A stretch of DNA of 64,000 bases from Oikopleura dioica. Lineage: Eukaryota; Animalia; Chordata. Where the stretch lies: positions 4,216,001-4,280,000 of the forward strand of contig OU015566.1 in assembly GCA_907165135.1 (NCBI GenBank). The letters run 5' to 3'. Shown here piece by piece: positions 1 to 64,000 of the stretch. The first letter of the stretch is position 1. Each line of letters opens with the position of its first letter. The translations under genes were made by a program, and so were the position numbers. The notes under the pieces were generated by a model. It had not been told where the DNA came from. It made no database searches and saw only the letters and a list, made by a program, of their open reading frames with translations.

Positions 1-169
1 GAATCATCACCTGATGCCTGTAATGACGGTTGTCATGATTTTTGCTATTTTTATCCATGAATGAAGAAATTTAAAATACGATCTATGACAAAATAAAGCA
101 AAACAAAACCGTTGATAATCAGAAATAATCTTGTTTCAGAAATTTTATTTTTCAAAATTTGGATTTTCC

Positions 170-1481
170 AGAATTTCAAGCAAAGATTATACCCAGTCTT
201 CCCAATCGTCTTCTGGCCAAGTCACTATCGACATCACGGAATTAACGATGAAAATTGAACATAGTTCTTAAAAATTTTTAATCCTTCTCTTAGTAAAATA
301 AAATTTTTACTGATAAGAAATGCCCATCTTGTCGCTTTTTCTTCATCTTCACAATGTCTGAAGCTTCTGATGAAAGCAATTATCGAAAAAACGGAGAAGA
401 AGAAAGAGATGATGCAAAAACTCGTCCAAGATTTACTCAGTCGCATAATTGTTAACCAAGGGCTTCCTAGGTTTTTTTCAATATCGACATTTTCGGCAGA
501 ATTAACCTGGATCTCCGTAAAGCATGAGCATTCCTAAAACACCAGCAACTCCATTCATGATTTCTGTTACAATCACAATCAAGTTCAGGTCAATGTTCGC
601 GAGATCAAGAACGAGCGAAAAGTTGAATAAATATTGCAATGGGAAGAACATTGTCAAATGAGCAAAACCAAATCCAATGCTATGTTTTTCTTTAGATTGT
701 TAATTCAAGAGTGCTTATTTACCCATAAATTCCCGGCGCTTCTCCGCCAATTTTTTCAAGCGGAAAGTCTGGGAGAATCGGATCTCTTCTGTCGATTGTG
801 CAAACTGGCCAGGTCCCGTTAGTTTGACCAAGTCGAGGAAAATCTTCTTTATAAGGCCTTGCATTCGGCCAAATGGCAATTGCGGCCAAAAGGGATGAAA
901 TAAAGCCCAAAAATGACTCTGAAAACTCAATTTCCTTTTTGAAGATTTTTTTCTTACGAGTGAAAATGAGATTTTTCCAGACCACCTCCTTCATTGCATC
1001 TTTACCAATAACTGCTTTTCTCGAACAAAATAAGCAACAAATACAAACAGCAGAAAAAAGAGCTGAGAGGACATTCATCGCTTCCCTCGCCTTCCAAATC
1101 TGACAGTAACTCTCCCATGTGTCAAAGAACAGATCAAGACTGTCTCTAATACTAAGACTATCGTCTTCAAGCCAAGGTCGACGGTACCAAGCAATGTAGT
1201 TTTGAGATAAGCCGAGAGAACCAGCAATTATCGAACAAATACAGGAGATACAAAAAATGATCGTTGTTACTCTTGGGATATCCTTCAAAACAAAACATGA
1301 GCTGATCATTCATCAATTATAACCAAGCAATAACCTTGAAATATGGAAAGATTGTAATCAAGCTTTGGAGAGCACACCAGATAGCTGGGTAGCTCAAACT
1401 GTAGGTCAAGATGTACAAAGGGTCATTGAGAAAGTAATGATCATTTTCATCTTCCTCTAGAATTCCGATTTTCTCTCTCAT
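170..1481 (-). CDS. Unknown multi-pass membrane protein (spliced; 3' end approximate)
   Basis: ATG at 1481 (MREKIGILEED...YPAIWCALQSLITIFPYFK) followed by a GT donor. ORFs 719-1309 and 234-446 and exon ~508-690 each carry hydrophobic segments. No family motif recognised. Confidence 0.4.
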
Positions 1482-1607
1482 ATCAAATCAATTCTGACGG
1501 AAAAATTGGAACAGAGAGAAGATTCCTCTTTGTATAATCTTTGATTTATAGACGGCGGCTATTTACAAATCGAACACGCCTCCAAACTCGTTTTTTTTAC
1601 AGAAAAT

Positions 1608-3462
1608 TTATTCAACAAAATTTGGATTTTCAAGAATTTCTTCTCGATCTTCTTCTGTTCTGAAGCAAAACTGCGCTTTTTCGAATTTCCACTGGTCTTT
1701 CAAAAGCATCGCTCCCGAATCCCAAGGCTGCAGATTCCCAGAAGCAGTGAGCATGTAGCAAATAGCGCCAAAAAGATTGATCGCCATCGAAATATACCAA
1801 ACAGGGGACCAAGCATCGACAGAAGTAGAATTATCACCGGTTATCATCAAGACCACTTGCGGCGCTAGAAAGCCTTTTCTGAGTTTAAATCTGCTTTCTG
1901 GTTGAAAAAAAGTGAGAAACCCATTTTAACCCATGCCTGGAATGGTTCCCAAAGTATTGGTTATCCCAAAAGTCGCACCGGAAAACCTTGGCGACAGATC
2001 CGCATGATTAGGAGTATTGTACCCCGAGAAGACGAAGCCACAGAGTCCAACTGACAAGCAAATAAGCGCCACAACTCCATCCTTGTTGCATCTCAAAACG
2101 GTTATAAATGGCAGCACTATCGCTGGCAAAATCGTCCCTAAGAGCAGGTTTCGCAGACAAAGAGGAGAATGACTTACCGATAGAATTGAAAATTCGTCGA
2201 ACAGCAGTTCTAGAGAGCATTTTCTTTTCAAGAAGTCTGTCAGACAGATTGCCCTGAGCGATGATGCAAAGAAACATGCAGATGTAGGGCAGGGCTCCGA
2301 TGATTCCGGCGGAAGAAATGTCGAATCCGTGGACGTTGTTCAGATATTTCGGAAGACTAAACTCGTTGAGACACAACAACTGATATTTTACCAGGTCAAA
2401 AAGGCGTAGAAAGTCCAGTTGTAGCAAGTGTGCGTCATTAAGATTCCCCAAAAAGGGAGTGAGCAGAAGATATTTTTCCAGGGAACAGAATGATTTTCTT
2501 TCGGTGGCGGAATCTGTGAGACAATAAATTCTCGCTCTCTTTTTCAGTTTTCTCGATTTTTAAGAGGAGAAGAAAGCTCTAGAATGATTTTTAGTCGTCT
2601 TGAATTTTGTAAAGAAGCTCTAGAAAACCTTCCTTGGATCAATAGTCTTACTCTCTTCCGGTGAATTCGCAGCAAACCAGAACCAAAGCGCCACCCAAAC
2701 CAAACTGATCGACCCAAAAATATAAAACATCGCCGACCAGCCCACCGTCTGACAAAGCCAGCCAGAGAGCGGCATCGAAATGATCGTACCAAACTGAGCA
2801 CCAGAAAATGAAAAACCAGCAAGTCGAGCGCGCTCATTTGGTGGAGCCCATTTTCCCCAAAAACTTGCGGCGGCGGGAAAAGTTACTCCTTCGCCGATTC
2901 CTTCTATCACCCGGAGGGCTTTTAAGAGTTAATTTTTGTCCTCGAAAAAAGAAAAAAAAACCAGCTTAAACTCTTCCTATCATCGCTGCAAAACCAGCAT
3001 CAGCCATTTGCCTTGTTATTATCGTGAAAAATGCTGTACAAGCAATCCCCAATCCGAGCAATAATTTCGCTCCGAAACGATCGGCTAGGTATCCGCCAAG
3101 GATTTGCGTAGTGATGTACCCATAAAAAAGGTCCCAAGAATAATCCCTTGCTGTTCGGGAGTCCAATCGTAAGTCGGATCGTTTGGTTTTGAATAGGAAA
3201 CTTGAGGAGTCGTAAAAGAGGAATTCGCGCATTCTCCTTTGGTTGAATTCTTAACCGGCGGCACCATTTGTACAATAGCGACGGATAGGTTAACCCGGAG
3301 CGCGTAAACAGCCGCAAATCCCCAAAAAACGAGCAGGGCATTTTGATACCGCTTCAATTTCTAGAGCCAAAATGAGTTTATTCTCTAAATTTTACTTACC
3401 CAAATTGGCGGATCAAAAGATTTCTCATCGAATTTTATTTCATCTTCTGAATTCTCTGTCAT
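1608..3462 (-). CDS. SLC17-family (sialin/VGLUT/NaPi-like) MFS anion transporter, multi-exon
   Basis: Family motifs YALRVNLSVAIV, W...QGIILG.FFYGY..TQI.GG.LA.RFG, LRVIEGIGEGVTFPA, WAPPNER, DLSPRFSG..FGITNT.GTIPG. One 1-nt homopolymer frameshift at ~3124-3129. Confidence 0.9.
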
Positions 3463-3665
3463 AATAATTTTTACAACTTTTTCTGTGGAGTTTATTTTTT
3501 GGGTCAAGGAGATGAGAAACATTTGTGATTCTTTCACAAGTTTTTGTTTTCCTGCCTCAGCAAAAGTGGTCTGAAATGATTATCCACGTGATTTCTCGAC
3601 ACGAACTTATATGATTTTATTAAAAAAAAAACTCAAAATCAGGGGTTGATATTTTATTCATCCTT

Positions 3666-4752
3666 TCATTTTTCTCTGAAAATTTGAACAGCTTTCTCGA
3701 TAATCAGAATTCCCCAGTTTATGTTCAGATAATCGAGTAGGAGACTGACGAGAAGAGATCCAGTTTTGAAGAAAAGTGGGATTTTGCCATCATCATTGAA
3801 AATAACTGGTAGAAGAGTCGTCCAATAATGAGGCATTGTAAAAATTCGGCTGGAGATGAAAACCACTACAAAACTGAACAGATGTTAATCCAGCTTTTCC
3901 GGCAGAATTAGGGGCCCTTACCCCCTTAAATTTCCCGGGGACCCCCTTGATTTACCTCATGCCTATTGCATCATTAGCTCTCGATGAGAATGAAGGAGAA
4001 ATTTTAGAAAGAAAAATGAGATTCAGAAAAATGTTTGAAATCTCAGCAGTCAGTCGATAATTTATAAAGTAAGAAAACATGCCCCATTGAAGAGCAACAA
4101 AGAAGCATACAAGTCCGATCACATGATGCCCAAAAGTTTGCCACTGCGTCTGCGGTTTTTCTTTAAATTCTCTTAAAACAATTAGTCTAAAGAATATGAT
4201 TGAAATATTACTTGCAGAGACAGACTTTCAGCAAAGGGAGGATTTCAAAACTTGGCTGAATAGTTTCATCGATCAAATATTCGTAGAATTTGTTTTTTTC
4301 AACCAGTTTCGTGGCGGTAAAATCGTCAAAAAAATAATATCCGATTAAATTGAGAGAAATAACGCCGATTTCAAATGCAAAAAAGCCAAATGCCAATGCA
4401 AAGATAAACGTTGAAATCTGTGAGCTTCCACGAACCGGGTCCTCCATAAGTTCTTCATCGAATATCAAAGTGTATAAAGAAAGAAAAGAGACAACTAAGA
4501 TTTTTTTAAATATTTAATTTAAAGAAATCCTGCTTACTAAGAGCCATAAAGAGTGAGTTGATAAATCCGGCTGCTTTCACTCGTGTAAAATAATTGTTGT
4601 TCTTTAGTTTCTCGTTTCTTGAAAGATGGGTTGGTATAAGTCCAAATACAGCATAAACTTGAAATATGATCAAAAATAAAATCTAAAAGATGATTTTTTT
4701 TTGTTGAAAATAAAAAAAGCCTTACTGATAAAATGATTGTTGGTGTGATCAT
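3666..4752 (-). CDS. Unknown multi-pass membrane protein (spliced)
   Basis: Successive hydrophobic minus-strand ORFs (4537-4752, 4208-4468, 3666-3866) with GT..AG boundaries. A TTTACAG acceptor lies a few nt upstream of the ATG. Confidence 0.45.
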
Positions 4753-5941
4753 TTTCTCTGTAAAAAAGCCACTTCCTGTTGGTAGAAAATGATTCTTTCG
4801 ATTTGCTAATAACTTGACTTATTAAACGATTACAATTTATTTATTCATTAATTTAATATTAAAGAAATTTCTAAAATTATTAATTGACTGTTATGATGCA
4901 AAAAATATGCACCACTTTAAGGTCTTTGATAAAGCTTTTGTAATATCGTATAATAATGACGTTCAAAAGGTCGTTAACTCGAAAACAGGCATTGAAAAAC
5001 ATATGAAAAGAACGCGCAGTTTCCCGAGCAAACATTCGGAAGAATGGAATTACCAAAATGAAAGATTGAATTCATCCGGTCGGGCAAATTGTCTTTCCGA
5101 AAAAATAGATTAAAAATCCTCAAGTGGCTCGGTTACCACTCTAGAACAAATTTTGATGGACATTTATTGCCTCAGATGGTCCAGTTTCACTTTCCCGAAA
5201 TCCAGGCGACCCCGGACACGCGATATTTGAGCGGTACCTTTGCGCGCAAACATCCGACTTATCTCGAGGAGCGTTCGAAAGTAAGAGCCGAGGAGGAGCC
5301 AGGGAAAGGCCCTTTTGACCAGTGCAAATAGAATGTCAATCTCAGCTGTCAAAAGTCGCCGCGAATTTTTGCTTCTAAGAAGTTTGCGATTTCAAGATAG
5401 TTATTTTCAAACTATCAAAAAAAAGGTTTCGAATCAATCATAGACTATGATTCATAGTAGTGGTTAAATTCAAATAGCCGCTCGCGGCTTCAAAAATCTT
5501 ATTTCTAAGCCCCCAAACCGCCAATTTCTTTCAAGAAAATTGAAGTGGCAAGAAAACGATTCAAACTCGCTCGTCTCACAGATCTAGCGTGTCGGATTAA
5601 GGGTGCACAAGTCAAACAACTTAGCTGATGAAAGGAAGAAAAGTCACGAATGGGTTATTTTCTGAAGAAAATTCAAATATTTCTCTAGCATAAACATTTG
5701 CCCATCGTCGTTTAACCATGGTTCTATTATCCATGATCAACTTTATTTTAATCCCAAGCAAGGCGAAGACGTCTCAAATCGCCGAGAACCAAGAGCTCCT
5801 TCTTTTTTTCAACATGCGTTTTTCAAGAGCGGGAGAAAAATTCGCGCGCGCTGAATTTTTCTGGAGACATAGAGGAGTACTAAAACTTATCAGGTAAAAT
5901 TCTTATTTTAAGATTATCTGAGCCAAGACGGTAACTTAGCT

Positions 5942-6183
5942 CAATATCTCTAGAATCTGGGCAAATGGTTTGAGAAGAGATTTGAAACTCTTAACGGGGT
6001 CCCTAACCCTAACCCTTATGTGGGGGTTAAGTTTAGGGTTAGGGGCAGCTCGAATGTTAACCCCCTACTACCGAGCTGCCCCTAACAAGACCTAAACCAG
6101 TGGGCTTCGCCCCCCGCCCCGGACCCCCGTTCAGAGTTCCCAGTCCTTAACCCTTACCACTAGCACAGATTCTAGAGATATTG
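5942..6183. mobile_element. Palindromic MITE-like element containing telomere-like CCCTAA/TTAGGG units
   Basis: Terminal inverted repeat CAATATCTCTAGAATCTG / CAGATTCTAGAGATATTG. Nested internal IRs (AACTCTTAACGGGGTCC / GGACCCCCGTTCAGAGTT; TTAGGGGCAGCTCG / CGAGCTGCCCCTAA). Confidence 0.65.
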
Positions 6184-7499
6184 GATGGCTTGAATCATGG
6201 ACTCCAACGATAACCCCTCTAAGAAAATTTAAGGGTGTCTTTTTAAAAAAATTAATAAAAATGAACATTTGTTAGGAAACTTCAAAAAGAAGAAGTACAG
6301 TATGAAACCTTGGCCGCCGAAAACCTGGCGGAGTCTTTTGAAAAGCGATTTGTTTGAAGAAGTACGCCTTTACATCCATTCTACGGTTCAACTTAAGAGA
6401 AAGCGGCTAAAATCACAAGCAGGCGGCTCAGAGCAGAAAACAAGAAGGACCAGTTTTTTGAAAACAGAGTGAAAAACAGACAGAGCGTCACGGCAAAGTG
6501 AAAACGAATGAGTCGACTTGGCGGAAGTAAAATCGCATAAGAAGATTTTCGAAAGGAAGATTTTTTTTTGTAAATCACAAAAAACGAGCATTTTGAAAAA
6601 GTTGGAGAATTAAGAATTGCGGCCGCAGGACACAGTGGAGAACAGGAAATCGGAAAAAAGGGCAAGGAAGAATGGGCACATTGTCGTGTCCAGACGCAAA
6701 GCCAAAACTCGCCCTAAGAGATTATCGAAAACCGGTAAGAGAGATCGAGATTTTTTGATGAGAGTTAGTTTTTATTTGTATAGTATTTTTGATAGTGAAG
6801 TGGAGCAGGATGATCATGACTCATTGATTCGTGAGAACGCTGAATTAAAAACTTCGAATTTAAATTCGAATTTCTCCAAAACAATAAAATAACTGCCCAA
6901 TCGAGCTGAAACCAAGTTTAAGGTTTCTGCAAATCGGGCGGATTTGAAAATCAACCGACCGCTTATGTCAAGAAAATTCATCAAATTTATAAGAAAAAAA
7001 GCAATATTCGATATAAAATAAGTAAACAAGCGAGTTTTCCGATTATGGCTTACTTTCATGAATTATAAATATCAATAAAATAATAGAGGGAAAATTTTAA
7101 CTCGCTTATTTTATACCGAGTTCGCTCCTTTTTCTTAAAATTAATTATAAAAAAATCTATATAATTATTAAAATTATTTTAAAATTAATAAATTAGAATT
7201 ATTGAATTATCAAATTAAAAAATAATTACGAAAAATTGAAAAAATAAACGAAAAATATTGAATGATTGATTTTTAAAATAAGAAATACCAGCAATCTAAA
7301 AATGCTAATTGTTGTTAATGATGGTTTATGATCAAGAAATCAACAAAAATGATCTCAAAAAGATTTCTCGTGAAGAAACACTCATTTCTAGCGAGAATTC
7401 CAGAGGACTGTACTTCAAGAAAGAGACTGCACTCAATTTACGAGTGAAATAGCGGCCCTTTGAGTCGAAATTAAACTGTCAAATGAGCCCGAGACCGTT

Positions 7500-7965
7500 G
7501 CCCGATATTTGCGCTTTGCAAATATAAAGCGGATTCGTAACATGTTGCTGCTCAAATACAGAACAAGCCGCGTTTTTTTGACTCACTGGCCCCGAGGCTA
7601 GTGCCCTCCCTGGCGGCGGTTATTTCCTAAGATTCCTCTTTCAAAGAGGTTAAAGATTAACCTGCCCTGAGGCGAGAGTTTTTCGTTCTCTCTCTTTCGT
7701 AAAATAATCATTCGTCATCGATTCTATTTAGAAGCGCCAAATATATACAGAGAGAGAGTTAAAATACTTATTTAATAAATACAACTCAAAAGGTAAATAT
7801 TCTTCTTTCCCCCCAGGGCGGGCTAGAACTGCCCCCGAGGCGGGCAGGCCCTTAGATATATAGAAAAAGCGTGTTTTTATTTGTCAAACGAAAAGTCGTC
7901 GATATTTCAAATTGACTCTCTTTCTTCATTTGTATAAATCGGTTAGTTAAATTTATGCTGGACAA
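7500..7965 (+). promoter_or_regulatory. Putative FoxA proximal promoter
   Basis: Non-coding region upstream of the first ATG with TATA-like elements (~7857, ~7933), Fox-like AAATA sites and repeated GCC(N3-5)GGC motifs. Confidence 0.35.
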
Positions 7966-10900
7966 ATGTTATCAGCCCGGGTCAATATTGTTCTAGCGCT
8001 GCTTGATTTGATGCTTCTTTTTCAGATGAACACTCTGCAGCCGCGATATCATCCGTACAATGGAAGTCCAAGTGGCAATGGAGGTTCGCCGGGGACCTAT
8101 GTCGGACATACTGGGCATACCGGCTATGCTCAGCCTACCAGGTTAGTTTCAATGTACCAGTGTCCAAGTGTGTAAAAGGTAGGAGGACTGGGATCGACAG
8201 CCGGTGTAGAAATCCAGAGTCAGGTTTTTAATTGCAAAAATGAAAAGCCGCGTAGCGGGTTTATGAAATCGAAGCCGCGAAGCGGCTTCGCGACTTTTTT
8301 AATAAACTATTAAACAAGTTATGATGCGAAGCCGCTTAGCGGCTTCGAGTTGAGAAGAGCCGCTACGCAGCTTTTCATTTAGCCTTTAAGAACCTAGCTC
8401 AGGCTTTCTACTCAGGTTGCCGAGATATTTTTCTAGTGGTTTTCTTTTAGAAACATTAAAATATCGGTTTTATTCATGGAGGAACAAATTAATGATCTTG
8501 AAAATTATTTGTCGAACTTACAATGTAAGAAAACGTATAACATGGGCGACCCTTTGTTACTCGATAAAACGCTGGCGATTTTTAACTAGTTACTCAATAA
8601 AACTGTGGCGGGCGGCCCTCTGTTAATCGGTAAAACGATGGCGCGGCGAAAAAAAATTTAATCGGTAAAACGATGGCACCCTTGTTAATCGAGGCGCGGG
8701 GCTCTCTTGCATGACGTCATCGGAGGACTCATGCTGAAAAAAATGTTAGGAAAGAGGTATCGAGCTCGCGCCCGCCACTCACTAAGGTGATCACTAACCA
8801 CTCAGCTATACTTACTTGTCAGTAGACCCACATTAACAAGGGTTTATTGTTACATTTTCTCACATGGGAGCTGAGCTGGTTCTCTCAGAAAAATATTGAA
8901 TTGAGCTGAGCTGAGCAGGACATTTCAGCAATCACTGACGTGAGCTCTTGGCTCGGCATCCTGACCCGTCTAAAAGCCTTAGACAGGACCTGTTTCCTGT
9001 TTTTGGGACACTGTCCTGTGTACCTGAGAAAAAAGGGATGTTTTTTGGCCCTGTCTTGTGTACCTCTCCAAAATTGGGATTAAAATCTCGGAACCCTGTT
9101 TCTGTCCTGTCCCTGACTAAAGACAGGCCTGTTTTTCCTGCTCAGGGCCTGAGTTGAGACAGATTCCTGTGTAATAAGGTCAGGAAACAGGCTTCAATAG
9201 ACTATTGACAATAGTCTAGATTCGCAACGTAATTTATAATTCATCTGAGCTGAGCGACTGCTAAACTTTCAACTCAGCCCAAGAGCTTCATCTCCCCAGC
9301 CTGGGGCCCTGGGCTAGTGAGTATTTTCTTGTGTTCAAATTCCCGGCTTTTTGGCTTTCTAAAAACTAATTTTATATGAAAAAAGCTCGATTTTTAGTAA
9401 TTTCCAAAACAAGCGTCAATCTCATTATTTACTCGACAAAAATGAGATGTATCCCGGAAATCCCTTAATTTAAAAATTCCCGGGCAATTCTTTACTTTCA
9501 TCGGTATGGCATGTCTTCCACTCATTTATCTTCAAGCAAGAGAGTCCTCCGATGACGTCAATCCAGCGAGCCCCGCGCCTCGATTAACAAGGGTGCCATC
9601 GTTTTACCGATTAAATTTTTTTTTTTTGCTGCGCCATCGTTTTATTGAGTAACTAACTCAAAAGTGCCAGCGTTTTATCGAGTAACAAAGGGTCGCCCAT
9701 GTTAGAAACAAAAAGAAGCGCCCATATTTGTGGCGCTTTTATACTTATCTAGAAAATCAACATCTACAATGGATTTTCTAGTGCTTCAAAAGTGCATATT
9801 TTTTGTAAAATGAAGAACTTTCTAGACTCCTAAATTTTCAAGAAAGCCGGTTTATGAAATGAAATTATAAAACTTGATGTCTCGATGTTTTGAGCCAGTT
9901 GGCCGATTTGAGTCGAGCTTTGTCCCTGCGCTCGGAGGTATTTATTTTCTCCGCGGATATTTGTCTATTTTTTTAAAAGTAAATTTGCTTTTTCCTTTTT
10001 ATTTAACGAAAATCTTTTGATCATGAAAATTGTTCATTTGATTTACGGGATCAATGGTCCTTATACAAGAGTTAGAGAATTGAAGAGAAGGGGTTCAAGA
10101 GGTTCAAGGTTCGTTCTAGAGAAAATTAAAAAGCAGAAGTTCTAGAGAATTGATGACTTCAAAATAAAGGCGTAAAGAATTCAATATTTTTGGCAAAGAT
10201 TGTCGATGAAACTTTCGAAACGGAGTCCAAGATTGTCAATTTTCTATTCGAGCACGTGACGGCTTCTGATTGGCCAAGTGCGTTTCCTCGGAAAATTGAC
10301 AATCTTCGACTCGTTATCCGAAGTTCTATCAGCAATCTTCGGACAATTGTTGACCACTAGAAAACTCTCTTCATCCCTTTTTTCAGCGAGGCGCACAGCG
10401 GAACGGTCTACGTCTCCACCCCTGGTCAAATGCGCTCGACAGCGATGATCCAGCCACCTCAATTCGAGTCTCCTTCTCACAACGGAACGATGTCGATCGG
10501 CGGCTTCTCCCAGGGCTCCAGCGGCGGGCCAGCCACACCGGCTGGAATTCAGCAGCGAGATCGAGTTTCCCAAGCAAAACCGCCATACAGTTACATTTCG
10601 CTCATCACGATGGCGATTCAGCAGTCGCCGCAGAAGATGATGACGTTGTCGGAGATTTACAACTGGATCATGGAACTGTTCCCTTATTACAGACAGAATC
10701 AACAAAGGTAAAGTTCTTTTCATTGAAAAAAGCTGATTTTTTTTTCTAGATGGCAAAACTCAATCCGCCACAGTCTGTCCTTCAACGACTGCTTCGTCAA
10801 AGTCCCCCGCTCCCCCGACAAACCAGGAAAGGGCAGTTACTGGGCGCTCCACGACGATGCTGGAAACATGTTCGAGAATGGCTGCTACTTGAGAAGACAA

Positions 10901-13527
10901 AAACGGTTCAAATGCCCAAATAAGGTAAAGGTATGGCTGCAATTTTAATTTTCAAAGGGGCATGATTTTTAACCTTTCTTTTTAGACAAACGAACCTGGA
11001 GTGGATCTGAAGCAGGAAAATACGGAGTATGAGCAGACCGAAAAGAGGTGAGTCAATTTATTCGGATGTAAACTTTACATTGTAAAGCATGCAATTTTCA
11101 AGCCAATAATTCAACAGTAAAAGTAACTCATCTAGCTTTAAATCCTCAATCATGACTCAAAAAACCTGTGTTGAAAACCTGAGTCAGGGTATGCTCTTTA
11201 CCAATGCGATAAAGACACCCTGACTCAGGTTTTCAACACAGGTTTTGAGCCTCTTTTTTAATGAAAGCTTCTTTCATCGCCCAATTTCTTTCCACTTTCT
11301 TTAAACAATTTTTTCTTTAGTTATCAAAATGAGCCCCCGCGCGTCTCAGTCGGCTCCCCTGTGGACAAGCATGTCGAGTACGAGACGGTCTACGCGACGA
11401 CCAGCCAGTTAGTACCTCTAGAACTCTTAGAACCCGCTAGTTGAAATTTTGATTTTCTCCTCATTGTTGATTCTTTTCCCTTCTGATCGTTTGATTTTTT
11501 CTTTTCTTTGTTATCCTAAACATAATATTGAGTCTGTGTCCATATTTGAGAGTTTAATATTTTTTCAGTCATCATCAGTCCCCCGGCGGCATCCAACTCG
11601 TCCCGATCGTTTCGCAGTCCTCGATCGTCACTTCTTCCCAGCCGCAGATAAAACCAGAGCCGAACCAATCGATCCAGCAAGTAGTGAGCCAAGGGAGCGC
11701 GCCCCAACCTGGCCAGCCGATTGAAGTCTTGCCTAGCGATGGAAGGGCGATTTATCACGATGCCAATGGTGTCCCGGTAAGTCACTTGGTCCCGGTAAGT
11801 ACCTTTTCAGCATGATCTTTGGGAGACCAAAGAATGGTGAAGGTACGATTTCGGTGGTAGATTTTGAAAACAATGCATCTGTTAGTTTGATTTTTACCTG
11901 TGTAGAAACCTGACTCAGGTTCCTGTAGAAGCTCTTTGAGGACCCTGACTCAGGTTTCAACATAGGTGGACAGCCCTTGCCTAAATTTTAGCTTTGTAAT
12001 CGAATTACAGTTAATTATGGAATTTTTGGACATTTTTTGTCCCATGATTTTCTCAAAAATGTCCAAAAATTCGATACACGCTCCCAAAAAAAATGTCCCA
12101 GCCGAATCGCTTAAAAAATTTTTTTTGAGGAAAAAATCGATCATCCTCTTTTTCCTCCTTCTTCCAAAGACACAAATATTCTTTGGGAACGAGATAAACC
12201 TTTAATTCTATCTTTCTGAAAGAGAAAGTAAAATTTTAAATAAAAATAAATGTCAAATTTTATGATATAACTGTTTTTTCATTGTAGAATAAAAATTTTG
12301 GCGCAGAAAATGTCCAAAAATTTGATACAAGCATTTTTAAAAAGTTTCCCAAGAAAACCCCTTAAAATTGAAAAAATGTCCAAAAATTTGATGTCCAAAA
12401 ATTCCATAATAAACTGTATTTTGGTGGAAGCACTCTTCCTTGATTTCAAAAACTTGATCATCATTTTCAGCTCAATCTCATCGACCCGAACGGCCAAGAA
12501 GGACAACAAGTGATCGTCCAATGGGCTCCCGAAGGCGCGATTCCAGACGGCCACGCTCAATACGTCCACGCTTATCAACCCCAGTTCCTGATCAACACTT
12601 CCGACCCGAACTACCACCCTCACCATCCCTTTTCCATCAACTCCCTCATGTCCACTGGCGCCATGACAATGGTAAGATTCCCTACTCATTTTCCCTTTCA
12701 ACATAAAAACGCACAAAATGACACTTTTTGAAACGATTAATTTTTAACCCGGGGCTACACCCGCTCATGATTTGGCGCGCACTCGCCTCAAGGCCGATAG
12801 AAAAAAAAAAGCAAATAGAAGTAAAAACGTAAATGGCGGGCTTTTTCCCCCGAAAAAATGAAGTCTAGTATGTGTGGTGAAAAGAAAAAAGCTTGAACTT
12901 TTGCCATTTTTTCATCCACTTGTTTCTCAAAATTGTGCCATTTTGTTTTCGTTAAAACAAAACCGGCGTGTTGTTCAACTCTTGATTTGTCCGATTCAGA
13001 ACGGTGAATACTTCACCCCGACTGGCCACATAATGCCAGCCACATTGACTCAAGCACCTGTTTCCACTGCTCAATCTGGCCAGATTCAAAGCGCTCCTCA
13101 TTCTGTCCAAAATTCTAACACTCAGAATTCAAAGGACGGAAACATCACCTACATCGAGCCGCAAACGATCGAGCTCCAGCGCACCGATGGTCCAAATCAG
13201 CAAAACTCTACCCCGGGCCAGCAGAATCAGTCGAACGCTGGTGGCGCTCAGGAGCAGAACCATCCGACCAATCAGCAGCAACAGCAGCAGCAGCAGCGGG
13301 CTGAGCAGCAACAGTCCAACCAACAAGAACAACAGTACTTGCCCGCGCAAGAAATTCCCGCGAGCAGCTCGCAATCCGACCCGATCGACCAGTCACAGCC
13401 CTCAGGCCAGGTCCAATTCGCCCCGGAATCGCCCTCCCAGCCGATGGAAAGCGAAAACCATCAGACTCCAAGCTCCAATCAAGTGACGAATCACAGCCCG
13501 ATTTCGAACGAAAACGACGAAGCGTAA
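7966..13527 (+). CDS. FoxA: Forkhead box A transcription factor, ~9 exons (7966-7980, 8026-8141, 10387-10707, 10750-10924, 10986-11047, 11321-11407, 11569-11776, 12471-12671, 13000-13527)
   Basis: [45 protein letters not shown]|[34 protein letters not shown]...[17 protein letters not shown] is the FoxA-type forkhead domain. HPFSINSLM is the eh1/region II motif. All junctions are in-frame GT-AG. Confidence 0.95.
8201..8417. mobile_element. MITE family A (CCTGTGTAGAAAACCTGAGTCAGG-type TIR), degenerate, carrying AAGCCGC/GCGGCTT repeats
   Basis: Ends resemble the copies at 11161, 11897 and 53088. Internal GAAGCCGC..GCGGCTTC units recur at 61988-62275. Confidence 0.5.
8540..9702. mobile_element. 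Non-autonomous DNA transposon with long TIRs and TA target duplication (Tc1/mariner-like), in a FoxA intron
   Basis: TA|ACATGGGCGACCCTTTGTTACTCGATAAAACGCTGGC ... GCCAGCGTTTTATCGAGTAACAAAGGGTCGCCCATGT|TA. Arms 8540-8730 and 9542-9702 are near-perfect inverted copies. Confidence 0.8.
11161..11246. mobile_element. MITE family A
   Basis: Perfect 30-bp IR AAAACCTGTGTTGAAAACCTGAGTCAGGGT / ACCCTGACTCAGGTTTTCAACACAGGTTTT. Confidence 0.75.
11897..11966. mobile_element. MITE family A (short copy)
   Basis: ACCTGTGTAGAAACCTGACTCAGG ... CCTGACTCAGGTTTCAACATAGGT. Confidence 0.6.
12008..12416. mobile_element. Tc1/mariner-like MITE
   Basis: TA|CAGTTAATTATGGAATTTTTGGACAT ... ATGTCCAAAAATTCCATAATAAACTG|TA: CAGT..ACTG termini with a TA duplication and internal AATGTCCAAAAA repeats. 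Confidence 0.75.
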
Positions 13528-13919
13528 GAAATAGCAGCTCTAGAAACTCGCAAATCTGCCCGCAAAATGCCCGCAGTCGACCTATGAACTGCCTGAAAGG
13601 AAAAAAATTTATAAATAATTGATTCATTAGTGATTTGAAATCCACTGTTTTTGTAAAGTATCTCCTTATTCACAATAACTTCACTGTACAAATAAGCGAA
13701 TTGAAGCGGAAGTAAAATAACCTAATCTGCCATCTTTGAATCTTTAAAATTTCAATTTTTGAATTGCCAAAAAAATGTATTTAATAAACATAAAAAATAC
13801 TGATTTTTTTCGTTTTTTTTATTGAGGAAAATTTCGGGATCAACAAAGCCTTTGTTCAAAGAGAAGGGAAAAGTCAACATAAAAAAATGTTTGAAATCAA
13901 GGAAGAAAATAGTGGATTT

Positions 13920-14153
13920 TTAGTCGTCGACGGGGAGGTTTTTGCTGAAAAGATGGTAGTAAGCCATCAGTCTTTTCGTCTCCAAAAGTCTGTCGATGGT
14001 TGAGGCGATTTGGTGAACCTCTGGGTTGGCGGATCTTGATCGTTCATCCATCATCCGCTGGATGTATCGTTGATGTCGGAGGTTTCGCATTCTAGAGCCA
14101 CAGACAACAGTTGTGAGGAGGCAGAGGATCAGGCTGATCAAATTCATGTTCAT
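13920..14153 (-). CDS. Small secreted protein/peptide precursor (77 aa)
   Basis: Intronless ORF with a signal-peptide-like N-terminus (MNMNLISLILCLLTTVVCG), TATAAAA ~65 nt upstream and basic sites (KR). Confidence 0.6.
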   Translation of the reverse strand: MNMNLISLILCLLTTVVCGSRMRNLRHQRYIQRMMDERSRSANPEVHQIASTIDRLLETKRLMAYYHLFSKNLPVDD

Positions 14154-14469
14154 TTGATTTTTTTGTTAGAAACTTGAGGGTTTGTGAGTTTGAATGATTT
14201 TCACACAAGGCTGAGAGGTTTTATACTCTCAGAAAAGAGCGCTAGAGCACACTAAAGTGACAGGTTGTGCCTTTGTCGAGTCAGAAAAAAGCCAGGTGAC
14301 GCTTCCATGAAAAATGTCTCTTTGAGTAAAACTGAAGTTCAATACTTGAATTTGTCTTATTTATTCGAAGATATGGCAGAGAGAGAAATAAAATAAGTAA
14401 AATAACTAGTAAGAATGCATTGTTTATTACCTGGGTTGAGTTAATACAAATAAAGTTTATTGGTCACGA

Positions 14470-15627
14470 TTAAAGATCTACAAATAAAAAGCAAAGCTAA
14501 TCGGAATAATTTTATTCCGTAGAAGATAGAGGATATTGTTATAAGATTCAAGCACTTTCCTTCGGCGATTTGTATCGGGCTGGTAGCGAGGTGTAGTATC
14601 TCGGCTCGCAGGGGGTGTCAGGGTTTTGTCCCGCCAGCCGTATAATTATAAGATACGATAGATTTTGATTTTTTTTTGAAAAGACTTTTCAAAATTGGCT
14701 CCCTCCGCCTGTTACTTTGCTAATGATAAGAATTATCACAGCCTAACTTTCAAGATTTTTACCGATCAGAAAATAATTTAAGTCCACAGTGTGGACTCCA
14801 CACAATCTTTGTCGCAGGACCTGGTTTTTTCATTTTTATTGGTCCAAACAAGCATCAAACACTTTTCCAATTCACGCTCTTTTCCAAGGAAACGGGACTT
14901 CCAATGACACAGAGTCGAGTTTACCGTGTCATCGCCAACACCATTTGTAATGCTTGACGGCGTGTATCGTGTCGTCGAAGTGTTCTCTGGGAAACCTGTC
15001 AACATCAACGATTCCCGATAATCCGGAAGCTGCCACTTTCTGTCTACTGAAAGGTCTGCTTTACAACACCCTTACTCACTTCTTCTGATGGTATATGTTC
15101 GCGTGTAAACGTCATGAAAGAAGAGTTCAGTAGAATTAAAAAAAACATCCCTTGGGACAAGTGTTTTGGAACATGAAGAATCTCATGTAGCGCCTTCTGC
15201 ACATGATTCACTGATCGATTCCGCGCTCTTCTTCTTTGGATTTTTCTTGTTCTTGTTCTTTCGACTGGAGATAAAGAGCTTTTTTCGTAAGTAAACGAGA
15301 GAAAAATTTATTGATTAATTTTTTTCGAGTTCGATTTGACGCCTTTGACTGAAAATTTAAGTCAAAAAACGGCCTTTAAAATTTTCAAGAAAAAATTGCC
15401 GAATCGGCGATTCTGTAGTGCTAACCCAGCTGAAAGTCATAAAGTCAAAATCAGAATCGATGGTCTTAGGTAAACTGCAAATCTGGCCATTTTCAACCGC
15501 ATCGTAAAAGTAAAGATAAAAACATTTGAAACCGCATGCTATTGTGTCTGAAAGCGACAAAAAAGAAAGACAATCAATTCTGATAATTATTGATGTTACT
15601 TACCATTTTGAGGGCGGCCCTGACCAT
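14470..15627 (-). CDS. Possible spliced gene of unknown function
   Basis: ATG exon MVRAALKM followed by GTAAG, and several short open exons (15357-15560, 14778-15050). No recognisable domain; model uncertain. Confidence 0.25.
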
Positions 15628-15708
15628 CAATGCTCCAAAATCAGAGGAGAATTCAATTTCGCATAAGAAAAAAATCAATCATAAAGAAGAAAATCTTTAG
15701 TTAAAAAA

Positions 15709-17442
15709 ATGAGGAAAGCGAAAAGCGAGAAATGGGCAGAACTGAAGATTCATTTTCTCAGCCAGTTTGGAAATCTTCTTTATACACTGGCAGTCCTATT
15801 TCCTATTTTTGGCCAGGTAAAATCACGAAAATTCAAAATCCATTCCTTCATTTTTAGATAACGCCCGATCATGATTGCTCAGAAAAAGACCCGACATTCA
15901 ATTTTTCATCAACCGGAGTTCCAGAAAATCATGAAAACATCCTCATCCCCCGAAAGAACTCAGAAAGAGGATGGGAGTCATTGACGACAGAATTTCTCCT
16001 TGTTTGCGAAAATTCAATCAAAGGAAAGAATTTGCTGTTTTATGGGCTTTTGGGCGAGTTCTGCTGCATTTTGATAAATGGCTGGATTTGCGATAGTTTT
16101 GGAAGAAAACGAGCTATTTTGATTAGCAATTCTATCTACGCTATCGCTACTGGTAAGTCCTCTTCCCGTAGGAGTATTTCAAGAAGATTAAGGGCTGCAT
16201 ATTTTTTCGAATAATTTTGTGATCTTCTCCATTTGCCGGTTTTTCATCCACTTTTCTGCCGCTTCGATTCTTTTGACAACTCCGCTTTATGGAAAAGAAA
16301 CTGCAGTCTTTTGGCCTTCTACGCCCTTTGTACTGTGGTCGATCTTCAGTTATGCTTCGGTTATAGTAGGAAGCTTGTTTGCTTTTTACTTTCCAGACTG
16401 GAGAGAGCTACTGTTGCTGAATTTTATTTTCTCTTTGGTTTATTTTATTTGGTAAGTCAGCTGAAGAAATGTAACTCTAGAAAATTTTTTCAGTCTTTAC
16501 TTCATCCCGGAAAGCCAAATCTTCCTCGACGCCCAAAAAAACATGTCGAAAGATCAATTAATCGTCAAAAAATTCGACGTCCCTCCCAATCGACACTATT
16601 TATTGGTCCTTGTTATCTTCAGTTTTTGCCAGATAACGTCGAATTTCGTGTACTACGGACTTTTATGGAACGCTGGAAGTTTGAGCGGGTCAGTTCATTT
16701 CAATTCCGCGGTCAACGGAATTATGGCGACTGTCGGAAGCTTATTGCAAAGTAAGTGGAGGGTTATTGCAGGCTTTCGTAACAGTAACTACCGTAGTTCC
16801 GCTTCATAAAAAACTGTCGACAAAGAAGATCGTTTGTTCTTCATTTTTGCTTGTCGCTGGCTCGATGCTTTTGGCCTTGACTTTTAGGACGGATTTGATG
16901 GTTTCCTGTTGCTGCTTTTTCGGTAACTGATTTTGCAATTTTCGTGTTGACACGCTGATTCTAGGGCTATTTTTGATCGTCCTGACGTATCTGGCGACCT
17001 TTGACATGGCGGATGTTTTTCCAGGAAAGGTTTCTTTACGAGGATCATTCTGATTTAACGATGTTTTTTAACAATAAAACTGACCGTCTTGGTCAAAGAT
17101 AACCCGATTGTCGGAAAACCCTCAAAAGTAAATTGCCGCTCAATCAGCTCTGGAATCTGTCAAATCATCGGCCGCTGCGGAACGCTGACTCTCCCCTACT
17201 TCCCCCTTCTCGCCCAGCAATACCAACTCGCCGTTCTCTTTCTCCTCCCCGCCATCGCTGGCTCTATTTATTTCCTCCTCCCGACAGTTCCAAGAGAAGA
17301 CGGCTACGGAAATAGGATTATTTATGAAAAAGTTTCTGAAACAAACGCGCTGCTGAAAGAAAAATCGATCTTCAAAAAGAAGGATTCTAGAGAAGAAATC
17401 GCTGAAGTGATAAAAAATGAAAATTCTGTCCTTATCAATTAA
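15709..17442 (+). CDS. SLC22-like (organic cation/anion) MFS transporter, multi-exon
   Basis: Cys-containing first loop ending SLTTEFLLVC, GWICDSFGRK (MFS motif A), NFVYYGL, and C-terminal R..S.G.CQ.IGR.G....P. Confidence 0.8.
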
Positions 17443-17633
17443 TAAAATGAAATTCTGATGATTTTTTCGCGGAAAAGTTTCGTTTCATTTCCAGTTTGCG
17501 GAACACAAAGTTCATTTGAGAACAAATGCCAAGGCCAGAGCTCAGAGGAGTTCATGACCCTCAAAAAATGGCGTGTTCCTGACCTTCTGACTTCTATAAA
17601 ATTGACCGTTTCGATCATTTTTGCTTCCAGAAA

Positions 17634-19751
17634 ATGATTTTTCTTGTCTTTTTTTCTTTCGTCTTATGCGCAGATGATGATATTTCTTTGACAGATGATG
17701 TCGGAAAAGCTTACCAATCGATGTCCGAGATACCCGACCCCATTGAGCTGACAGAAATCACGGGAAACATCCCTGAATGGCTGGAAGGATCAATTTATCG
17801 AAACGGACCTGGAAGATATGAGTACGGAAATGACACTTTCAAGCACCTTTTCGATCCTTCTGCAATGATTCAAAAGCTCAAATTCGAGAATGGAAGTGTT
17901 TTCTATCAGAGAAGATTGATTAACAGTACTCACACGATGAGAAATCTGGAGGAGGAGAGAATCGTTTTGACGGAAATGGGGACATGGACAGAGCCAGAAA
18001 ATTTCGGGGAGATTCATGCAGAGGATATTTCTATGGTAAGTCGTTTGATTTTCCGTACTTCTGCTTATTGGTAATTTATTTGATCATTTGATACTGTTAT
18101 CAATATTATTCTTGCAGAGGATTGATAAGACTCATTATGCAAAAATAATTCACAGAAACTTCTTTTTACACGTAGATCTATGATTAGCGAAATTTCACTT
18201 TTTGTTTCATTTTACTGTAAAAAAAATTCATAATTAAAATCTTTCAAGGCCCCTTTTATACCAAAGCGATAAATCGGACCCCATAAATTATTGGCCATAA
18301 TCTGATTTTCTTTTTTTTCGAGGTTGATAATTCAGATAAATTTTCAGGAACGGTGCCGCCATCTGTACGAATCCTTCCCTACCGACAATACTGTAGTCTC
18401 CGTTTACCCAATTCACGGATGGATAGTTGCATTTACTGAATCTCCCATCATCACCCTCAATGATCCCGAAACTCTAGAAACGAAACACATCCTTGACATC
18501 AGAAAAGCTTCATCGTATCCCGAAGGGTTGAGTCTTTCAACAGTCCTGGCTCATGGAGTGATCGACAGCAACGGTGATTTTTGGACCTTTGCGACTGGAA
18601 TTATGTTGCCGAAGTTCGGCTTCATACCAAAAGGTATTCTCTTCTTTGATTTCAAGCAAAAATTTCATTTCAGTTGTTTATTTGGCATTGAAAATTTCGG
18701 CCTCAGCGAAGTCAGAAAAATCGACGCCGGAAGAATTTCTAGCGAGCATTTCTTTCTCCGGATATATTTTCAATGAAGATGAACGAGATCTGAACATGAG
18801 ATACTTTCATTCTTTCGTCCAAGCTTCGGATGACTTTCTCGTCCTTCCGTTTACCAGTCTAGAGCTTCAGCCCTCCGCGCTTCTTGAATCCTGTCGAAAT
18901 GGAAATCCTCCGATAGAGATGATGTCCTTCAACAAGTACAACAAAGGGCTCTACAGAATTTTCGACAAGAAGCAGATGAAATGGTATCCGAAGATTTTCA
19001 AAAGCAAAGAGACCCTGCAAATGCATCCGATACAGGGATTCGTCGATGAGGAATCAAACGAAATCGTCCTCGACACGCTCGAAATTCCGAATCGTCAATT
19101 GATCGACGACTTGTTTCTCGAAAATCTGAATAAAACCGGAGCCGATCTTTTTGACGCATATTGGTCAATTATTCCCGTCGGCGTTCCGGTCAGATACAGG
19201 ATGAATATGGATAACTTGAACTCGATGATGGAAGAAGAAATCAACGAAGAAAAGCTCTTCGATGACGATTTGGAGACATTTCAGGCGTATACGCTTGGAG
19301 GGACGGATTTTCCAGCTGTAGATTTGACGAAAATTAATGAAGAACAAGACGATTTCTGGTCGCAAGGGATTGGAAATCTCGTGGCGGACCGAATTTATGT
19401 AAGACTAAAATTTTCGCACAAAAATCTTCATTTTCAGCATTCGAAAATATCGACTGGAGAGCGCTGGGTTTGGAGAGAAAGTGGATTCTCTCCGTCTGAA
19501 CCACTTTTCATACGAAAACCTGAATCGAATAATCCGCTTGATGGCGTTGTAATCTCAATCGTGAGCCCTCTCGAAATCGATTCTAGAGAAAGGTTTGATT
19601 ACGTGAAGACATCAACATAATTTCGGATTCTAGGGCGTTTGTGGTGATTCTTGAGCCAGAAGATCTCAAAGAAATTGCGAGAATATATTTCAAAGAAGAT
19701 GTTGATATTGCTCTTTCTTTTCATGGCGTTTTTGTTCCCTCGAAAAACTGA
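17634..19751 (+). CDS. Carotenoid cleavage oxygenase (BCO/RPE65 superfamily) with an N-terminal signal peptide
   Basis: G.IPEWLEGS.YRNGPG, HLFD, DN.V, four predicted Fe-ligand His (TVLAH, RYFHSF, QMHP, LSFHGVF), PSEPLFI..P and DGVVIS. The last exon ends FHGVFVPSKN*. Confidence 0.9.
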
Positions 19752-20073
19752 AAAGTCGATTTTAATGAATGCAAAATAAATTTTATTCTTCAAAAACCGT
19801 AGAAAATTGAGGCCAGAAAAAAAAACGAGTTATCGTGAAATTTTTCCTGATTCAATTGAAATTGAGAGGCAGCTTGAATAGGAATACGGAAATCGCGGCA
19901 ATAAAATTCGAAGTGCTTGAGGTGTGTGTCGTTATCCAAAAAACGAGATCCTTTGTGCCCAAGAGCACTTGTTGCCAAGGGCACACGCACCGATCACTTA
20001 TTTGTCATTTGCCACTAGACACAACAATCTTCTTTCTTGATCATTTTTGAAATGATTTAACAATTTGATAACA

Positions 20074-23000
20074 ATGATTTTGACGCAGAGACAAAAAGAA
20101 GATGTCATAGAGAATCGTATGGATTTCGATTTTTCGATCAAAAATGAAATTGACACGTTTACGTCCTTATTTTTTTCGAAATCCTCAAAAAAGCACATCT
20201 GCGAAGGAAATATCATCGAGCTATCTTGTTACGCTGGTAAGCTCAACTTTCACTTCCACCACTTCCTCTCCTCCAATGGTAAGCCGCTCAAGAAGACGCG
20301 TTCTAGGGCTTTTCCCGTGTTCTTCTTTTCTTCTGATTATTTACACGAGTTTTTTTTCAAGAGGGAGCGCGCGCCCGAGTTGACGCTTTTTCCCGCGACA
20401 CGCCACTTCACATTTCCGTTCGCCAGAACTCGCCCGAGGTCGTTTCCTTTCTTCTCGCCGCCGGCGCTAAAGTCGACGCAATCAATGGCCAGGGACAGAC
20501 TGCTCTTCACCTAGCCGCGTTTTATGGAAGAAAGGAAATCGCGGAGATTTTATTGAAGGATGGAGCGCCGATTGAAATTGTCGACTTGAGGAAAATGAGC
20601 CCCTTGGCGGTGGCGGTGCAGAAGGATCATCTTCATATTGTTAGGCTTTTGAAGCGATTTGGGTTAGTAAAAGTCATTGAATTTGAAAAAAAAATTTATA
20701 AAATTTTTTTTTTGAATTTTTTTTTCTTTTTTCTCAAGATTTGTTCTCAATTTGAAATTTCTAGTGCGAATTTCCAGCGCGAAAAAGAATCATCCCTTTT
20801 GGTTGCTGTCCGGCTTCATAGATCGAACATTATCAATTACATTCTTCAACAAGACGACTTTGACCTCTCCAAAGGCCCGATCTCCTCTCATAAAACACCC
20901 CAACTCTAGAATTTTTGATCTTGAGATCGCTTCAAAGAAACTGAGGGCTGGAAACTTGCCATTTCAAAGCCCCAAATCGCCACTCAAATCCTCCAGTTTT
21001 ACGTTCCATCCGTCGCTGGGCTGGAAGATCGGGAGCGTCGATTTTGGAGAAGTTCATCCGACCTTGGCAGCTCAGAAGAGCGCTCGATGGTAAATGTCAA
21101 AAATAAGCAAATAGATTTTGAGTTTGTTTTATTAGAAGGTGTCGAGCTGAAGAAGTTGATTCAGATGGCGAGAAAAATGCTACAGGTATCGTAAAGAAGC
21201 GATAACTCACCGCTCTTTTAAAAGTTAAATTTCAGGAAAAGCTAAAGCTCTCTGAAAAAACTTCCGTTACTCCAACAGAAAAACTCTCGGTCAAACTCAA
21301 CTTTCTCCGAAAACCACTTCCAGTCAACCAAATCAACATCACTGAAGAAATGATAAAAGTCCTCAAATCTGATTTGGAGTCAAAAGCTTCTGCGAAACTC
21401 TTTAGCTCTGGCGTTTCTTTTCGAAAACTGGCAAATGTCGTTTCTTCTGGCGCTAGAATGTCGCATCTAAATCGAATTCTGAAAAGTAAGGATTTCGGGG
21501 CGGAGTATGCGAAGAAGATGCTGAAAAGAACTAAATGTCTTTCGAAAGACGTGACTTTGGCGGCGAAAGTGATGATTGGAAAAGGCTTCTTCGAGCAAGT
21601 CAAAAACATCGACGACCCGGTTTTCCTCGGTCAAGCGATTCTAGCGCTACGAAAAGAAACTTTTGCAACAGCTTTGGATTCTCGATCGACCCCAGCGCTG
21701 ACCGAAGTTCTTTTCCGCGGCCCTTTGATGACTAAGCTTTTCGAAATTCTTGTCGATTCTGGGGGAGAAATGCGAAAATCATTGGAACTCATCAAAATCA
21801 TCCCATTTGACCTTGCGAGAAAATTGGTGAAGGCTTCGAAAATCTTCTCGAACAAGTTGCCAGAAACAGCTGTGAAACGATCAACCGAGAATGTCGAGTT
21901 CAGGGAGAATTTTTTTGATTTTATGACTTTGATCAAGGAAGAATACATCACCCCTTCATTGCTTTCCAACCTCAATTTCATCCTCTCCAGCTTGATTTCG
22001 GGCAAAACGATGGCTCGACTTTTGGACGTTGGATTGAACATTTCCGAAGCAACTCATGATCCACGATATCTTTACGCAGTGAATATTCTTCTGAAAAACT
22101 CGATTTCGCCCGAAGAAACCATCATTCTGATGGAAGCAAAAGAAACGCTAAATCGGCTCATTTCCGCGGACGAAAAACTCATCGCTTCGATCCACCAGCT
22201 TCTTTATGATCAATCTCTTACCGCTTCCGAAGTCAGTATGTTTCTCAAGAATTCAGACGAGCGCTGCCGTTTACGAGAAGTCCTCGTTGATTCCACTTCC
22301 CAATCGACCCTGGCGAAGCTTCTTCAAAACGGGTTATCTCCCTCGATCATTGGCAAATTCATGTCTGAAACATCCCTCTCAATTTCGGAAGTAAATCAAT
22401 TTTCTCCAGACCCAATCGCGATTAAAAACTCTTCCGTGTCTGCATTGACGTTCAGTTTTTGCCGAAATTGGTCTCGATCGGGTTCAGAATTTCGGACCTT
22501 GGCGCTCTTGTCCGATTTTCTTGTGATGAAAATTTGCTAAAAATTCAATCGCTGAGTTCGGAAGAGAAAGAAACATTCAGAAGAATATTGAAAAACTCCC
22601 TCCGATCGCAAGAATGTTCAATTTTTCTTCAGAAAGGCAATTCGCCCAGCGACCTGATCGAAATCGTCAACAACCCGCTTCCAATTTTCAACCTTCTTGA
22701 TGACAAAGAATCGTTCGATTTTGAAGATGAATCGGGCGCTGAAAAGCCTCTTCTTCATCCGACCTTCTTCTCGCCGTTGATTTACTTCAAACTCGAGCCG
22801 GAAAAGAGCTTTTTCACAACGCTTGAAAACGCGTTTCGTATTTTTGTTCCGCTGAACTCGGTTTCAGAGAAGAGTTACTTGACAATAAGCTGTCCTCGCG
22901 CTGGAAAAATCAACTGGCAGAACGACTCGATCCCCCTTATCTCCCCTCCTTTATTCATCAATATCTCCAAGTCAAACCATTTCTCCTCCTCCCGAAAAAT

Positions 23001-24528
23001 CACTGTTCTCTACCCAATCAGTCGAAAAAGCAACACGGATTTCCACCGCCCTCAGTTTTTCCGAATCGACGCAAATTCAAATGTAAAACTTGACACAACC
23101 ATTCTCACGGGGCGACAAACAAAGCCGAATTCTTCCGACGTTGGGGAGGGAAACAAGCAGCTTTTCTGCGCGACTGATGTTGAGCCTGGCTGGACGGTTG
23201 TTCTAGCGCTTATTCCGCACATCAATCATTCCTTGTTCTTGACTGGGAAGGAGAAAGCAGCGCTGACGAAAGAAGTGTCGCTGACTGTAGCGCCGGAGCT
23301 GACAGAAGACAAGCCGCTAGAACTCGTCTCCAAACTCATCCCCCTCCCTCTCGAAAGCACCCTCAAGCACTTGAAGAAAAACCACCATTTGGACTTGAAA
23401 TGGATCAGTCCAATCATCCAATTCACAAACGCTCGAAGAATCGCGTTCCCGATTTCTCTCGAATTCAAGAAATCAACAACGAGAGCGTCGAAAATCAACG
23501 TTCTTCAGAAAATTCCAAACGGAGCGGACTGGGCTCAGCAGGAGGCGAAAATTCAGAGAAGTGATGAGAGATTTATTGTTCAAACAAAAACGATTTCGCA
23601 TTTGATGATAGTAGTTGCGAGTATGGAGCTGGAAAAGACGATTCTAGAGGGCGTCCCAAGCTTGGTTCTTGGCTTCTCGCAGAGTAAGAGTCTTTTTATC
23701 TAGAAAGCAACAGTTTTTTCACAAATTAAGGGTGTCGCCTTGCTAATTAAAAAATTAAAATTTCGAAATTAAAGGTCCCGTCCTCATTAACTTTTTTCTA
23801 GCGCAAAATGTCGGATTTGAAATCTTTCAGAAGAAAAACCAGAATAACATCCTCAAGCTCAAATACTCCACCTCCGATTCTTCCGACTCCTCCGACTCCT
23901 GGAAAACGCTTGGCAAGACAAAAACACGCATCAAGAACAACTCCAAATTCAATCTTCTCGCCGGCAAATTTACTTTTTCTTCCGCCGCCGCTCTTTCTCA
24001 GCAAGTTTTTGCATCAATTTATCCTTCGGTTGAAGAGACATTTATGATCCCAAAGCCGATGATCGAAAAATTGCAAATAAAACTTGGCTCGATGCAGTTA
24101 AAAGTTGGCAACGAGATTCTGAACGTGGATGTTTCTGTTGCGGAAAATGAAGAAGAAGAAGCGATTGTTCATCCGGAAAGCCTGATAATTTATTTTACCG
24201 AGAAAATTTCAAGCTTGATTCCGAGTTTTTACGCTTCAAGACTTGCTGAATATCTCGATATTTCAAGAGCCGAGGCTGAGTTTTACTGTAAGTCGCGAGT
24301 TTTATGAGTTTTTTTATTGATAAATTTTTAGTGGAACGAAATGATCATGAAAATCGAGCTGCGAAAATGATCGTCTCTTCCTTTTTGAAAACATGCAAAA
24401 TGGATGAAGCTTTTGAAAAACTTGAAATTGCGCTTGTAAAATTACAGCTTCATCAACTTGCGCAAATGGTTCATGAAGATCGTCTTCACGCGAATTGGAC
24501 GAAGATGAGCACGACCAGTCTTTTCTGA
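20074..24528 (+). CDS. Ankyrin-repeat / ZU5-ZU5(-UPA) / death-domain protein
   Basis: ANK repeats (DTPLHISV, GQTALHLAAFYG, MSPLAVAV), ZU5-like ISPPLFINI..F..KITV.YP and WISPIIQF..RRIAFPISL, and a C-terminal death-domain-like RLAEYLDIS...L.IAL..L.L..LA. 1-nt homopolymer frameshift at ~22456-22460. Confidence 0.65.
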
Positions 24529-25284
24529 ATTTTACTTTTTATTTTATCTGCGAACTATTTGTTGGAAGAGAAAGAAGTTTTTAGTTTACTGTGTTCACAG
24601 CTTCGTCTTTAAAAAAATACCAGTCGATCTGATTTGGATAAAAACTTATGGTTTTTTAATTTCTTTTTTCGGAAAATATTCTTCTTGCAAAATAAACAAC
24701 ACAATTTATAAACGAAAAAGCAGCTTATTTGCTTTTTCAATTATTTGAATTAAATTCATTTTAAAAATAAAGAGCATCGAAAATTTGGAAAAATGGAATA
24801 TTCGAGACTGTAATTCATTGATTCGGAAATTTGTTCTGCAGTTGCACCAAGCAACGGATACAGTAACTCACTCAATCAAATCAAAATCTACGAAGAATCA
24901 GTTTTGCAACTCGATTTTCATTTCTCAGGTATGTTTCACTGGTTGATTTTTAAGGTAGTAAAGACTTTAAGAGGTTTTTATTACGAGCTGAAAAACTTAT
25001 TCTTGCCAATTATTTCTATCAGACAAAGAGACAATTATAAGATTTAAGCTTTCTAAAAAGCCTTTTGTTTTTTTTTACAAAACAGTCTGAATAAAATTTT
25101 TATTAAAAAAATTTTTGAAAAATTTATTTGAAAATTTGCTTCTGTCGTGAACTTTGAGCGGAAGGTCAGACAGTCGCTATAAAATTCTTTCTCTCGGATT
25201 CAGTAGAATTGTTACAGATAAAGCGCGTCATAGAGCAAATTGACTCTGTCTTCAGTGAGCAAACTTGAAATGATTTCGTAAAAA

Positions 25285-28200
25285 ATGGGCGACGCTAAGA
25301 AAGTTCACCCAAGCGAGAACATGGCGAAAGACGGGGGCACAGAGATTTCGCTCAAGGAAAAAGAGGAAAAACTAGAGTCGGATTTTGGCCAAGATGAGAA
25401 GAAAAAGGAAGAGGAAGAGAATAAGCCAGCGGATATGGTTGCCTACGGCGACTTGGTAAATTTGGCTTTATAATTAAATTTTTATTAACGGGCTTCTCAA
25501 AGCTTCTCGGGATAAAAATCAAATAAGTAAGATATAAATGATTTCTATTTTGTCACTCATAATAAAGCAAAAGAAATTAAAAAAATTGGCTCTCAACATC
25601 TGCCCAAATTTCATTTTCAGTTTCGATATGCGACGGGAAAAGACAAGCTCAGCCTCCTGATCGCAATCATCGCTGCTATTGGCACGGGTGCTTCCATGCC
25701 GCTCATGTTCATCATCTTTTCTCAAATGACGGATTCGTTCACTGTTGTTGGCGGCTTGGGAACATGCTTCAACGCCACTGCTCCCAATGCTACGACTCTT
25801 CCAAATCTGTATCCGATGCCGAACCCAACCAGCAATCCACCATTTGTGACCACGAATTTCCCCGATGACTGTAAGGAGAAAACGCTATCGGACAAATACT
25901 GCAACGGTCCGCTTTCTTCAAGGTCTTTCGTTGGCGTTGCCGCATTTGATGTCAATGGAACTATTGCCGATGAATTCTTCTGCATGTGCTTTGATGCTGA
26001 AACCTGCATGAAAGTAACTGGTATTGATGACGAATCAGAACTGCTCGATGATTATGTCTACAAAGCACTAGAAGGAACGCTGTCGATTCTTGCGCTAATG
26101 AGGCCCTATGCGATTTTCTACACTGTTTTTGGAATCGGAACTTGGCTTTGCGGATGGATTCAGACTTGGTTTTTGATGGCGCAGGCTTCCAATCAAATGG
26201 CAAGAATTCGTGCGAAGTTTTTCGACTCAGTGCTTCGCCAGGATATCGGATTTTTTGACACCAATTCTGCTGGTGAACTCAACACTCGACTTGCTGATGA
26301 TATCAAAAAGATCTCCGACGGAATGGGGGATAAAATCGGCATCACTGTTCAAAGTATCGCGAGATTCATAACCGGCTTTGTGATCGCCTTTATTTATGGG
26401 TGGAAATTGGCTCTGGTTATCATGTCGATTTTTCCTGTTCTGATGGTCTCGGCCATCGTGATGTTCAAAGTCACCACCAGTTACACGGAAAAAGAACTGG
26501 ACGCGTACGCGACTGCTGGTGGAATAGCAGAAGAAGTCCTCAGTGGAATCAAAACAGTAACCGCCTTTTCCGGTCAAGCAGAAGAACTCGCTCGTTACAA
26601 CAAAAATCTAGAAGTAGCAAAAGGCGTCGGAATCAAGAAAAACGTCTCGACTGGCTTTTCCCTTGGAACTCTCTTCCTTGTTCTTTTCTCTGCCTACGGA
26701 CTTGGTTTCTGGTATGGCGGAAAATTGATCGTCGGAGATGGATATACAATCGGAGATGTCATGCTTGTTTTCTTCGCCATGTTGACTGGTGCTTTTTCGC
26801 TCTCGGCGGCGGGGAACAATGTCGAAGTTTTTGCGAAATCGAGAGTTGCTGCTTTCGAAATTTTCAAGTTGATCGACAGAAAGTCCCCAATTGATCCTCT
26901 CTCCGACACCGGCAAAAAACTTGACAAGAATGCGAAGCCAGAAATCACCTTCAAAAACGTTTCCTTCACCTACCCCGCGCGCGAGGACCAGCAAATTCTG
27001 TTCAACGTCTCGTTCAAAGCCGAAGTCGGAAAGACCCTCGCCCTATGTGGCCAAAGCGGAAGTGGAAAGTCCACGTGTATTCAATTGATACAACGATTTT
27101 ACGATGCGCAAGAGGGTGGAGTCTATTTTGGTGGAGTGGACATCAAGACGCTCAACGTGAAGAGCTTGAGGGAGGAAATTGGCGTCGTCTCTCAGGAGCC
27201 CGTTTTGTTTGATGCTTCAATTAAAGGTTTGTTTAGAAATTGTTTTGGAAAAAATATATATATTTTTAACCCTTCTTTTATAAAAAAAAACTTTTTTTTC
27301 AGAAAATATTCGATATGGTCGATTGGACGTCACTGACAAAGAAATCTACGAAGCTGCAAAAATGGCAAACTGCTTTGATTTCATCGAGCGCCTTCCAAAT
27401 AAGTGGAACACTCAAGTTGGCGAAGGCGGAGCGACTCTTTCTGGTGGCCAGAAGCAGCGAGTGGCGATTGCTAGAGCGCTGGTCAGGAATCCGAAAATTC
27501 TTCTTTTGGACGAAGCCACTTCGGCGCTCGATACAGAATCAGAAGCGATTGTCCAGCAGGCGCTGGAGAAAGCTTCAGTTGGCAGAACAACGATTGTCAT
27601 TGCTCACAGACTCTCAACGATCCGAAACGCGGATAAAATCATCGGCTTCGCGGGCGGTAGAATCGTCGAAGAAGGAACACACGAATCATTGCTCAAAAAA
27701 GAAAATGGCGTTTATGCGAATCTCGTGAACATGCAATCATTCGGGGAGGACAAAGACAAGTCCAAGGAAGAAAAATCAAGCAAAAAAGCTCCCCAATCGC
27801 AAAAATCAGTCGTCGACCAAAAAGAAAAATCCGAAGAAAACGAGGACGAGGATTTACCACAGGCTCCGTGGACGACGATTTTGAAGATGAATGCTCCCGA
27901 GTGGCCGTTTTTGCTCTGCGGAAGTATTTTTTCGGCGATCGTTGGAATTGCCCAGCCGCTTTTTGCGATTATTTTCGCGGATATTTTGTCCAAAGTTTCT
28001 TCATTGGAAGGAGAAGAGCTGGAAGCGGCAATGGCTGAGAATGCTATCAAATTTGTTCTTCTCGGTAAATTTTTGAAATATGAAAAATGAATAAAATGCG
28101 ATTTTTAGGCGTTTTGAATTTCGTTGGAAATATTGGCGCCGTTTCCTGCTTCGGAAAAGCTGGCGAAGAATTGACTTTGAGAATCAGATCAAAAGCTTTT

Positions 28201-31200
28201 GAAAAGTACTTGCGACTTCATATGTCTTATTTTGACGATCCGATGAATTCAACTGGAGCTCTGACAACGAGACTTTCCACCGATGCGTCACGTGTTCAGG
28301 ATTTGAGTTGAAAAAGATGTGCTTCAAGATCATATTCGCGATAAACGGAAAATAATGATTAATTTTGGTCAGCATCTCTATATAATTGCTATTTGAAATT
28401 TCGAGTTATCGCCATGACACCCTTAAAAGGCGCACAAACGATTCTGTTGCCCTTGACCAACTATCGATCTTCTCAGTCGGTCAAAAATTTTTCCAAAATT
28501 TTAAGGGTATCAGCGCGAAATCAATGTTTGAAAAATAACTACCATTTGACGAGGAGATCCTTAAAACACAAGTTCTACTAAATGAAATGAGCCCGTCTTA
28601 CAGCCTTTTTCTGCAGGTGCTCTTGTAACTTATGTTTTGGTCAAGAGCACGATAATTGCTCGAAGCTGTATCAAACAACAGAAAATATTTAATTCCACCA
28701 CAAAAAGCACTTTAATTGATCTTTGCCAATTAATTTGAACAACTCAAAACAGGGCGCTACTGGTTCGCGGATGGCCTTGATCACTCAAAACTTCTTCTCC
28801 CTTGGTTTCGCCTTCGTCATCGCTTTTGCCAATATTTGGGAGCTGACATTGGTCTGCCTCGGTTTTGTCCCGATTATGGCTGGAACTGGATTCTTTATGA
28901 TGCAGCTTTTCAGCGGAAAAATGGCGCTCAAGGAGCAGAAAGCCTACGAAAATGCTGGAAAAATTGCGACTGAAGCTACTTTGAATATCAGAACTGTAGC
29001 TTCTTTAGCTCGCGAAAAGACTTTCTACGAGAATTACATGAAAGAAGTTGCTATCCCACACGCCTCGGCAAAGAAGAAAGAATGGCTTTACGGAATGATT
29101 TACGGCCTTTCTCAGGGAATCATCTTTTTCGCTTACGCCGCGACGTTCCAATTCGGCGGATATTTGATCGAGAGCGGAAGACTTCCCGAAGATGATTTTG
29201 ACAAAATTTACAAAGTTCTCATGGCCGTTGTTTTTGGGGCAATGTCGGCGGGGCAGAGTTCTGCGTTCGCGCCGGATTTTGGTGAAGCGAAGCTTTCGGC
29301 TTTGAGGATGATCAAGGAAGGAGTGATAGAAAAATATTATCATTGATGATTTTTCGGGGTTAGGGTTAGGGGTGGCTGGAACCCACAAAAATTGCGACAG
29401 AGAGGCGATTTTTGAGAATTTTTTTCTAAAAATGTGTTTTTGACTGGCTTGCAGGCAAAATTCGGAAATTTGATTGGTCAAAAATTTGATCAAAATTTTT
29501 GAAAAATTATCCCGATTTTTGGTCGATTTCAATCCGCCTCCAAAATTTTTGGTCAGTACTGAAAATGTCACGAATGTCACGATTTTTCTAAAAATTTCAA
29601 GATTTTTCTGAAAAATGTCACGAAAAGAAATATGTTTCCGCGACATTCGTGACATTCGTTCCATTCTTGACATTCGTGACATTTTCAGCATTGTCGAAAT
29701 TTTTGGTCAAAGATGACCAAACAGCTACTCATGTCATTTCTGGATGAGCCAGGTATATTGGTATAAATTCAATGAATGCATAAATTGAGAGAAGCCACTT
29801 GAGCTTCAAGTCTTGAGCGTTCCTGATCCTTGTATTTTTGTGGTAAACGCTAGCAACGTGGCGATGCACACATTTCAAAAACATTATTATTAGTCTTTTT
29901 GACAACTCTCCCTTTTTGTTGTATTTAAAGCCGGGAGCGGACATGAAATTAATTGTATTGTGTTTTCAGTGGAAATAGGTATCCCTTAACTCCACTAAGT
30001 TAAACAACCATCGGAGTAGTATTACCGGATGTGCAAAGGGGAACGCGACAACATTTAAATTCGCGTTATCATTATTTTTATTCCAGTGGTTTTAAACTCG
30101 GAAACGTTTCTCCAGAAATGTCTTTTTCTATCACTTTTGCGAGCTTTTCAACCTTCCATCTGAAATCGACCCGACAGACCAGAGCGGCCAGCGACCGGAG
30201 AAAATTAAGGGAGACGTCGATTTCACCAATTTGAACTTCACCTACCCAACACGACCAGATGTTAAAGTTCTCAAAGGACTGACAGTATCAGGATCGGATT
30301 TCTCTTTCAAAAGCATTTTTTAAATTAATAAATATATTTTTAGGGCCGAACCAAAATAAGGAAGTAATAAGCTAGGAAGTGACAAAAAGGAAGTGATTTT
30401 TTGAAATGGGTTTTCATTGGCCGGTAGGCCAAATGCAGAGATCTTATTGGTCTTCAGAAAATGCACTTCCTTTTTGTCACTTCCTAGCTTATTACTTCCC
30501 TATTTTAGTTCGTGCCTTTTTTAATAAAAATAATAATTAATAATTTATATTATCCTTAATGTTTTTTCCTTTATTTTAAATAATAATTTAAATCATAATT
30601 ATAATTAATATGACATGATTATTTTCATAAAAAATCTAATTAATTTATTAAGGGGTAGTCCCTGCTTTTGAGAAAATCCGAATTTTGAAATTTTCTTTCC
30701 AGATTCTAAAAGCTCGTTAGAAAGGCTACAAATTTTGTATGGATCATTTTTTCCGAATGTAAGAGAAATTGGTTTAGTCCCCAAAATCGGCGTTAAAAAT
30801 CAATATTTTGATGAAAAATTTCAAAAAATTGAAAATTTTTGACTATTTTATCCAATGTCAAAGCGTTGTTTTAATGATTTTTGGTCTGTAGATTACTCAA
30901 ATAATAAATAAATTGTCTTCTATGAAGGCTACATAAGATTAATCTTCTTTGAAAAACTCATTTTTCAAGTTTTTCAGACCCAAGTTTTGATCGATGGTAT
31001 TAAATAATGATTTTTTGAGTTTCTTAATTTCGTTGAGTGGCAACTTTAGACGAAGGTATAAACTTGTTAAAAATATATTTGGTTTACATTTATTTTAATT
31101 TTTAAGGGCTCTACGCGTGTTTGAAAATAGGCCAAAATGGCGATTTTGCTCGGGTTAGGCTAGAATATGGCACCATAGCTCCTCGAGCGGTGGAAAAAAT

Positions 31201-34200
31201 ATCTTTCGGGAACTGGCAACTTTAGAACAGCGTTCGACCTTTCTACCGATATAGTTTTCAGCCTTCAACTTAAGGGTAATGGTATACATCGGCGCGGCGC
31301 TGCTCTCTCGATCCGCGCTCCGCCAGAACCTATTTCTCACGAGGCCGTAAAATCTGAACGGATAAAGATTTTTCAAAATTCAAAAAGATTATGAATAATT
31401 AAAGTCTTTTCTACTCACACAGCAAAATTGGTAATGATTGTCAAAGAGGAACTATCTGAAAATTGCCAGTTTCCTTCAAATGACATTTTCTTCGACATTT
31501 CTCATCCAAAATTTTTGAAAATTGCACTGTCTTGTAGAGAATCGTCAGTTCTACAAATCCTGTTTTTCAGATTTTTGTTTTAAGATCTTCGGATTTTAAT
31601 ATGCGACCTTGAAGTAAGCGCTGTGAGGTCGTGGCGTGAGAAATAGAGAGCGGAGAGGCGCGAGAAAAAGTAGCGCTCTTTACAAATTGCGATGTAAAAT
31701 TAATGAAAGCCTCAAACAAAAATCTGAAAAACAGGATTTGTAGAACTGACGATTCTCTACAAGACAGTTTAATTTTTAAAAATTTTGGATGAGAAATGTC
31801 GAAGAAAATGTCATTTGAAGGAAACTGGCAATTTTCAGATAGTTCCTCTTTGACAATTATTACGATTTTTGCTGTGTTTATAGATGTTACTTTGGTTATT
31901 CAGAATCTTTTGAATTTTGAAAAATCTTTATCCGTTCAGATTTTACGGCTCCGTGAGAAATAGGTTCTGGCGGAGCGCGGATCGAGAGAGCAGCGCCGCG
32001 CCGATGTATACCATTACCCTTAAGCCCAAATTTGTATGAGCGCTGTTCAAAAAGTGCCAAGATCGCAAAAAGCAGGGACTACCTCCTTAATCAAGAAAAA
32101 AATCCACTAAAAGTGAAGCAAGGCCAAACCCTGGCGCTTGTCGGCCAATCGGGTTGTGGAAAATCAACCTGTATTCAACTCATCCAACGATTTTACAACG
32201 GAGAAGGCGACATCAAAATCGACGGACTTGATGTCAAAAAATGGAACATCCAGCATCTCAGGGCGCAAATCGGCTTCGTTCAACAAGAACCAACGCTCTT
32301 TGAAAAAACAATCAAGGAGAATATTTTGTATGGATTGCCAAGCGAAAGAGGGAAAGTCAATCAAGCTTATACTCCTCATGTAAGTTGCGGATTTTTATTT
32401 TGTCTGAAAAAATCATGGACAAATTTAGTATAAGATTTTTCATGCTTCAAGTTTTTGTCTGCTTTGTAGACTCTTAACGCCGAAACGCACAGCGACCAAT
32501 TAATTGGTACAACGCCCTTCAATGCCATTTCAGCACATTTGGAAATTCGCATATTTACTCATATCTGTGTTATGAGATGGGTATAATATGGGGATAAAAT
32601 TAAAGCTTAGCGTCTGAGAATTATTTATCTAATTATTTATCTATATCATTTATACAGTGAGCTAATCAGTTTCATTGTTTAAAAGGGGTAAAAGCGGGAT
32701 ACCAATTAATTGGTACGATCTGCGTTCGACGTTGAAAAAATTTTATGCGTTCCGGCGTTAATTTTTTCGCACAGCTGACAAGTCTCTAAACAAGGAGGAT
32801 AAAACAGGATATTCGTTGAAATCAGGACTCCTTTTTGGTCCCTACTAAGCTTTTTGATTTTTCCTGAATTTTTAGGGGAGTAGTCTGGAACCGACAAAAA
32901 ATTTCGACAAATTTCGCGTGGAAATTTTCAACCAATCAGAAGCCATGATTCGGCAAACCGGGCAATCAGCAGCCGAGTAGCCGCCCACGCAAAATTTGTC
33001 AAATTTAGGGTGTTAATAGCCTACTGGTCAAATTGATCACTGGTCAATTTAACCAGGGTTTTATACAACCGTTTGGCCGTTGACACCCTTAAGGCGCACC
33101 TAATAAAAAATAAAGGAAACTAGTCAATCATTGCTTGTGCCCCTCTTTTTGCTAACCTTGTGATTCCTCAGCTCATTGTCAACTTCCAATTTCAATTTTC
33201 GCATGTTGTACATTTGTGATTCCTGGTCCTCCAAATTATTGAAATGGATCTAATAATTCGATCACAAATTGAATCAACGGGCTAACTACATGGACTACAT
33301 CTAATCAACGTGGTGATGAGGCGAACCATCACCTGTTGTTTATCGTGAAATTAGATTTGCCATCGAGACTTGTGCTGAGTATATTGATCTAAATAACGAA
33401 TCATTTCACGGTTGTAAGCAACTATTTTTCCATGAATTGCAATACTTAAGGGGTGGACATCGATAATCAAATTTTTAATCGCGCTTTTTTGAAAATTAAC
33501 GTAGTGATACGCTTATTTTTACGAAGATTTTAATTTCTAACAGACTCATATTTTCTCTTATTGCCACTTTTACTAGTTAAGGGTGTCAACAACGATTGAT
33601 AAATTGGGGCAATAAAAATAGCTAAATCATTGTTGACACCCTTAAGAATCACTGCTTATAATCAAAAAGCCGAGCTAACATTTCGAAAATTAAAAATTTT
33701 AGTTTGGAATAAAAATTTGAAGGGGGTCCTTAAATCTGCTTTTTCGATATCTACTCCCTTAAAATCATCAGCAACAAATTCATCTTTTAGATCAAAAACT
33801 TGCTTTTCCGATCTTTTTCAAGCGACAAAACATGAATATAAATGCACTTTGCCGTGTAAAAACAAGGCTTTTTCTCCTCCAACAAGGCCAATCCAACAAT
33901 CCTGTTTTCAGAACAACGCGACGAAGAAAACACTGACGGAAGACGAAATGGTTGAGCGAGCTTGCAAAGAAGCAAATGCATTTAATTTCATTTCGGATCT
34001 GCCTTCGAAGTACGAAACGAATTGTGGAAAGAAGGGATCGCAGCTCTCGGGAGGGCAGAAGCAGCGGATCGCGATTGCGAGGGCGCTGATTAGGGAGCCA
34101 AAAATTTTACTGCTCGACGAGGCCACAAGTGCCCTTGATGCGGAAAGCGAAAAGGTATAGGAGAATGATTAATAATATTGAAATTTGCGGTCTAAGTGGT

Positions 34201-34521
34201 TTCTGGAAAATAATTATGATACAATATGCGAACATGTTCGTGATGTTTACAAAGTTTTTTCGCATAATATAAGGGGCCTGACATGAATATTAGTAATATT
34301 ACGATGCTGTCTATTTTAATCTTTCTCAGATTGTCCAAGACGCGCTGGACAAAGCCCGCGCCGGGCGAACCTGTATCCTGATCGCCCATCGTCTCTCGAC
34401 TGTCATCTCCGCCGACGTCATCGCCGTCGTCGACAATGGAGTAATCATCGAAACCGGCACCCACGACGAGCTGATAAAGAAGCAAGGAGCGTACTATAGC
34501 CTGATCAACAGCCAACTCTAA
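25285..34521 (+). CDS. ABCB1: ABCB1/MDR1-type full ABC transporter (P-glycoprotein), multi-exon
   Basis: TMD-NBD-TMD-NBD architecture. Walker [10 protein letters not shown] and GQSGCGKST, two LSGGQKQR signatures, two [12 protein letters not shown], two IAHRLST, and ABCB1-typical GELNTRL, NAPEWP and [10 protein letters not shown]. Confidence 0.95.
29559..29688. mobile_element. MITE with short subterminal repeats
   Basis: CTGAAAATGTCACGAATGTCACG ... TGACATTCGTGACATTTTCAG inverted arms. Confidence 0.55.
30344..30516. mobile_element. MITE family C (ATTGGCCGGTAGGCCAAAT core)
   Basis: ~55-bp IR (CGAACCAAAATAAGGAAGTAATAAGCTAGGAAGTGACAAAAAGGAAGTG and its complement). The same core occurs at ~54120 and ~63270. 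Confidence 0.65.
30648..32090. mobile_element. TTAA-flanked non-autonomous DNA transposon (Kolobok-like GG..CC termini)
   Basis: TTAA|GGGGTAGTCCCTGCTTTTG ... CAAAAAGCAGGGACTACCTCC|TTAA. Confidence 0.7.
31270..32023. mobile_element. Nested TTAA-flanked foldback element with ~310-bp arms
   Basis: TTAA|GGGTAATGGTATACATCGGCGCGGCGCTGCTCTCTCGATCC... mirrored by ...GGATCGAGAGAGCAGCGCCGCGCCGATGTATACCATTACCC|TTAA. Confidence 0.85.
32874..33005. mobile_element. MITE family B (CCAATCAG-containing), partial
   Basis: GGGGAGTAGTCTGGAACCGACAAAAAATTTCGACAAATT...CCAATCAG...GCCCACGCAAAATTT, shared with the copies at 59397 and 61300. Confidence 0.65.
33577..33645. mobile_element. Minimal TTAA-flanked MITE (69 bp)
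   Basis: TTAAGGGTGTCAACAA ... TTGTTGACACCCTTAA perfect IR. Confidence 0.6.
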
Positions 34522-34824
34522 GATTCTAAGATTCTCAACATTTTTCGTTCTTCAAATTCGAAATTCGTTCAAGCTCGTAATTTTGAGCACTTTAATTTAG
34601 CACTGAAAATAAACACTGATATTTTATTGATTAAATGCAGCCACGAAGAAGCGTTGTTATTTTTGCTCGAGGAATTCGTGGATGTATTCTGGTCGGAGGC
34701 TCTGGACGCTCTTCATTTTTGATTTTGCATTGAGGAACTTAGCATTCTGTGCATTTTTTAGAAGAAACTAAAAAGTCTTTCATTTTTCCTGTGCTCTTGG
34801 ATAGACAAAAAATGCGGACGGGAT

Positions 34825-35019
34825 TGAGAAAGTCGCCGAATATCGCCAGAAATCGCTAAATTTCGCGTGAAATCGCTGAATGTCGCTGAATGTCGCCGAA
34901 CGTCCCGACTTATTTTTAAAGTTTTTGAGAAAATAGAGCGACAACCAGCGACATTTGGGGACATTCGGCGACATTTGGCGACAGTCGGCGACATTTGGCG
35001 ACATTCGGCAACTATCTCA
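34825..35019. repeat. Foldback of 10-bp repeats (GTCGCCGAAT / ATTCGGCGAC), probable MITE
   Basis: Tandem decamer arrays in opposite orientation. They explain the low-complexity ORFs at 34758-35067. Confidence 0.65.
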
Positions 35020-36724
35020 GGGCGCTCAAAAACAACTAACAAGCGGACAACAGAAAGTATTAAATAAGTGCTTATAACGACAAATAGTCATAAACCAATA
35101 ATAATAGTCAATTGTTCAATCAAAGTATTACCTTTGAAAGTGCTAGTTCTCTGTTAACTTTCTCCGAAAGTCTGTTGATTTGATCCTTCCTGGCGGTTGA
35201 ACGTTCTCCTTCCTGGAAATCGAGCTGTTCCAAGTTTATTAATCCATAGTCAAATAATCAAATTAGCGATATTCAAAAAGAGATTATCGTGGCCAAAATG
35301 TGTAGAAAAATATTGATATTCCAAACTTGTGGCGCGCGTATTGTTCAAAATAATTCTTCATTTGCTCGTTGAAAAATACTCGTTTTCCGCTGCAAAAGAG
35401 CATCAAAAAGAAAAAAAGAAATTTCATCGGAAAAAATGATTCTTCGTGATTTGAAAAAAAAATCTCGTGCGTCATTTAAATACGCACTCGAGATTATTTT
35501 CGAAACATTAGACAAAGAAAAAAAAATATATTTTTTATAAAAGGATTTATTATTTACAAAAAGGACCTTTTTGAACGCCAGACATTTTTTTTCAAAGCAA
35601 ATCACCAAGAAAAGGAGGATTTTTAAAATAATGAAAGGGACAAAACGAAGTTTGCCTAACCCTACACTTAAGGGTATCCACGTGTAAACGTATTCTTGCT
35701 CTAGAACTGTTTACGAGCTACATTTTGATAACATTATCTTTAGGATTCCTAAGGGTATACGGGGAGATAATGCTGTTTGAAAATTGCCGAAAAATGGATG
35801 GGAGACCCTTAATGTTGGCATTTTAATTGTCATTAATCAACTCGTAATAGAATTAGATCACGTTTTGAAAGAAAGATTTCTAGAAGAAAAGAACTAAAGT
35901 TATTATAAACATTTCTTTTTTTCAAGTATCGGGCCCTTATTTAGTCAATTTGTCGCAACAAGAGAGCATGTTTTTACAAAGGACATCCGCTATTGAGAGG
36001 GATTATTTGAGGATTTTTTAATTGAGCTCTATTTTGAAAGTAAAGATATTAAGGAGATTCGAGCTCCTTAATCGACGAGAAAACCGTAAAGAGTTTGTCA
36101 AGTTTATCGTTAAATCAGCTATTTTTTGAAGATTTAGGTTGAATCAAAGGATTCCTGATAAAATAAGCCTAACAACGGGACTGGTGTCAAAAATTAACAA
36201 AAAAAATCTCGACAGATTTTTTCTTAAGCGGCTAATCGGCCGCTGATTGGTCGGTTAGCAGAATTCAGGCTTCTGATTGGTTGGAAGTATTGAACGTTTC
36301 CATAGAGAGAATTACATAAGGGAGTCAAGGAACAAATTTTTATCGAAAAATCTTCTTGAAAATCACGGTTAATGATGTGTACCCCCTTAACGGTTCTCTT
36401 TTTTTTGGTTTTCAACTTGAATATTTAAGTTGGTCTCAAAAATGCTCGTTCATGAGTGACCAGGGTTCACAAGAACCCGAAAATGGAAATAAATTTGCAA
36501 CATGCACTATTCGTTTTGATAGAAAACACTTTTTTCGCTTCGTTTCTTGTTGTCATCAACATCGCGGGCTATTATCACTGATAAATGATGCGGAGCGCCA
36601 TCATTGTACCAAACGATCGGATAAAAAGTTGCAAAGAAATTTTGAATCCATCAGTTGGTGAAATCACTCACCAATCGAAAAAGCATCAGAGAAGCTTTAA
36701 TCAGAAATTTACTTTGATTAAATT

Positions 36725-37994
36725 ATGAAGGTAAGTCAACAGAGATATTTATTTTTACTTTCATAAATTGAAAAATATTGCTATTTTTCGAGAAAATTTA
36801 CGAACATTTCTGAGCGACAAAATCTCCGTCGCGACTTTTTGACCAATAAGTCCAATTGAAGTCTTTTGATTGGCTAAAAAGTACCTAAAATTTTAGTCGC
36901 TCGAAAATTGTCGCTTCGAGGCTTTAGCTCGGTTTTATCGTCAAAATTCTTGAATTTTTTGAAAGAGAAAAAAATTTCATAATGTAATTGAAAAATAATT
37001 CTAGCTTGGGTCGACTCTTCTCAGCCTGGTCGCTGCTCGCGGTAGTCTCTTCGGAGGCGCACCGACAGACGAGCGAATTTGGGTAGCGGACACAACGCTC
37101 AAGGAGGAGTTCATTCTCACAGAAGACAACCTTGAGACAACCTACAACCTCCCGCAAAACCCAGTGACAGGAAAATACGATAAAGACCAATACGTCCGAT
37201 TGTCGGCAAAAGCTCCCGAAGGATACGCCGTTCGGGCAAAGTTCACGAATTTCGCGGTCGAAGGTAAAAAAAAATGAAAAATAATTTATGAAAAAATTAC
37301 CATATTTTAAGCTGGAAACTGGAGAGGCGAGTGCAAGAACGACGCTGTCCTCTTCTTCGACGGTCCCGATGGCAACAACTTCATCAAAGACTACTGCGGC
37401 AAGAACGCGGCGAGAACCAAGCCAGACGTCGCCAGCACCCAGGAAGAATTGACCGTCGTTTTCAAATCAAACGAGAACACCATCGTCGACAAGGGCTTCA
37501 CTGTCACCTTCGTCGCCGAGCCATTGCCCGCCGAACTGTACGCCCGCAACAGGATCGTCAAAGCTTTCGAACAGACTCAAAGCATCGTTTTCACAAAGCA
37601 CGGACATAAGAGAAACGAGAGACTTATCTACAAAAAGGTATGAATTCAAAAATTCCACTGATCTTTAAATTATTTCAAGGCCGCTCACATGCAGCGAATT
37701 TTCGAGCGATTCGCGTTCGTTTTCGATAAAACCTCCGACAGCTGTGTCGACTTCGCCGGCACCGGAGACGAAAACGACTTCGTCGCTCCCGTCATCACCG
37801 ACGCCGACCCTTGTGGATCCGTCACCAGCTTCATGTCATCCCTCAGCTCGTTCTGGAACGCTTTCGCTTGTCTCGATGGCTACGATCCAAAAACCGACGA
37901 AAGAAAGTATTTTTTTCGCCGATACCAAGACAAAGTCGCCATTCAAATCGAGCGACTTCGAACCAAGAAATTCAATCAGATGTGCGACAAATAA
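36725..37994 (+). CDS. Secreted CUB-domain protein with a Cys-containing helical C-terminal domain (oikosin-like candidate)
   Basis: Exons ATGAAG|GT, ~37005-37263, ~37312-37637, ~37680-37994. Signal peptide MKLGSTLLSLVAA. CUB motifs APEGYAVRAKFTNFAVE, C..DAV.FFDG, YCG, LTVVFKSN....DKGF.V.F. Confidence 0.75.
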
Positions 37995-38421
37995 CTAAGC
38001 TTCATCAAAAAACGACTCTGATGCAAGACTCAGAAAACGAATTCCACTCAACTGTACATTTAACGCTTTCTACTTTAAGAACAAACCGCTTTCAAAAAGA
38101 GTGAAAAGTGACGATGCAGAAAGATTTTCGATTCTGTGAACGATTTTCACTTTACTTTATAATAAAATAAAAATCTAATCTTCATTTTTCTTGCAAGTTT
38201 GAATCAGAATTAGTCTTTTTTTCCTCGTCAGAAGTTTTCTTTATGAAATATTTTTTTCGTGTGATCTAATAACGATATTTTTGCGACTCAGTCAAATTGA
38301 AAATTCATTCAAAGTGCATAATTTAGTTTTATAAATGATAGTTTAGCAGTGAATTCAAAGTTAATGCAAAAGATTTATAAAATGAGTTTGAGAGTAAAAT
38401 TGTTACAAATTTTGAATTGCA

Positions 38422-41400
38422 TCAAGCTACAACCTGAGTTGTTCCGCATTTTTCAAGACGAAGAGAATATGCCTGTGGCAAAAGATACCATTTTTCCGGC
38501 ATCATATTTTTATGTTCTTCGTTGACCAGACGCATGAACGTACCGGTTTTTTGATCTCGATATTCATAAGCACCAGTCTCGTCAAGACAGTCTTGTGTCA
38601 TTTCCCTATTTGCATAATATTCGTTGGTAAGTGGAATTTCTAGTTTAACTCCTCCATATGGGATAGAAGTATTTTGTATGATGTAATTTTTGTTTTCCAC
38701 GCGATCAAGAACCATTTGATGAAAGAATATCTGCCCGCTCGAAAACAAATACGCACCAGTTAATGTCAACGGTCTCGTAAAAATAAAATTTTCATTGAGA
38801 AGCACTTATAAAGGGATAAATATAAATAATACTGATGATCCAACCTTTCTCAACAATGCATTTCGAAGATGGAGCTTTCTCAGAATCTGCACATCTACGG
38901 ATAATTTCCCATCCAGAGCCACGAAGGTACGTTTTATACTGAACTCTATCTAACAGAGCTTCAACATCATTTTCCTGATGCTCATAATCTTTCTCCTTTG
39001 GATTCAAGTTCAATCCAGCCAAACTTCGAGGATAGATAACCATTGTAAGAAGTTTGAAAATCGTGTCGATGGAGTACATATCATATCTATCATCGAAACT
39101 CAGATCATTCTTGACAGCATATCGAATAAGACAGGCAATAGAAATTGGAACACAAAGCTCCGAGTCTTTTTGCGCAAGTACATTCTTCGTTACATTTTGA
39201 AAATCAAAGCATGACCATTTCTCAAAACTTGAGCTCAAAATATTCATTCCAACTGATTTTGTCAAATTTCTATCATAATTAACCAAATGATCTTGCGATG
39301 AATCAATTCTGATAATTTTCTTGAGCCTTCGTAAGCAACGCTCAAACTGAGGATTTTGAGGATTGGATATATCCACTCTCTGTTCCATCATTTCTTTCAG
39401 AAATTCAGCGTTGCAATCTTTCATAATATGATCAATTTCATCGAATTCCGCATTTGTTCTTAATGGCTTAAAAATAAGAGTCCAAGCAGTATTCCATTCG
39501 CAAAGCAGAAAAACCATAAGATTCGAGAATGAAACTCGAGAACTTGTTTTAGAACATATTTGCTTGCTATTGCAGAAAGCAACAGAGCCAGAATCTTAAT
39601 ACAATTTCTACAAAATTGAATGAAGGAAATTCAAAAATTTTATAGAATCAGTATGCTACGCTACATCGTGGACATGATCAAATTTCGAATTTCAAATGTC
39701 AAATGTGAGCCAATGTCGTTTTAAAAAAAAAATTGCGTTTTAAAGTCAATTAACCTACGCGTAGGTCGATATGCGGGCAGGGGATAAGGAGGTTTTTCCT
39801 AACTTACAAAGTTGGTCAGCATTATGGAATTTGGATCCACGTCGAGCATATCCATATTGATAAAAGCTTAACCGCGGTTGAGTTACTTGAATAACTCCAA
39901 AATCAATGATGTGAGCTTGATATTTTTCCCTTATTTTTCTTACAAGAATGTTTTCTGGCTTTTTTGAAAGTAATTAATGCTGGATTAAAATAATATATAT
40001 TTAACAATAAACAATTAAATGCTTGATTGATTCTTTGTTCTTAAAATTTATAAACTTTCCCTTTAAATCACAATGGATGATTCCAATACTTCTAAGGTAG
40101 GTGTCACCATCTCGCACTTGTAAAGCGATTGATTTACGTTCGTCAAGATCAAGGGATCCGTCTCTTAGAAATTGTCGAAGATCTCCTTTTCCGAAGTATT
40201 CTGTCAAGGTTAACCATCCAATGCAGTCTGTTTCGTGAACATCGTCTGGATGAAATATTTCGATATTAACCAAATGTCTTGTCACATTTGGATGATTGGG
40301 AATAATTCTTTTGTCCCCGGATGCCTTTCTCAAAAATCTTGCATGGACGGTGGCTGTTCCTCGTATAAATCTATATTTAAGATTTTTAAGCGTTGATGAG
40401 GTGTGAGGCAGTTTTTGAAAAAGCCTAAAAATAGTTTGCCCTTGAAATGGCTGAAAACGGCTTTTTCAAAACAACATCTTTCGATTTCTCGGCGCCATAA
40501 GAGCTACAGCACACGCACCGCATAGAATGGTGATTCTCAAAATAAGCCAGTATTTTGAACATTACCCTAACCCCCTCTATAAATAGCTTAAAGTTGGCCT
40601 TAGGGTAACTCATCTATAAAACGCCCTACAGTTTCTATCTTTATTCGAAATTTCAAATCATTGTGAAAAAGAGCGGATTCTGTGACAGCTATCAACGGAT
40701 TGAAAACGAGATGTAAAAATTACTTTAGTATTTTCATAAAAAACGTTTCAAAAAACTTTGTCTTTTAAATTTTTGCAAAACTGCCCAACACCTCATTAAC
40801 GAAAGAAAAAAACCTTTGTAGAGATGAAAATGATAATGAAAGGGAAACGGAACTTCCGTAAATATAAATGGATCAAAAGCTTGCATTCTTATAGCAATAA
40901 GAATAGCACCATTACACGAAGGCAGATCCATCATTTCACCAATTACGTTCGCTTCCCCACCAGAAGATATTCTAATTGTTTGCCCTATACTTCTATCTGA
41001 ATCTCGGATTGTCCACTCTCAAGTTTCTTCTTTTAATTCAGTGCGCTCGATTCTTCTGTAAAGAAGATTAGGAAAGCGTTTAAGAATATCTCTCTGAACA
41101 AAAGTTGCTCCCCAAGAAGGAAAATTTTCTTCGTCGCATGCTTGATTAGTTGTATTCAAATTTTCTTTTGTCGATAAATTTTTATAAGCAACAATTTTTC
41201 CAATGAATTTGTCATCCTCCTTGATGAATTGAAAGGCAGTCCTAGATTATGAATTTTCATAAATATGTTATATAATTGACATTTTATATAAAGGCAAAAA
41301 AAGGAATTTTCACTAACCAGTAAATTCCTTTTCTGAATCCCAATCTTTCGACAGACAAAATAAGCCTACATATTTGAGTCCTTGAAGTCGTCTTCTGTAT

Positions 41401-41469
41401 CCGTTGAATAAAATTTTCTAGCCAATATTTTACATCAACATTTTCTATGCAGCTGCCATTGAGCTCCAT
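38422..41469 (-). CDS. Divergent protein kinase fused to a papain-like (clan CA) cysteine peptidase domain
   Basis: Kinase motifs SSGGEANV, IAIR, HPNV, LTEY..KGDLRQFL, HCDLK|PENIL, IIDFG. C-terminal QKDSELC, RPLTLTG and HQMVL...YIIQNT. An apparent frameshift near 41160 makes the 5' part uncertain. Confidence 0.65.
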
Positions 41470-42227
41470 TCTCGAAAAATAATGAGACGAGTGTCAGAAT
41501 CCACGATGTGAAAATTGTCACCTCCAAGAATAAATATTTTGAAGGTCTAACAAAACTGAAGACAAAATTGACTTTCGTTACTTTTTAAACATTCTTTTCG
41601 ATTTTTAAACGGAATTAAACGGAATCATATCATGTATGTCAGGTTGTTCCTTATTAATTTTTAATGGCAAAATTATGGCATATCTGATGAAAAGAATAAA
41701 GTATTCACGATCTGCGCAGATTTGAAGAACTAAGATCGACTTTTCGAAACGGAATCGACATGAGAAACGTGATTGACAAAGATGATACATATTTGAAACC
41801 ATTTAATGCTGCCTCAAAGCGCTTTGCCAAGATCTGCCTAGCGCGGATTACTCGCATCGCACTGAAGGGAACACTTCAAAGTAGAGATAAATTCATAGTT
41901 GTGATAGCAAGCATTGGAACTGAGATATTCCTCGATGTCGAGCAATTTCTAGAGGTTCTTTGTTAAAGAAACATGTGTTTTGGCTGGCTTTGCGATCAAG
42001 GAAGAGATTTTACAAATTTCTGAATTATTAAAGAAATGCTTCTTTATGCTTTTTTGCCCTTCAAAACCTCCAAAAAGATAAGAAAGAAGAAGAATTTTCA
42101 AAATCAGATGCCATCGGAAGCTTCATGGAACAAAATGGGATTATCGGCAGGGTTTCCAATACAAAGGAGGTCAATTTAACCCGCCCTGAAATTCAGACCA
42201 TATTTTCGGTCAATTTTCGGGAATCCT

Positions 42228-42880
42228 TTAAGGGGAGGTCGTCGAGAAAATTTTTTCGCCTTTTCAAAATTTTGATTATATTTTTGGATTCCTCGGTAAA
42301 AAGGAGTATTTTTGGTCCCTAGCTTTTTCTCAATTTGTTAACATTTTAATGTAAAATTTTCGATTTTAAGTCTTGAACTTGAAATTTCTTGAAAATTATT
42401 GGTTGGTGATTTCGTCCAAAAACTATCTGAAACGGATTATCATGCACTAGGCATTGTTTTAAAATGATTTCTGAGTAATAATTTTAAAAAAATCCAGGTC
42501 TTTGTGATTTTTGCAGAAATTTCCATGAAAAAATGGGCAAAAATGTCGATTTTGACGAAAATCGAATAGTTTTTATCAATAAAAAATTTTTTATGAAAGT
42601 AAGCCTTATTTTTTGATCGCCGGTTAATTTTTAAGGGTCTAAACTATTTATTCATTATATTTGATGAAGAAAAAACTCGGTTTTCGAGATTTTTGGTCAC
42701 GAGACACCCCAACTTCAACCCTAGTTTTTGAAAAATTTTTCAAAAAATTTTTTCTGCTTTTCGCCGGTTAATTTTTCAAACGCTTTTCTTTCAATCCGAA
42801 AAGTCAGAATTTTCCTATCTAATCGGGTTTCTCCGTATTTTTGGTCACGGAAATCCCGATTCTCGTCGACCTCCCCTTAA
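42228..42880. mobile_element. TTAA-flanked non-autonomous DNA transposon (Kolobok-like)
   Basis: TTAA|GGGGAGGTCGTCGAGAA ... TTCTCGTCGACCTCCCC|TTAA. Confidence 0.75.
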
Positions 42881-43397
42881 AGTCGTCGAACCATCATGTG
42901 ATTGCTCAACTATCGGATCTCAAAAAGTATATTATTTTATATTTTATTACGAATAATGATTAATATTAATTTAATTATTTTATCATATTATTCAATAAAT
43001 AAATAACAGAACTGGGTTTATGACTAAGCTTCATTTCAGCATATAATAGTTTCCAACCTTGAGTTTTTCAGTCTGTCTGCACTCCAAGATCAGTAGTCTC
43101 CGATAAAAGCTGCTTTTCTTTGCAATCTTGCAAGTCTGACCGTAAGTTACTACCCCCATACTTTTCTTACGCGTTCTTAAAGACATTGACCTGAATCAAC
43201 TGAAAATGGAGGAGGAACTAGCGATGGTTCATTATGACATTCAAATTCAAGAACAAGCGATGGAAGCTGCTGCAATGGATGCAATGATGAGCGAATATAT
43301 TTGAAGAAAAATTGTGCAAAAAGAATATTTTTATTTACATTTATTCAAATTTTTGAAGAAATAAAAACTGCATTGTTCAAAAAACTTTCAAATATTT

Positions 43398-46300
43398 TCA
43401 AACTTCCGATTTTTGCATTTCCAAGCTGCTGAAATTATGCAGATCGGATAAATTAGGCATGATGACTTCATTGGACGCATCCGCGAAATTGACACCGTGG
43501 ATTCTTCTTTCGATGTTTGTGTTTTTGCTCCAACTGGAGCCTTGCGAGCCCAAAAAGACGGCTGAAAATTGTTTTGATACAGTCATAAACACATGCGTTT
43601 GGACTAACAAGCTTTCAAGCATGTCTCCAGCTCGACGAGCGATAAAATTTCCCAAAATTCATCTTTCAGGTCTCCACAATTATTTTTCTTGTAAAATTTT
43701 CTGACAAAAGGATCGAGCTAAACATTTGTGAGATAGAAAAAGGTTAATTTGGTACCTCAGACTGCATAAGAACGGTAATTTCGGGGTTGATGATTTTGAG
43801 TTCTTTTCGCATATTTTTGATGAGATCGGCTTCTGATGGAGGTGTTGCGATATAAATAGTCTGAAATAAGAAACTTAATTATAGGTGCTTTTGACTCCAA
43901 AACCTGGGGTGGTGTCATGAATCGACAAAAATCTCGAGAACTTTTAATTTGATATTTCCTGGTGCTTATGCAAGTGTCCAACTCGTCGTGTTACCGCAAA
44001 ATATTTATTATACTGCATGATCCCAAAGGGATCGCGCACAGAAAGGGCGAGAGGGAAAACAGCTGATAGAGAGTGAGAAAACAGTTGATTCTCGGCGGAA
44101 AGGCCGTATCTATCTAAGCTCAACGGGAGATCGATTGAGGACAAACTGTCACTCACATCACCCACCCCCCGCTTTCTAGAGTTATGAGAAGAATTTTCTA
44201 TGATATCACACAAATTTTGACTGGATGTAGCGCGAGGATCATAGTAAGAAAGAGAAGAAAAGACACACAATCGAGAGTAGAGGATCAGAAATTGGAAAGA
44301 CAGAAAAGTTTTCTTATTGGTTTTTTTTGACGAGATTGTTTGAGTTGATGTTGTTGTTGTTTCCGGCATCGCTGTTGAATCGCACACAAGATAAGGAGAG
44401 AATAAAAAGAGGAAGTTTTAACTAAAGCAGAGTTCTATGGAAGTAATTGACTATGAGTATTAGCTAGAAGTTTTACGAGAGAGAAAGAGTACCTGACAAA
44501 AAAGTAACCGACACTTATACCGACTTAAGTTAGGTGAACTACAAAAACGTTAGGTCGGGTCAATTCCTAGTCCTAGGGTTCGATAAGGCATTACCCCCAC
44601 CCTTCTCCAAAGGCTGCCTATATGGGTCAGGAAAACGTCCCAAGAGTTCCATGATGAAAATAATTAAGGGTAGCCTAACCAGATCGAGGCAATTCTGTTC
44701 TGCAACCGTTACGTATACAGAGCCATCGTTGCCGTCCTTGGCGGCCTTCCCTCCCCTTCCTCAAAAAATCGAACCAAAACTTAATTATAGTTAACCCGGC
44801 CCCCAGAAGGAGGTATCAGTGACGGTATATTGGGAAAAAAAAACGAGTTGGACGTGGAGTTGAACTAAAGCGGTGCTAGCTAAATTAAGGGCTTCAGTGC
44901 CTTGTTAACTTTAAGTGCAAGTCCACGAACTCTACGTAAAAACTGAAAGGTTAGGATTACCAGGGTTGAAATGCATATAAAAAGAAGCGCAGAAGAGGAT
45001 ACCACTGAGATTGTTGTTGACTGTTGGAAGTTCACGTCGACTGTCTCGGCGAGCTCGTCGATCTTGTCGTCGATGTCATCGATAGCGTTGTCCAAGAAGT
45101 CGTCGTTGTTGAGGTCGAGAGTGTTGAACGTGAAGTTTTTGCTTGAGAGTCGGAAGTCGATCTGTTTGCCAGTATAGGTAGTGATCGGAGTCTTCGGAAT
45201 CTTGATGAGCTGGTCGTTTCCACCACAATAGATCTCTGTGTCTGTTTCAGACTGTAGAAAGTATCGGAATCCGGTAAATCGTTCTGGTTTGGATCCGAGA
45301 TCGGAGAGAAGAGTGCGGTTTCGAATGACTGCCTCGCCGGCAGAAAACACGATCAAGCCATTTTCTTCGAATGCGAAGGTGCATGAGGCGCTCGTTGGTG
45401 TTCGTTTGATATTGCATCGTCTGACATCTCGGAGGCAAGAACCGCTCATGATGGCTGAGTGTCGACAAATCATGTTTTGTCTTGCTCCGAGGCAAGAGAA
45501 GCGATCGATTTCGTACATTTCACCAGCCAGTTGCGTAGCGTATGGAGCAATGTCTGGGGCGACCAGTTCGTTTGATTCGGTAGATTTGACGATGATGCCA
45601 AACGGATTCGCTCGAAACAGCGTGGTCGGTGGTGACTCGATAACTGGAAAGTTGAGTGAGAAGTGCACGTCCAGGCCAGAATCTGTGATGTTCAGCCCAA
45701 GAAGCTGGGGTCGGAGCTCCTGTGGTAACTCTCGGAGAAGGTTTGCGCAATAAAGTTCGCACTGTTTGGCTTCCAAAGCTGCGCAAGATCCCCAACAGGC
45801 AGAAGAAAATAGCCTATTCCACTCGACTCGGAACGGCACCTCTCCTTGTTGCAATGCTGCCACTTCATAGTCCACTTCGCTTATATACTGGGTCACCGAG
45901 GCACGGGACCAGTCTTCGATCCTGTTCCTGATGACAGCTTCGTTGAGGCGGCAGAGGTCGCGTTCAACTGCAGAGATGCGCTCGTAAGTGGCGTTTAGGC
46001 TGACAGCTACAGTCGATTCCAATTTTCGAAAGTTCTTGGTGAGTTTGTCGATGTTGCGGCTCTGGGCGAGGCTGACCGACTTCAGGTTTGCGATGTCTGC
46101 GGTGTTCTTTACTTTCAGGCCCAAGTTGGCGGCCGCCAGAATAAGAGCTGGGGCACCGGCGAATCTTTTCATCAAGTGAGCTTCGTGCGCTTTCACGAAT
46201 TCCGCCTCCTCCTTCAGGCTGATGAGTTCGGCCTTGAATTGCTCGTCGATAGATTCGAGAAGGGCTTCTCGGCGATTGTCGGCCATGTCCTCGGAGCATT

Positions 46301-49300
46301 CTCGTTGATTCCAGCGGTTTGCTTTGAAGAATTGCTTGCAGGCGCCGACATCGCATCCAGGAGAGTCCATTTCGAGAAACGGAGATTTCGGAACGGGTCG
46401 CGTGACGATCACATAGTGACTGGAACGTTGTCTGGACAGGTACAGTGATCCAGCAGATTCGAGTAAAATGCCGCCATCGATGATGAGGGAGTCAGCATCG
46501 GCGTTTGCGGCGAGGAAGGTCAGAAGAGCAGGGAGCATATTCTCAGGATAACAACGTCTGAAATTTTCGGCGATTAGAAGGGATATCACGGCAATTTCTG
46601 TATGTACAAGAAACAAGAAAGGTTCATTTTGTGCTTGGCAGCTTACGAAGAAAGACAATATTTCTTTTCAGAAGTGCGCCAGATTCCTCGTCGCGTATTT
46701 CAAAGACGTTCTCAGCGATGACTTTGGTGACGACTGCGGTGTTCTTGAAGGCGACATGAAGCTTCTTGCACTTGCCGATCCTCATCGGCATCCAGTAACA
46801 GACTCGGTCATTCACGTTGATTTTCGTCTTTTGAATTGGCTTCACGTGATGAGCGAGTTGCTGCTGGTATTTCTGCCCAAGAAATTGTCCACACTGTCGA
46901 AGCCAACCGCTCATGTATGCTGACCAAAGCCAAGGGTCTTCATTGAGGTCCGGATCAGGGCGAAGATGGAAGAGAGGCAATTCCATAGGTCGGCCGGTCA
47001 AGGCTTCCGCTGGGCTGAGTCCATCCAGCGCAGCAGTAGGAGCATTGTTCATCTGGTAGAGCACGAAAGGGACCTGGCGGGACCAATCTTCTCGCTGAAT
47101 ATTCGCCAACTTTGCTTTTAGGCCCAAACTTCTGAATTTGCGCTCAATCTTGTTGGAACAAGCATGATACGGTGAAATGTGCGCAAGCCTCAGGTTGAAC
47201 TTCTCCATGATTTCTTTGAAGACTGTGCAGGTAAACTCGCGACCATTATCTGCCCTTACCATCGCTCCTTGAATTCCATTTGAAAGAAGCATGTCTGCCA
47301 TCGCAAACCCGACGGACTCGGCAGACTTGTCCGGTAAGCAGCGGCCAACAACGAATCTCGTCATATCGCACATAATACAGAGCAGATAGCGATTGCCCTG
47401 TAGATCAACCTGACCGAAGTCTGTCAGATCGCAAAACAATTTCTGCCAAGGTCTTGCCGAGCATTCTGGCTTGGGGGGCGACAGTGCTTTCAGCTTTGGG
47501 CGCGGCTTTATTCGCCAACACGTCTCGCAAGCTTCACAGACTTCCTTGCAGATTCTGCTGATACCGGAGATGAAGAACTTCCGTCTCAGAATGTTTTCTA
47601 GCGCGAGTGCTCCAGGATGGCCCATGCGAGCGTGGACGAAGCTGCTGATCTCGATTTGCAGTGGTTCTGGAAGAGCGATGATGTCCTCCTTCCCAGCGCG
47701 GACCAAGATTCCTTTTGCATCGGCGACGAGCTTCTTTTCCTTCTTCATCTTTTTCAAGACAGGATCAATTTCTTGAAGCTTGATTATGTCCCCGGCGGTG
47801 TAGGGAATGTCTCCAGACACCATCACGACTTCATTGCTGCCTTGACTTTGCGCGTTCTCGGATTCTGCTTGAGCTAAGCGTCTTGCTCTTCGCGTTTGCA
47901 TCGCCAGGACTTCTAGCAGCTCCGATGCCCGTGGTCTGAGCTCCACAGTGTTGAGAAAGCCTCTATCCAAGCAGTCGCTTTCATCATTGTCCTCCCCAGG
48001 GCTGATTTCGTATTGTCGACTCAACGCATCGACAACGATGATGACTCCTTCGGTGTTTGGGACGTATTCGATTCCCTTGACCTGGAATCTTGCCAACCGG
48101 GCGAACAAGTTCGTGACACGGACCGGAACATCCATTCGCATTTTTCGCTCTGTGAGCACTTGCCCAAGCGACTTATGATCCGTCAAGGCCAGTACTGGGG
48201 TATTGTAGCATTCGAATTCGAACGCCTCAAGTGCTGTGACGAGTCCCAACAGCTCCAAATATCGGGATGGCAGCTTCTGTTCCCCATCTTTGAGCGCGCG
48301 GCTGAAGTATCCCAAAGTCTGCAGCTTTCCGGACGGCTCTTTTTGGTAGAGACATGCTCCGATGCCTGTTTTGCTCGCGTCACTTGCAATGACGAGAGGC
48401 AGACTTTCGTCCCGGTGATTAAACGCGACGACTTCCATCAGCGCCCGTTTGTATGTCGCAAAGGCCTCCTCGTGAGTCGACTTCCATTCGAAAGCAGCTT
48501 TTGATGGCGCGGCCAATTTGTGCAGGGGCGAGAGTGTCCGGTGTCCATCCTTGACGTACAGGGAGTAATAATTGGTCATTCCGAGGAACCTTCTGAGCTC
48601 CTTTCGACTTCTTGGTCGCGGGTAATCCTTGATCGGCCCAAGCTTGTCCTGAAGTGGCTCAATTCCTCGGTCGGTAATTCGAAATCCCAAGTACGAGAAG
48701 CTCTGTACGAAAAAGTGCGACTTCTCGATTTTCAAGAGCAGTCCGTTTTCCTCCATTATTCGCAGGAACTCATCGACTGCAGCCAAATGCTCGTCGAAGT
48801 CGGAGTGACAGATCACACAATCGTCCATCAGGACGCTGAGTCCAGACACGTGACCGGCCAATCTGTCGATGACGTTGGCAAAAACAGAAGGACTGTTCTG
48901 GAGACCGAAACACATCCGCCGCGCAATGTATTGTCTTCCCTGGAAGCTGAATGCACATTTGTGGGCGTCTCTTGGATCGGTGCGGACTTGGTTAAAAGCG
49001 GACGCCACGTCCACCGAAGTCACGTACAGCTGACCTTTGCTCTTCGCAATGTCCCTGGAAAGTCGAGCCATTAGTTCCTTGATCGACGGTAACGGCCAGC
49101 GCGTCGGGATCGTCAGTGCATTCAGCCGGCGGGCGTCCAGGACGGGGCGGACGTCGTCTTTCCCCTTTTTAACAAAAAATAGGGGCAGGTTAAAGTCGCT
49201 GGCACCCCTTTCGACGACGCCCGCCTCGACCCAATTTTCGACCTTCTCCTCCGCTTTCGGGCGCAACGCTGGTCGGCAAGGAACAGGCTTTTCATATACC

Positions 49301-52300
49301 CGTTGGGATTCGTCGAAGAGTCGTATCCGGAAAGCCTGCCCTTTCAACATTCCAAGATCCGTTGGGCCAGTCGAAAATACCCGTCGGCGCTTCTCCATCA
49401 TCTCATTCACCTTTCGTCGCTGCGGTGGCGTGAGGTTACTTCCGATCTCGACGTCTTTGTATCGTTCGCCGTCCTTGCCACGAAGCCGGATTTCTCGATT
49501 TGCTTTGAACTGTTGCCATTCGCGGTCGAACTCGTCCGAATCGATGGACACAAGCTCGTTGTACTCGAACTGCCCATTTGGCCGCTTTTCCATCATCGCT
49601 GCAACAGCTACCTCCGCTCCTGACGGGATTGTCAGCGCAGTCTCCGTGGTATTGAAAACCATTATCGTCGTCATCGGTGAAGCATTGTAAACCGCTTTCA
49701 TGATGTCAACGGAGTTCTCGTGACAAAATCCCTTGTTTGATGGCTCGACAATCATCACATTTTCTCCTTCCTCCTTTCCAACGGGAACAGAAACTCTGAT
49801 CGGAGTCAGTGCTCGAGGGGCAATCGTAGCCACATGTACATTGTTCAGGACAAGAGTTCTGCCTGAAGGGACCATATCAAACGTGACTTTGTCGATCGTG
49901 ATCGTTTCTGCAGCACGGTCGATGGTAAGCTTCGAAAACGCAGACATTCCAATAATTGCATCGTGATTGAGATCTTGGACGATGAGGAAGGGTTCGTACT
50001 TGGGTTCACCACCAAAGTTGAGTGGAAGCCAGATACGTTCACGGACAACCATGGTGGTGGCGTTTGCAACTGTGATGCTGGCATCGATGCGGTCGCGTCG
50101 GGCGTCAGGGAAATTGTTGGCGATTTTCGAGGAAATTATGGACACATTGGCGCCTGAATCGCAGAGACAAAGAACTTCTTCAGACAGGATTTTCAGGCGG
50201 ATTTTCGGCAAAATATTCGGTTGAGAGATCGAGTGACAATGAAGGGATGGATTGGAGCTTTTGGCACTACCGTCAGGCTGGCCTAGTCATTGTGTCTTTC
50301 TTGAGGGGCACTCCTGACGGTAGTGCCTGGGCGGGTGCCCACTTTCGGTCAGCGGGCACACATCGCAGTACGGCTTCTTATTCTGGCCCCAGTGCTTCTT
50401 CTTCCCATGACCCTGCTCCGGCTGGCGCTGTTCTGGTTGCTGGGCCGCCACGTTGCATGTTGCCTGGTTTTTGGCGATCGTCTCGATGCTCGTGAGAAGT
50501 CGAGTGATACATTCATCCTGTTTCAGGGCCAACTGTTCCATGGCATCCATCCGCGTTCCAAGTGATCCCATCTGCTTTATAACGTCGCAGTCCTTGAGGA
50601 AATGTGGTCCAGAGCAGAGATGGCATTTGATGTCTCGGTAGGCCGCATTCAAGTCGTAGCCAAGGGTATCAGGATCATTGATAGGCTCGCTGACCGTCCA
50701 ACTTCCTTCCAGCAACGCCAGTATGTCTGCGATTTCCGCCAGAGAAGTGGTCATCTGATGGCTGATCCAAACGGTGAAGAACTGCTGGTACTCTTGTGGC
50801 CGGAGAATCCTTTTCAATGACGTTCGGATCAACTGTTTTTGCGCTTCCTCAGGGAGATTTTCGTAAACGGATCCGGATGAGCTGAGCAAGTTCATCAGCC
50901 GTGAGTAAGCTTCGCTGATTGTTTCTCCTCGACCTCGAGTCATCGCCTCAATCTTCATCGTGAGCTTTGAATGATTATATCCGAGTCGTTTTCGCAATTT
51001 CGCAGCTGCTTCCTCGTAACTCATCGCCATGGTAAATCCACATTCGCGCTGAATTTGCGGTGCCAATTTGATTCGTAGGACCAGCATCTTTTGTGTTTCG
51101 GACCAGTCGTAGATTTGGCCCAGATTCTCGATCCCGTCAAGGAGTATTTCGATCAGCTCAGGTGACCTTGTGCTCACGCTTTTGATGTCTTGCGATTCCT
51201 TCCGAAGCAAATCCCGACTTCTCGTATTGGCCAATCCAGCTGTGTTCACAGCGTACCCATGTGTCGATGGTGGAGTAATCGGCGGCGATGTCTTTGGTGA
51301 CGTGGCGAAGGGTGTTGCGGTCATTGTCGCTGAGGTACCCTTAGTCCAGGTCGGTTGCTGCCCAGAAGCAGTTGGATTCCAAGATCGTTGAGAGAAGGGT
51401 CGAGCATCAAATCCAGTTTCGAGCGCGGAAGTAGTCACGAATGCTGTTCTCCCGGAAAGCGAATTGATTGAATCGATGCGGGAGTTCCTCTCGTTGTCAC
51501 GCGCTTCAAAAGAGGCGATTCCAGGGCTCTCTGAGGTCGAACCTGTCGGTGCCGTAGTGCTTGAAGTCAGTGGAGGATACGCGAAGGAACTTGTTGAAAC
51601 TGGCGCTGGCGATGTAACTGATGGTAGTGTCGGTACGATGGGCACTGGCGGTGCTGATGGCACTGGAGCCTGCGATCCGTGAGCCACAGTGGTAACAACG
51701 GGCTCCTCCTCCTGCCCTTCCTCGTCGTCAATGTTGGCTGTATTTACTGCGAAATCCGACAAATCGTCGGTTTTTCGGTAATGATTTGCACGGGCATGAG
51801 CACGTAGCGTCGCTTGCAACTCGGCTTTCAGACCTTTCGTCGATAATCCAAGGCGGCGACAGACATTTCTAAGCTGAGCAACAGTCAAGTCTCTGATTGG
51901 AGTCAGGTTCATGGCCATTTTTCTTGAGCGCCAAAGATTACCAAGGCTCGATCGGTGTCGCTGACGGAAGAGACGAGTAAAAGATCCTATTCGAACCACT
52001 TTCAGTCGAAGAAGTTAGTTGACTAATGTAACTGTCGGCACGGCTGACTCTGGTGGCGGAGATGTGGCCAACGTTGTACTCGAAGGCGGTGCAGCTGCGG
52101 TCAGCTGTGAAGTCGAAGGTAGTTGAGTTGTGGGCAGCTTTGCACTCGAGGGTGGTGTAGCTGTGGTCAACTTCGTAGTCGAAGGTGGTGGAACGGTGGC
52201 TAGCTTTGTACTCGAAGGCGGTGGATCAGGAGCAAGCTTTGTAGTCAACGGCGGTGGAGCGGTGGCTAGCTTTGTACTTGAAGGTGGTGAAGCTGTGGGC

Positions 52301-55300
52301 AGCTATGTACTCGAAGGTAGTGGAGTTGTGGGCAGCTCCGTATTCGAAGGTGGTGTAGCTGTGGCCAGCTTCGTAGACGCAGGTGGTGGAGCTGTTGCCA
52401 GCTTTGTACACGAAGGTGGTGAAGCTATGGGCAGCTACGTTGTCGACAGCTGCGTGAAGAAGAAATTGGCGCTGCTCGTCGTGACTCCGCTTACAGACGT
52501 GCTCAGCGGGAATCGGATCGGGTGTACCAATTCAGTAGATAATCGAAAACGAAGGAGCCCGAAGTTCCCAACCCACTATGACGAATTTCCGCCCAAGGTC
52601 GCAATACGTACTTTGAATTTCAGGCGATTCGTGTAGTCGATCCAGTATTCTGATGCGGTTCTTTATCCAAACTCTCGATTTTCTTTTCTTCTCAAAAATC
52701 TTCGGAGTCTCTTTTAAGGCGTTCTTTTTCCGGTGAAGTCACCAGTAATTTGATATTTCCTGGTGCTTATGCAAGTGTCCAACTCGTCGTGTTACCGCAA
52801 AATATTTATTATACTGCATGATCCCAAAGGGATCGCGCACAGAAAGGGCGAGAGGGAAAACAGCTGATAGAGAGTGAGAAAACAGTTGATTCTCGGCGGA
52901 AAGGCCGTATCTATCTAAGCTCAACGGGAGATCGATTGAGGACAAACTGTCACTCACATCACTTTTGCGTAGGCGGCTTATCTGCTGCTAATTAGCCGGT
53001 AGGCCGAGTACTGGCTTCTGATTGGCTGAGAATTTCTACGCAAAATTTGTTGGGATTTCTTTGTCGGTTCTTGTCACCTGCCCCAAAACCTGTGTAGAAA
53101 ACCTGAGTCAGGCTCTGACAGATGTAAAGCAGCCTTGCGGCATTTTCGAGAAACGAGGCCGCTCTGCGTGTCTAAAAAAGCTCCAATGAAGCTTCACATT
53201 TAAGCTCTGCCAGAGCCTGACTCAGGTTTTCTACACAGGTCTTATCTTATGAATTTTGGTAAATAAAGATGAAAAAATATTCTCCAAAGCAGATTCTGGT
53301 TACAGCGCTATTTGTAGGTATAAGCCCCGTAATCCAGACGTTACTCTCTATAATTCTCTAATAAAATCACGGTAAGATAATAATCGTGCCAAATTTGCCG
53401 ATCCCTCCGCGCAGTCTGCAGATTATCTCGATTTTAGCAAATTGAGAAATCTGAGCGTGAAAATATGGCTTGTAAAGATGAATCAGAACATCTTCTTCAA
53501 ACCGCAAAATTAAATTACTGGCTTATCAAAAGATACATTTTCTCTCTCTTACTTTGATATTTTGGGTCGTAGATTCAAGACCACGTGACAAGTAAGTGTC
53601 GATTTGTTTCGCGAAAATCTTCGGATTGCGCATTAACGAGAGCTGCTTGCATAATTTCGGCCCCTTTTGCTCCAAATCCCCGTTTCCGTCTCTGAATACT
53701 CCTGCATCAATGTCGCATCCTCCGTGCCACCAGTCATCATCGTTGTATCTCCAGTGGAGGGCCACGTAGCCGGAATCGTTAATGAATTCTTTGACAAAAA
53801 GGTCGGCAACTTCCTCGATATGTGTTGGTCGTCCGGTTGCTTTGATGATGTCGACCATGAGTTGTCGATCTTCGGGGAGGATTTTCTCGTTGAAGATATT
53901 CTTGGCGAAGTTGATGTCCATGTAAGGGAAACCAATCAGGGCACAACTGTGATCAGTATCATACAGTGACTGGAATGTTCTTAAAATAAAAATTGAATTT
54001 TTCTCTCAAAATCGATCTTATTGGTCAAAAAATAAGATCTAGAACTCCATATTGACCAAATTTTCTATTGCTTTTATCAGCCAATAAGATTTATAAAAAA
54101 TCTTAAAAATCAGGGTTTTGATTGGCCGGAAGGCCAAATACAGCAATCTTATTGGTAGTCCATAAATTCACTTCCATAAACTGTTTTAGTCCGTAGAAAT
54201 GGATTTTTACTTACGTAAAGTTTCCATCTTGTCCAAATCGCCCCCTTGGTTTCTTCTCCGGAATAAGCGGCAGGGCTATGTCTTCGATACAGTGAGATTC
54301 TGTCGTTTCGCAGTCGAGATCATCAACTTGGCAATCGATGTTTCTGCAAGTCCTCAAAAGTCGGCCAGAATTTGTCGCTCCAAGCCCGATTTTTAATTGA
54401 TAAAAAACGCTTTTTTCGTGTTCCAACTTGTTTATAAGCTAACATATTTTCCTCAGAGACATTTAAAGAATTGACATGTTGTGACGTCCTGTCAAAAACA
54501 GAGTGCACTGCGCCCTGGCTTTGCATAAGGCCAATTATTCAGAACACGCTTCCTTATTTGATGATCCTCGCAGACGTCGGGAATGTCGGAAAAAGGATGA
54601 ACGTTGATTAGACCTTTCATCTTCGAAGGCGAAATGCGGAAACTTGGAGAGACTTCAGCGTAAGGGTCTTTGACTGAGGTTGGATCTGCGTGGTCGTGTT
54701 TGAAAAATTTTGGCTGAAAATATTTTTATAAATAGATTCAAAAAATATCAAAAATAATTAAGGACCCCCCCCCCCTTTTTCCTTCGAAAAATAGAAATTT
54801 CTATAAACCCAATATTTTTTGTTCTTAATGCGTTCTTAGGTTAAACTTGCTGAGAAGAACTGAAAAGGAGAAGTTTTGACCATGAAAAATCAATATTTTT
54901 GCCAAAATTAGGGCAAATTTGTCAATTTTCGGCGAAAAGTCCAATTTTTTAATGCGATTTTTAGTGTGTAAGAGTCGAGATAGACCCCCAAAAAATGAGG
55001 CCTCGAAATCGTTTTTTGACCTGTAGAATCCATTTCCGGGGTCAAAATTTAAAAATTCCGAAATTAGATCTTTCGAAAAGAGCTGACGGGGAGTCCTTAA
55101 CAACATTCACTTACGAGAATATACGAGCGATTCAATTTTATTGCCATAAAAATCGTCTCCCTCAGTCCAACAAGTTGATTGTTCGGCCCATTCATCAAAA
55201 CCGTCGTTAAAAACTTGTCATTTCTCGTTGGATATTTCGCCTTCAAAGGGTCAAGGCTGAATTCTTTTTCTGTATATTTTTCACTCAGCGGACAATTTTC

Positions 55301-56117
55301 AGGAATATCTGACGAAGATGACTCATCGAAATCGTCCTCGTCTTCGAAAACTTCTTCGATTTCTGCTTCGATTTCGTCGTCTTCTTCGATTTTTTCCCAT
55401 TCTTCGTCCGTCAGCGTTTTCGGAAAAGGAGGGCGGTTCATTCTTCCCAAAACTTCTTTCTCCGCCTTGTGTTTTAACAGCTCCTCCACGCCGATGTTAT
55501 TTTTGAGAAAGTCGATTTGGTCACGCAACGTGGAAATAGTACGCTCATCGCTGCTCAAGTCCGCTTCTCGCTGCGAAAGCTCTTTTTCAATTAACAGGAT
55601 TTTCGCCGAGAGAAGCTCGTTTTCCGCTTCTAGCTTCAAAAAGGTTCAAAAAGAACATGGATAAATTGGCATGATTGACATTCAACGCTCATTATTTTGA
55701 CAAGTTCGGCATTTTTAATTTTCTTCCAAATGGAAATGCAAAAACTCGATTTTTTTGTCCGAATTTGTCACAAAAATTTTTTTTCCTTTCAAAAGCCAAA
55801 ATTTTTTTCAAAAATTTCAAATTTCAAAAATTTTTTTTCAAAAATTTTTTTTCAAAAATTTCAAATTTTCAAAATTCTTTTAAAAATTACAAAAATTTTA
55901 AAATTTCAAAATTCTTAAAAGTTAAAAATTATTTCAAAAATTTTTTCAAAAAAGCAAAAAAAAATTTTTTTTTTTGAACCTTTTCCTTATCATATTCTTC
56001 TGCCCCGGAAACAATTTTTTTCTCTTCAAAAAATAAAATTTGATAAACAAACGTCAAAATTAACAAAAAAATTAATCCAATTACAAGTCGATTGTGTCTC
56101 TTTCCATCGTGAATCAT
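43398..56117 (-). CDS. GDP-fucose O-fucosyltransferase-like (POFUT-like fold) type II membrane protein; intron 43861-53552 contains the retroelement
   Basis: N-terminal TM, coiled-coil stem, GPNNQL.GLRE...A..LNR..ILP, YVALHWRY. The splice NIK|TIYIAT spans the insertion, followed by SLVE.E.C..ASVFLGSQGSSWS....ER. Confidence 0.8.
43945..44160 (-). repeat. 3' LTR
   Basis: Identical by eye to 52746-52961. Starts with TG on the minus strand and contains AATAAA. Confidence 0.95.
44161..44177 (-). other. Polypurine tract
   Basis: AGAAAGCGGGGGGTGGG immediately before the TG of the 3' LTR. Confidence 0.85.
44880..46538 (-). CDS. env: Envelope glycoprotein, class I fusogen resembling paramyxovirus F
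   Basis: Signal peptide MLPALLTFLAANADA, cleavage site/fusion peptide MKR|FAGAPALILAAANLGL, heptad repeat, Cys-rich region, N-glycosylation sequons, C-terminal TM and a short basic tail. Confidence 0.85.
   Translation of the reverse strand: MLPALLTFLAANADADSLIIDGGILLESAGSLYLSRQRSSHYVIVTRPVPKSPFLEMDSPGCDVGACKQFFKANRWNQRECSEDMADNRREALLESIDEQFKAELISLKEEAEFVKAHEAHLMKRFAGAPALILAAANLGLKVKNTADIANLKSVSLAQSRNIDKLTKNFRKLESTVAVSLNATYERISAVERDLCRLNEAVIRNRIEDWSRASVTQYISEVDYEVAALQQGEVPFRVEWNRLFSSACWGSCAALEAKQCELYCANLLRELPQELRPQLLGLNITDSGLDVHFSLNFPVIESPPTTLFRANPFGIIVKSTESNELVAPDIAPYATQLAGEMYEIDRFSCLGARQNMICRHSAIMSGSCLRDVRRCNIKRTPTSASCTFAFEENGLIVFSAGEAVIRNRTLLSDLGSKPERFTGFRYFLQSETDTEIYCGGNDQLIKIPKTPITTYTGKQIDFRLSSKNFTFNTLDLNNDDFLDNAIDDIDDKIDELAETVDVNFQQSTTISVVSSSALLFICISTLVILTFQFLRRVRGLALKVNKALKPLI
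46624..50286 (-). CDS. pol: Pol polyprotein (protease, RT, RNase H, integrase), in frame with gag
   Basis: LCDSGA protease; RT motifs (D..SAFNQ, MCFGLQNSP, LMDD, YLGF); RNase H (SDAS, ELL, TDHKSL); integrase HHCC and D..D(35)E-type core. Confidence 0.95.
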   Translation of the reverse strand, partial: LGQPDGSAKSSNPSLHCHSISQPNILPKIRLKILSEEVLCLCDSGANVSIISSKIANNFPDARRDRIDASITVANATTMVVRERIWLPLNFGGEPKYEPFLIVQDLNHDAIIGMSAFSKLTIDRAAETITIDKVTFDMVPSGRTLVLNNVHVATIAPRALTPIRVSVPVGKEEGENVMIVEPSNKGFCHENSVDIMKAVYNASPMTTIMVFNTTETALTIPSGAEVAVAAMMEKRPNGQFEYNELVSIDSDEFDREWQQFKANREIRLRGKDGERYKDVEIGSNLTPPQRRKVNEMMEKRRRVFSTGPTDLGMLKGQAFRIRLFDESQRVYEKPVPCRPALRPKAEEKVENWVEAGVVERGASDFNLPLFFVKKGKDDVRPVLDARRLNALTIPTRWPLPSIKELMARLSRDIAKSKGQLYVTSVDVASAFNQVRTDPRDAHKCAFSFQGRQYIARRMCFGLQNSPSVFANVIDRLAGHVSGLSVLMDDCVICHSDFDEHLAAVDEFLRIMEENGLLLKIEKSHFFVQSFSYLGFRITDRGIEPLQDKLGPIKDYPRPRSRKELRRFLGMTNYYSLYVKDGHRTLSPLHKLAAPSKAAFEWKSTHEEAFATYKRALMEVVAFNHRDESLPLVIASDASKTGIGACLYQKEPSGKLQTLGYFSRALKDGEQKLPSRYLELLGLVTALEAFEFECYNTPVLALTDHKSLGQVLTERKMRMDVPVRVTNLFARLARFQVKGIEYVPNTEGVIIVVDALSRQYEISPGEDNDESDCLDRGFLNTVELRPRASELLEVLAMQTRRARRLAQAESENAQSQGSNEVVMVSGDIPYTAGDIIKLQEIDPVLKKMKKEKKLVADAKGILVRAGKEDIIALPEPLQIEISSFVHARMGHPGALALENILRRKFFISGISRICKEVCEACETCWRIKPRPKLKALSPPKPECSARPWQKLFCDLTDFGQVDLQGNRYLLCIMCDMTRFVVGRCLPDKSAESVGFAMADMLLSNGIQGAMVRADNGREFTCTVFKEIMEKFNLRLAHISPYHACSNKIERKFRSLGLKAKLANIQREDWSRQVPFVLYQMNNAPTAALDGLSPAEALTGRPMELPLFHLRPDPDLNEDPWLWSAYMSGWLRQCGQFLGQKYQQQLAHHVKPIQKTKINVNDRVCYWMPMRIGKCKKLHVAFKNTAVVTKVIAENVFEIRDEESGALLKRNIVFLRKLPSTK
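50287..51918 (-). CDS. gag: Gag with an N-terminal SAP-like domain and Zn knuckles
   Basis: First ATG at 51918. LTVAQLRNVCRRLGLSTKGLKAELQATL, Ser/Thr/Pro linker, capsid-like region, CHLCSGPHFLKDC and CDVC..H..H....C. Confidence 0.85.
   Translation of the reverse strand: MAMNLTPIRDLTVAQLRNVCRRLGLSTKGLKAELQATLRAHARANHYRKTDDLSDFAVNTANIDDEEGQEEEPVVTTVAHGSQAPVPSAPPVPIVPTLPSVTSPAPVSTSSFAYPPLTSSTTAPTGSTSESPGIASFEARDNERNSRIDSINSLSGRTAFVTTSALETGFDARPFSQRSWNPTASGQQPTWTKGTSATMTATPFATSPKTSPPITPPSTHGYAVNTAGLANTRSRDLLRKESQDIKSVSTRSPELIEILLDGIENLGQIYDWSETQKMLVLRIKLAPQIQRECGFTMAMSYEEAAAKLRKRLGYNHSKLTMKIEAMTRGRGETISEAYSRLMNLLSSSGSVYENLPEEAQKQLIRTSLKRILRPQEYQQFFTVWISHQMTTSLAEIADILALLEGSWTVSEPINDPDTLGYDLNAAYRDIKCHLCSGPHFLKDCDVIKQMGSLGTRMDAMEQLALKQDECITRLLTSIETIAKNQATCNVAAQQPEQRQPEQGHGKKKHWGQNKKPYCDVCPLTESGHPPRHYRQECPSRKTQ
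52050..52445. repeat. 33-bp tandem repeat (~12 copies) in the retroelement leader
   Basis: GAAGGTGGT-type anchors at 52082, 52115, 52148, 52181, 52214, 52247, 52280, 52313, 52346, 52379 and 52412. Confidence 0.9.
52731..52744 (-). other. Primer-binding site
   Basis: TGGTGACTTCACCG one nt after the 5' LTR. The TGGTGAC start matches tRNA-Trp-type PBSs, but the primer tRNA was not verified. Confidence 0.6.
52746..52961 (-). repeat. 5' LTR
   Basis: Identical to 43945-44160. Confidence 0.95.
53088..53240. mobile_element. MITE family A
   Basis: ACCTGTGTAGAAAACCTGAGTCAGGCTCTG / CAGAGCCTGACTCAGGTTTTCTACACAGGT perfect 30-bp IR. Confidence 0.8.
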
Positions 56118-57036
56118 CTCTTTTCGCCGCAAATCTCTAGAAAGATTCCTTATCAGGAAAAAATCTTGATCGCGAAAAATCAGAAAAACCGGCGCTAGAG
56201 CTCCCTCAAACGCGCGGCACATTGCGTAAAGTCCGCGCGTATTTTTCAATTTTATTTTTGCGATTTCAAGCTTTACTTAATCTAATAAATCGAAATTCCT
56301 CATCTTGTGAAGTCCAATAAAATTTAATCAAAACATTTTCGGCTTATGTATCCAAGAGTTTTTGGAAAATCATTGTTTCAAAAATGTGTTTTTCTCCAAT
56401 CTTTTTTTTCTGATTTTTTTCACAATATAAATTTTTCTGATAATCATTTTATTTATTTTATTATGTAATTTAATATATAAAATGGGATCCATATTTTAAA
56501 AAATATGCCAATTATGATTTAGTTTCAGCTATCATTATTTCTTTCATAAAATTATATTATGGCTATTAGAATAAAAAACATTTTTATAATTTATTTTTTA
56601 CGAAATGATTTAACTTAATAATTGACGATCATCAAATTTAGCCGGCCTGATAAGCATCGGGATTTTAAAATGGGATTAATGGGATTTGTAGTTCAATATA
56701 TAAATTCCATGAATTTTTAGACAGATTTTTCAGCGAGAGTACTTTTGATGAATCATCCTATTTTCGCGAAGAACCGTTCTGAAAACGATGAAAAACCAAG
56801 GTTCACTGGAAAAATGCTCTTGCATACTGCGATCAATTGGGATTATCCCGGTCTGCTTCGTAGCTGATCACGTCATTATACCAATTTCACTCTTCATTTG
56901 ATCAAACTGACATTAGAGCGTGTTGCAGTCTTATCCGATTACATTCTGTTATGTCTGCGTCAACTCTTTTCGATGTTATATAAATCGAATTCCCTTCCCA
57001 GAGTCTACCAATTTACACTTCGCAGAAAAAGGGAAA

Positions 57037-57301
57037 ATGAATTTGATCAATTTTTTGTTCAGTTTTTCGGGTATATTCGCCATGGAATTGATTACCAGAG
57101 ACGGGGGCTTTTCGGATCATGATCTCGTCGATCTTGAAGGAACCTATCGCTTTATGCCTTCTTTATCAACCCTTCGCTTCACAGGTTTTATCCTATTTTT
57201 TTCGTTTTTTTAACAATTCGTTTTTAGTCGCTCAAAGATGCTTGATGATACCGACCTGTCGAATGTCAATGATGAAATCTCTTCAAAATCGATGGAAATA
57301 A
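57037..57301 (+). CDS. Possible small two-exon secreted protein
   Basis: MNLINFLFSFSGIFA hydrophobic start, GT..AG intron ~57185-57227, AATAAA downstream. Confidence 0.3.
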
Positions 57302-57357
57302 AAAAAAACCAACAATAAATATCGTCAAAACACAAATTTGAAATTTATTTTAAAAAA

Positions 57358-59419
57358 TCAAATTTTTTTGACATGAATTTGGACATTACTTTTTTGTCCA
57401 TCTCGCATTGAAAATAGGACTTTATTCTTCTTTCTCCTTCGTGAAATTTTCTTGAAAAAAAATTTTTTTGTGTTTATTTTTTTGAAATTTTTTTTTGTAT
57501 TTTTTTTTCGAATTTTTTTTTTTTGAATTTTACCTTGATCGCCTTTTTGATGCAAAAAATCAGCCCCTGTCCGATCTCCACCATCGTCAGTCCCAAGAAC
57601 AAGGTCAGCATTCCGCCAATATCCGCCATGAGATCTTCAATCTTGTATTTTGGGATTTCGACGTTTTTATCGTAAGGGGGCTTTTTTAGATCCAAATTGA
57701 TGCTCACAAGAGACATGCCTGGTTCATCGATTGAGACTAGTTCCGTGTCTTCTGGGTTGATTTTCACAGCTAAAAAGATGAAATTATGGAGGTCGACCCC
57801 CTTAAAATTACGACCTGTTTTTGAAAACATGACGCTGTTGAGGCTCTCCGGCCCCTTATATCGAATTGTTTCTACATGCTTTTTGAATGTATGACATTTT
57901 TTCTTGCATTTCTAAAGTTTCAAAATCAAAATCGCTTTTTCGGCCCGAAAAAAGCTTGCCTTGTCCGGTTCAGCTCTGGAAACAAAGCTGATGCATCTGG
58001 CATGATCGCTAAAAGTACAATATCTTCCATCAACAGTTCGATTTCGCCGCTTTTCCCATTGATAAACCGAGTCAAATTGGCTAAGATAATTGGGCAGGCA
58101 CTTGCAGGTCCGGATGATTTTCTCGATCATTCCCATGTGAATGCATTTTGAATGATCTTGAAATGAAATATTTTGAGTTTTTCGATTGCTTACCGTAAAT
58201 TTGTTTTGTTTTGCTTTCTGAGATGCATTCGGAAAAGGGATGTCCCAGGAGCTCGATTTCCGTGGTGACTACTTTCAGGACAGGGATTAGATCTTCTGTC
58301 ATTGCATATGTATTTGATGATGCGTATTCTTCGTCGTCATGGGCAAGTTGGAGGAACAGAGGCCACTTGATAGCGCTCCAACCCTTTGAAAATATAAGAA
58401 TGACTCAATACTGTGACAGATCCCAGAGTCGACCTCTCGCGCATGATCCCATTTTCGGACCAAATTTCGGGTCAATTTTCTGGGCAAAATTTTTGGGCGA
58501 AATTATTGGGTCAAATTTTCGGGGAAATTTTTCGGGTCAAAAATTTCGGGTCAAATTCTTTCAGGCCAAATTTTCGGGCCAAACTTTCGGGCAAATTTTT
58601 TCGGGCCAAAAATTTCGGGCCAAATTTTTTCAGACCAAGTTTTCGGGCAAAATTTTTTCGGGCCAAATTTTCGGGTCAAAATTGCAACTGAAAACTTACA
58701 TTTGTCACATCTGTTCGGTTAAAAGCAAGAGTAAGTCGCACATTACTCCAGTATTTCAGCGTCCTATAATTTTCGTTAAGAAAATCGAACAATCCATATT
58801 ACTCGGAAAAGCTCTTCTCAAATTCTTCCATTGATTTACTGTCTCCAGTCTGGAGGAAGTAATGCTGCCAAAGAGCTTCAGTTACATTCAGCTAAATAAC
58901 GCTGATTCGTTGAAATCAAGGAGGACTCACAGCGATGCAAGAGCCGTGGAAGGTTTGAACTTGGCGCCAAAATGTTCGGCAGTCGAAAAGCTCAATTTTG
59001 CATGTCGCGATGAAGTATTCCGGCGTTGTGGAGCTGATGAATTCTCGAAGATCAATACTGTCAAGCATTGTCCAGTTCAAATTTCTGGACAATTTAATCG
59101 TCGAAATATTAAAATCCGCCTCGTGATGATGTCTTCTCGCCGCGTACATATTCACTGACTTTCCGTAAAACTCGTCAAGCGCTAGTTTTGGCAAATAAGG
59201 GTAATTCTCTTTGATTTTCTTGCGAGAGTGAAGACTGGAAGAGCAAATTTGGAGCTTGGGAAAACGAGCGTCAGCTTCGCCAGTTTGCTTGACGAAGCTG
59301 GTCCGGTAGCGGAGGTATTTTCGAACTTGGCTGGCGCCCATTGTGATGCCTTGGAAAATCAGGACGAAATAGGTCGCGCTTTTTGGGATGAAATTCGGGG
59401 AGTTGTCTGGAACCAACAA
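57358..59419 (-). CDS. DEG/ENaC/ASIC-family sodium channel subunit (5' exons not resolved)
   Basis: Post-M1 FPKLQIC, FHGSC, LGHPFSEC, CKCLP, Cys-rich thumb and pre-M2/M2 LMADIGGMLTLFLGLTMVEI. Confidence 0.8.
58450..58683. repeat. Intronic 11-13-bp tandem repeat (CAAATTTTCGGG)
   Basis: Directly visible array. It explains the low-complexity ORFs at 58211-58834. Confidence 0.85.
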
Positions 59420-59550
59420 AAAATTTCGACAAATTTTGCGCTGAAATTTTTAACCAATCAGAAGGCTGGATTCGGCAAACCGGCAAATCAGCAGCCAAGG
59501 AGCCGCCCACGCAAAATTTATCGAATTATTTTGTCGGTTCCAGACAGCAT
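59397..59550. mobile_element. MITE family B
   Basis: GGGGAGTTGTCTGGAACC ... GGTTCCAGACAGCATCC IR with an internal CCAATCAG. Confidence 0.7.
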
Positions 59551-60915
59551 CCTTGAAATTTGACGTTGATAATTGATATTTTTTTTTCAAATTAACCAAT
59601 TATTTATTTTGAAAATATTAAAAAAATATGTCGATCCCATCACAAACTAGTATTCTCCGCACCTTCGAAACTCCTTTCATTTGCTATAAAAACATTTCTG
59701 ATATTCTTCAACAACTGACCCTTCATCATTATTTCGAGCTGGTTTTATACAAGGCTTCTTGTCAAGAATGAAGACAATCGTGAAGAAATCTGTCAACGCG
59801 TATCAAATCGGATAAAAAAAAGAGAAAAAAATACTCATCGATGATTTCACAATCTTAAATAAGGGAAGCCCCGCTGAGATTTCTCGAGATCAACTCAGCG
59901 GGAGACTTGATCTTACTTTTTGTTTTTTTTCAACAATTGTTTTTTCCAAGCAAAACCTTAAAAGAAATTCTTTTTTTTTTGAGGAAGCAAAATTAATCGA
60001 GAAAAAATGTGAGAATTTTCTTCAAATTTTGGACCAATCAGATTTCCGAGTAAGGCCGGTTGGCCAATCAGATTTCAGTCAGGTGTTTTTTTGGAATAAT
60101 TGAATTATTGGTCGCATATTTTTCTCTTTTCCTTCCCGCTATTCAAAAAAATTAGGGTGTGTGAAACGATGGCTATGCCCTTAATTTTTGGCCGTTGAAA
60201 AAGTTATTATATGCGATTGAGTAAGACTTAGATATTCCTCCCGCGCCTAAGTGAAACAAAAATCGATCCCTCTCGAGGCCGAAAAGGAACTGATTCTGAT
60301 CCCTCCTTGCCTTTTTTTTCCCAACTTATTACCAAAAAAAAATAGAGAAAAAATGAGCAAATCCGCTTGTTGAACAATGATCAATACTTTTTCAAGCGCT
60401 GGGTTGAGGCTAATTAAGACAGAGACACTACATGTAGATAAAGCTTTGTTTACTTTTTTTCTTCAAAGAAACAGCTCCTTGGACAGGATTTGATTAGGAG
60501 CTGAAGAGACACATGATTTGTGGACTTTTTGAAACTTTTTAACAGAATGAAAAAAAAATTTAACTGATCATTTTTAACCGAGTTTTTTGACGGAGAGACA
60601 CCCTTATTTTTATGAGAAAAACTGCTGAGCTAATTATTAAATTAATATAAAATATATATTAAATATTTTATATATTAAAATCAAATTAATTAGATCTTCG
60701 TTGAGCCTTCCCGATCGGGCATAATTTAAGGGTACAGGGTTCAAAATCGACCCCTTTTTAACAATTTATTTTCAGCCGGAAATAAGGGTATATCTATATT
60801 TACTCTTCATAAGGCCAATTATCTGTTATAAAAATTGTTAAAAAAGAAAATTTTATTTAAAAAACAATCATTAAATTTTTGCTGTTTTAGACATCGAAAC
60901 GATGGATCGTAGTTT

Positions 60916-62490
60916 ATGGATGAGGAAGCAATAGAGAGCGCCTTTACGAACCAAACATCGCAATCATCATCCAGCAAACTTGATCGAGGGAACAAACGAC
61001 TCAACCTTTTAAGCATTCTAGGCAGGGTCCGAATTTAAAAACCTTTTTGAATAATTTCAGCAAAGTGATCTTAAAATACCCCATTTCGCAATCTTCAAAA
61101 ATGCTCTTTCAGTCAGAACAAAATCAGAATGATCCTTGATTTTATAAGAGAAGACGATAGTAATCAAGAGGATTTTTCTGATCGAGAAACGCCGACTAAA
61201 ATTGCTGAAAAAGAACATGCTTTTGGACCAACTCATATCAAATTCAAAGGATAAGAGTCTCACAAAATGTTTCAAATAAGCCCTTGATACCCTTATTTAG
61301 GGGTGGTGTCCCGAATCGACAAAAATCTCGACAAATTGTTGGAGGTGTCTGGAGCCGACAAAAAAATTTCGGAAAATTTTGCAGGGAAATTTTGAACCAA
61401 TCAGAATCCCGGATTCGGCTAACTGGCCAATCAGCAGCCGAGTAATCGCCCACGCAAAATTTGTCCAAATTTTTCGTCGGTTCCTGACACCAACCGACAA
61501 ACTTTGCGTTGGCGGCTACTCGGCTGCTTATTGGCCGGCTAGCCGAATCCGGTCTTCTGATTGGCTGAAATTTTCGCGAAAAATTTGTCCGGATTTTTCG
61601 TCGGTTCCTGACATCTTCCCCTTATACTCTTTTTTTGAATCAATAATTTCCCTCGACAGCTGTTTTGTCCACTACAGTTCCTCCGTTAGCCCTTTTTCCA
61701 TTCGCTGTCTGTCATTAATGATTCGCCTCGATTTAATAATTTACGAACATCGCGACATCAATCCTCAATATGCCATAAACGGTCACTGGCTTATTTTTTC
61801 TCATGTTTTCGGACCTCTACGAAGCCTTTCTTTTCGCGCTTTTTGTCATCATCGCTATCATCTCATTCTTTGCCTGGCGCTGTGCGAAGAGACAGCGCGA
61901 TTTCGACTTTGAGACATTTGTCGACGAACCGAGAAATTCTACGAACAGGTTACCATCAAGCAAAAGTCAATTTTTTCCGTTCTTACAAAGCCGCCTGCGG
62001 CTTCGCGCCAGAAAGGGCCTGATAAGCCGCAAAAATGCGGTTTTTTCTGTCTTCAACAAAAAGATCGAGAAGCCGCTTGCGGCTTCGAGCTAAAAAGAAT
62101 GTAAAGCCGCGCTTAAATGCGACTAAAAGCTTTAAAATAGATAAAGCCGGAAAGAGCGCGGCTCTTTTTCAGAATTTTCACGCGGCTTTTTTGTCTTTCA
62201 TTAATAAGATCAAAAAAGCCGCGCGAAATCGCGGCTTATCTCTTATTTTTCAGATCAAAGCCGCAAGCGGCTTTTTGGTGTCCGTTTTTTTGAAAATGAT
62301 TTAGACCCCGCCACTTTGGAACAATAAATGAAGCCATGTATCAAACTGACGATGAATCCAAGAAAAAATCAAGGTAGATATTTATCCTCAAAAGTCTCAG
62401 GAATCCTCTTTTTAGAGCAAATGCTGAACAAATTGAACAGTGCGATACAAGGCGGATGACAAAACGGGGCATTTACGAAACGAGAATTTA
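60916..62490 (+). CDS. Possible single-pass membrane protein (spliced)
   Basis: Short exons separated by MITE-containing introns, TM AFLFALFVIIAIISFFAW followed by a basic stop-transfer RCAKRQR. Model uncertain. Confidence 0.3.
61300..61621. mobile_element. MITE family B, full-length, TTA-flanked (PIF/Harbinger/Tourist-like)
   Basis: TTA|GGGGTGGTGTC ... GACATCTTCCCC|TTA with long internal inverted arms bearing CCAATCAG boxes. Confidence 0.75.
61988..62275. repeat. AAGCCGC/GCGGCTT palindromic repeat cluster (MITE-like)
   Basis: Multiple AAGCCGC(N)GCGGCTT hairpin units, the same as at 8244-8380. Confidence 0.55.
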
Positions 62491-62810
62491 GTCCCTTATT
62501 TTTACTGTTAACGAATTATACTGTTTATTATGCAAATATACTTTATTTAATCGAAAGAGCCCTTTTTCAAGTCTGAAATTTCGGATAAAAATCGGGTGAG
62601 ATTGGAATTTTTCGTCGTAGATTTTCATTAATAAATTCAGAAAGCAGACGGAAAATTGAGCTTTTTTGATTTTGAATGGAATTCAGCCGGAATTCTCTTT
62701 CCATTTTCATAGGATGACATCCTCACTGAGCATATGACGTTTTACCTCTGTATATAATTGATCCAAACAGAGGATGATTTACATTTTCTCTCCGACAAAA
62801 ACTTTTCATC

Positions 62811-63029
62811 ATGGTCAAAATGATTTCTCTTTTGTTTTTTGTCGAAGCTGTTTTTGGATTTTTAACAAGATCTTCGATCGACTCAATCTATCGAGGACAG
62901 CGTCAAACGGTAGGATTTTTTGATAAATTCGATTCGAAAAAACTTTTTAGCAGTCGACGTCTCGACCATCAAAACTCCGAAGAAGAAATATTCGAACATG
63001 GATTCCCGGTTTTATCGGCAACGAAATGA
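62811..63029 (+). CDS. Small secreted protein candidate (72 aa)
   Basis: MVKMISLLFFVEAVFG signal-like start, TATATAA at ~62751, KK and RR sites. Confidence 0.4.
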   Translation: MVKMISLLFFVEAVFGFLTRSSIDSIYRGQRQTVGFFDKFDSKKLFSSRRLDHQNSEEEIFEHGFPVLSATK

Positions 63030-64000
63030 GAATGACGAGATTTTCTGATTTTTCCAATCCTTTTTTGATGCTTTCAAACAAGTGATCATGTCGATTTTTC
63101 GGCTTAAACCAATTTATGAAAGTGCATATTTGATTACCAATAGGATTGCTTTATTTGGCCTATCAGCCAATCAAAAACCTTATCCACAAAATCACTTCCA
63201 TAAATTCGTTTTACCCAATTTTTCGGGGTAGAACCAATTTTTGGAACAGATTTTTCGGAAAGGGTTTGGATTTGCCGGTAGGCCAAATAAAGCAATCTTA
63301 TTGGTTATCCAAAAATTCACTTCAAAAATTGGTTTTACCCGAATTTTCGTATTTTCATCCTGCTTTTTTTGTTAAAAAATCTTATCTTGTTACCCTAACC
63401 CCTTTGATTAAAATAAAAACTGAAAAAAACAGCCGAGAAAACAGCCATATTTATAAGAAAAAATTGCTTTTGAAAGCTGAGGTCAATTAATATTAATAAT
63501 TCTTTACTTTCTGACACGAAGCAGTTAAAATTGTTCGAGGGTGCTAGTGTTGCTGATCAATTATGCAGACCGAAAAAGAATTGCCCCGATTGTGCGCAAA
63601 AAAAGTAGAGAAAAAAACGAAAGGAAAATGTCGGAGGCATCATCAATTTTGACGATTGTTACTTTGAGTCCAAAAAATAGAGAAAACAAAGAAAACAACG
63701 AAGAAACGAATGAAATTTTTCTGGATGATCAGTCTACTAGATACTATTGAAAGAGGTTCAAACAAGTTGTTTTTAACCAGATTACAGTTAACAATGAGTT
63801 CAGGCCGTGAACTTCACGGGATGAACTCGTGAAGAAACTACTTTTTGGTGAATTAAAAAAATTGGTCTTTCAGCAGAAAAATGTCGAAAAAAATCATTTA
63901 TCGACATTGACAATGTCACATTGTCGATCATGACAATGTCATTCAAAAAGATGACCACACAAATTTATTTCTCACAGAAACTTCTAAAATGAGATACATT

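What the first reader, a model, noticed from the sequence alone, without database searches (positions are those of the whole stretch)
50263..50327. gag-pol stop codon in a CAA-UGA-CUAG readthrough context, enclosed in the loop of a perfect 15-bp stem
Seen: gag and pol are in the same frame. The only interruption is UGA at 50289-50287, followed by CUA G and 25 open codons into the protease region. GGCACUACCGUCAGG (50327-50313, inside the last Gag Zn knuckle) is the exact reverse complement of CCUGACGGUAGUGCC (50277-50263), which places the stop in a 35-nt loop. Established: UGA-CUA(G) is a leaky context (alphaviruses; mammalian AQP4, LDHB, MDH1), and known readthrough stimulators normally lie wholly 3' of the stop. 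Inference: a stem straddling the stop is melted by the arriving ribosome. It could act as a translation-coupled switch setting the Gag:Pol ratio, or as a packaging/dimerisation signal exclusive with translation.
Basis: partly seen in the sequence, partly recalled or inferred. Interest (0 to 1): 0.85.

Follow-up and report, generated by a model that had tools for sequence, protein, structure and literature searches.

The report
Leaky stop in tunicate retrotransposon
A young jumping gene of the sea-squirt relative Oikopleura has one stop codon between its coat gene and its enzyme gene, kept with the same following bases in every relative compared, so the enzymes are likely made by occasional read-through (a known trick), while the striking hairpin predicted to enclose that stop is missing from those relatives and is probably a local add-on rather than the signal.

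Summary
An intact env-bearing Tor-type gypsy element of Oikopleura dioica has gag and pol in one frame, split by CAA-UGA-CUA-GGC, and a perfect 15-bp stem (35-nt loop) encloses the stop (z -6.9; most stable of 447 windows in the element).

Four relatives holding the junction (33-65% Pol identity) all keep the in-frame UGA-CUA-RGC-C. In the window the first ATG after the stop lies beyond the protease active site. Programmed readthrough is therefore likely (~0.9, not assayed). The layout is known from fission-yeast Tj1/Tosmo elements.

The stem fares worse. None of 4 relatives has it. One keeps a 7-bp in-register core with three two-sided changes (p 0.008 alone, 0.11 over all four), but that core does not form once the ribosome footprint is masked. 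A similar perfect 13-bp/34-nt-loop stem sits inside RT of another relative, away from any stop, as template switching would produce. A near-identical copy keeps the stem, with little power.

Verdict: known kind of readthrough; lineage-restricted stem of uncertain function. Bold reading (~0.13): the stem re-forms around the ribosome paused at the stop.

The parts
52747..52961 (-). 5' LTR (215 nt)
   Evidence: Identical to the 3' LTR; a 5-nt target duplication flanks the element
52730..52744 (-). Primer-binding-site-like stretch starting TGG just inside the 5' LTR; cognate tRNA not tested
   Evidence: Sequence
50290..51918 (-). gag ORF, 543 aa, N-terminal SAP domain, C-terminal CCHC-type motif
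50313..50327 (-). 5' arm of the perfect 15-bp stem (-38..-24 from the stop), in the last Gag knuckle codons
50287..50289 (-). In-frame UGA ending gag; predicted readthrough site
   Evidence: same stop in 4 of 4 relatives
50280..50286 (-). Conserved 3' context CUA-GGC-C (+4..+10)
   Evidence: +1..+6 and +8..+10 invariant in 5 of 5 elements, +7 G in 4 of 5
50263..50277 (-). 3' arm of the stem (+13..+27, U of UGA = +1), in the variable linker before the protease
46624..50286 (-). pol frame: protease (DSG at codon 43), RT, RNase H, integrase; first in-frame ATG at codon 79
44880..46538 (-). env ORF with KR-FAG and NLG motifs, 15 Cys, hydrophobic C-terminus; starts 85 nt after the pol stop
   Evidence: motif definitions from PMC4402516 section 17
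44161..44177 (-). Polypurine-tract-like run before the 3' LTR
   Evidence: Sequence
43946..44160 (-). 3' LTR (215 nt)

Best explanation
This is the gag-pol junction of an intact env-bearing Tor retrotransposon, where most ribosomes likely stop at the UGA to make Gag and a minority likely read through, driven mainly by the conserved bases UGA-CUA-RGC-C, to make Gag-Pol; the 15-bp stem predicted around the stop is absent from four relatives and probably arose or was perfected in this lineage by polymerase template switching. Shown: the frame, the stop, its conservation, the lack of an ATG before the protease active site, and the stem and its absence elsewhere. Inferred: that readthrough occurs; that a near-cognate tRNA (Trp, Cys or Arg, from general knowledge) decodes the UGA; that a short pre-existing complementarity between knuckle codons and the unconstrained linker was copied out into a perfect inverted repeat; and that the arriving ribosome melts the stem, so readthrough does not depend on it.
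For: Stop and context kept in 4 of 4 relatives at 65, 64, 33 and 33% Pol identity, although CUA is only 1-15% of Leu codons in these pol genes. First in-frame ATG is codon 79, after the catalytic DSG at 43. A contig from another study keeps the stop, and its differences in the post-stop frame are mostly synonymous (5 of 7 codons in codons 1-40, 17 of 24 beyond). UGACUAGGC is the OPRL1 motif (PMC13517186 passage), ~17% readthrough in human cells (PMC9841425 passage). Stem absent from relatives: best straddling duplex -17.2, -10.5, -8.4 and -2.5 against -33.7, empirical p 0.13-0.99. With -16..+9 masked as ribosome-bound, no relative pairs +10..+29 with upstream sequence. L005 has a perfect 13-bp stem with a 34-nt loop inside RT, covering an Asn-to-Cys change seen in only 3 of 145 fetched proteins, all one cluster. 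Template switching is documented to make perfect 7-16-bp arms in coding DNA (PMC8604942 section 5).
Against: Of 9 kb, the one long perfect stem sits on the stop, and its 3' arm starts after a 9-nt spacer, the distance typical of 3' stimulators (PMC3159437 passages). L002 has 7 contiguous pairs in exact register with three two-sided changes (p 0.008 alone). The three-sequence alignment beats most shuffles (covariation 15/500, paired cells 4/500), although the structure was taken from one of the three. L004 has a 7-bp, three-GU helix one base off register (p 0.02). The near-identical copy has no change in 50259-50467. No relative at 70-95% identity that lacks the stem was available, so a multi-base change on one branch could not be shown. 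Readthrough itself was not measured.
Confidence: 0.55

Rival explanations
1. The stem is a selected, lineage-specific regulator of readthrough. Either it re-forms around the paused ribosome (the 35-nt loop is about one footprint, the 5' arm has left the exit side, the 3' arm waits at the entry) and acts as an internal antisense clamp that slows termination, or it hides the stop context until translation opens it.
For: With -16..+9 forbidden to pair, all 15 pairs still form at probability ~1.0 (this is folding energy only, not sterics). The 9-nt spacer matches VEEV/EEEV stimulators. Duplexes 3' of a stop can stimulate readthrough in trans (PMC11347175). L002 in-register core. Stop codons enclosed by pairing with upstream sequence are conserved in umbravirus-like RNAs (PMC10602861 passage).
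Against: Absent from 4 of 4 relatives with the same context. L001, 88% identical to L002, has only 3 contiguous pairs in register; Fisher p over four relatives is 0.11 (0.04 at +-1 register, 0.14 at +-3). Aligning the shared Q-P-D codons shifts L002's 3' strand by one codon, so its core may not be homologous. In the antisense study only +8 duplexes worked; +10 to +12 did not affect termination, and this arm starts at +13.
Confidence: 0.25
2. The stem is selected for a job outside readthrough: packaging or Gag binding, dimerisation, shielding the gag stop from nonsense-mediated decay, or a reverse-transcriptase pause and recombination point.
For: Strongest fold in the element. In the other-study contig, divergence is ~7% on the pol side and ~2% on the gag side, and the change falls 5 nt past the 3' arm, which would fit a crossover there.
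Against: Not kept in relatives. No palindrome of 6 nt or more in the loop, and the homodimer gains only ~4 kcal/mol. No Rfam match. One contig cannot place a crossover.
Confidence: 0.12
3. Pol is made without readthrough, from an internal promoter, a spliced RNA or reinitiation, as partly seen for Candida Tca2.
For: Tor3b/4b elements use an internal promoter for env, and Tor3a elements splice (PMC4402516 passages). The Tca2 junction held a cryptic promoter and did not read through in yeast (PMC2194720 abstract). The four relatives have an ATG before the protease motif (codons 29, 28, 20, 20).
Against: The window element has no ATG before the active site. Strict in-frame, codon-exact conservation of UGA-CUA is not explained by these routes. 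5' RACE with gag or pol primers found starts only in the 5' LTR.
Confidence: 0.07
4. The UGA is a disabling nonsense mutation in one copy.
For: None beyond the bare possibility.
Against: Same stop at the same place in 4 of 4 relatives and in the other-study contig; identical LTRs and open ORFs.
Confidence: 0.01

Closest known systems
Fission-yeast Ty3/gypsy elements Tj1, Tcry1, Tosmo1-3 (PMC10085805, passages)
   Same: In-frame UGA between gag and pol followed by CUA/CUG; conservation lies in a short primary context.
   Different: Chromoviruses without env; no stop-enclosing stem in the passages seen; conserved stretch is GAA-UGA-CU, not UGA-CUA-RGC-C.
UGA-CUAG readthrough motif of OPRL1, MDH1 and alphaviruses (PMC9841425, PMC13517186, passages)
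   Same: The nine bases UGACUAGGC equal the OPRL1 motif.
   Different: Here it separates gag and pol; efficiency in Oikopleura is unmeasured.
3' structural stimulators: MoMLV pseudoknot, VEEV/SINV extended stem (PMC3159437, PMC4178896, passages)
   Same: A helix begins 9 nt after the stop.
   Different: Their two arms are both 3' of the stop and conserved with covariation; here the partner is 5' of the stop and not conserved.
Tca2 of Candida albicans (PMC2194720, abstract)
   Same: gag-UGA-pol in one frame with a predicted structure of unproven role.
   Different: Copia-type (label from earlier scan notes); structure is 3'; the junction alone gave no readthrough in yeast.
Tor3b/Tor4b elements of Oikopleura dioica (PMC4402516, passages and sections 7, 17)
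   Same: Host, LTR-gag-pol-env layout, Env motifs.
   Different: The main text does not discuss how Pol is translated; subgroup not assigned here.
Template-switch-perfected inverted repeats in coding DNA (PMC8604942, abstract and section 5)
   Same: Perfect arms of 7-16 bp, spacer under 70 nt, within coding sequence, restricted to a lineage.
   Different: Shown for yeast DNA replication; the branch-specific multi-base change could not be shown here.

Membership tests
Tor elements (Ty3/gypsy, Oikopleura) | Host is Oikopleura dioica | tested here: met
   Flanking exons match a named O. dioica gene model, mostly at 95-100%; nearest Pol cluster holds named O. dioica proteins
Tor elements (Ty3/gypsy, Oikopleura) | LTR-gag-pol(PR-RT-RH-IN)-env-LTR organisation | tested here: met
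Tor3b/Tor4b | Env with F-X-G tripeptide, N-[L/V]-G motif, cysteines and C-terminal hydrophobic segment | tested here: met
   FAG, NLG and 15 Cys against the description; no membrane predictor run; the seven conserved Cys were not mapped
Tor3b/Tor4b | Pol groups with named Tor3b or Tor4b references | not testable with these tools
   No named Tor reference sequence was returned; the tree has only unnamed or 'unnamed protein product' rows
Tor4b | Intergenic space between pol and env | tested here: inconclusive
   85 nt between pol stop and env ATG; size in named elements not seen
UGA-CUA(G) gag-pol readthrough cassette | Single in-frame UGA with conserved CUA(G) context | tested here: met
   5 of 5 elements UGA-CUA; +7 G in 4 of 5
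UGA-CUA(G) gag-pol readthrough cassette | No alternative ATG giving a whole protease | tested here: met
   Window: first ATG codon 79, DSG codon 43; not met in the four relatives
UGA-CUA(G) gag-pol readthrough cassette | Gag-Pol fusion is actually made | not testable with these tools
   Needs reporter, proteomics or ribosome profiling
3' structural readthrough stimulators (MoMLV, alphavirus) | Both arms 3' of the stop | tested here: not met
   Partner is upstream; the 3' region alone folds no better than shuffles (z +1.0, +1.6); no distal partner shared by 3 or more elements
3' structural readthrough stimulators (MoMLV, alphavirus) | Structure conserved with compensatory changes | tested here: not met
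   Five-sequence covariation 107/500 shuffles; only a partial core in 1 of 4 relatives
Template-switch-perfected inverted repeat | Perfect arms >=7 bp, spacer <=70 nt, in coding DNA | tested here: met
   15 bp, 35 nt
Template-switch-perfected inverted repeat | Multi-base change on one arm against the immediate ancestor | tested here: inconclusive
   The closest relatives without the stem are ~65% identical and the linker is saturated

The most novel reading that the evidence does not exclude
The stem is a selected cis-acting clamp that re-forms around a ribosome paused at the gag stop: the 35-nt loop threads through the ribosome, the upstream arm acts as a built-in antisense strand on +13..+27, and this sets the Gag:Gag-Pol ratio. 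A weaker version survives in the sister lineage (L002).
Probability: 0.13. Interest if true: 0.8.

Novelty: new member of a known kind. Interest (0 to 1): 0.36.

Why it matters
It documents a deeply conserved UGA-CUA-RGC-C gag-pol junction across Tor lineages that share only a third of their Pol residues. I did not find this stated in the library searched (the founding 2004 Tor paper is not held, and may report it). It extends a known strategy to a chordate retrovirus-like element and gives a natural test of the +7..+10 context. The stem is a caution that a spectacular single-sequence hairpin need not be the signal. If it did work by closing around the ribosome, it would be a new geometry for readthrough control that a simple reporter could test.

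Tried and rejected
No whole genome is held for this window, so sister copies in the same assembly could not be compared. Protein-seeded scans of viral contigs found no relative, nor did the prokaryote genomes. Junction-pattern scans gave 39 and 2 matches, none with tblastn similarity to Gag or Pol. Gag searches returned only the host gene model. No RNA holder was listed, and three raw RNA runs laid no reads; this is no test of expression. Small-share runs X5 and X6 covered only parts of the stretch and were not used. Rfam: no match at E<=1. A purely 3' hairpin or long-range 3' stem shared by the family: not found. Raised synonymous conservation at the junction: 9 of 16 codons against 52% background for L001/L002, no clear peak. 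L001's distant 6-bp straddling helix (p 0.035 on one null, 0.13 on another) is in a different register and was set aside. L003 lacks the junction and was left out of all junction counts. The supplement of PMC4402516 could not be read and may show gag-pol layouts. Volff et al. 2004 is not held.

Full report
Observation. On the minus strand the window reads CAA TGA CTA GGC, with the TGA at 50289-50287. Gag (543 aa from the ATG at 51918) and a 1220-codon Pol frame abut at this stop. Pfam finds a SAP domain in Gag, and protease, RT, RNase H and integrase in gypsy order in Pol. 50327-50313 and 50277-50263 are exact reverse complements around a 35-nt loop; the next longest perfect stem in the element is 11 bp. 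Chance expectation is 6e-4 anywhere in the element and 3e-6 around a chosen codon. The 81-nt region folds at z -6.9 and is the most stable of 447 windows. The feature is real and not a random-sequence accident.

What the element is. Two identical 215-nt LTRs with a 5-nt target duplication bound gag, pol and an env ORF. It lies in an intron of a gene whose exons match a named Oikopleura dioica gene model, and its nearest Pol cluster contains named O. dioica proteins. Env has the F-X-G and N-L-G motifs that PMC4402516 (section 17) gives for Tor3b/4b. I file it as a young Tor element of that type. The subgroup could not be tested without named references.

The stop. One metagenome scan gave 5 related loci out of 323 candidate stretches; 4 of the 5 hold the junction. 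All 4 have gag and pol in frame, split by one TGA a few codons after the last knuckle Cys, followed by CTA GGC CGC, CTA GGC CGC, CTA GGC CGA and CTA AGC CGA. Pol identities to the window are 65, 64, 33 and 33% over 700 codons. CTA makes up only 1-15% of Leu codons in these genes, so the context is conserved as nucleotides. The 8 best protein relatives all begin at the protease and none is fused to Gag. In the window the first in-frame ATG is codon 79, past the catalytic DSG at 43, so reinitiation cannot give a protease; the four relatives do have an earlier ATG. A contig from another study spans the junction, keeps the stop, and differs mostly at synonymous sites after it (5 of 7 and 17 of 24 codons). 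UGACUAGGC is the OPRL1 motif (PMC13517186 passage), ~17% readthrough in human cells (PMC9841425 passage). Gypsy elements with in-frame UGA-CU are described in fission yeasts (PMC10085805 passages). Readthrough is thus likely (about 0.9) but not measured.

The stem, evidence against generality. Windows centred on the stop fold at z -5.3 in the window and +0.8, -0.6, -0.75 and -0.5 in the relatives. The best duplex across the stop is -33.7 kcal/mol (beyond all 1637 background positions) against -17.2, -10.5, -8.4 and -2.5 (p 0.13-0.99); synonymous resampling agrees, except for a marginal p 0.035 for an off-register helix in L001. On the five-way alignment 48% of cells pair and covariation does not beat shuffles (107/500). 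With the ribosome-covered stretch masked, only the window pairs its 3' arm with upstream sequence; L004 and L002 form local 3' hairpins instead, neither beyond background (p 0.07 and 0.33 of 30). No distal 3' partner is shared by three or more elements. L005 carries a perfect 13-bp stem with a 34-nt loop in the middle of RT, about 8e-3 expected by hand arithmetic. It overlaps an Asn-to-Cys change found in 3 of 145 fetched proteins, all one cluster. Perfect stems of this shape thus also occur in Tor coding sequence away from any stop, as template switching is known to produce in yeast genes (PMC8604942 section 5). The linker after the stop is the least constrained coding stretch, so such an event would survive there.

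The stem, evidence for something more. RNAalifold on the three closest sequences recovers 7 of the 15 pairs. L002 forms all 7 in exact register, with three two-sided changes and one G-U (p 0.008 against 1980 positions). L001, 88% identical to L002, has 3 contiguous pairs. Over four relatives Fisher p is 0.11, 0.04 or 0.14 depending on the register tolerance. The three-row count gives 15/500 for covariation, but the structure came from one row and rows are related. The 3' homology is also ambiguous, because aligning the Q-P-D shared by the window and L001 shifts the register by a codon. The other-study contig has 16 differences in 751 nt and none in 50259-50467. At its 2% (gag side) or 7% (pol side) divergence, zero changes in 30 arm bases has probability 0.5 or 0.1 by hand arithmetic, and a 169-nt gap exists elsewhere, so this has little power. 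The 3' arm starts after a 9-nt spacer, as in VEEV/EEEV stimulators (PMC3159437 passages).

Mechanism. Inferred: ribosomes translating the knuckle codons unwind the stem, reach the UGA, and mostly terminate; the CUA-GGC context lets a few percent insert an amino acid and continue into Pol. Since relatives keep only this context, it is the likely core signal. Geometry leaves one opening. With the stop in the A site the ribosome covers roughly -16..+9 (5' limit recalled; 3' limit from the abstract of PMC5829715 and from PMC11347175), so both arms lie outside it and could re-pair; energetically all 15 pairs can. That would resemble readthrough-inducing antisense oligonucleotides, but in that study only +8 duplexes worked and +10 to +12 did not (PMC11347175 passages), while this arm begins at +13. 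Whether a helix can close across the ribosome was not modelled. Stop codons enclosed by upstream pairing are known from umbravirus-like RNAs (PMC10602861 passage), and predicted MoMLV structures starting at -18 gave way to the 3' pseudoknot (PMC13517186 section 4.1 part 1), so 'straddling' is not unprecedented.

Literature seen. Passages: PMC4402516 (plus sections 7 and 17; supplement unreadable), PMC13524379, PMC10085805, PMC4178896, PMC13517186, PMC11347175, PMC9841425, PMC5009743, PMC10602861, PMC3159437, PMC2774666 (reference line only). Abstract: PMC2194720; PMC8604942 (plus section 5). Searches for Tor or Oikopleura readthrough and for stop-enclosing structures listed no paper whose title or opening lines describe this junction. 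Volff et al. 2004 is not held and may state it. Earlier notes of this scan list several gag-UGA-pol junctions in other genomes, none for this family; they were not used as support.

Verdict. New member of a known kind: a conserved UGA-CUA-RGC-C gag-pol readthrough site in Tor elements, with a real but lineage-restricted stem whose function is unproven. Interest 0.36. The ribosome-encircling clamp remains possible at about 0.13 and would merit 0.8.

Noticed in passing
window 43401-56117 (minus strand): The element sits in an intron of an O-fucosyltransferase-family gene (PF10250), on the same strand. The public gene model P0028 takes 159 codons of gag (51054-50578) as an exon, probably a mis-annotation.
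   Followed up: partly
L005:2526-2585: Perfect 13-bp stem with a 34-nt loop inside RT, overlapping an Asn-to-Cys change in the FGLxNAP-type motif that is private to that cluster.
   Followed up: partly
L004:2399-2416: Conventional local 7-bp hairpin starting 9 nt after the stop (downstream region z -2.5); a possible ordinary 3' stimulator in that lineage.
   Followed up: partly
window 52052-52436: 33-nt tandem array (11.7 copies) in the leader between the primer site and gag; it is open as a repetitive 169-codon frame on the + strand.
   Followed up: no
window 50335-50359 (minus strand): Second, 9-bp hairpin just upstream of the 5' arm, in the first half of the knuckle; weakly echoed in the three-sequence consensus fold.
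   Followed up: no
window 51796-51891 (minus strand): Gag begins with a SAP DNA-binding domain (E 8e-10).
   Followed up: no
window 46085-46175 (minus strand): Env has a basic site followed by a hydrophobic FAG-led stretch that resembles a paramyxovirus-type fusion peptide (resemblance recalled, not tested); shared with L003.
   Followed up: no
window 49766-50900: The other-study contig is ~7% divergent on the pol side and ~2% on the gag side, with the change just 3' of the stem; possible recombination.
   Followed up: partly
window 53085-53243, 11161-11246, 30360-30499: Long host hairpins (30-38-bp arms), two of them related in sequence, like small palindromic repeats or MITEs.
   Followed up: no
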